50,346 bases of DNA from a virus (taxonomy: Duplodnaviria; Caudoviricetes): IMG/VR virus record IMGVR_UViG_3300032135_000012, positions 1 to 50,346 of that record. One strand, given 5' to 3'. How positions within the stretch are numbered: position 1 is the stretch's first letter; the number at the start of each line of letters is the position of its first letter. The translations under genes and the position numbers were made by a program. Of the stretch, positions 1 to 50,346 are shown piece by piece. The notes beneath the pieces are model-generated. The model saw only the letters and a list, made by a program, of their open reading frames with translations. It was not told the origin of the DNA and did not search any database.

Positions 1-127
1 CGGGGAGCGCCGCTGGAATGGTGTGGTATGGCCCGCCATGCAGGTTGACCGTTACAACGCCGATCTGTCTCGTATCGCATCACGTCACGCGGCCGGAATG
101 CCCACCGTGGCGCTAGTGGATGGGCTG
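1..127. repeat. 127-bp terminal direct repeat, identical to 50220-50346; probable assembly overlap of a circular contig
   Basis: Exact match of the two ends; an ORF reads through the junction (50167 to stop at 169). Confidence 0.95.
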
Positions 128-175
128 TATAACCTAGCCCACTCATTCGACTACGCGGGTAAGCCGTAGCCCTGT

Positions 176-230
176 AGGTTACTGACTAAGCGCTACAGTC
201 TCACCCCTGTAGCGCTTGTGGTGGCAACCT
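176..230 (+). other. Early-region long intergenic hairpin 1
   Basis: AAGCGCTACAG (188-198) pairs with CTGTAGCGCTT (207-217); extended by AGGTT/AACCT; followed by an A/C-rich tract and CTAAGGA SD. Confidence 0.75.
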
Positions 231-263
231 CCACTAACGACAACACTCTAAGGACTGATCAAC

Positions 264-488
264 ATGGACTACGAATACACTGACACAGACGACAACGGAC
301 TAACGGACAGCGAACTGCACGAGCGTTTCGATGAGGTGCTGGATGAGGGTTACACCCTTAACGATATCGCCGGTATTGAGTTCGCTGCCTCTCGCGTGCT
401 CCGTGAGTGTGACCCTATCGCGTACCGTTGCTGCTTCTCGGACTGGCTAGACGCTGAACTACAGGACGGCGATGTTATCGAACTGTAA
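264..488 (+). CDS. Very acidic small early protein (possible DNA mimic)
   Basis: TAAGGA SD; about 22 D/E versus 4 R and no K in 74 aa. Confidence 0.8.
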   Translation: MDYEYTDTDDNGLTDSELHERFDEVLDEGYTLNDIAGIEFAASRVLRECDPIAYRCCFSDWLDAELQDGDVIEL

Positions 489-545
489 CCGATTCTCACT
501 AGCCACACTCTCTCGCAGGGTGGGGCACTGGGAGCTAATCGGCTA
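486..545 (+). other. Early-region long intergenic hairpin 2
   Basis: CCGATT/AATCGG outer stem with an imperfect inner stem; followed by CTAAGGA SD. Confidence 0.6.
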
Positions 546-578
546 CCTGATAGACAACAGCGAACTAAGGATCACACA

Positions 579-959
579 ATGACCAATGCTACCCCTCAAG
601 ACGTACTGTCAGCCGTGCTGGAGCATGTACCCGCTAACGCAAGCAACTACACCCGCGCGGCGGTGGATGACATTACGGGAGCTATGGAAGCCCCCGCTAG
701 CGGCACTGTTGCGCTATGGTTCAAGAATCGCCACGGTACTCTCGTTGACACTGTGCAAGTTGGTAAAGACGGTCATGGCGCATGGGTACCCACTGGCCGC
801 CTAGTGGACTCTCAGACACGCGCCGGAGGTGCGGTGCTCGACGACTCCATACGCGACTATGCGGGAATGCGTGTTCATGCCGTGACTGAAACATGCCTCA
901 TTGCCTCCACACACAATCAGGTTATGGCGTACACCACAATCAACAATGAAAACAGCTAA
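579..959 (+). CDS. Hypothetical early protein
   Basis: CTAAGGA SD; 126-aa ORF. Confidence 0.8.
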   Translation: MTNATPQDVLSAVLEHVPANASNYTRAAVDDITGAMEAPASGTVALWFKNRHGTLVDTVQVGKDGHGAWVPTGRLVDSQTRAGGAVLDDSIRDYAGMRVHAVTETCLIASTHNQVMAYTTINNENS

Positions 960-969
960 GGGACACGCA

Positions 970-1158
970 ATGAACACGAGAATGACTGAACCAGCATCCA
1001 TAGCAGAGTGCGATTACTGCACGGCTACAGTTGAGTTTGATCGGGTATATGACTCCCCAGAGTCTCCATTCTATGCGCTTGTAGCGCGATCCGGTGGCAG
1101 CGATCATCTGTCTATTTGGTGCGGTGAGCATGAACCAGAGCGCCGACTCACTGGGTAA
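970..1158 (+). CDS. Hypothetical protein with CxxC...C/H (possible Zn binding)
   Basis: CTAAGGG SD before ATG 970; CDYC and WCGEH. Confidence 0.7.
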   Translation: MNTRMTEPASIAECDYCTATVEFDRVYDSPESPFYALVARSGGSDHLSIWCGEHEPERRLTG

Positions 1159-1209
1159 CCAGCTAGGCACGCTCGCCCAATATCGGGCGTGCTTATGGTG
1201 GCAATCTAG
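1151..1209 (+). other. Early-region long intergenic hairpin 3
   Basis: TAGGCACGCTCG (1164-1175) pairs with CGGGCGTGCTTA (1184-1195); shares TGGTGGCAAYCT 3' flank with hairpin 1. Confidence 0.75.
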
Positions 1210-1240
1210 CCCCAAACAATAACAAACTAAGGATTACACA

Positions 1241-1387
1241 ATGAAGAAAATAAGCACACGCATGTCAGAAGAGGCACACACTGTATATACCGAACGGCGC
1301 ATCCTTGACCGGGAGCGCACTACGGTACGCCACGAGGCACGCGCCAGTAAGTTCAATGCGCGGGCACGCTTCGGAGGTGTCAACTAA
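1241..1387 (+). CDS. Small basic hypothetical protein (48 aa, MKKISTRMSEE...)
   Basis: CTAAGGA SD; translated by hand; TAATG overlap with the next ORF. Confidence 0.7.
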   Translation: MKKISTRMSEEAHTVYTERRILDRERTTVRHEARASKFNARARFGGVN

Positions 1388-1503
1388 TGGCAATGTACCC
1401 GCCCGTACCAGCAAGCGCTCACGTAGCCAACCAAGCGCCGGTCACCTGCACCTGCGGGTGTGCAGCACACTATCCCATCCATTTCTCAATGGGATCACTA
1501 TGA
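1387..1503 (+). CDS. Small hypothetical protein (38 aa, CTCGC motif)
   Basis: Start/stop overlaps on both sides. Confidence 0.5.
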   Translation: MAMYPPVPASAHVANQAPVTCTCGCAAHYPIHFSMGSL

Positions 1504-1637
1504 ACTACCGAGTACGCAACAAGCGCACAGGGGGACTACTCCCAGACGTGTACGGCCTAAGAAAAGCGCAAGCGCTCGCAGTTACGATGAACTCACTCAA
1601 TCGGACAGACGTATTTCAGACATGGAAAGAGGGTTAG
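1500..1637 (+). CDS. Small hypothetical protein (MNYRVRNKRTG...)
   Basis: ATGA overlap; tight gene packing. Confidence 0.65.
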   Translation: MNYRVRNKRTGGLLPDVYGLRKAQALAVTMNSLNRTDVFQTWKEG

Positions 1638-1640
1638 ATC

Positions 1641-1883
1641 ATGGCTAAGTCACTAGAGGCAAAAGTCCTAGGCAAGCTCAAAGAGCATATGACGGGCATT
1701 ATATACGTGCACGAGGATATGGCAGTGCGTGAAGCCAAGCTCTGGGAAGCGCTCATTGCCAACGCGCCAACCTTGAGCCATGCTCGCTATTACGGTTTTA
1801 CCCATATCAGGTCAATACGCGATCTCGTGCGAACCAGATTGATTCTCCAGCGCTTCATACGCATATTCGGGAAAGAGGTATAG
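1641..1883 (+). CDS. Hypothetical protein
   Basis: GAGGG SD; operon packing. Confidence 0.7.
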   Translation: MAKSLEAKVLGKLKEHMTGIIYVHEDMAVREAKLWEALIANAPTLSHARYYGFTHIRSIRDLVRTRLILQRFIRIFGKEV

Positions 1884-1886
1884 AGA

Positions 1887-2282
1887 ATGACGTACTCAGA
1901 CAAGCTACAAGCAGCCCTAGCGGCCGTGGAAGCGCAAGACGCACAGTTCAGCACAATCGGCATGATCGAACCGCTCAGAGAGGCACTGAATGCCGCGCTC
2001 ACAGAGCTAGACAGTACTGTCGCCATGTACGAAGATGCAGAGCAGGAACTCAGGGGGTCACAGGGAGAGCTTGAGGCATCGCAAGATGAACTAGGGGATG
2101 CCCAGAAGCGCATAGGCGCACTAGAGGACGAACTCTTCGAAAACCAAACATCATACGTCATTGACGTACAAATCCACCGAATCAAGTACCTGGGGCTTGA
2201 CTCGGAACACTCCACAATCGAACTACTCGAAAAGATGCGAGACAACGCAGAACAGGAAGAGGCTCACAATGCTAACGCTTGA
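1887..2282 (+). CDS. Acidic coiled-coil hypothetical protein
   Basis: GAGG SD; heptad pattern (EQELRGSQGELEASQDELGDAQ). Confidence 0.75.
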   Translation: MTYSDKLQAALAAVEAQDAQFSTIGMIEPLREALNAALTELDSTVAMYEDAEQELRGSQGELEASQDELGDAQKRIGALEDELFENQTSYVIDVQIHRIKYLGLDSEHSTIELLEKMRDNAEQEEAHNANA

Positions 2283-2457
2283 CAAAGACGGACAATTCGA
2301 CTCAGACGGTAAAAAGTTCGGCGTGATCGCCACTCAGAAGGGTGAGCGCTGGTATTTCAGAGATGCAGACTCGGGCATCCTGTACGCCTCAGGGCCTACA
2401 CCAAAAGAGTTTGCCAAACGGTTCTGGTTCCGCGATGACTTTGAAGGTTCAGAATGA
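2269..2457 (+). CDS. Hypothetical protein (MLTLDKDG...)
   Basis: GAGG SD; overlaps neighbours. Confidence 0.7.
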   Translation: MLTLDKDGQFDSDGKKFGVIATQKGERWYFRDADSGILYASGPTPKEFAKRFWFRDDFEGSE

Positions 2458-2660
2458 CAATGCCATACAGGGAAGTTCGTAAAATCTACATTCAGAGTCG
2501 CGCCGATGTGCTGCTAAGGGAGACCTCGGGTACTCGGAACCGTGGCCACGTTAAAGAGTTGGCCTGTAGGGAGTTTGATAATTTCGTTCAGAATGAGCGT
2601 GATATTGCGGTTGCCGAGGCACTGCTTGCGCTTATACATGAGGGGGAGGGCACAGAATGA
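2454..2660 (+). CDS. Hypothetical protein
   Basis: ATGA overlap. Confidence 0.65.
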   Translation: MTMPYREVRKIYIQSRADVLLRETSGTRNRGHVKELACREFDNFVQNERDIAVAEALLALIHEGEGTE

Positions 2661-2749
2661 TCGAACTCACAACGCAAGCTTGGGGAATCCTGCTCATGGT
2701 TGGCGTTATCTCTTTCACAATCGGCTACTACGTTAGGGGACAAATATGA
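2657..2749 (+). CDS. 30-aa single-TM membrane peptide (MIELTTQAWGILLMVGVISFTIGYYVRGQI)
   Basis: GGAGG SD; ATGA overlaps at both ends; hydrophobic stretch. Confidence 0.65.
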   Translation: MIELTTQAWGILLMVGVISFTIGYYVRGQI

Positions 2750-3168
2750 CTACGACACAGGCACTAATAACGGCGGCGACACAGATCGCGACAGACGTTC
2801 GCTTGAAGCGGGAACTCATCGCAGAGAATGACAGGCTCAAGAAAGATATCCAAGCTCTAGGGGCTGCCCACGAATTCGCGCTTCAAGAGGTAGACAAGAC
2901 GGGGTATGCGCTATCGGCACAGCTTGTCACATTGGAGAAGGAACGCCAACAAGTTTGGGAGCTACGGGGTGCCATAACCAGTCTTGAGGCAGAGAATGAC
3001 GATCTGAGAGCCAGTCTTGATTTGGCAACTCAGGCACGCCGAGAGAGTGGGGTTTATGTCTCTAATCTCAAGAGAGAGCTTTACGCGCTACAGGCACGAA
3101 CACTGGATCTTGAGGATCAGAATGATGACCTCCATCGGGAGCTTTTCTGGCTCTCCAAGGAGCACTAG
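2746..3168 (+). CDS. Coiled-coil hypothetical protein
   Basis: Heptad-rich 140 aa. Confidence 0.75.
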   Translation: MTTTQALITAATQIATDVRLKRELIAENDRLKKDIQALGAAHEFALQEVDKTGYALSAQLVTLEKERQQVWELRGAITSLEAENDDLRASLDLATQARRESGVYVSNLKRELYALQARTLDLEDQNDDLHRELFWLSKEH

Positions 3169-3175
3169 CCTAATA

Positions 3176-3223
3176 GCCCTAGTGACGTTCTAAGACGTTA
3201 CGGTTCGAAACCGCACTAGGGCA
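3176..3223 (+). ncRNA. tRNA-like mini-element (three-way junction with T-loop)
   Basis: 9-bp stem GCCCTAGTG/CACTAGGGC, hairpin ACGT/ACGT, and CGG-TTCGAAA-CCG arm. Confidence 0.55.
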
Positions 3224-3279
3224 CACGAAACACAGGAAAAGCTCTCAGAGAGCTACTGAGACAGGAAAGAGGACATGTT

Positions 3280-3678
3280 ATGAACATTGAAGAGTACGCA
3301 GCACAGTTTCCGACGATCAAGCGAGAGGACATCAAGGGTGGTCAGACTGTTTTGGCTCAGAGTGAAGATTTCTTCGTTCAGCATGTAGCTCACTCATGTG
3401 AGTCCTTCTCCAGCTACAAAACGTTGCGTCTTGTAAAAGACATCGAGCCTCAGTTTGAGGATGGTTTTTATGTCAATCCGGCGAGTAATCGTGTTTGGGT
3501 TCGTCAGAATGGTGCTTGGTTTTTGGATGGGAGTCTTATCTCCGAGGATGGCGCTGAGCAGTATTACCCTTTGACTCGTCTTTATACTCCGGCTCAGTTG
3601 GTTGACACTTTGAGAGATGCGGGTTGGTCTCGTACTGCTTTGGGGCTAGAGGATGCTATTGCTCAGGTCAAGCTCTGA
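3280..3678 (+). CDS. Hypothetical protein, paralog family A
   Basis: GAGGA SD; YYPLTRLY motif shared with the 5000 and 9700 ORFs. Confidence 0.8.
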   Translation: MNIEEYAAQFPTIKREDIKGGQTVLAQSEDFFVQHVAHSCESFSSYKTLRLVKDIEPQFEDGFYVNPASNRVWVRQNGAWFLDGSLISEDGAEQYYPLTRLYTPAQLVDTLRDAGWSRTALGLEDAIAQVKL

Positions 3679-3759
3679 TGACGTTTGTTGTTGGTATTTT
3701 TCTTACTGCGGCGACTTTGCACCTTGTGGATAACTTCTTGAGTTAAACTCTAGGGTTCG

Positions 3760-4075
3760 TCAGGTGGGGGGGGGGGGGTCTATAAACCCTTATTTGTCTA
3801 TAACAATATATATACTGAATAGGCTTTAAGTGAGAGGGGGGGGTGAGCTCTCGTCAAAAATCCCTGTAAACGTCTCACAGCCGAGTGTTTCCTATTTCGG
3901 CAAGATAGGCGAATCTCGTTGGAAAGTGTTTCCTATATCTAGGAAATAGGCCCCTATATCCCCCAGATATATATCTGAGTTATATAGCTATAATATATAT
4001 ATAATCCGTATATGTATCAGGGGTGATAATCACAATTCTGAATGGAAAGTGTTTCCTATTTACCCATATAGGGTT
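3760..4075. promoter_or_regulatory. AT-rich non-coding region with G-tracts and three AGTGTTTCCTAT repeats; candidate replication origin or control region
   Basis: G13 (3766-3778), G8 (3836-3843), TA-rich 3966-4010; repeats at 3884, 3925 and 4048. Confidence 0.55.
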
Positions 4076-4102
4076 GATAAAACCGCGTTACATGGTTACA
4101 CT
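4074..4102 (+). promoter_or_regulatory. SigA-like promoter
   Basis: TTGATA-17 bp-TACACT upstream of GGGAGG SD. Confidence 0.7.
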
Positions 4103-4136
4103 CGAAAAAGAACAACTACAAAAGGGAGGCTTGAGA

Positions 4137-4424
4137 ATGAGGAATACGCTTGAGGCGCAAGAGGAGATTGATCTGCTGGAAGAGTTGATTACTGTTATTG
4201 AGGCAGAGACTTCGGAGTATGACCCGTACACTGCTGGCGCGTACCCAGAGTCCTTGAAGCGTGCTGACGGGAGCGATATGTCAGAGACAGCTGCTCGTGC
4301 CGTGCTGACCATCCTCATTCGGGAGAAAGACGAGTCGTGGGCGAACGGTGCTGGCACAGTGACAAGGTTGGGCTTTGGGCAAGAGTGGCCCGTGCCAGAG
4401 AACGACGAGAACTTAGGAGGATGA
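4137..4424 (+). CDS. Acidic hypothetical protein
   Basis: GGGAGG SD; downstream of promoter. Confidence 0.75.
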   Translation: MRNTLEAQEEIDLLEELITVIEAETSEYDPYTAGAYPESLKRADGSDMSETAARAVLTILIREKDESWANGAGTVTRLGFGQEWPVPENDENLGG

Positions 4425-4429
4425 AAGCA

Positions 4430-4807
4430 ATGACTGAAATGACCATCAGATTCACCCCGAGTGGTGACCTATTGCGGCGCACTCGTGAGCTTCTTCAATC
4501 GGCGGAAGGGCTGTCGTGGGTTGACAGTGTTGATGTTGAGTCTGACCCACGTCACGCGATTGTAACGGTGGCTAGTGGTGCGCTCTATTCCGGAGAGCCT
4601 GTTGTAGTGCGCTATGACGTGGCCGCGCGAGAGTTTGTTATTCTGGCAACTCCAGAATTGTCTGGGCAGGTTCGAGACAGTGTGAGGGACGATATTGGAT
4701 ACTGGGCTGTGGCGCACTTGGATAATTCTGACGCCATCTTCTATAGGCAGAATGAGATGCTGCTTGTTGAGGCTTTGATCGGCGCAGCGCTAAGCCAAGA
4801 GAACTAG
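4430..4807 (+). CDS. Hypothetical protein
   Basis: AGGAGG SD; start at 4421 or 4430. Confidence 0.75.
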   Translation: MTEMTIRFTPSGDLLRRTRELLQSAEGLSWVDSVDVESDPRHAIVTVASGALYSGEPVVVRYDVAAREFVILATPELSGQVRDSVRDDIGYWAVAHLDNSDAIFYRQNEMLLVEALIGAALSQEN

Positions 4808-4820
4808 GAGGTCACGCAAA

Positions 4821-5003
4821 ATGTCTGATGTTTTATCAAGTGGGAAGCACGACCGCATTGTGCGTTACGGGTTTGATGTGTGCGATACCTGCATTAATTC
4901 TCTCGGGTTGAACATTCGGTGGGAGCAAGCATGGTGTCAGAACGGTGTTGAGATTCTTCCATCCGAGATTATGCCGACAGAGAAGAAGGAGGATGTGAAA
5001 TGA
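4821..5003 (+). CDS. Hypothetical protein with CxxC
   Basis: AGGAGG SD. Confidence 0.7.
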   Translation: MSDVLSSGKHDRIVRYGFDVCDTCINSLGLNIRWEQAWCQNGVEILPSEIMPTEKKEDVK

Positions 5004-5488
5004 CTGACTGGGTTGTTCAAGAGGATTGGTATGAGGTCGCAGTTGGCGATCAGGTGAGAGTCGTACGTGGAGACAACGTACTCGACGGCAAGATTGTTTA
5101 TCGCTACCAACTGGGAAACGCCGAGGTGTACGCGATTGGTTTGCTGGTCGATAGCATTTCGGGTTCTTTGCGCATCACAAACGAGGTGTGGACTCTATTC
5201 GTTCCTGCGAAACCTGCCGTGGTGCTACCAACCGAACCCGGCTTGTACCTTTCACCCGTGGAGGGCGGGCCGTGGGTATTCCAGTTGAGCGAGTATGGCG
5301 ATTGGAAGCTCATCAATACCAATTCACCCTTCCCGATTGGTGACGGTCATCTGGAGCGCAACGCCCCATTCACCAAGTTGGAGCCGGTAGCGGTGACAGC
5401 CAAGAAGGTAATCGAGTTCATTGACGCATACCCATTCACGGATGCTCTAGATGCCGTCCGCACGGAGTTCGGGGTTTCTCATGGCTAG
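5000..5488 (+). CDS. Hypothetical protein, paralog family A
   Basis: AGGAGG SD; N-terminal VAVGDQVRV, then PTEPGLY and APFTKL. Confidence 0.8.
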   Translation: MTDWVVQEDWYEVAVGDQVRVVRGDNVLDGKIVYRYQLGNAEVYAIGLLVDSISGSLRITNEVWTLFVPAKPAVVLPTEPGLYLSPVEGGPWVFQLSEYGDWKLINTNSPFPIGDGHLERNAPFTKLEPVAVTAKKVIEFIDAYPFTDALDAVRTEFGVSHG

Positions 5489-5493
5489 ACTTC

Positions 5494-5539
5494 TTGTGTT
5501 CTGTATTGTTTATTGGTAGGTTATAGGTAATAGGTTTTC
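5494..5539 (+). promoter_or_regulatory. Promoter with conserved 24-bp element (copy 1)
   Basis: TTGTGT-17-TAGGTT; GTAGGTTATAGGTAATAGGTTTTC is 23/24 identical to 8671-8694. Confidence 0.65.
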
Positions 5540-5556
5540 TTAGGGAAGGGGTTTTG

Positions 5557-5745
5557 ATGGATAACGATGGTAGGACGATTGAAGAGTTCTATGCGACTCG
5601 TGAGGGTGGTTCTGGCTGTCCCGGTGATGATGGTGGCCCCCATTATTTCGCTTTCAGGGACGTCCTTGTCAAGAGTCGCATTTGTATTGACTGCGGTGAG
5701 CCAGAGCAGTACTCACCCAAAACAGAGAACGGAGAGAAGCCATGA
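5557..5745 (+). CDS. Small Zn-ribbon-like protein (cassette 1)
   Basis: C...H...CxxC; ends in the conserved linker ENGEKP. Confidence 0.7.
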   Translation: MDNDGRTIEEFYATREGGSGCPGDDGGPHYFAFRDVLVKSRICIDCGEPEQYSPKTENGEKP

Positions 5746-5945
5746 GCGATGTATCTATCAACGACCCTGATGCCACGTGCCCCGGCTGCCACTCGGGAGA
5801 TTTCCCTGACTTCGATCACTACGTCGAAGCGAAGGGGCTGACTCCTGACGAAATCGGTGCAGGATTTGGCGCATGGATGAACGCCTCTACGGGATGGGAC
5901 GGCGATCAACACCGCACTACATACGTTGAAGGAGAGAATCCATGA
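5742..5945 (+). CDS. Small hypothetical protein (cassette 2)
   Basis: GGAGAGAAGCC-ATGAGCGA linker. Confidence 0.75.
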   Translation: MSDVSINDPDATCPGCHSGDFPDFDHYVEAKGLTPDEIGAGFGAWMNASTGWDGDQHRTTYVEGENP

Positions 5946-6136
5946 GCGACAACATTTATCAGTTCGGCGGTTCAGTATTTGACCCGTGGAATGGGATAAA
6001 CCGCGACAGTCCGTTCGCCCCTTGGAACGGGATTCACCGGGATGATCCGTTCGTGTGCTGGAATGATCCGTTCGTGTGCTGGAATGATCCATTCGGTCAC
6101 GGCAGCTACGAGGATGAAGCGAGGAGAGAACGATGA
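5942..6136 (+). CDS. Small protein with PF-x-x-WN repeats (cassette 3)
   Basis: Linker SD; 21-bp tandem duplication at 6042-6083. Confidence 0.7.
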   Translation: MSDNIYQFGGSVFDPWNGINRDSPFAPWNGIHRDDPFVCWNDPFVCWNDPFGHGSYEDEARRER

Positions 6137-6678
6137 GTGATGTATCTATCACCGACCTGATTGCGCGATTGCGTTATCAGGATAAGCCCTCGAATCCGCT
6201 TCATGACGCAGATTTGGAAGTGATCATGAATGAGGCGGCGGATGCTCTCGAAGCTGCTGATGAGGCGTTGTCCGTCGAAGGGCAGCAGCTCGCGCAGGCG
6301 TCCATTCACACCGCTGCGGTAACGAACGGGGCTCTACGGGGGGTTGGCGAGACGTTGGCGAAGATGGGTTGCGCCGGACTCCGGGCCGAGCGTGACGCTC
6401 TCACTGAGCAGGTCGCAGCATTGCAGGCCGTTATTGCGGATGCGCTGCACCAGACGAAGCGGGGGAATATTGCTACCCCGCCACACGTGATCGCAGCCCT
6501 CACCCAGTCACCCGTTGACGCACTCGAAGCCGTGAAAGAGAAGGCGTGGGATGAGGGTTACGAGGCGGGATCGGGAGACGAGGCCCATTATGCGCGGGGA
6601 CTGTCCACTGATCCCGGTGCGAGCGATCACCCGCACGAGAACCCGTACCATACCAAGACCGAAGGAGAGAAGCCATGA
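6133..6678 (+). CDS. Hypothetical protein (cassette 4)
   Basis: Linker SD; AWDEGY...NPY motif common in actinophage small proteins. Confidence 0.8.
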   Translation: MSDVSITDLIARLRYQDKPSNPLHDADLEVIMNEAADALEAADEALSVEGQQLAQASIHTAAVTNGALRGVGETLAKMGCAGLRAERDALTEQVAALQAVIADALHQTKRGNIATPPHVIAALTQSPVDALEAVKEKAWDEGYEAGSGDEAHYARGLSTDPGASDHPHENPYHTKTEGEKP

Positions 6679-7100
6679 GCGACAACGACGAATCTGGATC
6701 GTTATTCAACGAACTTGATCGGGACGCTGAGAATGAGGCGTGTGCCTTCCTCAGGGAGCGGTCTGAGGCTGCTGCGGGGCAGGCAGCCCGCAAGGTCGAG
6801 GCACCCGATGACGATGAGCGGGTGGCGCGTCTCGTGGCAATGGTTACGCCGCTTGGCTACGGCATGGCGCTCGCGTTGGTGAAGGCCGAAACGGAGATGC
6901 TCGCCGCGAGCAAGGTCGAGGTCACTGCCGAGATGGTGGAGATCGAACTAGCCAAGTTGGGGGTTCGCCCCGTAGACATTGGACCGATGACACGGCACTG
7001 GCTAACCGATTCACTGCGGATGCAGCTCACGCTAACGAAGATTCGTAATTCGGTGGATCGATCGATTAGAGACCCGCAAACGGAGGGTGCGGAGCAATGA
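6675..7100 (+). CDS. Hypothetical protein (cassette 5)
   Basis: Linker SD; ATGA overlap. Confidence 0.75.
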   Translation: MSDNDESGSLFNELDRDAENEACAFLRERSEAAAGQAARKVEAPDDDERVARLVAMVTPLGYGMALALVKAETEMLAASKVEVTAEMVEIELAKLGVRPVDIGPMTRHWLTDSLRMQLTLTKIRNSVDRSIRDPQTEGAEQ

Positions 7101-7177
7101 CTGAAACAGATAAGACGATATGCGTGCGAGAGTGTGCGAACATTATTTTTGTAAACAAGATGAAGGTAGGTAGTTGA

Positions 7178-7822
7178 ATGGCTAATCCGGTGAGTAATGA
7201 TCACAAGTTTTTGAAGGCTGTTGAGGATGCTCTAGAAGTTGAGCGTAAAGCTTCTGAGTTGGCGCGGCAGCGTGCGGCAGATTTGGAGCGTACTTTGGTG
7301 GCACCAGCGGCAGTGTTGACTGATGCTGCGATTGCTGACGCGTTGCGCAATGGGGTGCGACCACGGCATGTTCATGCGATTGGTTTAGGTACACAGAATC
7401 CGAACCGGGTTTATGGTGTGAAGGCCACGTTGTCGGCTCGTGATGAGGTTGCCGTGGTGACTCGTAAGGCGTATGTGTCCGAGGATGAGCATGTTGATTT
7501 CAACCTTGATGTTCTGGGTACGAAGACTTATACGCTCGTTACTGCGAGTGGTGTTGAGGTTGGACTTGACTTTGACCCGCTGCGCCTGACTGCAAAAGCG
7601 CAAGAGTCTGACGAGCAGAGCATTGTTGACCGTAATTGGCAACTGATTTTTGATTTTGTGCTGGAAAATACGACTGGTTTTGTTGCTGATGAGGTGTTGC
7701 CTTTGGGTGGCACGGAGTTCCGTAATGAGTCTGAGGCGTTTTTGGCGGAGCGCACGAAGCGTCGGCCGGTTGGGGTTGAGGCGGTTGAGTTTGCTGATGA
7801 TGATGAGTTTGGGGAGGAATGA
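7178..7822 (+). CDS. Hypothetical protein
   Basis: 214-aa ORF with acidic tail. Confidence 0.8.
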   Translation: MANPVSNDHKFLKAVEDALEVERKASELARQRAADLERTLVAPAAVLTDAAIADALRNGVRPRHVHAIGLGTQNPNRVYGVKATLSARDEVAVVTRKAYVSEDEHVDFNLDVLGTKTYTLVTASGVEVGLDFDPLRLTAKAQESDEQSIVDRNWQLIFDFVLENTTGFVADEVLPLGGTEFRNESEAFLAERTKRRPVGVEAVEFADDDEFGEE

Positions 7823-7983
7823 TGATTGAGGTTATTTGTCGCAAGGATCACAGCGAGACTGGTGGCGCTACTGCTGGTTTTGTTGTCGCAACATTTTATT
7901 CAATGCAGGATGCGTATGATCGTGGCATTGAGGAGTCTTACCCTCTTTGTTGGATTGAGTATGTCGAGAGGGAGGTGGACTGA
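7819..7983 (+). CDS. Small hypothetical protein (MMIEVICRKD...)
   Basis: GGAGG SD; translated by hand; overlaps both neighbours. Confidence 0.65.
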   Translation: MMIEVICRKDHSETGGATAGFVVATFYSMQDAYDRGIEESYPLCWIEYVEREVD

Positions 7984-8225
7984 TGAGCGACAATAAGAAC
8001 GTTGGTATTCAGCCTGCATCTGAGTACGAGATTGCGCAGAACATTGCCGCAAACAACTTCACTTACGACAAGAACTATTACGGCTCTTATGAGGCTCTTG
8101 CGCTGAAGCAGGGATTTGTTCTCGGCGCAAATACCTCTTTGCAGTTTAGTGAGGATCGCCTGATGATGCTGATTGAGGCAGTGCAGGCTGGCCGAAAGTG
8201 GGGACAGGCTGAGCGCGATGACTGA
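7983..8225 (+). CDS. Hypothetical protein
   Basis: GGAGG SD. Confidence 0.75.
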   Translation: MSDNKNVGIQPASEYEIAQNIAANNFTYDKNYYGSYEALALKQGFVLGANTSLQFSEDRLMMLIEAVQAGRKWGQAERDD

Positions 8226-8526
8226 CCCGGTAACACTTCCGGCGTTCAAGCCACGTAAGCCGGGGTCGCATTTGTTTGAGTGGGAGCAGGCTTCCTTGCA
8301 CGCGGAGCAACAGTTTCCGAAACACCCCGGCGTGACTGAGTTTGTTTTCGTCGTTGACTACACGCGGGGTAAGGCCGAGGAGTCGTTCGTGAAAGGGTGC
8401 AGGGTGTACCGTGTTGCATCGGAAGAGTTGTTTAATGAGTGGGCGTATGAGGTGGGGCGTGCGGCTGATGCTGAGGCGAAGAAGTTACGGTTATCCCGAG
8501 AAGGGTGGTCTGCTGGTGAAGAGTGA
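8218..8526 (+). CDS. Hypothetical protein
   Basis: Operon packing. Confidence 0.7.
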   Translation: MTDPVTLPAFKPRKPGSHLFEWEQASLHAEQQFPKHPGVTEFVFVVDYTRGKAEESFVKGCRVYRVASEELFNEWAYEVGRAADAEAKKLRLSREGWSAGEE

Positions 8527-8674
8527 AACGTATCCTAGGTTTGCGCATACCAAGTTTGGTTATGTGCGCATTGTGGAGTATGTGGGCGAGGGCATGTTCA
8601 GCGTTGTCGGGGTTGGTGATGAGCGTCGGAATATTCATAGAGATTCTCTTGACTTCCGTCGTGGCCACAAGTAG
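8516..8674 (+). CDS. Small SH3-like hypothetical protein
   Basis: GTG start; beta-rich pattern. Confidence 0.6.
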   Translation: MKSETYPRFAHTKFGYVRIVEYVGEGMFSVVGVGDERRNIHRDSLDFRRGHK

Positions 8675-8694
8675 GTTATAGGTAACAGGTTTTC
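8649..8694 (+). promoter_or_regulatory. Promoter with conserved 24-bp element (copy 2)
   Basis: TTGACT-17-TAGGTT followed by ATAGGTAACAGGTTTTC. Confidence 0.7.
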
Positions 8695-8712
8695 GAGAGA
8701 GGGAGGTTCAAC

Positions 8713-8976
8713 ATGGATTGGGAACAGGAGGCTGCGGTGGCTACGGATGCGCCGAGTATTGATTGGTTGTGGGAGGAGTCTGGAAAGCTGGAGGATGTTC
8801 TGCGTGACCGTTATGATATGTGGATTGATGTGTTTCCGATCCTTTTGCGCGGTGGTGATTATGAGGTTGGTGTCCACCTTCCTGCTGGTGGTGGGGTTCA
8901 GCAAAAAGAGTTTCATTCGTTTGATGAGGCCGAGGTTTGGGTTGATGAGATTTTGGGAGGTATGCTTGATGCGTAA
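8713..8976 (+). CDS. Acidic hypothetical protein
   Basis: GGGAGG SD. Confidence 0.75.
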   Translation: MDWEQEAAVATDAPSIDWLWEESGKLEDVLRDRYDMWIDVFPILLRGGDYEVGVHLPAGGGVQQKEFHSFDEAEVWVDEILGGMLDA

Positions 8977-9703
8977 GTTTATTGGCGGCATAGCCGCTGT
9001 TGTTGTTGGTTCTGGTCTTGTTCTTGCTGGGGCTGGTGCGGCCATTGCGACAGGGCAGGAGAAGGTTGTTATCTGCCATGCCACGGGAAGCGAAACGAAT
9101 CCGTGGGAGTCCATTGAGGTTGCTACCCCGGCGTTGGTTGCGCATGATGGGCATGGTGATCTGATTCCTGCCCCGGTAGATGGTTGCCCCATCCCCGTGG
9201 TGCCCGTTGAGCCACCCGCTGAGGAACCAGCGGAAGAAGAGGAGACTCCGACAGAAGTGGAGGAGCCTGTAGCCGAAGAGCCAGTTGTTGAGGTTCCGGG
9301 AGTGGACGAGCTGCCAGTCGAAGAATCACCCACAGTCGAGGAACCCCCATACACCGCACCAGTAATGAATTGTGGCGAGGGCACCGTTCCCGGTTGGCTG
9401 AATGGACATGGCGATCCGACCTCATGCGTGGGAGATAACCCGTGCCCAGAGGTTGACTTTGGTGAGACGTGCCCGGTGGATGTTGTGGAGCCGGTGGTGG
9501 TAGTTCCTGATGCTCCCGCTGATGCGGTGAAGCCTGTCGTGGTCGCCCCAAGTTCTCCTGTTGTCCCCGTTGTTCAGGCAAAGGAGCTTGCATACACTGG
9601 GAGTGACGATACGGCTGGGTTTATTGTGGCCGGGTTGCTGTTTGCGGTCGGTCTTGGGATGATTTTGGTTCGCAAGTTTTTGCCACGGAAGGTTGGTGCA
9701 TGA
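8969..9703 (+). CDS. Secreted, sortase-anchored (LAxTG) Pro/Glu-rich cell-surface protein
   Basis: Signal peptide MRKFIGGIAAVVVG...AAIA; KVVICHATGSETNP domain; P/E-rich linker; LAYTG, TM helix and RKFLPRK tail. Confidence 0.85.
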   Translation: MRKFIGGIAAVVVGSGLVLAGAGAAIATGQEKVVICHATGSETNPWESIEVATPALVAHDGHGDLIPAPVDGCPIPVVPVEPPAEEPAEEEETPTEVEEPVAEEPVVEVPGVDELPVEESPTVEEPPYTAPVMNCGEGTVPGWLNGHGDPTSCVGDNPCPEVDFGETCPVDVVEPVVVVPDAPADAVKPVVVAPSSPVVPVVQAKELAYTGSDDTAGFIVAGLLFAVGLGMILVRKFLPRKVGA

Positions 9704-10155
9704 TGGCGTTAGAGGAGATTGCGGTTGCAGATATTCGCAAAGGACAAAAGATTCTGGTGGTTTATAAGTTGCCGGGTTCGGTAATTGATCTGACTCATTC
9801 GGCAGTGTTCGAGTCTGAGGGGGACGAGCTAGAGAAGAAATGGGCTGCTGATACGAAGTTCTACCTCCTCGAAGATGTCCCTACGCCCTTGTTTGAGGTT
9901 CCGTGGGGAACAGTACAACGGGACAAAGACGGCGATTTGTGGGAGTTCTTCAAGAAAGTCGATCGCTACGGATTTGTCGGTCATGATCACCATCGCACCC
10001 GAATGTATCTGAATGAGGCTGCCGAGTTTGCCCCCTTCACTCGCCTGTACGCGGTGCAAGAACTGATCGACATCGTTGGTGATAAGAACCGTGGCTACAA
10101 CGGCGGGTACGTTGCCGACTATCTGGGCGATATTCGTGACGAGGGAATCATCTAG
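9700..10155 (+). CDS. Hypothetical protein, paralog family A
   Basis: IAVADIRKGQKI N-terminus; FAPFTRLY. Confidence 0.8.
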   Translation: MMALEEIAVADIRKGQKILVVYKLPGSVIDLTHSAVFESEGDELEKKWAADTKFYLLEDVPTPLFEVPWGTVQRDKDGDLWEFFKKVDRYGFVGHDHHRTRMYLNEAAEFAPFTRLYAVQELIDIVGDKNRGYNGGYVADYLGDIRDEGII

Positions 10156-10208
10156 CCCAACCCGCATCAACCCTACAACATTGATTTGAAGAAAGCAGGT
10201 ACACAGCC

Positions 10209-11681
10209 TTGACATTTCAGCTAATGATCCCCGACGCAGACCAAGAGAAAGAGATTTATAAAGCCACCGTCACCACTTCGGGCGGCTACCTTGGCGGACA
10301 CGTCACTGGACGCGGTAAGACGTTGATTGCTGTGGAGATTGCCCTTCGGGTGTGGGCTGAGCGGGTTCTGATTGTTGCACCTCCGGGCACGTTTGGTATT
10401 ATCAATGAGCGTGCTGGGAAGGCTGATGGTTGGTTGGGTACAGTTCACCGGCAGTTGAATGGTGAAGTAACTTTGCGGCGTGCGTCGAACCGCAATAAGG
10501 ATGAAAAGGAGACTTTACGAAAGTTGCTGAATGGTGACAAGGGGTGGTTTTTTCTGTCCCGCGAAATGTTCCAGCGCTTAGACTGGGAGTTGCAAGAACA
10601 GTTGGCACCTGACGGGCAACCGATTCTGAATGAGAAGACTGGTAAGCCAGTAAAGAAGGCAAAGCAGCACAAGGTTTGGCGCAAGCACCCGTTCGATGTC
10701 CTCGTGTACGATGAAGTGCAGATGGTTGCTGACCGTAAGGGGCGCTCGTTCAAGACGTTCCGTGATGCGAAGGCGGGCCTGAAGATTGGCTTGTCGGCTG
10801 ACTGGTTTGGTGCGAAGCTGACGGGCATGTGGGCACCCGCATATTGCATTTGGCCGAACGTTGTGACCACAAACTTTCTCCTCTTCTGTGATACTTACCT
10901 GAAGAGTGAGTATGACCATTTTGCTTTCAATAAGAAGAAGTACACTGCGGGTGAGCTTGAGCCGGGACTGTTCGTGTCTACTCTCCCTGCGTATGGTCGT
11001 CTGGAGTCTACTCTTGGGGTGATGCCGGGGGTTGATGTGCGTTGGGTTAATCTTCACCCAGTGCAGCGTCGCATGTATGACGAGATTGTTGATGACATGG
11101 TGACGTGGATTGAGGACAACCCGTTGGTGGTTGAACTGGATGTGACTATGCGTATTCGTTTGCGGCAGGTTGCCTTGGGTGAGTTCACTATTCGTGAGGA
11201 TGGTGTTGTGGATTTCAAACCGGGAGGCAAGTCGTCCAAGTTTGATGAGCTAAAAGAGTTGATTGATGAAACTGGTGGTCGTCCGCACGTTATTTTTACG
11301 GATTCGCAGAAGTTTGCCGAGAACGTTGCGGCACGTATTCCGGGTGCAGTATCGTACACAGGGGCACAGTCTCATACGGAGCGTTCTATCCGCAAGGAAG
11401 CATTCATTGGTGGTGAGGTAACTCATCTTGTTTGCACAACGCAGGCGGCGGGGATTGGGTTGGATGGGTTGCAGCATGTGTCGCGTGATGTTACGATTCT
11501 TTCAGAGGTTGAGGGTATGGATTACCTTACGGAGCAAGCCATCGGTCGTGTGTGGAGGCAGGGGCAGAAGTACCCTGTGAGTATTACGAAGATTATGGCG
11601 AATGACACGTATGATCTGGATGTTTTGGATACACTCATTGAACAGGCGTTGCAGAACAATGCCGCAAAGAAAGGGAGGTAG
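10209..11681 (+). CDS. SF2 (SNF2/DEAD-like) DNA helicase
   Basis: TGRGKT Walker A, YDEVQ motif II, LSAD motif III, GIGLDGLQ, QAIGRVWRQGQ motif VI. Confidence 0.9.
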   Translation: MTFQLMIPDADQEKEIYKATVTTSGGYLGGHVTGRGKTLIAVEIALRVWAERVLIVAPPGTFGIINERAGKADGWLGTVHRQLNGEVTLRRASNRNKDEKETLRKLLNGDKGWFFLSREMFQRLDWELQEQLAPDGQPILNEKTGKPVKKAKQHKVWRKHPFDVLVYDEVQMVADRKGRSFKTFRDAKAGLKIGLSADWFGAKLTGMWAPAYCIWPNVVTTNFLLFCDTYLKSEYDHFAFNKKKYTAGELEPGLFVSTLPAYGRLESTLGVMPGVDVRWVNLHPVQRRMYDEIVDDMVTWIEDNPLVVELDVTMRIRLRQVALGEFTIREDGVVDFKPGGKSSKFDELKELIDETGGRPHVIFTDSQKFAENVAARIPGAVSYTGAQSHTERSIRKEAFIGGEVTHLVCTTQAAGIGLDGLQHVSRDVTILSEVEGMDYLTEQAIGRVWRQGQKYPVSITKIMANDTYDLDVLDTLIEQALQNNAAKKGR

Positions 11682-11686
11682 TTCAC

Positions 11687-11947
11687 ATGATTGACTACGA
11701 TGCAGCAAAAGGGGATATTGTCGGCCCGATTCTTGCCTTCAACAATTGGAGGTCTGAGCTTGAATATGACGAGCGCACTCCCGCTGAGCGTTATGCGGAG
11801 CAGCTTATCAACAATCAGGTGCGCGACAACTTGAACAATATTCTTGACATGCTTGAGAATATGAAAGAGGACTTTCCGATGGAGGGTTGGGTTCGTGAAG
11901 AATTCATTACTGCGGCCAAGTACTGGATTGTGGGTGGCGACGAATGA
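11687..11947 (+). CDS. Hypothetical protein
   Basis: GGGAGG SD. Confidence 0.75.
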   Translation: MIDYDAAKGDIVGPILAFNNWRSELEYDERTPAERYAEQLINNQVRDNLNNILDMLENMKEDFPMEGWVREEFITAAKYWIVGGDE

Positions 11948-12135
11948 GGGAAAGCAACAGCGAGCTGATCGCGTATGCGTTGGACTATATCGAGAACGGG
12001 ACAATGCCGCGTGAGCGTCGCAACGCCTTGCAAGCGTTGGTGGGTGAATGTGAAAACTACTCCACAACATCCGCTTATGACCATTACTACATTAAGCGCC
12101 TTGAGGCAAAGATTAACTATTTGGAGGCAAGGTGA
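11944..12135 (+). CDS. Hypothetical protein
   Basis: ATGA overlap. Confidence 0.65.
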   Translation: MRESNSELIAYALDYIENGTMPRERRNALQALVGECENYSTTSAYDHYYIKRLEAKINYLEAR

Positions 12136-12755
12136 CCAACGTAACTGAACTCGATAAGTCTAAGGCGAACCACCCGGCCGGGAAGAAACGTGGCCCGAAA
12201 GTGGGGAACCCGAACCACCCCATGAAGGTGCAGGCTGAGCGCCGCAAGGAGGAGCAGGATCGCATTAAGGAACGCTACGAGCGGCAAGAGGCGAAACGCG
12301 CCATACCGGTACAGCCGGACACCAATAAGACCCTTACGGTGGCGCTCGTGCTTGGCACCATTGCGGTTATTACCAGTGGCGTGATTAGTTTCAACGGCAT
12401 CACAAGCATTTCCGCACTTGTAGGGCTGTCTGCCGGGTGGATGGCTTACATGTTCTTCGGGTTCATTGAAGTCCTCATTGGGTACTTCACTGTGAACTAT
12501 GTTATTCGTTCCTCGCGTGCCACCGAAACGGGTGGACAGGTGAAGGCAACCGGGGACTTCTGGGGACTTGTGGTGTTTAGTTCCATTGCTATCCTCGGTA
12601 ACGCTTATCACACGTTGTCTTTCCATGAGTGGAACTTTGTGTCACCGGACACGTGGGCTGGCGTTGTTCTGTCTGCCACGGCCCCGGCTGCCGTCATTTG
12701 GGTTACGAAGTCTGCGTCGTCTACTTTGTTCGCCAAGCCGGTTCGTCTGTCTTGA
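12132..12755 (+). CDS. Four-TM membrane protein, DUF2637-like
   Basis: GGAGG SD; charged N-terminus then 4 TM segments; ISF...I(D/E)...GNAYH...AP pattern. Confidence 0.7.
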   Translation: MTNVTELDKSKANHPAGKKRGPKVGNPNHPMKVQAERRKEEQDRIKERYERQEAKRAIPVQPDTNKTLTVALVLGTIAVITSGVISFNGITSISALVGLSAGWMAYMFFGFIEVLIGYFTVNYVIRSSRATETGGQVKATGDFWGLVVFSSIAILGNAYHTLSFHEWNFVSPDTWAGVVLSATAPAAVIWVTKSASSTLFAKPVRLS

Positions 12756-12808
12756 TTTACGTGCCACCAGCGTGTAGTGTTACAATACGCTATTCATTGG
12801 GGGCACTA

Positions 12809-13057
12809 TTGGCTGTGAAAAGATTGAGCAAGACACGCGCTGCGGTTGCGTTGGGGGACGCAATGCTGGTGGGGGAACCCAACTGCACTGGCAGGGCTAA
12901 AAGGTTCGAGAATGCAACAAGTGATGAAGAGGCGCAAGCGTTGTGTTCTGGTTGCCCAATCCTGTTGGCGTGCCGCAACTACGGCAAGGCTGACCCTGCC
13001 GCATCAGGGGTGTGGGGTGGGAAACTTTTTGTTGACAAGTTTCCCGATAATGATTGA
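12809..13057 (+). CDS. whiB: WhiB-family Fe-S transcription factor
   Basis: C...CxxCP...C plus GVWGG turn; start TTG 12809 or GTG 12815. Confidence 0.85.
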   Translation: MAVKRLSKTRAAVALGDAMLVGEPNCTGRAKRFENATSDEEAQALCSGCPILLACRNYGKADPAASGVWGGKLFVDKFPDND

Positions 13058-13082
13058 CAGGGCTTGCCGGGTTCGGTAAGTT
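13054..13082 (+). promoter_or_regulatory. SigA-like promoter of recombination/replication genes
   Basis: TTGACA-17-TAAGTT. Confidence 0.7.
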
Positions 13083-13125
13083 TGTTTCTGCCACGAAGTG
13101 TGGCCTACAACTTAGGAGGTAACTG

Positions 13126-13800
13126 ATGACTGATTCGGTGAAGAAAGTTTACGGGGCGTTTGCGGAAGTTCTGAAGTCCATGCAGGTTGATGCCGCTGGA
13201 ACCCTGCCCAATAATATGGGTGGCAAGAAGTACATCACTGCGAAGGATATTGCTGATGAGGTGAAGAAGAAGTTTGTTGAGGTGGGTCTTATTATGATCC
13301 CCAACGAGACTGTTGTTTCTGATGAAATCCTTACTGGTGCTGATGGCCGACGTACATCGTTCCTTATCATTGAGGGCAGGTACCGCATTATCCACATTGA
13401 GGACGGATCAGAAGTGACTATCTCTGGTACGGGTGGGGGTATGGCTACGGGTACTGCGGTTGCGCCGAACATTGCTTCTACGTTTGCTTTGAAGAATGCG
13501 TTGCAGCGTGCGTTCCTCATCTCGGAGACTGCCGTGGAGGAGGCCGCGTTGAAGGCCCCTGACGCTCCGGCCGCTACGCCGCCTGAGAAGCGTGCTGAGG
13601 CTACTGCGGTGGCTAAGGTGACTGCTGAGGTTGCTCCTTTGAAGAAGGAGATTGCGGCGAAGTTGGGCATTAAGTCTGCTGCTGGGATTATTGCTAAGGG
13701 CAACGAGTATTTCAAGGTAGAGAATTCTGACCTGTGGAAGGATGATGCGACAAAGCTTGGTGCTTGGTTGAAGCACCTGAACACTGGGGAAGTGGCGTAA
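13126..13800 (+). CDS. ERF-like ssDNA-annealing protein
   Basis: KYITAKDI...IHIEDGSEV...GTG...ASTFALKNALQRAFLI resembles the ERF signature; adjacent to nuclease and SSB. Confidence 0.75.
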   Translation: MTDSVKKVYGAFAEVLKSMQVDAAGTLPNNMGGKKYITAKDIADEVKKKFVEVGLIMIPNETVVSDEILTGADGRRTSFLIIEGRYRIIHIEDGSEVTISGTGGGMATGTAVAPNIASTFALKNALQRAFLISETAVEEAALKAPDAPAATPPEKRAEATAVAKVTAEVAPLKKEIAAKLGIKSAAGIIAKGNEYFKVENSDLWKDDATKLGAWLKHLNTGEVA

Positions 13801-13991
13801 TGAGTAACGAATGGGATGACCCCACCGCCGTGAAAGTTGCCTACAAGATAATCCGCGCGCAGCAGTCATTACTTGTGGCATATCGAACTGGAGGCAGACC
13901 CCCAGAATCAGCGATTGATTTCTTGACGAAAAACAAAGGCCGTTTCATGGCCTACGCCGAGAAACCGCAATTACGAGGGGAGGTAGCGTAA
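13800..13991 (+). CDS. Hypothetical protein
   Basis: TAATG overlap. Confidence 0.7.
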   Translation: MSNEWDDPTAVKVAYKIIRAQQSLLVAYRTGGRPPESAIDFLTKNKGRFMAYAEKPQLRGEVA

Positions 13992-14212
13992 TGGAGCATG
14001 TGTGGGAAACCCTAAAGGTTGACGAGGCAAGGGTGCACTATAGCTTCTGGGTAAGTAAGGGCACAATAACAACACTCAACAGCCCCGAATATATAGCCAG
14101 CGCGGTACGCGACGTGGAAAATCAAACAATGGGGCGCGTCAATGTGGATATGGTCGAAACCCGGATTCGCGTAATAAATACTACGGAGTGGAAGCCGGTA
14201 GCGAGCGCATGA
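13991..14212 (+). CDS. Hypothetical protein
   Basis: GGAGG SD; TAATG overlap. Confidence 0.7.
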   Translation: MEHVWETLKVDEARVHYSFWVSKGTITTLNSPEYIASAVRDVENQTMGRVNVDMVETRIRVINTTEWKPVASA

Positions 14213-15099
14213 GTGCCCCCAAGCTAGCTTCCTACTATTCTGAGAAGCAGGATGATGGCCGCTACTACAAAAACCCGTTCACGGACGAAACGGCTGCATC
14301 CGTCACGACCATTCTCAAAGGGGAGAACAAGGATAACCTTATTCAGTGGTCTGCTGACCGTGTGGCATGGTTCTTTGCAACCAACCCAGACTTTGCGCTC
14401 ACCCGAACCGCTGACGCAACATTCAACGCTGCACGGTTCAAGCACAACGATTTTCGTGACGAACGTGCCGAGATTGGTACAGCCGTACATAACTGGGTTG
14501 AGGCTGACCTTGAGGGTGGCTGGAATTATCCCGAACTGTGGGATGAAGAAGTAATTGAGTGTGTTGCCCAGTGGAAACTTTTTCTGGAAGCACACAAGAT
14601 TGAGGCTGTCCATGTGGAAACAACGGTATGGAGCGAGAGCGGCCGTCATGCGGGCACGTTAGACTTCTACGGGTACATTGACGGGGTGCTGTGGCTTCTT
14701 GACTTGAAGACTTCCAAGAACTTGTGGGACGGTCACGAATACCAGTTGGCGGCGCTGGAATCATCCGAGTACGGCCTTGTTGAGTGTGATGAGGATCACC
14801 CGGATGCGTCACCAAAGTTTGCGTACACGGACTGGGAAACGAAGGAGAAGCATGTCACGTTTTGGCGTAAGGTTATTTTGCCGAAGCCGGAGAAGCGTGG
14901 GTTTCTTCACATTCGCCCTTCCTATACTGACCCTTTGACTGGTAGTATTACACCAGCGTTTTGGGATTTGGTTGAGGTTGAAGCTGGGGACATTCCTGCG
15001 TTGTATAGTGTCTTTCTGGGGTACGCTCAGGCGCACTCGGGTAAGGCTGAGGTGAAGGCTCTGCGGAAGTCGCGGGAACCTGATAAGGTAAATTGGTAA
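14209..15099 (+). CDS. PD-(D/E)XK (RecB/Cas4-like) exonuclease
   Basis: SVTTIL, GTAVH, AGTLD, LLDLKTS, YQLAAL motifs. Confidence 0.88.
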   Translation: MSAPKLASYYSEKQDDGRYYKNPFTDETAASVTTILKGENKDNLIQWSADRVAWFFATNPDFALTRTADATFNAARFKHNDFRDERAEIGTAVHNWVEADLEGGWNYPELWDEEVIECVAQWKLFLEAHKIEAVHVETTVWSESGRHAGTLDFYGYIDGVLWLLDLKTSKNLWDGHEYQLAALESSEYGLVECDEDHPDASPKFAYTDWETKEKHVTFWRKVILPKPEKRGFLHIRPSYTDPLTGSITPAFWDLVEVEAGDIPALYSVFLGYAQAHSGKAEVKALRKSREPDKVNW

Positions 15100-15117
15100 A
15101 CAAAGGAGGAAAAATAG

Positions 15118-15420
15118 ATGGCATTTGTAACAGTAAAGGGTGAGGTTACCCGAACGTTTTTCAACGGCAAGGGTGCAGAAGTCACCGAAAGCTGGCAGCA
15201 GAGTGGTGAGACTTTCAAGAAGCGTTGGTCAGCTTTCTTCGAGAACGAACACGGACTTGCAGAGGGCGCACAAGTTCAGGTGAACGGTATCCACGGCGAC
15301 AAGGTTGATGAGTGGGAGAAGGATGGCGAAGTCCGTCACACCATCAAGCGCACGATCAACAAGTCAGAATCTAAAGTGCTCAGTGAAGCACCAGCCGATG
15401 ATGGAGAAACGCTATTTTGA
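15118..15420 (+). CDS. ssb: Single-stranded DNA-binding protein
   Basis: OB-fold-like pattern, acidic C-terminal tail ending in F; AGGAGG SD. Confidence 0.75.
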   Translation: MAFVTVKGEVTRTFFNGKGAEVTESWQQSGETFKKRWSAFFENEHGLAEGAQVQVNGIHGDKVDEWEKDGEVRHTIKRTINKSESKVLSEAPADDGETLF

Positions 15421-15458
15421 AGAGGCTGGCCTGAGCCCGCGTAGCACCTTGCAACAAG

Positions 15459-15493
15459 ACGCCCCGCCACTCCCGTATCGGGTGGCGGGGCGT
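15459..15493 (+). terminator. Strong GC hairpin after ssb
   Basis: ACGCCCCGCCAC/GTGGCGGGGCGT; no clear U-tract. Confidence 0.6.
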
Positions 15494-15573
15494 TGCCTTC
15501 CATGGCTTACTGATGTGAAAAGAATCGAGACTCAGGTACACTAAACGTTCGCAACAAATGATGGGAGGCTACA

Positions 15574-17958
15574 ATCAGCGCATTTGAAGAGTCCGCACTG
15601 GACTACCTCTCACTAGGGTTTGAGCCAATTCCGGTACTCACAAAGACAGGAATACCCAAAGGTGCAACGGGACGTGAAGGCACCGTCACCGCTGACAAGA
15701 TCGCACACTGGCTGGAAGATGAACGCTACGCAGACGCAAACGTAGCCCTCCGCGCAAATGGTTGGATTTCCATTGACGTAGACCACTACGAAGACAAAAA
15801 GGGTGCCGAAGACTTGGCGGAGTGGGAAGCCAAGCATGGCGTACTGCCAGTCACCATAAGCTCCACCGCGCGCGGCCAAGAGTCACCGTCACGCCAACAC
15901 TTCTTCATCGTCCCTGAAGGGTATGAGGCAATCAGTCGCCTCTCTAAAAATGTAGAGATTGTTCAACGCTCGCACCGCTACGCCGTAGTTGCCCCATCGT
16001 TCCACCCTCGCACGGGTTCCCAGTATGAATGGTTTGATACTGAAGGTGAACCGATGTGGGGTACGCCATCCAAGGATGACTTCGAGATGCTCCCAGAAGC
16101 ATGGATCGAAGCACTCCGCAAAACAGATGAGATCGACCACGAAGGTTTCGGTGGCGACATCGGAGACTGGCTCTCAACACTGCCCACTGGCGACCCTACC
16201 GAGGCTGTGCGTGCAGCAATTGAGCGTATGCCGCGTGAGAAGTTCAACCACGATGATGTTCTGCGAACCACGTATCATATTGTGCGTTTGGGCGCTGAGG
16301 GTCACACTGGTATTGAGTGGGCCTTGAAGACCATTGAGGCGACATGGGTGAAGCCGCCATACAATTCTTCCGAATACCGTAAAGAACTTGATGACGCAAT
16401 AGCTGGGGCTGTACGCCGTGCCGGTGGGCACGCATGGCCTGATGAACTCCCCAAGTCTCAGATGACAGACATTATCGAACGTATTGATGGTGTGGAAGAT
16501 TATTTCTGGGGTGATAAGGAAGTTTCAGACTCTAACCGTCGCGCTCTCATTCAGAAGATGTATAACGCTGGGGCTGACCGGCAAGAGATTATGTCATTCG
16601 TGTGGCACTCGCAACAGAACGTTGCAGAGCATGTTGCTGACGTGTGGAATGAAGTTGTAGCTTACGAACCGCTCGAAGAATCAACAACCACGGCCGGGGT
16701 GGAACACTCACTATTGACCGACGCTGAGCGTGAGCGTCTACGCTTCATGCCCAACTTTATTGACAAGTACCAGTACGTTGCAGGGTTGCGTGAAGAAACA
16801 CCCAATCTGCCCTACCACCGCGCAAACGCATGGACGCTCCTATCGCTCGTGTTTGGCAACATCGGTGTTGTTCCCAAGAGGGGGACGCCCGGAGGTTTGG
16901 GGCTGAACCTGTACGTCATGCCAATGGGTCAAACAACGTCCGGTAAAGGTGAAGGCAAGAATCAACTCCTGTCTGCGTTGCGATTCGTTCTAGGATCAAT
17001 CTTTGATGGTGTTGACATTGGTGGCGACCCTTCGCCGGAGGCAATGCACAAGAAGATGATTGAGCGTGACGGTGAGGTAACATTCTTCAACCTTGACGAG
17101 GGCGATCAACTGTTTGATCGCATGTCTCAAAAGGGTGGCTATTCTTCAGGGTTGCAACAAAAGATTACCGACTGGTACGAAGGTCGCATCTCTGGCCGTC
17201 TAAGGATCGGTGACGAGGATGGTGGCAAGTCTGCCAAGGGTTACCTTGTTGTGTGGCTGATGGGTGTTCCCGAGAAGATTATGGGTTCCCTTACTCGCAG
17301 TCAGGTTGAGGATGGTTTCATTGCACGCTTCATTCCCTACTTCGGGAACCCGCGTAACATTACCGCACAGTCCTTGGAGACTGCCGAGCAGGATGATGAT
17401 GAGATTTCGTTAGGTTATGACCCTTACGTGAAGGCGATGTCATCCGAGTTGCAGCATCACGTGACTACGTTGCGTTTGTCACGTTTCGATATGCAACCGC
17501 ATCCGATACGTCAAACGCCGGAAGCGCGGGATCGCCTGTCCAAGGCTCGCCGTGATCTGTTTGTTCCGTATGCTGGGCACGCTCTTGCACAAAGCATGAT
17601 TGAGCCGTCAATGTTGCGTATGGGTATTAGTATGTGGAAGTGTGCTGCGTTGATTGCGATGTCGCGTGGGTCAAAACTTATTGAGGTTGATGATGTTTTG
17701 GTTGCTGTTCGTGCGGCCGAGGAGTGGGTTCCTAACCTCATAAAGCTGATGGAGGGTGTTGCGTCGAACGACTGGACTGCACAACTCGATAAGGTGTTGC
17801 AGTTTGTTCAGAAGCGTGAAAGTGTGAGTAAGGCTGAAACGTACCGTCACTTCAAGGACATGGGGTTCCAGTTGGATAATGTTACGAAGTCGCTGATGCA
17901 GCAGAAACTTATTAAAGAGAACAACAAGGATGGGAAATGGGAGGCAATCAATGGATAA
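15574..17958 (+). CDS. Bifunctional primase-polymerase (Prim-Pol) fused to P-loop helicase; probable ATC start
   Basis: Frame is open from 15562: SAFEESALDYLSLGFEPIPV...NVALRANGWISIDVD (AEP DxD), HFF, YAVVAPSFHPRTG; C-terminal GQTTSGKG Walker A and LDE Walker B; GGGAGG 5 nt before ATC 15574. Confidence 0.88.
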   Translation: MSAFEESALDYLSLGFEPIPVLTKTGIPKGATGREGTVTADKIAHWLEDERYADANVALRANGWISIDVDHYEDKKGAEDLAEWEAKHGVLPVTISSTARGQESPSRQHFFIVPEGYEAISRLSKNVEIVQRSHRYAVVAPSFHPRTGSQYEWFDTEGEPMWGTPSKDDFEMLPEAWIEALRKTDEIDHEGFGGDIGDWLSTLPTGDPTEAVRAAIERMPREKFNHDDVLRTTYHIVRLGAEGHTGIEWALKTIEATWVKPPYNSSEYRKELDDAIAGAVRRAGGHAWPDELPKSQMTDIIERIDGVEDYFWGDKEVSDSNRRALIQKMYNAGADRQEIMSFVWHSQQNVAEHVADVWNEVVAYEPLEESTTTAGVEHSLLTDAERERLRFMPNFIDKYQYVAGLREETPNLPYHRANAWTLLSLVFGNIGVVPKRGTPGGLGLNLYVMPMGQTTSGKGEGKNQLLSALRFVLGSIFDGVDIGGDPSPEAMHKKMIERDGEVTFFNLDEGDQLFDRMSQKGGYSSGLQQKITDWYEGRISGRLRIGDEDGGKSAKGYLVVWLMGVPEKIMGSLTRSQVEDGFIARFIPYFGNPRNITAQSLETAEQDDDEISLGYDPYVKAMSSELQHHVTTLRLSRFDMQPHPIRQTPEARDRLSKARRDLFVPYAGHALAQSMIEPSMLRMGISMWKCAALIAMSRGSKLIEVDDVLVAVRAAEEWVPNLIKLMEGVASNDWTAQLDKVLQFVQKRESVSKAETYRHFKDMGFQLDNVTKSLMQQKLIKENNKDGKWEAING

Positions 17959-18133
17959 TGCAAAACCGTGGACAATCAAGAAGGTTCAGACACGAAATCC
18001 TGACACTCGCCAGTTGACCCACCACAAGTCGTGGGAGTTGCGCTTCAACGGGAAGCGCATGGCCGGATACCGAAGCTGGGATATGTGCATCCGGCACGTT
18101 CAGACTTACTACGACAAGTTTGGGCACCGCTGA
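17951..18133 (+). CDS. Hypothetical protein
   Basis: GGGAGG SD. Confidence 0.7.
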   Translation: MDNAKPWTIKKVQTRNPDTRQLTHHKSWELRFNGKRMAGYRSWDMCIRHVQTYYDKFGHR

Positions 18134-18486
18134 TGGATGACATACGACCGCTCTACCTGTACTCCCCTGAAGGCACAATGCCAGAACGGTTCCTGCAAGC
18201 CATACGAGCCACTAAAGAACGTGCCGGGTTGCTTTATAAGGTAAAGCCCGTAAAAGCTGTCCACGGCCAGCCCGGTCGCGTCCTGTGCCATAAAGAGAAC
18301 CCACCGTTCCTCTGCGAATCAGTAATCGCAGAATCCCCCGCCGACATGACCCAAAAACTACTCTGGGCACTGGGCGAAACGGAACACCCGCACAGTGGGT
18401 TCACCGAGAAGCTATCAGAATGGTTCGGTGCCGAAGTGACCGAGCTTGAGCCTGAGGAGACAGTATCGAGTGTGCGCTTTGAGTGA
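18133..18486 (+). CDS. Hypothetical protein
   Basis: TGATG overlap. Confidence 0.7.
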   Translation: MDDIRPLYLYSPEGTMPERFLQAIRATKERAGLLYKVKPVKAVHGQPGRVLCHKENPPFLCESVIAESPADMTQKLLWALGETEHPHSGFTEKLSEWFGAEVTELEPEETVSSVRFE

Positions 18487-18892
18487 AATAATTTGGGCAG
18501 ACTGGGTGGAAGAAAAAGACATGCCAGCCAAAGCCAAGAAGCTGCACCAAAGATGTGTTGCCGCTGGGTGGATGACATCAATACGCCAATCGGAAGTACG
18601 ATCCCAGCCAGAGCCAAACAAGACAGGCCCGAACGCTGGAGCGAAGAAGCCTGAGAAGGTTTCCAAGTTCACTTTCCTTGTGTGCTGGACCGACGGAGTA
18701 TGGTTTCAAGCGGTATGGAATGGCGGATCATTCGTTGACGCACTCACCTACGACCCCGTTGGGATCGTATGGGAAGACGATGATGGCAAAACAAACTTCA
18801 TGCCCGGACGTAGATTCATGGACAAATATGGTGCGTTCCAAGACTGGTTCGACATTGTTGTGAAAGATGAGGAGGTACTTTTTGAAGATTAG
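18479..18892 (+). CDS. Hypothetical protein
   Basis: Operon packing; start uncertain. Confidence 0.65.
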   Translation: MSEIIWADWVEEKDMPAKAKKLHQRCVAAGWMTSIRQSEVRSQPEPNKTGPNAGAKKPEKVSKFTFLVCWTDGVWFQAVWNGGSFVDALTYDPVGIVWEDDDGKTNFMPGRRFMDKYGAFQDWFDIVVKDEEVLFED

Positions 18893-19040
18893 CGAAACAC
18901 TACCGAACGGTGCCAACATAGAAATCCACGCACTCTGGGGGGCAGGCCGAGTACTGGACAGGTGGAGGAAGGTGCACCTTCCAAATGTGGAGAAAATGGA
19001 AGGTGCAAGTAGCAGGGTCGGGTTTACCCCAAATGGGTAG
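18882..19040 (+). CDS. Small hypothetical protein (MKISETLPNG...)
   Basis: GAGGAGG SD before TTG; translated by hand. Confidence 0.6.
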   Translation: MKISETLPNGANIEIHALWGAGRVLDRWRKVHLPNVEKMEGASSRVGFTPNG

Positions 19041-19563
19041 CCGCCTCATCACGGCCATTGACCCCGGAGTGTCAACCGGCATGGTAGTGGCTGAGTTTTG
19101 GCTCGACAAGCCGCTGCATATCCTTGAGCGTCGGCAGTTCATTGGGCACCCCGATTACGCTGAACTGAAGAAGATAGGCGGACTGTTGGTGTGCGAACGT
19201 TTCGTGCCGCTAAGCAACGAGGGGTTCTCGCACACGGCCGAAACAATCGAGCCAGTACGGATAGAAGCTGCACTCATGCAGCACGGACTCATGCCAACCG
19301 ACTACACAGACAAGCGCTGGCAACGAGCCGCCTGCCAACTCATCGTAGGCAAACGCGGCTACCCAACACGTAAGCAAGCCAACGATGCCTTCCTGCGCGA
19401 GCAAGGCTTATGGAGCACCGGCAAGACTGTAGGGCAGCCGGATGCGAATGACGCAAACTCGGCAATGAAGCACCTTGTGTACTACGTCAAGAACACGCTC
19501 GTTCATCACCCTACGATTCAAGCGTATTGGCCCAAGACACAACAAAACCCCCGGCTGCCGTAG
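19033..19563 (+). CDS. RuvC-like Holliday junction resolvase
   Basis: ITAIDPGVSTG, VCERF and DANDA acidic motifs. Confidence 0.8.
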   Translation: MGSRLITAIDPGVSTGMVVAEFWLDKPLHILERRQFIGHPDYAELKKIGGLLVCERFVPLSNEGFSHTAETIEPVRIEAALMQHGLMPTDYTDKRWQRAACQLIVGKRGYPTRKQANDAFLREQGLWSTGKTVGQPDANDANSAMKHLVYYVKNTLVHHPTIQAYWPKTQQNPRLP

Positions 19564-19582
19564 CAATTCAAACCGGGGGTTC
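19545..19582. terminator. Hairpin at the convergence of the two arms
   Basis: AACCCCCGG/CCGGGGGTT; A-tract on the left gives a U-tract on the minus strand. Confidence 0.65.
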
Positions 19583-19691
19583 TGCGCACCCCTTTCTCTA
19601 GTTGCTACCCGTCATTGGCAACTTTCGCAATTTAAGGCATCCATTGGATCTGAGGGAATCTCATAACCGGATACTACATCGTTCTCACCGC

Positions 19692-19886
19692 TCAAAGCGT
19701 TTCAGCCTTAGCACTCTTGTTGGCAATAGCGCCAACGGCAAGTGAGGTTCCGAGTGCAGCGATGGCGATGCCAACCCATTCTTGTGCGGAGATGGCACCA
19801 TCGGCAAGCGCGGCAGCAAGCGCCACCAGCGCGGGGACAAGGAAAGCTGCAATAGCCTTCCGGTATTCGTTGATCTTGTTAACCAT
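19692..19886 (-). CDS. Holin (2 TM)
   Basis: YRKAIAA...DGAISAQEW actinophage holin pattern; lysis cluster. Confidence 0.8.
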   Translation of the reverse strand: MVNKINEYRKAIAAFLVPALVALAAALADGAISAQEWVGIAIAALGTSLAVGAIANKSAKAETL

Positions 19887-19921
19887 AGACAAATCCTCTT
19901 TCTGTTTGCTTGTTCCCCACG

Positions 19922-20284
19922 TTAGTCACGCGGGGGTGGTTCAATTGTATGCTCATCCAGTAGCGCAATCAACCTTCTGGTGTAGTTCTCTCCAGCCATA
20001 AGTTGCCTCTGGATTCCAGTCATCTCGGATTTTAGACTTCCGACTTGCTCCATTAGAGTTTCGACCTGCTTGCCTTGCTTGTTGATCATAACATCCTGTG
20101 CCGCAAAGATGGCATTGAATCTTGCCGTACTGTTCTCTTCCCGCTTCAGTTCGTCGCCTTTCACTCCGCGTTTGGATGCGAACATTCCGGCAATCAGTTG
20201 GGCACCAGCGGCACCGGTTACTAACGATATTAGGGCGGTTATTGCGAAGCTGACTAGCGGCGCAAGGTCAAACGATTCTGTCAT
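19922..20284 (-). CDS. Lysis-cassette membrane protein (TM plus coiled coil)
   Basis: N-terminal TM, coiled coil, C-terminal EPPP. Confidence 0.75.
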   Translation of the reverse strand: MTESFDLAPLVSFAITALISLVTGAAGAQLIAGMFASKRGVKGDELKREENSTARFNAIFAAQDVMINKQGKQVETLMEQVGSLKSEMTGIQRQLMAGENYTRRLIALLDEHTIEPPPRD

Positions 20285-20732
20285 TTTTGCGTCCTGACGC
20301 TTCCCTCGCATAGTGTTCCATGACCCCAGCCAAGTATAATGCCTTCCATGCCATGAAGACACAGGCCAGTGTAGATACTAGGGCGGGGCCGTAGGTTGAT
20401 GCGATGTCGATTACGGCGTAAGGCGAAGTAACGCCGATGCCTTTAGATGTTTGGTCTGTGAATAGAACCCATAAGGCGATTGCGTACAGACCATAAGCGC
20501 CAGCTAGGGGCCAGAGCACGACACCCTCAATTTTGAAATTAGGTTTCGTCGTTGCATACAGCCCAACAATTCCTCCTAGGAGGAAAGATGTGCCGTAGAA
20601 GTAAACAATGCCGATACCGATAACGTCCTGCACAAGGATTGATGGCGCAAGCAGTGTCAGAACGCCATGCACAATCGTCAGTCCATAAGCTATGGACATC
20701 AGTGTTGGGGAGCGGGTTCTGTCTATTGGCAT
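20268..20732 (-). CDS. Four-TM lysis-cassette membrane protein
   Basis: Four hydrophobic segments; follows the endolysin. Confidence 0.8.
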   Translation of the reverse strand: MPIDRTRSPTLMSIAYGLTIVHGVLTLLAPSILVQDVIGIGIVYFYGTSFLLGGIVGLYATTKPNFKIEGVVLWPLAGAYGLYAIALWVLFTDQTSKGIGVTSPYAVIDIASTYGPALVSTLACVFMAWKALYLAGVMEHYAREASGRKNDRIV

Positions 20733-20733
20733 G

Positions 20734-21651
20734 TTACTGGACTGAGAATGTTCCCGTTTTAGGAAGAAGCTTTGCGGTAGCAGCAGGGATGGCGGTTACG
20801 GCATCAAGTACCGGCTTTAGGTCTGCGGTGACGCTTACAGCTCCGCCCAGCCCCGCAATGCGAGCCTCGCGTGCCCACGCTGCATCGGACGCAATCTTGG
20901 CAACCTTGATGAACGCATCCCAGCGCGCAACGTCCGTACCAGCATCGAATGAATTGCCGGATAATGGCGCAAAACCACTAGCAATCTTTATGTCGTTGGT
21001 GACCAGAACGCCGTCAGGGAAATCGAGCGGGTGGGATAGCGCCCAGCGTGGCTTCTTGGTTACGGGGTCGATCCCCGAGATATAGCGGTAATCAGTCATT
21101 TCTTCTTCCTTTGGTTCAGGTTCAATAATTTCTTGGGTGTCGTCTCCAGCAAGTTTTGTTGTTGCGGCAATGGAAACGATCTTCATAACCGTTTCGGGTC
21201 CGGGACAGAATGTTGCGTAGCTCGCCCCGTAGGTGTTCCATAGGTCGCGGTGACCGAGAACATGCTTGATAGTGTACCGCTGCCGCAAATCAACGAGTAG
21301 CCGTGCAGCAGCGTCGAGAGCCTTAGTCGAGATAGGCCACTCCCCACCTGCCGACTGATTCTCAATCTCAACAGTGACCGCACGGTGATCCCACGCAGCA
21401 CCCTTACCACCGTCATAGGCGGAACCGGAAGTCCATGCACGCCGCTCCTCGGGAACAACACACGTGATGCGTCCCTCGTTGCTTATGGTGTAGTTTGCCG
21501 ACACGCCCCTGCTGCCGCTCACCATTGCAGCAATCACAGCATCATCATTTGTCCCTGCTTGGTGATGAATGAGGAACGTGTCAATAGTGTCGTTGCGCGG
21601 AGACGACTGATTGGAGATTCTGACCTGATTGGTTTGCTTGCTGTAAACCAT
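20734..21651 (-). CDS. Endolysin, N-acetylmuramoyl-L-alanine amidase (Amidase_2)
   Basis: LIHHQAG, SANY, RAWTSG, VEIEN, GHRD and TFCPG Zn-amidase motifs. Confidence 0.92.
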   Translation of the reverse strand: MVYSKQTNQVRISNQSSPRNDTIDTFLIHHQAGTNDDAVIAAMVSGSRGVSANYTISNEGRITCVVPEERRAWTSGSAYDGGKGAAWDHRAVTVEIENQSAGGEWPISTKALDAAARLLVDLRQRYTIKHVLGHRDLWNTYGASYATFCPGPETVMKIVSIAATTKLAGDDTQEIIEPEPKEEEMTDYRYISGIDPVTKKPRWALSHPLDFPDGVLVTNDIKIASGFAPLSGNSFDAGTDVARWDAFIKVAKIASDAAWAREARIAGLGGAVSVTADLKPVLDAVTAIPAATAKLLPKTGTFSVQ

Positions 21652-22253
21652 TACGCCGTTACTCCGTCCGCCGCCCACGAGAGGTAGTAATCGTATGAAG
21701 CAGAAAGGTTTGCAGAGTCTGTGCGCGTCATGTCAGCAGTGAACCCAGTCGCAGAGGTTGCCGAAATGGACACCATCACAGCGGCGGAAACGGAGATAAG
21801 ACCTGAAGCGTTAAATGCTCCCACAGCGCGTCCGCCAAAGGCCGAGGCGGTAACCACGGGGATTGTTGAATATGCGACAGGGAAAGTTACCGTTTTGGTG
21901 ATCTTTGTCGCAGCGGCCCCCGTGATCTTCTCAATACCCCGCTGTGGGGTAGAAACAATGACACTCGAAACCGTCCCCATCTTTAGCTGAACGGTGGAAC
22001 CAGTATAATCCCATGCCGTCCCGTTGTAGTTCCAGTACGTGTCAGTATCGGACTGGTATCCGCTATCCCCGGCTGCCATGCCAGTCTGGGCACCACGAGC
22101 CGTGGCGTTTGCCCACTTGTAGCTGTGAGCTTGACGCACGTCTAAGGCATCTTGAACGCTCCCGGCCATAACCGAAAAGACGGTTTCAAGGGGTGCAATG
22201 TTGTCTGTGGAGACTGGGTAGACAATGTTATCTGGGCTAGTGTTTGCTGACAT
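21651..22253 (-). CDS. Minor tail protein
   Basis: TSPDNIVYP N-terminus; VTFPVAYSTIPVVT (H-type-lectin-like) C-terminus. Confidence 0.8.
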   Translation of the reverse strand: MSANTSPDNIVYPVSTDNIAPLETVFSVMAGSVQDALDVRQAHSYKWANATARGAQTGMAAGDSGYQSDTDTYWNYNGTAWDYTGSTVQLKMGTVSSVIVSTPQRGIEKITGAAATKITKTVTFPVAYSTIPVVTASAFGGRAVGAFNASGLISVSAAVMVSISATSATGFTADMTRTDSANLSASYDYYLSWAADGVTA

Positions 22254-22268
22254 TATTGAACCATTCTA

Positions 22269-22874
22269 TCAGATGGTAGGAAGTTGAACCGAGGAGGGCA
22301 GCGGCCGCGCCAAGATGGAGCCGCCAAAGAAGTATGTGAATTCTGAATCGGTGTTTAGCTCTAATGAGACTTGCAGTGTTGTTCCGGCTGGAACGTCAAT
22401 AACAACAGTTTTCCAACCACTCGGGGCGAACGATGCGCCACCGCTTACGGCAACCCTCTGGGCTGGGTTGGCTAGGATGGTTGCCCTGTCAACTACTACG
22501 GTTCCGGCTGGAACCACCGTAACGGAGTACGCAAAATACCCACTACCACCATTCAGGGAACCGCCAAAACCAATTTCCATACGGTTTGTGGGGGACTCTA
22601 TGAAGAAGCTTGCTGGGGATGAGCTATACCAGCCGGTGAAGCCGGTTATGCCGTAGGTGAATTCTGCACTTAGGGTGTTGGCGAGAGAGTTTAGTGTAGC
22701 TATCTGGGTTTGTTGCCGGTTGAAGTTGGCGGCCGTGTCCGAAGTCAGTCTGGTAACGCTGGCAATCAGACCGGAGACCCCACGGGAGAGGGCGCTGATT
22801 GATGAAGATACCCACCTGCCCCATGGTTGGGACTGGGGTTCAAGTTTTGGTTCTGGTGGTGTCTCTAATATCAT
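22269..22874 (-). CDS. Minor tail protein
   Basis: SQPWGRWV N-terminus, short coiled coil, beta-rich domain. Confidence 0.75.
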   Translation of the reverse strand: MILETPPEPKLEPQSQPWGRWVSSSISALSRGVSGLIASVTRLTSDTAANFNRQQTQIATLNSLANTLSAEFTYGITGFTGWYSSSPASFFIESPTNRMEIGFGGSLNGGSGYFAYSVTVVPAGTVVVDRATILANPAQRVAVSGGASFAPSGWKTVVIDVPAGTTLQVSLELNTDSEFTYFFGGSILARPLPSSVQLPTI

Positions 22875-23302
22875 GCTGTCCCCTGTTGGATGCTCGTGGA
22901 GTCGTTCTCTACGTCAGTCCATGCGAAGGTGAAGCCATCCTCGTCAAGACTATTGCCATCGAAGTAAGGCCCGGTGTAGTCGCCCTCCACAATGAGGAGG
23001 TTATCCCACCACCCCGGCCCAAACACTGCCGAAGTTGCGCCGGTAGCACGAATGGTTTCACCCGCTGCGGCCGAAGCTACTACAGCACCACCCACCGTAA
23101 GCTCCTGCCCGGAGTATCGAGCAACTGTAAGCACTGTGGAATAAGAGGCCAGTGTTGCCGTTGCTGTTTTCCCATCTGGCACGTAAAGCGAATTAGCTCC
23201 TGATGCCGCCCACTCCTGTGACTGGTAGCCGCCGCTTACCCCCCTCACGCCCATCGCGACAATATACAGCCCCGGATGGGTGGGGTCTTCGGTCATAAGC
23301 AT
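22871..23302 (-). CDS. Tail protein fragment (C-terminal half of a split module)
   Basis: GAGGA SD; starts EDPTHPGLY, ends YFDG...AWT...NDSTS. Confidence 0.6.
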   Translation of the reverse strand: MLMTEDPTHPGLYIVAMGVRGVSGGYQSQEWAASGANSLYVPDGKTATATLASYSTVLTVARYSGQELTVGGAVVASAAAGETIRATGATSAVFGPGWWDNLLIVEGDYTGPYFDGNSLDEDGFTFAWTDVENDSTSIQQGTA

Positions 23303-23372
23303 GTGGGTGATCCTCTCGAAACTTTACTAGGCGTGGGCTATGCGCTAGGCATATCCGGGACTTATGGGCGGG

Positions 23373-24185
23373 TTAGGGGACTTCCATGACGGCGTAGAAC
23401 CAGAAGTTGCCAGACGGGTATGCAACCGTGTCGATGGTCGAAGCATCCACCAGAAGTTGCATGCCTCCGCCACGGTGAAAATAAACCTGATGGTCGGCTG
23501 TGGGTGTGCCGGTGACTACGGCTCCGGCTGCGTCGTAGAAATAGAGTTCAGTGCTGCTGGGCGACGAGCTTCCAACCTTCACACTGTAGGGACCAGCGCG
23601 GGCCACTGCCTGAATGTCGGCGGGGGCACCAGACGGGACAGTATTGTGGTTGACGACGAGTTTCCCGGTGGATGTGGAGTGGGCGAAAGTGCTAGAAATT
23701 GTGCTCGGGGTAGACCGTTTCCACGTTGCAGTCCCGGTATCGTAATAGATATAGGCGGCCTGTGCGGGGGTGTCTTGATAGATTTTGAGGGTTGTCTCGG
23801 CTACCCCAACTGATGCTCCAGCCGTGAAGCCGTTCAGGGCCAAGGTTTCGTCTGGCCAGCACGACGCGAAGACAACGAAATTGGCACCGAGACTCGCGTA
23901 GTTCACGACGAGGTGGCCGGAGCCATTGACGCTCACTGAGTCAATGCCGACAGGGCTGTGTCCAGCGTCGTCAATTGCGAACCATCCGGCCCCATCGTTA
24001 CGGAGTGGGCCAGAGATGATCCGATAATTCTTACCATCTGCCCCACGCAGAATGCCGCCACCTATGCTTGTGGCTACTGCGGCCCCTTCTACGGTTGCCG
24101 GGTCACCCAGATTGGTTGCAATCTTTGCTCGCACATCCACCGGGAGATTCAGGTTTACGTCGATTTCAGCAATTTGGATTGTCAT
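23373..24185 (-). CDS. Putative receptor-binding/tail fibre protein
   Basis: Beta-rich; ATGA overlap; tail region. Confidence 0.7.
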   Translation of the reverse strand: MTIQIAEIDVNLNLPVDVRAKIATNLGDPATVEGAAVATSIGGGILRGADGKNYRIISGPLRNDGAGWFAIDDAGHSPVGIDSVSVNGSGHLVVNYASLGANFVVFASCWPDETLALNGFTAGASVGVAETTLKIYQDTPAQAAYIYYDTGTATWKRSTPSTISSTFAHSTSTGKLVVNHNTVPSGAPADIQAVARAGPYSVKVGSSSPSSTELYFYDAAGAVVTGTPTADHQVYFHRGGGMQLLVDASTIDTVAYPSGNFWFYAVMEVP

Positions 24186-25972
24186 ACTGTTCCAATCGTG
24201 TAGAGCCCTACATATGTGGGGTCAGGTGTCAATGTTGGGTCAGTCAAATCATACAGCCCAACACTGCCCGAAACTGCGACAAGTTCTGGGGGAGGAGCGT
24301 CCGTCTCGAATGATGGATTTGTAAATAGGTTCGTCCATATGACAATGATGATAACGGGTATTGCTAGTGGGATAACCGCAAAATCTTCAAACTTGTATCC
24401 AGCAAACCATGAATTGAATGAAGCAAAATCTTCACCAACCCACGCCGGGTTGAAGTCAGAGAATAGTGTATCACTCTCGGCAGTTGCCGTCGTTATACCG
24501 TTCTGGGAAATGGTGGCTGAGCGAATACGGTACACGGCTTGACGGAATGGAATCCTAGCACCGCCAACGTTCCCGAAGACTTGGTTGGTAAAATCGCCTT
24601 GCACTAGGCTAAATTGGTAATCGTTGAAATCTGAGAAAGATTGCCCAACCCAACCAGAGTCAAAGGTAGCGAAGGTTGCCCCGGAAACGGTTGGGTTGAA
24701 GTCTGCGAAAGTTGGGTAGACGTAACTTCCCGACTCCCCCGCACGGTTGATGAACGTTGCGCTTATCTCAACCGACTGTTGCGGCGAGGCATATCGTCCG
24801 CCAGCTCGGAAGGCGGCAGCGTAAGCATCACCTTTGGTGTTCACCCAAGGGTTGTCAATTGTTACCCCAACTTCTTGTGAAGTTTTCTCGGCGGGTGCCC
24901 CGGTGGGTACTCTTATCAGTTCACGCCTGAATCCAAGCCCGGTGCCCATTATTCTCAGACTGGAATAGTAGTTTGAGGCACCCGAACTCATCGCAATCTG
25001 GTAAGGGGCGTAGCCGGGTTCAGACATGCCCGTTACTGTGACATCAATACTTTCCCCATCCTCACCAATGGCAAGGGTCAACGCGCCACCGCCACTCGCC
25101 CACAGAGCGGGTGAAATTGGCAGGCCATCGTTTCCGGCGATAGCGTACACGCTAGTCGGGCCAGAATAGTATTGGCTGACCGATGAAACCATTGTCGGTT
25201 GAGATAACGCAGAAAGTGCGACATCGACTGGTAGGTTTATTGTCCGCGTTTCTCCAGCATCAACTTGGTACACGGAAACATCCGAGTTCCACCCACCATA
25301 GGGGTATACCATACTACTTGACACCTGAGTATAGTTGTAGTATGCAACTTCAACAAATTGTGCAAGTTCAATATTCTTCACCGAGTGGGACTCTGAGGTT
25401 ATTTTCCCCATGAACGCTGTTCGCTCACGAGGTGGACGCACAACAACATTATTACTGACCAGCGCAATCTCAACCTGCAATGCTGAACACATTTCTTTCA
25501 GCATGAACCAATAGTTTTTGTTGCCACCGCGAGACTTTACCGGGATGCCCTGCAATGAGGCGTCAACAAAGATACCAGTGGTTATACCAGCAAGCCCGAG
25601 AATTTCGTGTACAGCTTCATCAAGCGTGCCATCAACGGCAGGAATATCACCAGCAGAATTTAGTAAGTTCAGACGTCCATCAGCGGTAACCATGGCAACA
25701 CCATTACTTGCACTGACACCGTTTACCTTACCAGTGGTGGTACCTGATCCAGTGTCTGATAAGTTGATAATATCATTAAGTAAAAGGATAGAACCGTCAT
25801 GGGCTGGGTCTTCTTTTGCCCCAAAAGTTATTGTTCCGGTACCACCCGAAGAATCGGCAGGGTCAAGCGGGGTAGAGTCCTCAGTAACGTTGTATGAGGT
25901 TATGCTTGAGCGGCTTCCACCATACTTGCCGTTGCCGACAATCTCAACTTCTACCGACACTAAACGCGCCAC
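24182..25972 (-). CDS. Large minor tail (hub) protein
   Basis: Second gene after tape measure; EDSTPLDPADSSGGTG; ends with TNLFTNPSFET. Confidence 0.85.
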   Translation of the reverse strand: MARLVSVEVEIVGNGKYGGSRSSITSYNVTEDSTPLDPADSSGGTGTITFGAKEDPAHDGSILLLNDIINLSDTGSGTTTGKVNGVSASNGVAMVTADGRLNLLNSAGDIPAVDGTLDEAVHEILGLAGITTGIFVDASLQGIPVKSRGGNKNYWFMLKEMCSALQVEIALVSNNVVVRPPRERTAFMGKITSESHSVKNIELAQFVEVAYYNYTQVSSSMVYPYGGWNSDVSVYQVDAGETRTINLPVDVALSALSQPTMVSSVSQYYSGPTSVYAIAGNDGLPISPALWASGGGALTLAIGEDGESIDVTVTGMSEPGYAPYQIAMSSGASNYYSSLRIMGTGLGFRRELIRVPTGAPAEKTSQEVGVTIDNPWVNTKGDAYAAAFRAGGRYASPQQSVEISATFINRAGESGSYVYPTFADFNPTVSGATFATFDSGWVGQSFSDFNDYQFSLVQGDFTNQVFGNVGGARIPFRQAVYRIRSATISQNGITTATAESDTLFSDFNPAWVGEDFASFNSWFAGYKFEDFAVIPLAIPVIIIVIWTNLFTNPSFETDAPPPELVAVSGSVGLYDLTDPTLTPDPTYVGLYTIGTV

Positions 25973-26814
25973 CCTTCAGTCTCGGTCATATTCACAACAA
26001 GACCGTTAATGTCTAGGGCGGAACTGTAGGGCGTGTAGCTTGACCAGTCGGAGAATGAGCAACCGGAGTGGCCTTGACCTGAAACGAAATCCCCAGTAGC
26101 AGGCGTAATGCCGTTGGGGAATACCTGCACCATAAGTCCTGAGAGGGTTACGGTGCCCACGCCACCGAGGGAGAGCAGCACTCCACTGTAAGTGTCGCCA
26201 GAGAAGGACTGGTTGACGCGAGTCTCCGATGTCGCCGGAAGCAGTGCGAGGTCAACAGGCGTGCCAGTCGTGGTGGGTCCGGTGGTTGGGGTGGCAACAA
26301 CTTTGCCACCAGAACGGTCCTGACCGTGAGCGCCAACCCAAATTGTGTATCCGGGCGGTACAGGAACCCACACCTCCAGCACAGGGCTGTCAGCCGCAAC
26401 CGTATAGGTGATGCTCCGTATTGGGTAACCCAGAGTGTTTGCCGTAGTAGCCAACTCGGTACCACGCACCTCAGTACCAGTAAGGATCGGCCCATCGTCA
26501 ACACCCTGAAAGGGGGACGCAAGCCATTGCGGGAGAAGGTTCTCTTCCATCGCCACAGGATCACACCAGTAGATTGCACCGTCACCGAAAAGTTTATCTT
26601 GATAGTCCATTATGGGACGAATCTCGGAACGCTTAGCAGCCTCCCACGTTAGTTGGTATTCGCGGTGCGAGGTGGTTGATTGATGTGTGAAGGAGCCACC
26701 ATTGAGGTAGTCAGATTTGTCTATACGGCCAAGGCGGGAAGATGGCATCCCTACGGTGGGGGCTTTCACCCAACGCATGAAAGCGCGGGTTCCGAACCAC
26801 ATCTTGCTAGCCAT
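25960..26814 (-). CDS. Distal tail (Dit-like) minor tail protein
   Basis: Directly after tape measure. Confidence 0.8.
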   Translation of the reverse strand: MASKMWFGTRAFMRWVKAPTVGMPSSRLGRIDKSDYLNGGSFTHQSTTSHREYQLTWEAAKRSEIRPIMDYQDKLFGDGAIYWCDPVAMEENLLPQWLASPFQGVDDGPILTGTEVRGTELATTANTLGYPIRSITYTVAADSPVLEVWVPVPPGYTIWVGAHGQDRSGGKVVATPTTGPTTTGTPVDLALLPATSETRVNQSFSGDTYSGVLLSLGGVGTVTLSGLMVQVFPNGITPATGDFVSGQGHSGCSFSDWSSYTPYSSALDINGLVVNMTETEGWRV

Positions 26815-29800
26815 TAGTTTGTCCCCCTGTTTGCTGCGGTCAGCGTGTTGTCGTATCCGGCTTGTGCTACTTGCTTGCCGTCAAGGTACAATCTTACATC
26901 ACCAGCACGAGCCAGAAGGCTACGGTCTTCAGGAGACAGGTGAACAATGGTCGGGCCACTGTTGCCGCCACCACCACCCCTGTTTACTGTTGGTGTTACA
27001 GCGCCACCACTATACATTCCACGACCACGCTCAAAAGCATTCATCATGCCGTATAGGTTTCCAACACCAGCTTTCTGTGTTGCTTCCTTGGTGAACACAA
27101 ACTCTCCACCATGAACAACACCCTTGGGTTCGTACTTCCCACCGTTGCCGGTGTAACCAACGGAACCACCATTGGCGTATCCGTCGTATGCGCCAGCGTT
27201 CCACATTCTACGAACAGCAGCCCAGCCGGATGCGGACTGCGCAATCGCCCTACCGTACTGCTTCTGTGTGGCACTAGCCCACTGGGTGAATAGTGCATCT
27301 TTAGCGCCGGGACTAACCCCACCAGTAACATTCAGGGGAACATTGATGCCACCCGATGCCGCCTTCTTCGCCGTGGCAAGGAACTCGGTTAGTGCTTGCT
27401 CTGCCGGGTCAGTGTTCGCGTCAACTGTTATATTCCGGGGGATGCGTGCGATGGCTTTTGCCATGTCGTCAAAGCTACGAATATAGGGTTGCATCTGCGC
27501 GTTTGAGTATCCGAGTGCTTGAGCTTGTGCTAAGAAGTCAGACTTGGATTTGGCTACGGCCGCGTTCAACTCGCCCTGTGAAGCGCCACCCTCAGCTAGT
27601 GAGGTGATGTAACCCTCATAGCCGGAAACTAGGTCAGTTACACGTTTGCGGTTCTCAACTGCCGCTTTAGAGTTTCCGTTCAACTCTTTGGATACACCAG
27701 AGGTAGCGTCAGCCAAGTCTTTGTCAATCTTTTCAAGCTCTGAACGCAGAGTGCCAGCACGAAGTGTGTCATCGTAGGCTTCCGCAATTGACAGGAAGTA
27801 TTGCTTCACCGCACGGTCAGCAGTAAGCTCATTGACTTTACGCCGGTACTCTGCCATCTCATCGTTCAAGTCACGCCACGATGATGTTACCGAGTCAAGG
27901 GATAGCTGCGAACCGAACCGAATGTCGAATGCACGCTGGAACACACCACCCAAATCGGAAGCGTAGTCAAGTAGCGTGCGCACCTCAGCAGCAGCCGAAG
28001 CGATAGCACTACCAGTTGACCTTGCTGCGGTACTGGCATTATCGAACCCCACCGCAAGGGATGAGATGTCAAAGAAGGAGGCCGCCTGTGCAGGCTTACC
28101 AGACAGGGAAACAAGTTGCGAGATTACCTGATTCAGATACCCCAGTTGTTCTGCGGAGGCGTAGCCACCATTAACTATGGAGTCGAATAGTCCCTGCAAG
28201 TTTCCGGCAGCGGCACCAGCACCACCCGACTGCTCAATGATTGTAGAAATGAGGCTCTGGAAGTCGTCAGAAGTGAATGCCGACTGAGCACCAACCTCAT
28301 AAAGTGTTCCACCCAAAGACGCAAGCTCGTCATTGATCTGACGTGTACCATTTATGCTACCAAATATGTCGCCAACAAGCTCAGCCATAGCCTTACTTGT
28401 AGCCTCAAGTTCATCCGCAAACTCTTTAGCGGCAGCAGCATTCTGCTCAGTAGCTAAAGCGCTTCTTGCGCCAGCAACACCAGCCTCACCCAACTGATCG
28501 TTGAACAAGGTGAACGACGCAGCCAACGTATCAGTGTCAAGCCCCAACTCGGTAGCACGCGCCATGAGGGAATCGAACCCAGCAAGGGCTTCCGCCATAT
28601 TGCCGCCAGAAACAAGTCCAGCAAGAGCCTGATCAATCTTGTCAAGCTCATCAAAGTTGCGGCCGGGGCCAATGCCAAGAATATTGTCAAGCAAGCCCTG
28701 AGTAGTTAGCCCGTATCCGAATCCTTGGTAGATACTCTTCTGGAGGTCTGCACCAAACGATGACCCAGCACGAAGCACATTGTCAACACCCGCAAGGCTA
28801 TCTCCGCTTACCAGACGACTAAGGCCAAGGGGGTCACCGCCAACGTTTGCCGAAGAGAACACATCAGCAAAGTCAGTGCCAGCATCCGTCGCCTCACCAA
28901 TCTTCTGAGTAAGAGTATCAACACTGTCCGAAGCCCCCAGCGCTTCACGCCCCCAGTCAGCAAGGCTGGTTGCAGCCTCTATTGCAAGGAGGGCAATTCC
29001 CGCAACGGAGAGAACCTTGACCGCTGCGCTGAGTGCCCTAATGGAGACGGTGGCAACCCTTGAAGATGCGCTAGTTCCAAGAATTTGCGGGATAAGTGCG
29101 GCCATAGAGCCACGCAACCCGAGGGTAGAAATGTTCAGTTCATTTTGTGCGGTAGCAAGTGCTGCCATTGATGCTGTTGCGCGGATTGCGCCAGCAACAA
29201 GAAGCCCAAGAACACCGGCAAGACCAACAAGGGCGATAGAGCCGCCAGCAATGACAGACCAGAAGGGGTCTGAGGCAATAGCGGTAATCTGTTGCAGGAA
29301 ACCGTTAAGTCCGTCAACGACCCAGCCAATGCTAGTGGCAGAATCTCCGGCCGTAGCAAGGAAAGCTTGCAGGTTGTTGTTCAGCAGGGTCAACTTCTCG
29401 GCAACAGTGTTGGCGACAATGCCGTACTGACGGTTTAGTTCCGTCCCCTCAGCGGCACCTAGGGCAGCGTCATCAAGGTTGGAACGCAACAGGTCAGTGT
29501 TTTGCGCAAGGCGGAGGATTGCTGGAACGTCACGGATGCTCGTGATTCCAAGGTCGCGTAGCGCCTGCTCTGCGGCAGGGCCAGAACGGTTCCCAATGCC
29601 ATCCATGAAGCCAAGCAGGGCCTCCATCGGGGCAGTTTCCCATGATTTAGCAAACTGATCGCCAGACATGCCAGAGATGGCACCAAAGTCTTGCAGTGCT
29701 TTACCGCCAGAAGATACAGCACGCCCGATCTTGCCAAAGAGCCGGGTAACCGTACCACGAGCAAGCTCCGGCTGAATACCCACAGAAGCAATCGCAGCAG

Positions 29801-30551
29801 ACAGACCAAAGACTTGATCAGCAGAAAGTCCAGCCTGAGCAGCGATACCAGCAATCTGCGTCGAGATTGAGATAATCTGGCTCTCGGTCGAGATTGAGTT
29901 GACACCAACCTTCAGGATTGATGAACCGAGAGCGTTGTAGCCACCCTCAAGTGGCTCAAGAAGTGTTGTAAGTCGAGCAAAGGCGGTGGCCGATGCGTCA
30001 ATGCTGACATCGGTTGTGGCAGAGAACTTTGCAACAAGTTCAGTGAACTCGGCAACGTCATTGATTGGTACGTCAAGTTGACCGGCCAGTGAACCAATTT
30101 CAGCCAACCCCTTGAAGGATAGCGGAATTGTTTGTGCAAGCTTGACAAACTCTGCGTTTAGTGCATCCAGTTGCGGTGCCGTACCATCAGTAGTACGTCG
30201 AACGTCCGCAAAGGCACGCTCCCACGATATAGCCAGAGCGTAAGGTGCGGCGGCAAGCGCCACCATCGCGAGCGACACAACTGCAACTGACTGGCTTACG
30301 TCGTAGAGTGCGTAGCGTAGTCGTGGCAGGCTTGAGGTTGTAGCGCCAACGCTAGTGTTTAGGGCCTGTGTAGCCTTGCTTGCACCTTGCTGACCCTTAC
30401 TGAGTCTAATAGCGTCTTTAGACATGCCGCGAAAGGCACGTCCAGAACTCTCGGCATTCTGCTCAGCAAGTCCAAGCTGTTGGATAAAGTCAGTAAGCTC
30501 GCTGTCTTTTACATCAACAACTATGCGTACTTTAGATTCTTGATCAGCCAT
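26814..30551 (-). CDS. Tape measure protein
   Basis: 1245 aa Ala-rich; TP901-type core; GVVHGGEFV near the C-terminus. Confidence 0.95.
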   Translation of the reverse strand: MADQESKVRIVVDVKDSELTDFIQQLGLAEQNAESSGRAFRGMSKDAIRLSKGQQGASKATQALNTSVGATTSSLPRLRYALYDVSQSVAVVSLAMVALAAAPYALAISWERAFADVRRTTDGTAPQLDALNAEFVKLAQTIPLSFKGLAEIGSLAGQLDVPINDVAEFTELVAKFSATTDVSIDASATAFARLTTLLEPLEGGYNALGSSILKVGVNSISTESQIISISTQIAGIAAQAGLSADQVFGLSAAIASVGIQPELARGTVTRLFGKIGRAVSSGGKALQDFGAISGMSGDQFAKSWETAPMEALLGFMDGIGNRSGPAAEQALRDLGITSIRDVPAILRLAQNTDLLRSNLDDAALGAAEGTELNRQYGIVANTVAEKLTLLNNNLQAFLATAGDSATSIGWVVDGLNGFLQQITAIASDPFWSVIAGGSIALVGLAGVLGLLVAGAIRATASMAALATAQNELNISTLGLRGSMAALIPQILGTSASSRVATVSIRALSAAVKVLSVAGIALLAIEAATSLADWGREALGASDSVDTLTQKIGEATDAGTDFADVFSSANVGGDPLGLSRLVSGDSLAGVDNVLRAGSSFGADLQKSIYQGFGYGLTTQGLLDNILGIGPGRNFDELDKIDQALAGLVSGGNMAEALAGFDSLMARATELGLDTDTLAASFTLFNDQLGEAGVAGARSALATEQNAAAAKEFADELEATSKAMAELVGDIFGSINGTRQINDELASLGGTLYEVGAQSAFTSDDFQSLISTIIEQSGGAGAAAGNLQGLFDSIVNGGYASAEQLGYLNQVISQLVSLSGKPAQAASFFDISSLAVGFDNASTAARSTGSAIASAAAEVRTLLDYASDLGGVFQRAFDIRFGSQLSLDSVTSSWRDLNDEMAEYRRKVNELTADRAVKQYFLSIAEAYDDTLRAGTLRSELEKIDKDLADATSGVSKELNGNSKAAVENRKRVTDLVSGYEGYITSLAEGGASQGELNAAVAKSKSDFLAQAQALGYSNAQMQPYIRSFDDMAKAIARIPRNITVDANTDPAEQALTEFLATAKKAASGGINVPLNVTGGVSPGAKDALFTQWASATQKQYGRAIAQSASGWAAVRRMWNAGAYDGYANGGSVGYTGNGGKYEPKGVVHGGEFVFTKEATQKAGVGNLYGMMNAFERGRGMYSGGAVTPTVNRGGGGGNSGPTIVHLSPEDRSLLARAGDVRLYLDGKQVAQAGYDNTLTAANRGTN

Positions 30552-30604
30552 TCGGTTCCACCACCAAGAAAATAGTTATCACAGTAGAAACCATTCTACC
30601 GCAT

Positions 30605-31030
30605 TCAGTCCCGCATCCTGCGTTTCTCCTCCTGCTCATCCATCCACTCTTTGCGGGTGGGCCACTTGCCATCCTTCTCGTCAAGGTACGGTTCGGCGTA
30701 GTAGGTAACACCATGTTCAGGCTTGTAATCCTTCTTCTCCCGGCGAGCGCTCTCAAGTCTCTCCAGCATGGCGGCACCATGATCCTCAGTGCGAACCTCG
30801 CGCCACTGCACACGCTCATCAGACTCAGCAATGAACATCGGATAGCCGCCAGAAGTCTTCTCCGAGTCAACAACAGATATTGCAGCCGCAAGCCGGTGAT
30901 CCATCCTAGACCACCGGCCTTGCGGTTTCTTCAGCTCAAGCAGTATCGCGGTTGGCCTAAGCCCCCAGTTCATTGCGGCCCGGATGTATGGAACGTACTT
31001 GTTGCCGGGAATCCACGACAAGTACGAGAC
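30605..31030 (-). CDS. Tail assembly chaperone, frameshifted C-terminal part (gpT-like)
   Basis: The -1 frame at GAT TTT TAG continues L-V-S-Y-L-S-W-I-P into this ORF. Confidence 0.75.
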   Translation of the reverse strand, partial: VSYLSWIPGNKYVPYIRAAMNWGLRPTAILLELKKPQGRWSRMDHRLAAAISVVDSEKTSGGYPMFIAESDERVQWREVRTEDHGAAMLERLESARREKKDYKPEHGVTYYAEPYLDEKDGKWPTRKEWMDEQEEKRRMRD

Positions 31031-31695
31031 TAAAAATCTAGGTCTTGTCCAGCGTCACGGGAAATCTTCTGCTCAAACTGAACCTCGTCAAGCTTCTCGC
31101 GGAGGCGCGCCCACTCAGTTTTGGGAAGGATTTGCGCCTCCAGAGACTCCAGTTCTTCCATTGTCACAGAATGCCTTACGGCACCGTTGGCCTGCTTCAG
31201 CTCAACAATGGCGTTGGTAAGCAGAGAGTGAATCCAGAAACGCTCCATGTCCTCAGCGTCCTCATCGGCAACCTGCTTCATGCCCTTCTTGATGAACTTC
31301 TTGCGAGTTTCACGCTTGGCTACCCGCTCAGCAACCTCAGGGAATGCACGAAGCGTTACGGTGAAGCTAGTGCTGAACAGCTTTTCACGGAGAGCTTTAG
31401 CTTCCTCGTGCAGTTCGGCAAGTTCTTCCTTTTCGCCGTCTTCCAATTCCGTGTCTGTCTTGCCCTCAAGTTCGTCAATACGGCCGATAATGCCGGAGCG
31501 TTGACGCATCATAATACCAGCAGCGTTGCGGCCATCGTAGGCGGTGCCAAGTTTCTTGCCGGAGACTTCATCACGGAAAAGCCGAATAGTGTCCTCAACA
31601 CGCTCCTGCTCGGTGACGTTGTCAAACAGGTCAAAATCTGCTTGTGCATCTTCAACAATCTTGTCAACTACTTCATCAGTGACTTCTTCACTCAT
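31030..31695 (-). CDS. Tail assembly chaperone (gpG-like)
   Basis: Between tail tube and tape measure; GGAGG SD; slippery end. Confidence 0.85.
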   Translation of the reverse strand: MSEEVTDEVVDKIVEDAQADFDLFDNVTEQERVEDTIRLFRDEVSGKKLGTAYDGRNAAGIMMRQRSGIIGRIDELEGKTDTELEDGEKEELAELHEEAKALREKLFSTSFTVTLRAFPEVAERVAKRETRKKFIKKGMKQVADEDAEDMERFWIHSLLTNAIVELKQANGAVRHSVTMEELESLEAQILPKTEWARLREKLDEVQFEQKISRDAGQDLDF

Positions 31696-31712
31696 TTGTT
31701 TTCCTCCAAAGA

Positions 31713-31742
31713 AAAAGGGGCTGAACCATTCGGCCCAGCCCC
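31713..31742 (-). terminator. Intrinsic terminator after tail tube genes
   Basis: GGGGCTGGGCC-GAAT-GGTTCAGCCCC followed by TTTTT. Confidence 0.8.
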
Positions 31743-31757
31743 AATTCTATACTACGT

Positions 31758-32528
31758 TTAGATAGGTACGGTAAACGACAATCCGGCGTGAACCGCTGCG
31801 CCGGGGTACGACGGGATTAGCGTTGCAGTTCCAGACGCGATGGCCTTCACAATTCCGTTACTCGTTGTCGAGAGAATCGTGGGGTCACTAACGGTGAAAT
31901 CAGCAAGGTTGGTGATGTCGATACCTTCATAGGTTGCCTTACCCCATGTGTAGGAGCCAGCAGCGGGGCCAGCGTCGTAACCAGTCAAGGTGATTGCGCC
32001 AGCGGTAGTGCCATTGGCGACAACATACTGCGGAAGCAGCGTGCCACGCGAAAGCAAGGTAACCGCGTACGAGTACGAAGACTCGCCTTCAGTCTGGTTC
32101 TTCTTCGCATCCGTCATCACCTTGTACACCGTTACGGTGTCACCGGGTGCAGCGTCCGAAGTTGCCAGCGAAACAACACGCTCAACAATCCACAACTCTT
32201 CACGCATATTCAGGGTGGCGAATAGTGCTGCCACCTGAACCGAAGTGTCATTCGTGTCCGAAGGGTCTTTCGGCGTGAGCAAGTTGACGGTTCCACCGAA
32301 CTGAGCCAAACCTGCACGTTGCGCGGTTCCCTCATCGGTAAGAACACGGTCATCAATCTGGTTTGATTCCTGAACACCAAGGTCGGTGCTGTCCCACTTG
32401 ACAACTGCGGAGAACTTCAACATTGCGTTGATCTCTGCGTCAGTGGGCTGTGTTACGTCAGCGAACGGGTTGGAACCTACAGTTGCGGCCCAAAGGGTGC
32501 GGCGCTTGTTGGAAAATACTTTAGCCAT
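31758..32528 (-). CDS. Major tail (tube) protein with C-terminal Ig-like domain
   Basis: PTDAEIN, GDTVTVYKV; Big_2-like VSDPTIL...GIVKAIASGTATL. Confidence 0.8.
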   Translation of the reverse strand: MAKVFSNKRRTLWAATVGSNPFADVTQPTDAEINAMLKFSAVVKWDSTDLGVQESNQIDDRVLTDEGTAQRAGLAQFGGTVNLLTPKDPSDTNDTSVQVAALFATLNMREELWIVERVVSLATSDAAPGDTVTVYKVMTDAKKNQTEGESSYSYAVTLLSRGTLLPQYVVANGTTAGAITLTGYDAGPAAGSYTWGKATYEGIDITNLADFTVSDPTILSTTSNGIVKAIASGTATLIPSYPGAAVHAGLSFTVPI

Positions 32529-33124
32529 TATGCAACCACCGTTCCGTTGACAAGGACGACCCCGGTCGGGACTGAATTCTGCGAACCCTTAATGGTTGCC
32601 TGATCTTCTGTCTCGTTCACGAGGTTATCTGTATCAATCTCATAGATGTCAATTTTCTGTCCCGCAACAAAAGTGTCAGTGGAAAGAAACTCTCCCCATG
32701 CACGGTCGATGATCGCATAGCGAGCACCCTTGCCCTTGAGCAAGTTCCACGCAAGGTTACGGACGTTGGATGCGGTAGGAACCTCATCACGCTGGAATGT
32801 GATACCAGCGTCTACATTGTAGAACGTAGGATCAGATTCGTCAGCCTGTGAACAAATAGTCTGCTCATCGTCAGTGTCAGAATCGGAAAGTCCGATGTCA
32901 ACGCTGTCGAGTACGGCACAGCTAATGTTTCCACCGATGGCGGAAATACTGGAACTGTTGTCAACGACTGCACCCCAAGTGTTGAGGACGGCTGCGGTTG
33001 GGGTTGCAAGTGGTGTGATCACGGATGCGGTTTGCGTTCCACCGAGTAGGTAAGATACGTTATCGACATCTATGATGGGAACGAGTAGAAGCGTGCGGTG
33101 CGCACGTAGGAGTCGATCTGACAT
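32528..33124 (-). CDS. Second tail-tube-like protein
   Basis: PTAAVLN, NISCAV, SDTDDEQTIC, TFQRD, GQKIDIY resemble actinophage major tail proteins. Confidence 0.75.
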   Translation of the reverse strand: MSDRLLRAHRTLLLVPIIDVDNVSYLLGGTQTASVITPLATPTAAVLNTWGAVVDNSSSISAIGGNISCAVLDSVDIGLSDSDTDDEQTICSQADESDPTFYNVDAGITFQRDEVPTASNVRNLAWNLLKGKGARYAIIDRAWGEFLSTDTFVAGQKIDIYEIDTDNLVNETEDQATIKGSQNSVPTGVVLVNGTVVA

Positions 33125-33360
33125 TACTTGTCACCACCCTTGCGCTTGCTGGTTTGGACAGGTTTTGTCACTTCTGTTTCCTTCTCTTCTTGGGTGCCCA
33201 CTTCACGCTTCTCGTTAGAGAATCCGGCGTGGAACATTTCTGGGAGTGCAGGTTTAGCAACATCTGCAACAAGTTCGAGGTGAGGAAACAGCGCCGCCTG
33301 TTCGGGGGTGTTGTAGCCTACCTTACCGTTGCGAGTGTTGCGGTACTTTTGTTTCGTCAT
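33124..33360 (-). CDS. Small virion-region hypothetical protein
   Basis: TAGAAT promoter 9 nt upstream; YRNTRNG. Confidence 0.7.
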   Translation of the reverse strand: MTKQKYRNTRNGKVGYNTPEQAALFPHLELVADVAKPALPEMFHAGFSNEKREVGTQEEKETEVTKPVQTSKRKGGDK

Positions 33361-33415
33361 ATCCGTTCCATTCTACAGTAGTTTGCGGTACAATCTGCTT
33401 GCTTTAGCAGTCTGG

Positions 33416-33889
33416 TTATGGTAGGCCCACGGGGGGATCAACGTCTGCGGGGTTGGGTGCCATGTTTATGGTGATGGAGCCGTAGATTAGGTCAGCGAAT
33501 CGTGTTGGCGTGTTGGCGGCTTCGCGCTCTGAGAAGCTATCCCCACCATCGGTAATGAAGGCGCTGGAGTTGCTGTTCGCTCGCCAGTCCAGCATCAAGT
33601 CCATGATGTGTGCTGTTTGCTGTCGCGCTAGGTCTATGGTTCCTGCATACGATCCGATGGTGATGGGCATACGGTGTGGCTGTAGGCGTTCACCTGCAAG
33701 TGTTCTGTCGCTGCGTGTGCGTACTGGGGTTCCGTAGCGGAACACAACGAATGGTTTTATTGTTCCGTCAGTGAACTTCTCAATTTGGGTGTCGTCCGGC
33801 ATGAGGGTGTGTACGCGGCCACCGGCCACGTTTGCCTCTAGCCGGTTGAAAAAGAGTGTTCCCTCTGCGTAGCCGTCAAAGTTGCTCAA
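33416..33889 (-). CDS. Tail terminator
   Basis: Gene position; PFVVF motif. Confidence 0.65.
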   Translation of the reverse strand: MSNFDGYAEGTLFFNRLEANVAGGRVHTLMPDDTQIEKFTDGTIKPFVVFRYGTPVRTRSDRTLAGERLQPHRMPITIGSYAGTIDLARQQTAHIMDLMLDWRANSNSSAFITDGGDSFSEREAANTPTRFADLIYGSITINMAPNPADVDPPVGLP

Positions 33890-34317
33890 AAGTTTCTCCT
33901 AAGAATGTCGTTGACTTGCGCTTGGAACTCTTCGGAGGCGTTGATCCATGCTTTTTGGAGTGCGTGCATTGCGTCAATGCGTGAGGTACCTTGCTCTTGG
34001 TATAGGTAGTATTTGAGCACTTCTTCGAGCCAGCCGAACTCGCCTGTGATGCGATCACCACTGCGTTGAACGTCTGATCCAACAGCGTCGTACATTGTTC
34101 CGGTTTCGTAGCGTCCGGCAACACCCTCACCGGCAGCCGCACGAGCTTCACCGGTCTTAGTAACAGCTTCAAGGATGAACCGGCGCATGTTATCAGCGCC
34201 ATCTTTTACGACACCCCGAACCATGTCCTCAAGTTCGTCACGAGTGGAATCAACTTGCTTAGTGATCCTTGCGCCAATAGACAGCGGCCGAACACTCCAT
34301 GTCACACCGGATACCAT
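33886..34317 (-). CDS. Neck/tail completion protein (HK97 gp10-like)
   Basis: GRYETGTM, YQEQGT motifs. Confidence 0.75.
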   Translation of the reverse strand: MVSGVTWSVRPLSIGARITKQVDSTRDELEDMVRGVVKDGADNMRRFILEAVTKTGEARAAAGEGVAGRYETGTMYDAVGSDVQRSGDRITGEFGWLEEVLKYYLYQEQGTSRIDAMHALQKAWINASEEFQAQVNDILRRNF

Positions 34318-34742
34318 TACGTTGCAGCCCCCAAAGTTTCAATAGTACGCACGGCCGCGTTGGAGGAGTTTGTGGATGCCTGAATGGTGAACGCCATCCC
34401 AACAAGGGAAAGGTCACGCGGGTTAGATTTCACAATAACCTGGAAGCCTTTAGGGATGCTCGCCGGAGAGTCGGCCATTGCTATTTGGAACCTGTAGTTC
34501 CTGTACGCGGACGCATCATAAGTTGTTTGCTCCCAGCGTGGCGTGCGAATGTGCTGTCCGCGCGCCGCAATATTGAGACCAACAACTGTAGGCGTTGACT
34601 CTCCACCCGTACCAGTGACCGGATCGTAAGGTGTCGTCGTGGAAGTGTTGGGGTCAACAATGTCAATGACACACTTGAACTCTGTTGCGGCCTCCTCCGC
34701 AATCTCATCCTCCCACGATGTTGCAATCAGTGGCAACCCCAC
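34317..34742 (-). CDS. Head-to-tail stopper
   Basis: YDPVTG motif; gene position. Confidence 0.7.
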   Translation of the reverse strand: MGLPLIATSWEDEIAEEAATEFKCVIDIVDPNTSTTTPYDPVTGTGGESTPTVVGLNIAARGQHIRTPRWEQTTYDASAYRNYRFQIAMADSPASIPKGFQVIVKSNPRDLSLVGMAFTIQASTNSSNAAVRTIETLGAAT

Positions 34743-35192
34743 TTACACCACCCCGTAGTTCCCGAAGTACGTGAGCGGGACAAACTCGGAATTGTCATAG
34801 TCTTGCGAGCCGCCAGTGAGCGCCCAGTAATCGAACGCGGCAAGGTTGCTGTTAGCGTCAGCAATCATGGAGTCTGCAAGTAGCCGGAACTCACGTGCAC
34901 GGTTCTCTGTCTGAATCTTCAGGTCATCAGTGGCGATGTTCCGAGATTGCAGAATGAGGATCGCAGAAATGTTGCGGTAGGCGTAACCGGCCGCAAGCAT
35001 AATGTCCCCAGCGGCCTGCTCAAGCAAAGTTTCTAGGGCAGCATCGGAGAAGTAACCGTAATTCGCAAAGCCAGCCTCCACCGGGTCATACGGTACGCCC
35101 GTGGTGTCGTTTACGATAAGCCGTAGCTTGCCAACTTCTGTGGATACTGCAATGGGGCTTGCGCCGGGATTGCCCTCTGGATAGACTGCCAT
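34743..35192 (-). CDS. Head-to-tail adaptor
   Basis: VGKLRLIVND...FSDAAL motif. Confidence 0.75.
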   Translation of the reverse strand: MAVYPEGNPGASPIAVSTEVGKLRLIVNDTTGVPYDPVEAGFANYGYFSDAALETLLEQAAGDIMLAAGYAYRNISAILILQSRNIATDDLKIQTENRAREFRLLADSMIADANSNLAAFDYWALTGGSQDYDNSEFVPLTYFGNYGVV

Positions 35193-35249
35193 AATAAACC
35201 ATTCTACCGTGTCCGGTGGGTGGGTTCGGATTCTATGGAATGGAGTAAT

Positions 35250-35423
35250 ATGCGGGTGACATTGAGCGTAGAAGTAAACGGTGAAGATTATGATGTACGG
35301 CTTTCAGGAAGCGACACCACCGGATTGGGTGGTGCAATCACAGTTGAAAACATAAGACAAGTTGCGGCGCTAGTAGATTTGGCGGGCAAGAAAGCACTCG
35401 CGGCTCTGCGGCTCGTGGCGTAG
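35250..35423 (+). CDS. Small hypothetical protein (inverted cassette)
   Basis: GGAG SD. Confidence 0.6.
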   Translation: MRVTLSVEVNGEDYDVRLSGSDTTGLGGAITVENIRQVAALVDLAGKKALAALRLVA

Positions 35424-35450
35424 ACCGTTGATCGAAATGGGCGACTACAA

Positions 35451-35618
35451 GTGATCGAGATGGGCGACTACGTTCGCATAGGCAACAGCGCGCTCACTTG
35501 GAAGGTCATCGGAATGCGACCAAAACCCGGAACCGTAGTCCTCCAATCCGGGCAGACCGACATGCGTAGGCTCGAATTTTTGGAAACACTTACACTGCAC
35601 TCGAAAGGAGACAAATGA
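35451..35618 (+). CDS. Small SH3/KOW-like protein (MIEMGDYVRIG...)
   Basis: Translated by hand; ATGA overlap with the next ORF. Confidence 0.6.
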   Translation: MIEMGDYVRIGNSALTWKVIGMRPKPGTVVLQSGQTDMRRLEFLETLTLHSKGDK

Positions 35619-35752
35619 ATATCCCAAACTATCCGGCCTGCCCGTACCCACCGGAAGGGCATAACTTTATTACGCTACCGGCAGAACCCAGAAGGTACAT
35701 TGGCAATACTTGGTTGACGGCAATGTGTTCAAAGTGTGGGCTGAAGGCATGA
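35615..35752 (+). CDS. Small Zn-ribbon-like protein (C...H...CSKC)
   Basis: AAGGAG SD; ATGA overlaps. Confidence 0.65.
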   Translation: MNIPNYPACPYPPEGHNFITLPAEPRRYIGNTWLTAMCSKCGLKA

Positions 35753-36069
35753 GCAAACCACCAAACGATTGGCGCTTAGACGCATCATGCACCGAATACG
35801 ACCCCGATATGTGGTTCTCGGAAAACACCGGGTGGACATCGCTGAACAAACACGCCATAAAAATATGCGCAACATGCCCAGTCAAAAAAATATGTCTCGA
35901 CAAAGCAATGGAAGACGAAGCAGGCGGTGATGTGCTCTCAGAAAACCACGGAATCTTCGGCGGACTCAGTGCAAGAGAACGCTCACGAATTAGACGAGAG
36001 AAGGAGCGAGGAGGGGTGGAATCTAAAGACTCAACACCCCTCCGCACTATGGGCGCGACCGGAGGTTAG
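35749..36069 (+). CDS. whiB: WhiB-family transcription factor
   Basis: W...ASC...DPDMWF...ICATCPVKKIC...HGIFGGLSARER. Confidence 0.92.
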   Translation: MSKPPNDWRLDASCTEYDPDMWFSENTGWTSLNKHAIKICATCPVKKICLDKAMEDEAGGDVLSENHGIFGGLSARERSRIRREKERGGVESKDSTPLRTMGATGG

Positions 36070-36088
36070 TCGCAAACCCATTCTACAA

Positions 36089-36127
36089 CACAAAAGCCCC
36101 GCCGAATTACCGGCAGGGCTTTGTGTT
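36089..36127. terminator. Likely bidirectional terminator between capsid and whiB
   Basis: AAAAGCCCCGCCG-AATTAC-CGGCAGGGCTTTG. Confidence 0.8.
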
Positions 36128-36140
36128 TGCTAGGGGCTAG

Positions 36141-37268
36141 TTACGCAGTCCCTGTACCATCGGATTCGATGACACCAGCAGACTCAAACAAGGTTGCCTG
36201 AACTACGTGGCGAGCACGAGTCTCAACATCGTCCTCACGGAACGAACCCTGACGTGCAGGAACTTCGCCACCACTGATGTAGAAGTGTCCGCTGTCCTTG
36301 ATGGAAATCTCAGGAGCACGGTGGCCCTCAAGGAATACTTCGAGGAATGCGGGGCGAGCGGTGCCCTGCGGGACAAGGAACCAGTAGTCATCGGTAGCAC
36401 CCGGTGTGGTGTATCCACCAACCTGATCCAAGGCCCAGAAGTTGACCGGCGAAACGTCACCATTGGCGGGGCTGATGTCGTAAACATCGCTACCAGCAGT
36501 GCGCTGAACATTCTTGATAGCAAGAAGCTGCGAAGCCTGATCAGAAAGTGCGCCACCCGTAACGAGACTAAACGAACGAGCGTTCACGCGACGGCCACCA
36601 ACGGTAGCAGCACGCGAAAGCGTCTTAGCAGCACCAAGCGATTCAAGGGTCAACGCCGTGTTGCCAGCAAGGTTAGTAAATGCGGTGTTGATTGCACCAG
36701 CAGTTCCAACGAACTGCTTGGCAAGCGTGATGTCTTCCTGCTCGGCAGCATAACGAGCGAAAGCACTCGTTGAACGGCCAATCAGGTCGAAGTCGCCCAT
36801 CTTGATGAGGGCTTCCCACGATACGCGAAGACGCACACCGTTCTTGCGAAGCTCAGCAGTAAGCTGTTCCGTAGTGAACTTCACCGCGGGGTACTCGCCG
36901 TACTCAGCTACACCGGGGAGTCCAGCGCCAACGTACTCGTCGCCATCGTTCTGCGGGGGCAGCTCTGAGGTGTCGAAGTCGAAGTCACCGAAGTCGATGG
37001 TGCCTAGGGTACGCGACTCGTACGATTCAGCAATCTGTTCCCAAACGGTAGGCTGTTCAGCATACTTGGCAAGGAACTCAACGTTGATCGCCGGGGTGAG
37101 CAGTTCAGGAATGTCCGAGGTGGAGATTCCTTCACGAAGCTTGTTCTGAGCCTTCATGTCGCCCTGCTTGGCACCAACGTAAAGCTTGGAAGCTTCCTTC
37201 TGACGCTTTGTGGCGGTCGAGTCAAGACGCTCCATGGCGTTCTCGATAATTTGCTTACGGGTAGACAT
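36141..37268 (-). CDS. Major capsid protein (HK97 fold)
   Basis: 375 aa; ISTSDIP, VAEYGEY, VSWEALI; follows protease and decoration genes. Confidence 0.9.
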   Translation of the reverse strand: MSTRKQIIENAMERLDSTATKRQKEASKLYVGAKQGDMKAQNKLREGISTSDIPELLTPAINVEFLAKYAEQPTVWEQIAESYESRTLGTIDFGDFDFDTSELPPQNDGDEYVGAGLPGVAEYGEYPAVKFTTEQLTAELRKNGVRLRVSWEALIKMGDFDLIGRSTSAFARYAAEQEDITLAKQFVGTAGAINTAFTNLAGNTALTLESLGAAKTLSRAATVGGRRVNARSFSLVTGGALSDQASQLLAIKNVQRTAGSDVYDISPANGDVSPVNFWALDQVGGYTTPGATDDYWFLVPQGTARPAFLEVFLEGHRAPEISIKDSGHFYISGGEVPARQGSFREDDVETRARHVVQATLFESAGVIESDGTGTA

Positions 37269-37648
37269 TAGAGACCAACCTTTACATATGCTACGCCAGC
37301 GCCAGCGGCGGGCTTGGGGTGGTACAGGGTTCCAACAAGCGTGTTGTCCACCGTTGCGGTGACCGCATCGGTGGTCAGTGTGCCCTCTACGCCCTCACCG
37401 GCAACTGCGGTCGAGATTGCGTAGACTGTAACGTACGGGGTTGCGAGTGCGCCGGTGTAAGGAATTGCCCAAACACCCTTGCCTGTGCGAACCGTTGCCT
37501 GAATTGTGCCATCGGCGCGAGCCACAGCATCAGTCTCAGCAACACCAACAAGGCCAGATGCGAAAACAACAAGGTCACCCGAAACGATTGTTGATTCAAC
37601 AATGTACGAGAGGCTGTCTGCATCACGGTAGATTTCGTTAGTTGCCAT
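37268..37648 (-). CDS. Capsid decoration/cement protein (DUF2190-like)
   Basis: MATNEIY...SGDLV...LVGVAETD. Confidence 0.75.
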   Translation of the reverse strand: MATNEIYRDADSLSYIVESTIVSGDLVVFASGLVGVAETDAVARADGTIQATVRTGKGVWAIPYTGALATPYVTVYAISTAVAGEGVEGTLTTDAVTATVDNTLVGTLYHPKPAAGAGVAYVKVGL

Positions 37649-38589
37649 TATGCACCAACCTTAATTCCGAAGGCTTCACGCATAGAGTAGTTATCCTCAT
37701 TAGCGTCTTCAGTAACGACACGACCGTTGGAGTCTACAGCCTTGTTCTCTTTGAACTTGGCTTCATACTCGTCAGCGATCTTCTTTTCAGATGCGATTGC
37801 ATCTTCGACCTTCATGCCACTCTTTACCGACTCGAAAATACGAGTACGCGCACTAGCGGTGAGGCTTGATTCTTTCACTACGGTCTCAGCGACAGCAGCG
37901 AAGTCAACCTCACCCTCGGCGGGTGCGGAGGGCTTGAGGGCTTCAACGAGTGCAGTTACAAGGGCCGTGTTCGACTCAGCAAGTGCCTCCTTCATTTCCT
38001 TCAGTTCCACTTCATTCTCCTTCATAACTTCCACCGAGGGTTCGCTGGAATTCTTTTTTTCAACGCCATCTTCTACGATGCGTTTTGCGTTCTCAAGCAT
38101 TCGGGTGACACGTCCACCGGCACCGGGAGCGACGACTACATCAACCGAAGTGTAGGGATCGTTTTCCAGTGCGGTAACAATATCGCCGGAGTATTCACCG
38201 ATGGTGCCAAACTCTGACTCGCCAACAGTGTTGATTGATACACCGATCTGTTCGTTGAACTCGGTCATCCATTCAACCCAGTCACCGTGGAACTTGGCTT
38301 CAGCCCAGAGTGCTCCATCACGGTACGTTGCGTCCGTGGTTGTCTTACCCATCAAACGTCGGATGTCACCGCCAGAGAACATATCCTCCCAACCATCGTG
38401 GTTGGCGAACATGCGGGTTCCCTTGGGGAATGCTTTAGCACCGTCACGTTCGAGAACTTCTGCTGGGTAGAATCCGCTGGAGCCTTCACCGGCTTCAATA
38501 ACACGAATCTCCCAGACACCCTTGCCGGAGTCGGACTCTTTGAGTCGCACGCCAGATGCTTCAAGCACCTGAGAAAGTTTCTTAGACAT
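37648..38589 (-). CDS. Capsid maturation protease/scaffold
   Basis: GSSGFYPAEVL, MFANH, GVSI, SVDVVVAPGAGG; helical C-terminus. Confidence 0.88.
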   Translation of the reverse strand: MSKKLSQVLEASGVRLKESDSGKGVWEIRVIEAGEGSSGFYPAEVLERDGAKAFPKGTRMFANHDGWEDMFSGGDIRRLMGKTTTDATYRDGALWAEAKFHGDWVEWMTEFNEQIGVSINTVGESEFGTIGEYSGDIVTALENDPYTSVDVVVAPGAGGRVTRMLENAKRIVEDGVEKKNSSEPSVEVMKENEVELKEMKEALAESNTALVTALVEALKPSAPAEGEVDFAAVAETVVKESSLTASARTRIFESVKSGMKVEDAIASEKKIADEYEAKFKENKAVDSNGRVVTEDANEDNYSMREAFGIKVGA

Positions 38590-38658
38590 TATAACGATTC
38601 TACACTAAAAGGATTGAGGGATTGACAACACGCCACAACTAGGATACCAGATTGCGTT

Positions 38659-40224
38659 CTAGGTGAGAGTATCAGTTCTCGTGTCGTTCGACCCCGTGCC
38701 GCCACCGGCAGGACTATTCTTGCCCTGACCGGGTGCGCCAGTACCCAAATCTCCACTCTGGTCAACAGCACCAGTTCCAGCAGAGTCAGTGTCAATGTCT
38801 TTACGAGCCAAAGACTTCTCGTTGTTGGGCAGGAGGATTCCGTCAGGAATTGTAACCTCACCGTAACGACCAGCAAGAGCCTCAAATTCCTTCTTAGCCT
38901 CTTCAGCGGTGTACAGTCCAGTAGTCCACTTGAGGACAATTGCCTGAATCTCTCGGTAAATCTCGGTGGAGTCAGTGTACGGAGTAAACCAAACCTTTGG
39001 TGCGTCTGCACCCATCCACTTCAAAACCTCAACCTCAAGGCTTACGTGGATGTCACGGCGCGACTCCATCGCAAGGCGCGTGGGCGGGTCAAGTGTTTGT
39101 GCAGAACCGTATGAGGAACCAGCGGCCGATGTGTCTGCGGTGATCGCAATGGCGGAAACCTCAACGGCGGTAGCGGCAGCAGCAATGAGCGGGTTGCCTT
39201 TCTCGAAGTCGTAGGCGTGACCGGCGGTGGATAGCGGGGTGAGCAAGTTGCCGTCACCCGTAACGGCAACTTTGCCAGCGCCACCCTTGTTCAGTGCGGC
39301 AACGGCCAAGTCTGCGCCAGCCTTCGACTGATTCTTGGCTTGTGCCCAAATTTGTGCCATCGAAGCGGTAACAGTGTAACCGTTGACAAGGAAGTCGCGG
39401 TACAGTTTCACCCACGCAATGGCGGGGAGGGCGTCAGGGATTCCGTAAGCCCAACCTGTCTGTGCGTTTACGGTGCGGCCAAAGACGCGCTTGTTAGCGG
39501 CAACAGTTTCAGACTTACCATTCAGGCTAATGCTGTCGGTTTTCTTGTCGAAGAAGATGTTGCAGAAAATCCACTCGTGCTTATCTGTCGGACTCGTTGT
39601 GCCCTGTGGGTAGTGTTGCCAAGTGCGTCGGTACGCCCAAATCTCTGAACCGTCATCCGGGTTGCGGTAGTCGGCAGTAATCTGCGACAAGGGCAGTGCG
39701 CGCAAAGTATAGTCGTCATCGTCACCGATGTAAAGAGCTTGCGAGTCAGAATAGAACGCACCCTCACGCTGATCCAAAGCTTCTGGCCCGAAGAAGTTGC
39801 GTTGGTTTATGGGGTTTTCTAGGCGTTCCTGCACGTCAGGCTGCGTGCTGCGGAGGTCGCGCCCACCAGTACGAGTCTTGGGTGCAGCGGGAAGGTTGTC
39901 GCGGTGTACACCATCCTCCATGATGTAGTTGAATCGGAGGCGGAAGCCACGTTTGATCCACGGGTTCAGCGCCATGAGGTTGCGAATTTGTCCAGAAGAC
40001 TTTTTCACCTGAGCCAAGTCTGGCCCATCCTCCTTGTACTCGGAGACGGATGACCAGCCCTGATTGTCCATCATCAGGTCAAGGTTTGACAGTTTCTCTT
40101 GTAGGAGTTCGTTCTCGAATCCACGGTTCTGCAACTCGGAGTGGACTGACTTGAGGGTTCCCTCAAGCATCTTCCGGTCTACTTCTGCCTGAGTTTCGAC
40201 TAAACTGATCGCTTTATTTGCCAT
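38659..40224 (-). CDS. Portal protein
   Basis: 521 aa between terL and protease; NPWIKRG, YGIPD. Confidence 0.88.
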   Translation of the reverse strand: MANKAISLVETQAEVDRKMLEGTLKSVHSELQNRGFENELLQEKLSNLDLMMDNQGWSSVSEYKEDGPDLAQVKKSSGQIRNLMALNPWIKRGFRLRFNYIMEDGVHRDNLPAAPKTRTGGRDLRSTQPDVQERLENPINQRNFFGPEALDQREGAFYSDSQALYIGDDDDYTLRALPLSQITADYRNPDDGSEIWAYRRTWQHYPQGTTSPTDKHEWIFCNIFFDKKTDSISLNGKSETVAANKRVFGRTVNAQTGWAYGIPDALPAIAWVKLYRDFLVNGYTVTASMAQIWAQAKNQSKAGADLAVAALNKGGAGKVAVTGDGNLLTPLSTAGHAYDFEKGNPLIAAAATAVEVSAIAITADTSAAGSSYGSAQTLDPPTRLAMESRRDIHVSLEVEVLKWMGADAPKVWFTPYTDSTEIYREIQAIVLKWTTGLYTAEEAKKEFEALAGRYGEVTIPDGILLPNNEKSLARKDIDTDSAGTGAVDQSGDLGTGAPGQGKNSPAGGGTGSNDTRTDTLT

Positions 40225-40246
40225 TGTGTGCCCTAGTTTATCAGAT

Positions 40247-40345
40247 AGTGCGCAAGTGGTGGGCAGCTAGGCATTCCCGGCCCGACGCTTACGCGCTTGA
40301 CCCACCACTCCGAATGAGCGCTTTTCGCACTGATGCGATGCCACT
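40247..40345 (-). ncRNA. Candidate ~100-nt structured RNA between terL and portal
   Basis: Nested stems with G-U pairs on the minus strand, GUAA tetraloop, possible pseudoknot, upstream TAGTGT -10. Confidence 0.5.
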
Positions 40346-40369
40346 AGTGAGAACACTACAGCAAGAATC

Positions 40370-42007
40370 CTAGACCGGCAACCCAGCGCCTTCAAAACTC
40401 ATCCCAGTGTAATCGTAAGGGTCATACATGACACGATCACCAGTCTGTAAGGGCTGCGCCGTTGGCTCAATAAGTTCACGAGCATCAAAGCACGAATACC
40501 ATAGCGCGTCAGCACGGTCAGGGGATGCCTTACCCCGGCGCTTCATCGAATCCTTCGCCTCAACCTTAATCTGCCCCTTATCGGTATGCTCATACAGCAT
40601 CCCACGCAATTCGTCAAGCAACTTATCATCTTGAGAATCAACATCAATAAGGCCACCACGGAAACGAGTCTTCAGGTCAAAGAAGCCCTCAGCGCGAGCA
40701 TTCAGATATTCACGCTTATCCGATGGCGCTGCGCCACCAAAGATTTCCACAACAACATAACGGTCGTCCTTATTCAGTGTGGCAAGACCATCAATGACAC
40801 CACCACCAATACCGGATGCGTCAATCTTGACCACCTTGACACCAAGCTCCAAAGCAATCTTATGGATACGCTCAGCAGAACCAAGATTCTTCGGGTCATC
40901 ACCCGTCAGCGGTGCCTTGCTCCACGATTCAACAAGACGCGCACGCACACCAACCTTCTCCGTTGGCACAGTCGGCACGTTCGTTTCAGGGTCAGTTTCC
41001 CACACCTGACCATACTCAATCTTGTAAACAAACGACTTGTCGCTACCCATGCGGGCAATGTCAACACCTAACTCAGGAATACCATCAGGGTCAGGAAGGA
41101 CAACCGTGTTTACGGCCTTCGCAAGCTCAGTCTCCATGTAGATTGTGTTGCCAGACTCAAACGACCACTGTCCGAGTACGCGAGCAATGTAACGTGGGTC
41201 ATCCTCGCCCCAGTCTTGACGTGCCTGATCAACATAGTCCATACCGGACATGCCGCCAGCCTTGTCAAGATCAAAGCCCTCCTCCTTGGTAATCATTGGG
41301 GAATCCAAAACGCTAATGTGCATCAGATTCCACGTTGACTCACCATCAGACTTATCCCACAACTTAGCCATTGCACAGTTCGGGTCAGTAGGGTTAGCAA
41401 TCAGTAGACGACGGTTAAACTCACCAGTAGAGATGTTACCGAGTGCGTCAATCATGCCACTGGAGAGGCCAGCAGCCTCATCACCAACAGCAAACAGGTA
41501 TGTTGCGTGCTTGCCCTGATAACCGGCATCTTCGCGGCCATCCGGGGGTTTACGACCCTGCCCAATGGTTTCACCGGAGTCAAGCTTCCACAAGTTTGTG
41601 GAAGTGATATAACCCGGCAGTTCGTGGTCAACTATGCCGTCCTTGAAGCGTTGGCGGGATAGTGCGTGAATGGAGCGTAGGTTGTCCCACAGAATCGTGG
41701 TGATCTGATCTTGGAAGGGTGCGGTGGACGCAACGAACGTGTCCTGTGCGTTCCACGGGTGAACGTCAACCCACCATGCCATCGCTATAGACGCAATAAA
41801 CGACTTTCCAACACCGTGGCCTGCGGCTACAGCAGTGTTCCGATTGTCACGAATCGAGTACAGGATTTCTTTCTGCTTAGACCATAACTGTAATCCAAGG
41901 TACTCTTTCACCCACAGCACGGGGTCTTCGCGGTAACGTTTCCGCTTGGTCTGTTGCTGGAGTTGCCCAAGGACTCCGGGCAGGATTTGACTTACCTTGT
42001 CGATCAT
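40370..42007 (-). CDS. terL: Terminase large subunit
   Basis: AGHGVGKS Walker A, VGDEA Walker B, ANP, LGVDIARMGSD and SPDRADA nuclease motifs. Confidence 0.95.
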   Translation of the reverse strand: MIDKVSQILPGVLGQLQQQTKRKRYREDPVLWVKEYLGLQLWSKQKEILYSIRDNRNTAVAAGHGVGKSFIASIAMAWWVDVHPWNAQDTFVASTAPFQDQITTILWDNLRSIHALSRQRFKDGIVDHELPGYITSTNLWKLDSGETIGQGRKPPDGREDAGYQGKHATYLFAVGDEAAGLSSGMIDALGNISTGEFNRRLLIANPTDPNCAMAKLWDKSDGESTWNLMHISVLDSPMITKEEGFDLDKAGGMSGMDYVDQARQDWGEDDPRYIARVLGQWSFESGNTIYMETELAKAVNTVVLPDPDGIPELGVDIARMGSDKSFVYKIEYGQVWETDPETNVPTVPTEKVGVRARLVESWSKAPLTGDDPKNLGSAERIHKIALELGVKVVKIDASGIGGGVIDGLATLNKDDRYVVVEIFGGAAPSDKREYLNARAEGFFDLKTRFRGGLIDVDSQDDKLLDELRGMLYEHTDKGQIKVEAKDSMKRRGKASPDRADALWYSCFDARELIEPTAQPLQTGDRVMYDPYDYTGMSFEGAGLPV

Positions 42008-42507
42008 TCTTCAGTGTGCCCCTCAAGGCGACTCACGACAGCGGGTAGCAACTCTTGGAAGACTCCCTCAATCTCGATCATGTCAATGCTGACACCGCGC
42101 TGTGCGAGCGCTTGCGGCAACAGTTCAAACGCTGCACTGATAGATGATGCCATTGCTTGTGCGTAAGCGTTTGTAAGTTTGGTGGAGATTGCATCCACGT
42201 TGATTTGTGCCTTATCCAGACGTTCCCCCACGTCTTTCAGGAAGCGTCGGTACTCTCCGATCGCTTGCATATCCCCGGCCTCAACAAACTCGTTCAGGAT
42301 TCCCATAACACGGCGTGCATCAAGGATAAGAAGGCGACGTTCCTCCGCTTCGGAGAGCGGGTTGGATGCGTCTAGTAGCTCTTTCAGTCGGAGTAGGGCT
42401 TGCTCTGGGGTAATGACACCTTTGACTGCTCGTGACAGTTCTACGGCTGACCGCTTCTCCGATACTGCTGATTTCAGCAGTTGTTGGTCAAGTTTGGATA
42501 GGTGCAT
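42004..42507 (-). CDS. Terminase small subunit (putative)
   Basis: Helical protein directly upstream of terL; TATACT 6 nt before ATG. Confidence 0.7.
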   Translation of the reverse strand: MHLSKLDQQLLKSAVSEKRSAVELSRAVKGVITPEQALLRLKELLDASNPLSEAEERRLLILDARRVMGILNEFVEAGDMQAIGEYRRFLKDVGERLDKAQINVDAISTKLTNAYAQAMASSISAAFELLPQALAQRGVSIDMIEIEGVFQELLPAVVSRLEGHTEE

Positions 42508-42529
42508 TGCTCAAGTATACAGGTAGGGC

Positions 42530-42970
42530 AACTACTAACTCAGAGTCAACAGTTGCGGATTCCGCAAGGGTTGAGTTGCGGATTATTGAGAGAAGCGGGC
42601 GGTGGTGGGATTTGCTCTGGATACTCACTATTTCCACCGCCAGCGGAACATGGAGAATTACCTACCTAGTTGGGGCGTTTCACTGTTAGCATCCGCGCGA
42701 GTAGCCACGCACCAACCGATAGCAGCGGCCCGAAGGTGTGTGTGAGAATCTTGGCGAAGATCGCTATCCGTGTTTCGGTTCGCGTGTGTCCGGGTCTACT
42801 CTGCGAATGCCGTAAGGATTGGCGACGAAAGCGAATGTGAAGAGTTCCGCGCCCAACCATCCAGCGCGCTCGCCTTCGTTCTTGTGTAGATGTCAACGCC
42901 ACCCTTACGTCCTAACCATGTACACGTAGCCATGATCCGTGCCCACCCAGAAGTCGTGACGACTGGGCAT
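42530..42970 (-). ncRNA. Candidate large structured non-coding RNA (~440 nt)
   Basis: Many long nested helices with minus-strand G-U pairs, cUUCGg loop, two crossing pairings, upstream promoter; no credible ORF. Confidence 0.65.
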
Positions 42971-43107
42971 GTCAAAACAATACCACTAACGGTAGTGTTT
43001 TGACAACAAAACTTGAAAAGTATCTCTAGAGCAATACAAAGCAAGACACTGTTGTTCGCTGTACGGTGAAAAAATGTGTACACATAACGGTAATGTGTAC
43101 ACATTTT
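42970..43107. promoter_or_regulatory. Two palindromic elements sharing a TAACGGTA core; the first overlaps a minus-strand promoter
   Basis: TGTCAAAACA..TGTTTTGACA (42970-43005) contains TTGTCA-18-TATTGT; AAAATGTGTACACAT-7-ATGTGTACACATTTT (43071-43107). Confidence 0.6.
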
Positions 43108-43143
43108 GCCTAGAAGCGTAGCCAGATAACTTTACCTGTAGAC

Positions 43144-43188
43144 AAAGAAAACCAGCCCGTACCGCTAGCGGCAGAGGGACTGGTGTTT
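43144..43188 (-). terminator. Intrinsic terminator
   Basis: ACCAGTCC...GGGCTGGT followed by TTTCTTT on the minus strand. Confidence 0.7.
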
Positions 43189-43207
43189 ATGCTCTAAGCA
43201 TAGCAGA

Positions 43208-43468
43208 TTACTCGACCTTGTTAGCCTCATACTCATCCCACATACGCTTCTCGCACGCCTTTTCGTAGAACTTTATGGCTTCAGCGATATATCCTGCCGC
43301 GTCATTCAGTAGTTCACTTTCATCAAACGGGCCACTTTCAGCGTTCAGTGAAAGCGTGAAAGTGCCAACCTGATCCGAACCGCACACGCCGTAGTCTGGG
43401 TGCCCATCAAACGAAGAGTGACCATCACCCTTGCCGCACAGCATCCCAATCTCAATAGACTTACTCAC
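43208..43468 (-). CDS. Hypothetical protein
   Basis: GAGGAG SD; GTGA overlap. Confidence 0.7.
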   Translation of the reverse strand: MSKSIEIGMLCGKGDGHSSFDGHPDYGVCGSDQVGTFTLSLNAESGPFDESELLNDAAGYIAEAIKFYEKACEKRMWDEYEANKVE

Positions 43469-44715
43469 AGTATCTCCTCAAATCGGTGCTTCTTACCCTC
43501 AAAGCACATAGCCAACATACCCGACGCAGCACGCTCGCCCTTGAGGTTAGAGAACCACGACGAACCCGGATCAGATGCAGGCCCAATAATAACCCAACGG
43601 CCATCACCAGACTGGTACTTCCGGTATGAGTGCCAATGACCAACCAACAGGTAGTCAGCCTCCCACGTGGGCATACGTCCGTGGTCCTGCTTGCCCCACC
43701 AGTCGCCCATCTTGTCCGGGCCACCAGCCTGATGCCCGTGCACCATACCAAACGACACAGCATCCAACTTCACCGTCATCGACTCCATAAGAGCGTTAGG
43801 GAACAGGAACTTAACGTTCGGCAACACGTCCAACGTCTTCTGCGTCTGCTCAAGTTGACGACCGACACCAATACCAAAGTCAGCATGAGGATTACCGGCA
43901 TCAGCCTTCATCCCAGTACGCCAACGACCATGATTCGATGTAACCCGTGCATCAAACATTTCCTGAACGTGCGGGGCAATCATTGACACACCCTGCAAGT
44001 CCATCTTGTATGACTGCACCAACTGGTGCGGAACATCCAAATCGTTCGTGTCCCGCTGTGACCCCGTAGAGCAAGTGTTCTCAATACCGTCACCTGTACG
44101 AGCCAACAACACCTGCCGAGGTCGATACTCTTTGATGTAGTCAACAAAGCTGGAATAGGACTGAAGAACACGCTCCTCAGTCTCCGGCGTACCACCAGCA
44201 TAATCCGTCTTACCCCACTGCTCATCAGTAGGTTGCAGCATGGCCGAGTCAACAAGGAACTCACGTTTCGCCGGAATGTACGTGAATCCCTCAATGAACT
44301 TAGATGCGGCAGGCCAGTCAACAGTCTCTTCAACATTCTCCACAATGGGGCGAACGTTGTTGATCTTATTCCAGAACCCACCACCCGGCCGCGAAGTCCA
44401 GCCGGTAGAGAACGTGAACTTGTCTGGGTCAATCCCCGAGGCGCGCATGAAGTTCTCGTGATCGGCACGAGTCCACACCTTCTCTGAGAACTTGCGGTAG
44501 TCAATGGTGCCGTCTGGGTTTGTCCAGAAAGACTCACCGCCAACCTTGTCGTTACCACCTTCGGTGTCTACTCCGCCATCTTGACGTGGGATGCTCAGCT
44601 TGTCCCTGTGCCGACGCACTGATGCTTCACTAATTTCCCAGTAGTCAGCGATGGCAGTGTTGAACTTGCCCGATTCGAGGTCGGCAATATAGTCACTATT
44701 TTCCAGCAAACTCAT
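43465..44715 (-). CDS. Calcineurin-like (Mre11-type) metallophosphoesterase/nuclease with N-terminal HTH
   Basis: TDEQWGK, TGDGIE, SNHG, VHGHQ, VGHWH; N-terminal IADYWEISEASVRRH. Confidence 0.85.
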   Translation of the reverse strand: MSLLENSDYIADLESGKFNTAIADYWEISEASVRRHRDKLSIPRQDGGVDTEGGNDKVGGESFWTNPDGTIDYRKFSEKVWTRADHENFMRASGIDPDKFTFSTGWTSRPGGGFWNKINNVRPIVENVEETVDWPAASKFIEGFTYIPAKREFLVDSAMLQPTDEQWGKTDYAGGTPETEERVLQSYSSFVDYIKEYRPRQVLLARTGDGIENTCSTGSQRDTNDLDVPHQLVQSYKMDLQGVSMIAPHVQEMFDARVTSNHGRWRTGMKADAGNPHADFGIGVGRQLEQTQKTLDVLPNVKFLFPNALMESMTVKLDAVSFGMVHGHQAGGPDKMGDWWGKQDHGRMPTWEADYLLVGHWHSYRKYQSGDGRWVIIGPASDPGSSWFSNLKGERAASGMLAMCFEGKKHRFEEIL

Positions 44716-45027
44716 TCAGTCCTCTTCCATTTCGACACAGCAACCATCGCAACCGTGAGAATTCACTTCGCTCATCCCCATACGGTCAAAGCGTGCAGCA
44801 GAATCAATATCCGGGTGCCCAACACCGTGCGGACAAATACGTTCCATAATGCCACGATCCCCACGCCAGTTCATCGGAAAATCAGACATAACGTTGTCGG
44901 ACGGATTGTGGATGACACAAGAATATGTTTCGCACGCCATAACAGGTGCGTGGGTGACAAGTAGATGATCGCCCTCTAGGTCTTGCAGGAAAACTTTGCC
45001 TTCAACTTCACGTCTTACCAAAATCAT
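44716..45027 (-). CDS. Cys/His-rich hypothetical protein
   Basis: CVIHNPS, ERICPHGVGHPD, HGCDGCC. Confidence 0.8.
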   Translation of the reverse strand: MILVRREVEGKVFLQDLEGDHLLVTHAPVMACETYSCVIHNPSDNVMSDFPMNWRGDRGIMERICPHGVGHPDIDSAARFDRMGMSEVNSHGCDGCCVEMEED

Positions 45028-45158
45028 TAGTTATCCTCTCCATACACTTCATCGTGCCAGATGCAATAAGGGTCTTCGTAGTCGTGCGGAACGGTCTCGC
45101 TACTGTCCTCCTTGCAAGGGTCACACCCTTCGCCAAGGTAACGGTGAGAGTCAATCAT
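45027..45158 (-). CDS. Small hypothetical protein
   Basis: CDPC...C..H; TAATG overlap. Confidence 0.6.
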   Translation of the reverse strand: MIDSHRYLGEGCDPCKEDSSETVPHDYEDPYCIWHDEVYGEDN

Positions 45159-45369
45159 TAAACACCCACCCACAGTTCTCGCAGTTATGCTCGCCAGATG
45201 GCTCAACGTAGTAGCCGGGCACAAACCCCCCGGGGGAGTATGTTCTGGAAACCCCCACCGTGCGGCCGGAGTCTGCTGCCTTCAGCCCGTAATTGGAGAT
45301 TAGTTTCTCCATCAGCTTATGGCTCACCTCCATGTCAGAAGCGATATAGCCCGGAAGCGGCTCAGCCAT
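45151..45369 (-). CDS. Small Zn-ribbon-like protein
   Basis: C-terminal CENCG; TGATG overlap. Confidence 0.6.
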   Translation of the reverse strand: MAEPLPGYIASDMEVSHKLMEKLISNYGLKAADSGRTVGVSRTYSPGGFVPGYYVEPSGEHNCENCGWVFND

Positions 45370-45521
45370 CAGACTGCAACCGTCGTCCACGCCTGCATTC
45401 CCTGACGAATCTCAAATGCGCCCGAGTTGAGTTGACGGAACTGAATTGCTGCCACATCGTCCGCACCAATGTACGCACTGAACTGCTCACCCTCTGAGGG
45501 CTTCTTGAAAGATACCTGCAT
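45369..45521 (-). CDS. Small hypothetical protein (MQVSFKKP...)
   Basis: AGGAGG SD. Confidence 0.7.
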   Translation of the reverse strand: MQVSFKKPSEGEQFSAYIGADDVAAIQFRQLNSGAFEIRQGMQAWTTVAV

Positions 45522-45679
45522 TTTAGAACCTCCTGTTTCGTTTGCCATAAACCAATCCTCACACACATTTCACAGCAAGACAACCGTTTGGGCAAAGAAA
45601 AAGACCGGCAACCCCTTATGGGGGCCACCGGCCTCATGCAACAAACAACAGGAAAGGAACGACACGAACAAGTAACACA

Positions 45680-46000
45680 CTACACCACTTGTTGGGTCTC
45701 CGCAACCTCAGCCTTGGTTATTGGTGGCACTGAGTGGGTTGTGAAGTTGCTCATCCACTGCTGCAACAAACCACTCATGTCGTCTTCCCTGAATCCGACT
45801 TGGGCAAACATCACCGCGATCCGCAGAACATCGTGACGCTCGTCAGCACGCAGCCCCAGCATATTGAACTGCAAATTCAAATCCTCAAGCTAGATTGCCT
45901 CGATTACTGAAGTCCCTGCACGGTTCTCCGCAGCGATCAATTCAAGAGAGCTCAGCAACGCATCCAACCCGATACTAAACGGGTTTCTTCGCTTACTCAT
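45680..46000 (-). other. Single reading frame interrupted by one in-frame TAG (pseudogene, readthrough, or two small genes)
   Basis: MSKRRNPF...IEAI*LEDLNLQFNML...; TAG at 45892-45890. Confidence 0.5.
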
Positions 46001-46427
46001 TGTTTTCATCTTCCTTGAACCGATCATCGAACTCAGGAAACTCATCAATAAACGTCAACAAGGTGAAACAATGCCACGCAGCCGCCGCCATATGAGAAGA
46101 ACCAGTCTCCTCATCCAAATCCTCACCACCCCACCACGCATTCAAATGACGCTGCAAAGCCGCATACGACTTACCCCACTCATACCCTTTACGCCACTGC
46201 CAATCCGCGTACTTATTTGCACCAACGCCGTAGTGCCGTGCAAGAGCATCTAGAGCGCCACTTGGAATTAAATCGTGACGAGATGGCTTCTGGCCCTTTT
46301 GGCCGCCAGTGGAAGACGTAGTACGAACTTCCTCGGGGTGGTCGCCCAGAACACTGGCGACATCACCAAACGTGGTCTTAATGTCCGACCATGCATATTC
46401 TTCGCGCCCTTGCCCTAATTCGCTCAC
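45993..46427 (-). CDS. dATP/dGTP diphosphohydrolase domain protein (DUF5664-like)
   Basis: GGQKG.K..RHDLIP, GANKY...WRKG, AALQRHL..WW.GED.D.E.G..H motifs. Confidence 0.85.
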   Translation of the reverse strand: MSELGQGREEYAWSDIKTTFGDVASVLGDHPEEVRTTSSTGGQKGQKPSRHDLIPSGALDALARHYGVGANKYADWQWRKGYEWGKSYAALQRHLNAWWGGEDLDEETGSSHMAAAAWHCFTLLTFIDEFPEFDDRFKEDENNE

Positions 46428-46428
46428 C

Positions 46429-46983
46429 CTAAATCTCCTCCGCATTAAAGTCAGACCAAGACATGATCCGACGCTTACCCACAACCTGCTGATTGTAAGG
46501 CTGATCAAACAGAATATGCTCCCACGACGGATTACGCAACCCCTTCACCTCCGGCTTGTCATCAATGAGGATGTCCCCGTGAACCATCGTCTTATCCTTA
46601 GTGATGATCGTGCGCTCCGCCCACTTCGAGCCAAACATGGAGTCAACCCACTCCAACTTATCCGACGCGCATGTCTCGTTCGGGAGCCACGGCGAGGTGC
46701 AAATGAAGACCTCGTGACCGGCACTGACAAGTTGTGAAAGACCATACCACGCACCATCAATGACAGGCACGTTCGCGTAGAACTCAGGCCACGCCATCAC
46801 CTGTTCAACAATCTGCTTCTCCTCAAAGTCCAACCCAGCCGTCAGGTCAAAGCCCCTCTGCTCTGTGTGACGCGGAATACGCCCAGTCTGCCACGGCTCA
46901 AAATAAGTATCCAAGTGCCAATCCCAATGCGCCCCCCAGTTCGCTAAGACACCATCAATATCTACGAGAACTGTTTTACTCAT
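46429..46983 (-). CDS. 5'(3')-deoxyribonucleotidase (NT5C, HAD family)
   Basis: VDIDGVLA, ICTSP, K..W, LIDDKP, LFDQPYN. Confidence 0.92.
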   Translation of the reverse strand: MSKTVLVDIDGVLANWGAHWDWHLDTYFEPWQTGRIPRHTEQRGFDLTAGLDFEEKQIVEQVMAWPEFYANVPVIDGAWYGLSQLVSAGHEVFICTSPWLPNETCASDKLEWVDSMFGSKWAERTIITKDKTMVHGDILIDDKPEVKGLRNPSWEHILFDQPYNQQVVGKRRIMSWSDFNAEEI

Positions 46984-47309
46984 GCCGCTCCTCCTCTCAA
47001 CTCAAAATCGGCCTCAATTACAGCATCAACAGCCTTCTGGACTAGTGGCCGCATATCACGCCCCAGCAAGGCCGACTGAGCCTTGTCGGGGAAGTTGGAT
47101 GCGTTGCACAAAACCTCCGCCAGCGCCCAGTAGAGCTTCTTACGCTCGTACACTTCAGCCTCAGTGTACACAACAGGTTCCACCACGCCAAGATCGTGCC
47201 ACTCTTCGAGTATGTTGACATGAACCCACCCGGAATGCTTCACCGCGTTGTAGTCGCCGTTGAAGTTATCCCAACCGCACGTTGCACACCAAATCCTGTA
47301 GAGCCTCAC
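46980..47309 (-). CDS. Hypothetical protein with N-terminal CxxC
   Basis: GTGA overlap. Confidence 0.7.
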   Translation of the reverse strand: MRLYRIWCATCGWDNFNGDYNAVKHSGWVHVNILEEWHDLGVVEPVVYTEAEVYERKKLYWALAEVLCNASNFPDKAQSALLGRDMRPLVQKAVDAVIEADFELRGGAA

Positions 47310-47530
47310 GCGCCCACCACCAACTGCACAATAGAAACAATCTGCAAAATGATCATAACCAGCGAGAAACCCCACGAGCCACCAGCAATCACAAAGAAAG
47401 CACCAGCAACAGCAAGATCGAACGCACCAGCGGCCTCAGCCCCCACCGAGAAGCCTGCAACCCACGACAGCCACGGGACAAAAGTCCACACCATAAACCA
47501 CACAACCAACCAAACAATAGCCTCAACCAT
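47306..47530 (-). CDS. Small membrane protein
   Basis: GGAGG SD; 2 TM. Confidence 0.75.
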   Translation of the reverse strand: MVEAIVWLVVWFMVWTFVPWLSWVAGFSVGAEAAGAFDLAVAGAFFVIAGGSWGFSLVMIILQIVSIVQLVVGA

Positions 47531-47556
47531 AACAAACCTCCAGTCCGCCAAACGGA

Positions 47557-47595
47557 AAAGCCCGGCAACCCCAACAATAGTCGGAGCGCCGGGCC
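47557..47595 (-). terminator. Intrinsic terminator
   Basis: GCCCGGCGCTCCGAC...GTTGGGGTTGCCGGGC followed by TTTT. Confidence 0.7.
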
Positions 47596-47626
47596 AAAAC
47601 AAGCATCGTAACCTAAACGTTATATT

Positions 47627-47941
47627 CTACGAGTCAACACCGCCAAGAATAGTAAACTCAACCACAGCCGTAGACAAACGCCACTCCTCACGACCAGCAA
47701 AATACATCCGACGACCGACCACGGGAACAGTCAAACGCTCCCACTGAGTCACCTCAGACTCAGCACCCCAAGGAGCCACAGTCAACTCCTCATCAGGCAC
47801 AGTAGCCGTCAAGCACGTCCACACACGAATAACACCAACACGACTACCATCACGCCAACGCTCAACATACCCACCATAACGAACGTACTTAGCACCAGAC
47901 TCAGTAATGGCATACCACTCCGCAATATCATGACTCATCAT
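47627..47941 (-). CDS. Hypothetical protein
   Basis: TESGAKY...LSTAV pattern; SD present. Confidence 0.7.
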   Translation of the reverse strand: MMSHDIAEWYAITESGAKYVRYGGYVERWRDGSRVGVIRVWTCLTATVPDEELTVAPWGAESEVTQWERLTVPVVGRRMYFAGREEWRLSTAVVEFTILGGVDS

Positions 47942-48422
47942 CATCACCTTCCTCATCTCTCCGAGTCACACCAAGACGGCGCACCCGCTCAATCTCTCCC
48001 GCAATAGCAACAGCAAAAGGATTGCCCGGCTCGCCCTCTAGGAAATCTGCAACCTTCACACCAACAGTCGGCCCGACAAGTTCAATATACTCGCCATCCT
48101 CCTCCCAATGCACAATCGCACCACCCACCATGCCGTCAGGCAAATGATCATCCGGCCACATGCGAACCCTAATCGTCGAAATGATCGACCAGTACCACTC
48201 GCGGACAGTACGCGGACGGAACCAAGAGCGCTTACCAAGACCGGCAAGGCCGTATGCCGCAAACTTCAGACGACCCCACAACTTGTTATGGCCCGTAAAG
48301 TCACTCGCATACCGAATGTGCCTAATCCCAGTACTACGAGTGTACTTCCACCCATCACCATGATCGTAGTACGTAGCATAAGCCCGCAACGCCGCACCAA
48401 CACTCTTCACATCAGACATCAT
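47928..48422 (-). CDS. Hypothetical protein
   Basis: ATGA overlap. Confidence 0.7.
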   Translation of the reverse strand: MMSDVKSVGAALRAYATYYDHGDGWKYTRSTGIRHIRYASDFTGHNKLWGRLKFAAYGLAGLGKRSWFRPRTVREWYWSIISTIRVRMWPDDHLPDGMVGGAIVHWEEDGEYIELVGPTVGVKVADFLEGEPGNPFAVAIAGEIERVRRLGVTRRDEEGDDDES

Positions 48423-48622
48423 TCCCCCAACTCGTCTAAATCATCCTGACAATCATCCTGACAATCAACATACCCCGCAAAGTACACCGCCGCAAGACCC
48501 GCAATCTTGCACCTAGCGATGAGATGAAGGTAATCATCATAACCAGTGCTATCGTCCGGCGACGGACTGCCATAAGCCAGAACATACGCTTCATGGTAAA
48601 CATTCCCAATATTAGCCTTCAC
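48419..48622 (-). CDS. Hypothetical protein
   Basis: Operon packing. Confidence 0.65.
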   Translation of the reverse strand: MKANIGNVYHEAYVLAYGSPSPDDSTGYDDYLHLIARCKIAGLAAVYFAGYVDCQDDCQDDLDELGE

Positions 48623-48890
48623 GAAGCGCCACCTTCTTCGACGCAGCGCTCAAAGCCTCATGCACCGGGTCAGGAGTCGGATAAAACACCACATTCTCGT
48701 CAGATACCAAATAGTCCACCAAGAACGCAGCAAAGCGCGCCAAATCCTCACTGCTAGAGACATCCGGCGTACCCCCAAACTGCGACATGAACGAAGAAAT
48801 CGCCATCTCAGCATTCTCCTCAACCGCAATCCCAAGAACCCCACGCGCCTCCAGAGCCTCCCTCAACGAATAAACAGGCATATTACCCAT
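48612..48890 (-). CDS. Hypothetical protein
   Basis: GGGAGG SD; TGATG overlap. Confidence 0.7.
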   Translation of the reverse strand: MGNMPVYSLREALEARGVLGIAVEENAEMAISSFMSQFGGTPDVSSSEDLARFAAFLVDYLVSDENVVFYPTPDPVHEALSAASKKVALREG

Positions 48891-49192
48891 CACAAACCCT
48901 CCCAATAATCAGAATGAATACCGCAAATATCACACAAACGAACCCCAGATAGCAAATCAAACGCACCAAAAGAATGCGAAACCCGAGCAACAAAATTAGC
49001 AGAAAACGTCAAGCTAGACGCAATAACACGCCCATCAAGAGCCATGTCACAGAAACTATTATCCAACCGAGTCTTGCTCAACTCAACAGCAACACAATCC
49101 GTACCAAAAAACTGCCGAGCAACCTTCTCCGCCTCAACCTTCAGACTCACAAGACTCACCGCCTGAACTTCGCCACGCAACACGTCAGACAT
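48890..49192 (-). CDS. Hypothetical protein with C-terminal CxxC
   Basis: GAGGAGG SD. Confidence 0.7.
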   Translation of the reverse strand: MSDVLRGEVQAVSLVSLKVEAEKVARQFFGTDCVAVELSKTRLDNSFCDMALDGRVIASSLTFSANFVARVSHSFGAFDLLSGVRLCDICGIHSDYWEGL

Positions 49193-49424
49193 CGAAACCC
49201 TCCTCAAACTCACCCAGAACAGTCGAAAGCCGATCACGCAAAGCGGTAGCCTCGCCCGCCATCAACTTGAACTCCAAAAAACCATCACCCGAACGAGACA
49301 AAAAGCACAAAGAAACATCGCCACCATGAGCAAACCACCCATTCACCTCAACCCCGTCAAACATACGATTACCGGAGCTGCAACCAACATCCGACAAGGG
49401 GATAGCCGAAGCATCAACCAACAT
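49185..49424 (-). CDS. Hypothetical protein, first gene of the leftward arm
   Basis: GGAGGAGG SD; upstream TAGTCT -10. Confidence 0.7.
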   Translation of the reverse strand: MLVDASAIPLSDVGCSSGNRMFDGVEVNGWFAHGGDVSLCFLSRSGDGFLEFKLMAGEATALRDRLSTVLGEFEEGFDV

Positions 49425-49455
49425 GCAAACCTCCTCCAAATAGAACACCAGACTA

Positions 49456-49500
49456 GCAGGAGTGAAGTAGATAGGCAGGAGTGAAGTAGATAGGCAGGAG
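49456..49500. repeat. 19-bp tandem repeat (GCAGGAGTGAAGTAGATAG x2.4)
   Basis: Directly visible; lies over the leftward-arm promoter region. Confidence 0.85.
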
Positions 49501-49945
49501 TTTTTTGAAAAAAAATTAGGAAACACGCTCAATGCCCACTCGTGGCGTTATACAAAACAATCACAACCATAAGCAACCCCGCGACAATCACGCAAGCATT
49601 GACAAATGCATACCATAACCACCTCACAGGTGTGCCCCGCAATCAGTATCAGAAGGATCGATACCGAAAGAAATGCTAGACATAAAGACCTCCCCAAATA
49701 GAAGGCAAGCCTACCGCAACAACGGCTGGAATGCAAGGATTTGAGTGAAAAATCTCGTGGTTCCGGGCCATCCGTATAACGCCCCGCCTACCTACCACAA
49801 TATGAGTTCTTTGTCTACCCCCAATTCTGGGGTATTGACAATTTGGGTTAGCTCGTGCTATGGGGGTGTGGTGGCGCGTGGGGTGGGTCGAGCATTGCTC
49901 TATTGTAACGGATTGATAACGTCTAATCTATTTCGGGTTATCCCC

Positions 49946-49974
49946 TTGTGAAAGCCTATGCACCCTGATAAACT
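49946..49974 (+). promoter_or_regulatory. Early promoter
   Basis: TTGTGA-17-TAAACT. Confidence 0.65.
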
Positions 49975-50007
49975 TCTAGTATGAACAAGGCAAAGGAAGT
50001 AAATAGC

Positions 50008-50154
50008 ATGCGTAACGCAACCTATCTCATCGGCCTCCACCTCATGGCGCTAGGCGTGGCTCTCATGGTGGCTAGTGCCCTAATCAGTGCTCTAGCTCCC
50101 ATCACCCCGGAGCCGGTACGCGCTCCAATCACCATCCAACTACCTACTATCTAA
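50008..50154 (+). CDS. 48-aa single-TM early protein
   Basis: AAGGA SD; hydrophobic N-terminal half; translated by hand. Confidence 0.65.
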   Translation: MRNATYLIGLHLMALGVALMVASALISALAPITPEPVRAPITIQLPTI

Positions 50155-50166
50155 GGACTGATCATC

Positions 50167-50346
50167 ATGCCTAATGCAACTAACCCTGTCGGACTCACTG
50201 GCACTAGCGCTATTCCCTACGGGGAGCGCCGCTGGAATGGTGTGGTATGGCCCGCCATGCAGGTTGACCGTTACAACGCCGATCTGTCTCGTATCGCATC
50301 ACGTCACGCGGCCGGAATGCCCACCGTGGCGCTAGTGGATGGGCTG
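50167..50346 (+). CDS. Early hypothetical protein spanning the contig junction (continues to stop at 169; 73 aa)
   Basis: CTAAGGA SD; MPNATNPVG...HSFDYAGKP reads through the overlap. Confidence 0.75.
   Translation, partial: MPNATNPVGLTGTSAIPYGERRWNGVVWPAMQVDRYNADLSRIASRHAAGMPTVALVDGL

Follow-up and report, generated by a model that had tools for sequence, protein, structure and literature searches.

The window analysed here is a stretch of viral DNA (Caudoviricetes, IMG/VR record IMGVR_UViG_3300032135_000012) taken at its whole length of 50,346 nt, and all positions refer to it. The terminase large subunit gene is found at 40370-42007 (phrog_2 match, E 7.9e-27). Its start is overlapped by the stop codon of a 167-aa minus-strand gene at 42004-42507, which is named terS from its position alone, its single match being to phrog_6388 (function unknown; E 8.8e-5). 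Upstream of terS there is a gap of 700 nt (42508-43207), the ORFs inside which have no PHROG match. A preliminary description of this DNA had noted a gap of about 700 bp with no credible ORF, and this is borne out.

Several minus-strand signals are recognisable in the gap. A terminator-like hairpin followed by a T run (43145-43190) comes after the upstream operon, and is also found, with a differing stem, in the two closest relatives of this phage, L150 and L151, whose terS genes are 94% and 86% identical respectively. Downstream of the hairpin are the letters TTGTCA-18-TATTGT (43006-42977), lying inside a further hairpin at 42968-43010. These had been proposed as a promoter and they are indeed present, though the consensus scan that found this one site expects 1.1 such sites by chance; the form TTGYCA-18-TATTGT is retained at the same place in both relatives. 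A transcript from this putative promoter would begin about 65 nt upstream of the conserved RNA module described below. At the terS end of the gap, a block of 23 nt (42511-42533, minus strand) is identical in the window, L150 and L151, and contains the letters TATACT (42514-42519) 6 nt before the ATG of terS, which could represent a leaderless-type promoter of the late operon. In this lineage the module is sited in the untranslated region that separates the conserved promoter-like site from the late (terS) operon.

No tRNA or tmRNA genes were found in the window by ARAGORN. The palindrome TGTGTACACA and the loop word TACCGTTA were not found as genome-wide repeats, both being confined to the gap. 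A search of sequencing runs gave 20 DNA runs from brine, aquatic and permafrost metagenomes (15 studies), with no RNA run among them. Contigs of four runs over 42300-43300 are identical to the window wherever they cover it, so that no variants were gained.

The conserved module within the gap

The preliminary description had proposed a single uncharacterised RNA of about 440 nt at 42530-42970. The real part of this candidate is a quarter of it, a module of 99 nt at 42811-42909 on the minus (gene-sense) strand, supported by a covariance model (R1) and by local folding. The other 340 nt or so are not part of the module. R1 matches the window over 42807-42905 with 88.3 bits (E about 1e-23), and when the 700-nt gap was compared by BLAST with 149 loci, all 40 matches fell inside 42819-42908. 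No second copy was found in the window even with filters off, the next-best scores being 12.2 and 10.9 bits.

In order, the module consists of a closing stem (P1), a 5' internal loop, a second stem (P2), a hairpin (P3) and a variable 3' linker, all on the minus strand. The 5' strand of P1 (42897-42909) has the core GGCG at its 3' end and pairs with 42811-42824. The GGCG/CGCC core (42897-42900/42821-42824) is extended to 13 nt opposite 14 nt, and this extension toward 42909 is specific to the lineage of the window. The internal loop J1/2 has 17 nt (42880-42896) and includes the 5' strand of a pseudoknot, GACAUC (42889-42894), whose partner is the loop of P3. P2 has 10 bp (42870-42879/42825-42834), with an extra G-U pair formed in this lineage by G 42869. 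The P3 hairpin (42848-42868) has a stem of 42864-42868/42848-42852 and an 11-nt loop (42853-42863), the loop bases at 42855-42861 providing the 3' strand of the pseudoknot. It is followed by the linker J3/2 (13 nt, 42835-42847) and by the 3' strands of P2 and P1, which are directly continuous, with zero unpaired bases between them. The letters of P3 and of its loop, which ends in GGUUGG, are those of the family consensus, and the window shows every feature by which the family is recognised: P1, P2, P3, the pairing of GAC-N-N-C with the P3 loop, and the R1 score.

Two of the helices described earlier are therefore those of the module. Both 42897-42909/42811-42824 and 42869-42879/42825-42835 (11 bp with two G-U pairs, contiguous with the first) are exact in the letters, covary across homologues and are far beyond chance; the 106-nt piece containing the two has a fold z score of -3.36, with 1 of 200 shuffles as good. 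The remaining pairings did not fare so well. Taken as a whole, the 441 nt do not fold better than shuffled sequences, whether on the minus strand (z -1.01) or the plus strand (-0.93). The second arm with its cUUCGg loop (42690-42806) gives z -0.66, and the further stem at 42598-42641 (folded as approximately 42590-42650) a weak z -2.0, with 4 of 200 shuffles as good. The letters of the far pseudoknot (42851-58/42668-76 and 42844-50/42643-49) are complementary, but both pairings compete for bases with the conserved P3 hairpin. There is a pseudoknot, as had been claimed; it is local, from apical loop to 5' internal loop, and not long-range.

Comparison with L150 and L151 points the same way. Both keep the 99-nt module upstream of terS, and both lack a segment of 248 nt (42553-42800, minus strand), which is found only in this phage and within which lie both partners of the far pseudoknot as well as the second arm with its cUUCGg loop and the further stem. 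Direct repeats of 11 nt, alike at 9 of 11 positions, lie at its ends (42802-42812 and 42554-42564), so that the boundaries of the segment may shift by the length of a repeat. The covariation and the comparison of terS-upstream regions that the preliminary description had called for thus divide the candidate, the helices of the module covarying among homologues and the remaining segment being missing from the two closest relatives.

It was further suggested that the RNA might be comparable to GOLLD or ROOL RNAs, or be linked to packaging. Neither idea is supported: only 99 nt are conserved, and Rfam gave no match to these or any other family, with zero matches at gathering score over the window and none up to E 10 within 42530-42970. 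Beyond the lineage of the window the module is found among replication and recombination genes and tRNA arrays, and not beside terminase genes, there being no terminase match among 121 neighbouring proteins (within 3.5 kb of the module, 19 other loci scanned). The phi29 pRNA is likewise a phage RNA of similar size with covarying loop-loop pairs, and in the window lineage the module does lie upstream of terS; however, the module differs in the lack of an Rfam match and in those 19 loci without a terminase gene, and its loop pairing may be either intra- or intermolecular. In spite of its listed complementarities, the absence of a credible ORF and the promoter-like site upstream, a single packaging-linked RNA of about 440 nt with long-range pseudoknots is highly improbable. 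What remains is an RNA of 99 nt on the minus strand, structured and pseudoknotted, that has no match in Rfam.

A family of phage RNA modules

The module is one copy of a previously uncatalogued family of phage RNA modules of about 95-105 nt. The search for the family started with intergenic DNA of Microbacterium phage Cece that matches over 53 nt, and continued with pattern scans, BLAST and covariance-model searches. It yielded 28 distinct sequences, from isolated Microbacterium phages, a Leifsonia prophage, and viral and metagenome contigs, scoring 39.6-97.8 bits, as against at most 29.4 bits for chance pattern matches. They share a P1 with a GGCG/CGCC core and a variable extension, a conserved 5' internal loop of 17 nt, a 10-bp P2, and, one base after P2, a GC-rich P3 of 5 bp with an 11-nt loop. 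Six bases of this loop pair with the 5' internal loop, implying that P3 must fold back beside P2 to give a compact pseudoknot. The linker J3/2 ranges from about 11 to 20 nt and is variable in sequence.

The pairing is well supported by the alignments. In MAFFT alignments, which are independent of any fitted covariance model, 94.9-96.3% of cells pair, compared to 31-48% when the partners are slid; compensatory changes are seen in 13 of 24 and 16 of 26 pairs, and none of 500 shuffles reaches the observed values. In an alignment of 25 sequences, fitted to the model for the nested helices, 96.3% of cells pair (33-46% for slid partners), with compensatory changes at 23 of 28 pairs. The model contains no pseudoknot, which is therefore unfitted in this alignment. 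Among the same 25 sequences, P2 is 97.6% paired with all 10 pairs compensatory, P1 89.7% paired with 5 of 7, and the pseudoknot 98.6% paired with 3 of 6 pairs covarying, in the variants CAUC/GAUG, CAGC/GCUG, CCUC/GAGG and CGUC/GAUG. P3 is 100% paired across the family, and all 5 of its pairs covary once divergent members are added. The proposal that the wobbles favour the minus strand is also upheld, the family alignment having 63 G-U cells compared to 6 A-C cells, which indicates that the module RNA is read from the gene-sense strand.

The internal loop is conserved. In J1/2, A13 and C14 do not vary in the 25-sequence alignment, the G12 pair varies in 3 of the 25 and the C17 pair in one, while A19, G25 and A26 are invariant in an alignment of 19. 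Outside the 25 there is an exception in L150, where A13 is G, still pairing with U50; L150 also has A/U in place of G35/C80, and in L151 U51 is replaced by C, giving a G12-C51 pair. The changes in the close relatives thus preserve the structure. It should be noted that the first pattern scans fixed the letters of P3 and its loop, so that part of the invariance of these letters stems from the design of the search. Of 83 new loci from two scans with looser constraints, 3 proved to be members, suggesting that the family is either small or divergent beyond these patterns. Within what was searched, the module is restricted to phage or prophage DNA. Among 151 Microbacteriaceae genomes, one has the module, this being the starting genome, on its 50-kb tRNA-rich contig; the filters being strict and 27 candidates being scored in each genome, the result is to be read as not found in those searched.

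It is worth adding that a short likeness was noticed between the P3 loop and the GTPase-associated centre of 23S rRNA. Mimicry of 23S rRNA was considered and rejected: when the 19 members of alignment A2 were compared by BLAST with a Microbacterium rRNA locus, the matches were of 7-13 nt, with a best E value of 0.007 among the matches listed, and the loop variants do not follow the host.

Neither Rfam 15 as a whole nor its models of known self-cleaving ribozymes match the module, and there is no Rfam tRNA or tmRNA match on it in any locus scanned. No description of it was found in the literature searched. In a large survey, Fremin and colleagues (2023; PMC10690425) report 10,006 unnamed candidate structured RNAs of IMG/VR viruses in supplementary tables. 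Their candidates resemble the module in being covariation-supported intergenic RNA structures of uncultivated phages from the same data source, some of them tRNA-like or upstream of genes; the passages that matched describe no such module, which may nevertheless be among the 10,006 candidates.

Genomic contexts

The proteins that flank the module are unrelated between lineages, and it is therefore not a gene-specific leader; a riboswitch was rejected, the downstream proteins being unrelated between lineages and some copies being followed by tRNAs. The module moves as a unit between unrelated gene contexts. The window and locus L013, for example, share an identical run of 61 nt within unrelated flanks, and such comparisons suggest that the spread is cassette-like. 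Genomes carry one or two distinct copies, Cece having two. PHROG 284 adjoins the module in the window and lies within 3.5 kb of it in three other loci (L022, L014, L020), a gene order common to relatives and not a fixed pairing.

In a number of phages the module is associated with tRNA genes. On contig C34 of genome G002 a 98-nt model match occupies the 105-nt spacer between tRNA-Leu and tRNA-Met in an array of 15 tRNAs, and in L088 the module is flanked by tRNA-Thr and tRNA-Leu in a 19-tRNA array, ending about 9 nt short of tRNA-Leu. In L042 a tRNA begins 35 nt downstream, and in L011 the module is 705 nt upstream of a 28-tRNA array. In L014 the module appears, when read by eye, to take the place of the anticodon arm within an acceptor and T-arm-like frame; in the energy-minimum fold the T-arm-like hairpin and an extended P1 reappear, but the manually read acceptor stem does not. 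Altogether 8 of 27 copies have tRNA genes within 1 kb, representing 5 lineages if four jumbo Microbacterium phages are taken as one. The module is also found in phages without any tRNA genes, such as that of the window.

Elsewhere the module is placed tightly between genes, an upstream ORF ending 3-9 nt before it in 10 loci and a start codon following after 18-35 nt in 9 (crude ORF calls). For the most part the copies come without their own promoter or terminator. In Cece a strong terminator hairpin (-28.2 kcal/mol, with a U-rich tail) lies downstream at a distance of 64 nt, and in L027 the module is directly followed by a GC-rich hairpin. In L034 and L042 the module lies between Erf and exonuclease genes and a primase gene.

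Possible roles of the module

The best explanation overall, which we put forward tentatively, combines the uncatalogued family of phage RNA modules with a mechanism yielding a stable RNA. That the module is a protein-binding small stable RNA cut from polycistronic transcripts is possible, if some way short of probable. It would be transcribed as part of polycistronic early or leader transcripts and then released, the cutting being done in tRNA-array slots by the tRNA-processing enzymes. The near-invariant pseudoknot surface would bind a conserved protein, acting on a host or phage factor as a decoy or a modulator. In support of this proposal, the placement in tRNA arrays (G002 C34, L088), next to a tRNA (L042) and in the tRNA-like frame of L014 favours release as a discrete RNA. 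The tRNA gene cluster of phage T4 encodes small stable non-tRNA RNAs whose function is unknown, and these are similar in being roughly tRNA-sized or somewhat larger, in occupying slots of a phage tRNA array, and in that the tRNA machinery would release them; the module differs in occurring also in phages without tRNA genes, and no homology is claimed. Against the proposal, adjacency to tRNAs is seen in a minority of copies, the L014 cloverleaf is a manual reading, and the short distances to the preceding stop and following start fit a cis-acting mRNA element equally well.

The candidates for a partner protein also fail. A neighbouring exonuclease occurs in one of five module-bearing genomes tested and was rejected. 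The bacterial Y RNA-like RNA YrlA, with its Ro/Rsr partner, invites comparison in that Cece-type phages with the module have genes for a Ro-like protein and an RtcB-like ligase close to tRNAs, and in the tRNA-like frame of L014; however, there is no YrlA match on the module. A weak YrlA-like match in Cece (24.8 bits; gathering score 69) lies elsewhere, beside the Ro gene and 5 kb from the module, and TROVE is found in two of the five genomes and in none of the window, G001 and G003, so the link was rejected.

A related reading, which we consider unlikely, is that the module represents a new RNA class with tertiary complexity like that of ribozymes or aptamers, spreading as a 90-nt cassette among unrelated actinobacterial phages and matured by the tRNA machinery. 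In one version it would be a ribozyme that cleaves itself; in the other, a small phage RNA disarming a conserved host enzyme, for example RNA polymerase, a ribonuclease or a defence nuclease.

Taken by itself, a new small self-cleaving ribozyme, cutting polycistronic phage transcripts between genes or beside tRNAs, is somewhat less likely again. The compact pseudoknotted core, near-invariant unpaired bases and variable-length linker would suit it, as would the scattered contexts, the one or two distinct copies per genome and the copies that adjoin tRNA genes; phage ribozymes that process neighbouring tRNAs are known. In size, loop/internal-loop pseudoknot, conserved junction bases and scattered phage-associated contexts the module recalls the twister, pistol, hatchet and HDV-like ribozymes. 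However, no known ribozyme family matches it or was found near it in 15 loci scanned, no cleavage site can be inferred, and invariant loops suit protein or ligand binding equally. To our knowledge, no small ribozyme combines this order of helices with a P2 of 10 bp and a long linker on one side.

The module might instead act in cis as a processive antiterminator, the nascent RNA binding RNA polymerase and carrying it through terminators and untranslated stretches, for instance those of the late operon or of tRNA arrays. This appears distinctly unlikely. The HK022 put and Bacillus EAR elements are RNA-only processive antiterminators of about 70-120 nt, which act in sense orientation within the transcript whatever the downstream gene. 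EAR is in Rfam, and put perhaps not. The module is a similarly sized, sense-only element of phage transcripts, and its indifference to downstream gene identity fits. So do its position in the window lineage between the conserved promoter-like site and a 22-kb late operon, the hairpins downstream of it in Cece and L027, and the 28-tRNA array that follows it in L011. Against this, the module has no sequence or model match to these or other Rfam families, put RNA consists of two stem-loops without the module's pseudoknot, and many copies are mid-operon with no terminator nearby. Moreover, put action needs a tether, and in two arrays a tRNA starts approximately 1-9 nt after the module, where processing would cut it.

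An intercistronic processing or stability element, where nucleases would enter or whose structure would cap the 5' end of the downstream message and protect it, is rather improbable. In its favour are the short spacings to co-directional genes on either side (3-9 nt from the preceding stop, 18-35 nt to the next start) and the length of P1 plus P2, about 15-24 bp and continuous on the 3' strand. A covarying pseudoknot and near-invariant loop would, however, be needless for a nuclease site or a protective hairpin, and the copies in tRNA arrays have no message to protect.

An element acting at the DNA level (an origin, a site where primase initiates on single strands, or an inverted repeat bound by a protein) is very unlikely: the module is often in the replication and recombination region, as in L034 and L042, but the asymmetry of G-U and A-C cells rules out a symmetric duplex site, and the compensatory pseudoknot and precise fit in tRNA-array spacers point to RNA. 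A small protein-coding gene can practically be dismissed. One of the sense frames does run through the core without a stop in 20 of 25 members, and a 102-aa ORF (42796-43104) spans the module in the window, but the openness of that frame follows from the conservation of the bases themselves. The frame has stops in the other 5 members (the other two frames in 13 of 25 and 22 of 25), and there is no PHROG match. The linker changes length by amounts not divisible by three, coding does not explain the paired changes 40-50 nt apart, and copies between tRNAs leave no room for a start site.

Phage genomes contain many unannotated intergenic stretches, and we know of very few conserved phage RNAs with a known role. 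For the window, the annotation is corrected from an RNA of 440 nt to a 99-nt module and a lineage-specific segment of 248 nt. The comparative support for the module is strong, with compensatory change in 23 of 28 pairs, the pseudoknot included, and near-invariant unpaired bases. It is currently unannotated in cultivable and harmless Microbacterium phages, and its occurrence there makes it directly testable. Its slots in tRNA arrays provide a concrete hypothesis for how phages may mature an RNA that is not a tRNA.

The gap upstream of terS and the RNA it contains

The window is a complete phage genome of 50,346 bp, having a 127-bp terminal overlap as from a circular assembly, and minus-strand genes occupy 20.3-45 kb. 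The gap of interest (42508-43207, 700 nt) is bounded by a 167-aa gene, which runs into the beginning of the terminase large subunit gene and is called terS from its position only, and by an 86-aa ORF (43208-43468), which separates the gap from the exonuclease gene and has no PHROG or Pfam match. This phage has no tRNA genes. When 75 of its ORFs were scanned against Pfam, none gave a reverse transcriptase, Ro or RtcB domain. Its terminase large subunit most resembles those of a Pseudanabaena phage (50%) and a Stenotrophomonas phage (41%); Arthrobacter and Microbacterium phages come next (about 36%). DNA runs from 15 studies, labelled as brine, aquatic and permafrost metagenomes, contain the window sequence nearly complete.

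The preliminary description proposed a pseudoknotted RNA of about 440 nt (42530-42970) in this gap. The 441 nt in question fold at the level of shuffled sequence on both strands (z -1.01 and -0.93; 18 of 100 shuffles are as good). The sole piece that stands out is 42807-42912 (z -3.36, matched by 1 of 200 shuffles); the two terS-proximal pieces have z of about -2, the proposed second arm (42690-42806) has -0.66, and 42910-42975 has -0.09.

A BLAST search of 50,697 phage records found a single match, of 53 nt at 87% identity, between 42848-42900 and Microbacterium phage Cece. The Cece sequence is intergenic and unannotated, and it occurs twice because it is inside the terminal repeat. Paired changes in the second of the originally proposed helices distinguish the two sequences. 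An IUPAC pattern of the hairpin common to both served as the first search pattern. All six of its matches in viral contigs were true copies, as were 2 of 6 in genome contigs (Microbacterium sp. p3-SID336 and a Leifsonia sp. Root227 prophage) and 15 of 19 in metagenome contigs, several of these being duplicates. Patterns that set no letters for the hairpin stem added the loci L041/L043 and L042, and two looser scans, with only the internal-loop bases and GGTTGG as fixed letters, gave 83 new loci, three of which (L078, L088 and L132) were accepted by the covariance model. The model and BLAST together identified more copies in isolated phages, including Pumpernickel, Zooman and A3Wally, a divergent second copy in Cece, and matches in two further records. 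The family now comprises 28 distinct sequences scoring 39.6-97.8 bits, including two close relatives of the window phage, L150 and L151; chance pattern matches score at most 29.4 bits. Before these relatives were added, BLAST of the gap against 149 loci (1.05 Mb) gave 40 matches, every one of them within 42819-42908. In a survey of 151 Microbacteriaceae genomes, the module was found only in the starting genome.

Structure, covariation and novelty

The module is a 99-nt RNA (42811-42909, minus strand) with three helices: P1 (42897-42909 with 42811-42824), P2 (42870-42879 with 42825-42834) and P3 (42864-42868 with 42848-42852). In addition, six bases in the 5' internal loop pair with the P3 loop to form a pseudoknot (42889-42894 with 42855-42861). 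P1 and P2 are the first two helices of the preliminary description, and both are borne out by paired changes and covariation in the homologues. The long-range pairs proposed there drew on the bases of P3, which had been overlooked, and their far partners are missing in L150 and L151.

The hand-written structure was tested on MAFFT alignments built without the model. On these, 96.3% of cells are paired with 17 sequences and 94.9% with 19; shifting the 3' partners by 1-3 columns lowers pairing to 31-48%. Changes on both sides occur in 13 of 24 pairs (17 sequences) and 16 of 26 pairs (19 sequences), and none of 500 shuffles reached the observed values. RNAalifold independently recovered P1, P2 and P3. 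A 25-sequence alignment, fitted to the model for the nested helices and not for the pseudoknot, has 96.3% of cells paired and compensatory changes in 23 of 28 pairs, these being 5/7 in P1, 10/10 in P2, 5/5 in P3 and 3/6 in the pseudoknot. The pseudoknot variants are CAUC/GAUG, CAGC/GCUG (seven sequences), CCUC/GAGG, and CGUC or CGGC with a G-U pair, while the outer pair varies between G-U, G-C and U-A. In the family alignment G-U cells outnumber A-C cells by 63 to 6, and the structure is therefore that of the window minus strand. The flanking genes have this orientation at every locus.

The earlier impression of an RNA outside the known classes holds for Rfam: at gathering score, Rfam 15 has no match in the window, and the module is likewise unmatched at 16 other loci. 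At E values up to 10, three members of the module family were unmatched, and 42530-42970 gave nothing but microRNA noise on the upstream hairpins. We conclude that the module is almost certainly a real, conserved, pseudoknotted RNA that is absent from Rfam. No description of it was found in the portions of the literature covered. PMC10690425 reports 10,006 unnamed RNA candidates from the same database as the window record, and the module may already be among them, without a name or function.

Close relatives of the window phage

Three relatives came from a search with the protein at the terS position: L150 at 94% identity, L151 at 86%, and L152, which is truncated. L150 and L151 can be aligned to the window over the entire upstream region; both keep the upstream terminator-like hairpin, the TTGYCA-18-TATTGT site and the module, which scores 90.2 and 86.7 bits, respectively. 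In the L150 module A13 becomes G, keeping a G-U pair, and G35/C80 becomes A/U; in the L151 module, pairing survives both a U51-to-C and a C55-to-U change, and P2 has two mismatches. Both lack window 42553-42800 (248 nt), and with it the second arm, the cUUCGg loop, the stem 42598-42641 and the far pseudoknot partners of the larger proposal. The borders of this segment are 11-mer direct repeats, 9/11 alike (42802-42812 and 42554-42564); it is either an insertion with target duplication or a repeat-mediated deletion in the relatives. The spacer between module and terS is about 300, 80 and 65 nt long in the three phages.

The 23 nt at 42511-42533, shortly ahead of the start codon, are identical in the window, L150 and L151, the coding regions being only 78-89% alike. 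TATACT lies 6 nt upstream of the terS ATG, where there is no clear ribosome-binding site, an arrangement resembling a leaderless-type promoter that would serve the late operon.

It is worth adding that the hairpins at 42968-43010 and 43066-43111 share the loop word TACCGTTA, and that the second contains two copies of the 10-bp palindrome TGTGTACACA; in the window genome both words are confined to this hairpin region. The first hairpin and the TTGYCA-18-TATTGT site overlap; in L150 the stem of this hairpin is preserved by a T-to-C change paired with an A-to-G change. L150 lacks the 86-aa ORF, having 76 nt in place of about 310 nt.

Genomic neighbourhood and possible function

The proteins flanking the module are unrelated from lineage to lineage. 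By a crude ORF call, 10 loci have a same-strand ORF whose end is 3-9 nt upstream of the module, and at nine loci there is a start codon 18-35 nt beyond it. Neighbours named by PHROG are mostly replication and recombination proteins (RusA, RecE-like, Erf, exonucleases, primase, HNH endonucleases), and none of the 121 neighbouring proteins scanned is a terminase. The Cece terminal-repeat copy has a strong terminator hairpin 64 nt downstream, and the L027 copy is followed by a GC-rich hairpin. At L010 (2840-3392) two small genes, paralogues at 41% identity, flank the module, each preceded by an identical 24-nt ribosome-binding region, which places the module between tandem duplicates.

Despite unrelated flanks, the window and L013 are identical over a run of 61 nt, and the L013 module is more similar to that of the window than is the L150 module, though L150 is the true relative. 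This suggests, from sequence comparison, that the module spreads as a cassette.

Eight of 27 copies lie within 1 kb of tRNA genes. In a contig of a Microbacterium genome, a 98-nt match occupies the 105-nt spacer between tRNA-Leu and tRNA-Met in a 15-tRNA array; at L088 the module is between tRNA-Thr and tRNA-Leu in a 19-tRNA array. At L042 a tRNA lies 35 nt downstream, and at L011 the module is 705 nt upstream of 28 tRNAs. Four jumbo Microbacterium phages carry it in a tRNA-rich region, three of them with an annotated RtcB-like ligase gene nearby. At L014 (655-815) the surroundings of the module can be read by eye as a tRNA-like frame in which it appears to take the place of the anticodon arm: 6 bp resemble an acceptor stem, a very small hairpin lies where the D-arm would be, and a 5-bp stem carries a 7-nt loop resembling a T-loop. 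Folding recovers part of this frame, and ARAGORN calls no tRNA there. In Cece, a weak YrlA-like match (107757-107818, L064 3758-3819; 24.8 bits against a gathering score of 69) lies in a 500-nt unannotated gap directly upstream of the gene for a Ro-like protein. It may be a phage Y RNA, or may only mirror tRNA-likeness, because a similar weak hit elsewhere overlapped a true tRNA.

Our tentative preference is for a small RNA that would be released from polycistronic transcripts and would bind a protein, its near-invariant pseudoknot surface making the contact. A new self-cleaving ribozyme is improbable, an antiterminator like put or EAR slightly more so, and a processing or stability element has the poorest prospects of the three. 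A riboswitch or gene-specific leader is excluded because the downstream genes are unrelated and some copies are followed by tRNAs, and a coding role is excluded by stops, frame-breaking linker lengths and paired changes. That the preferred small RNA would be a discrete, matured molecule, released from the longer transcripts, is favoured by the way copies fit slots in tRNA arrays and by the tRNA-like frame. Its restriction to phages and strong sequence conservation argue for a conserved macromolecular target, presumably a protein that the released RNA would bind.
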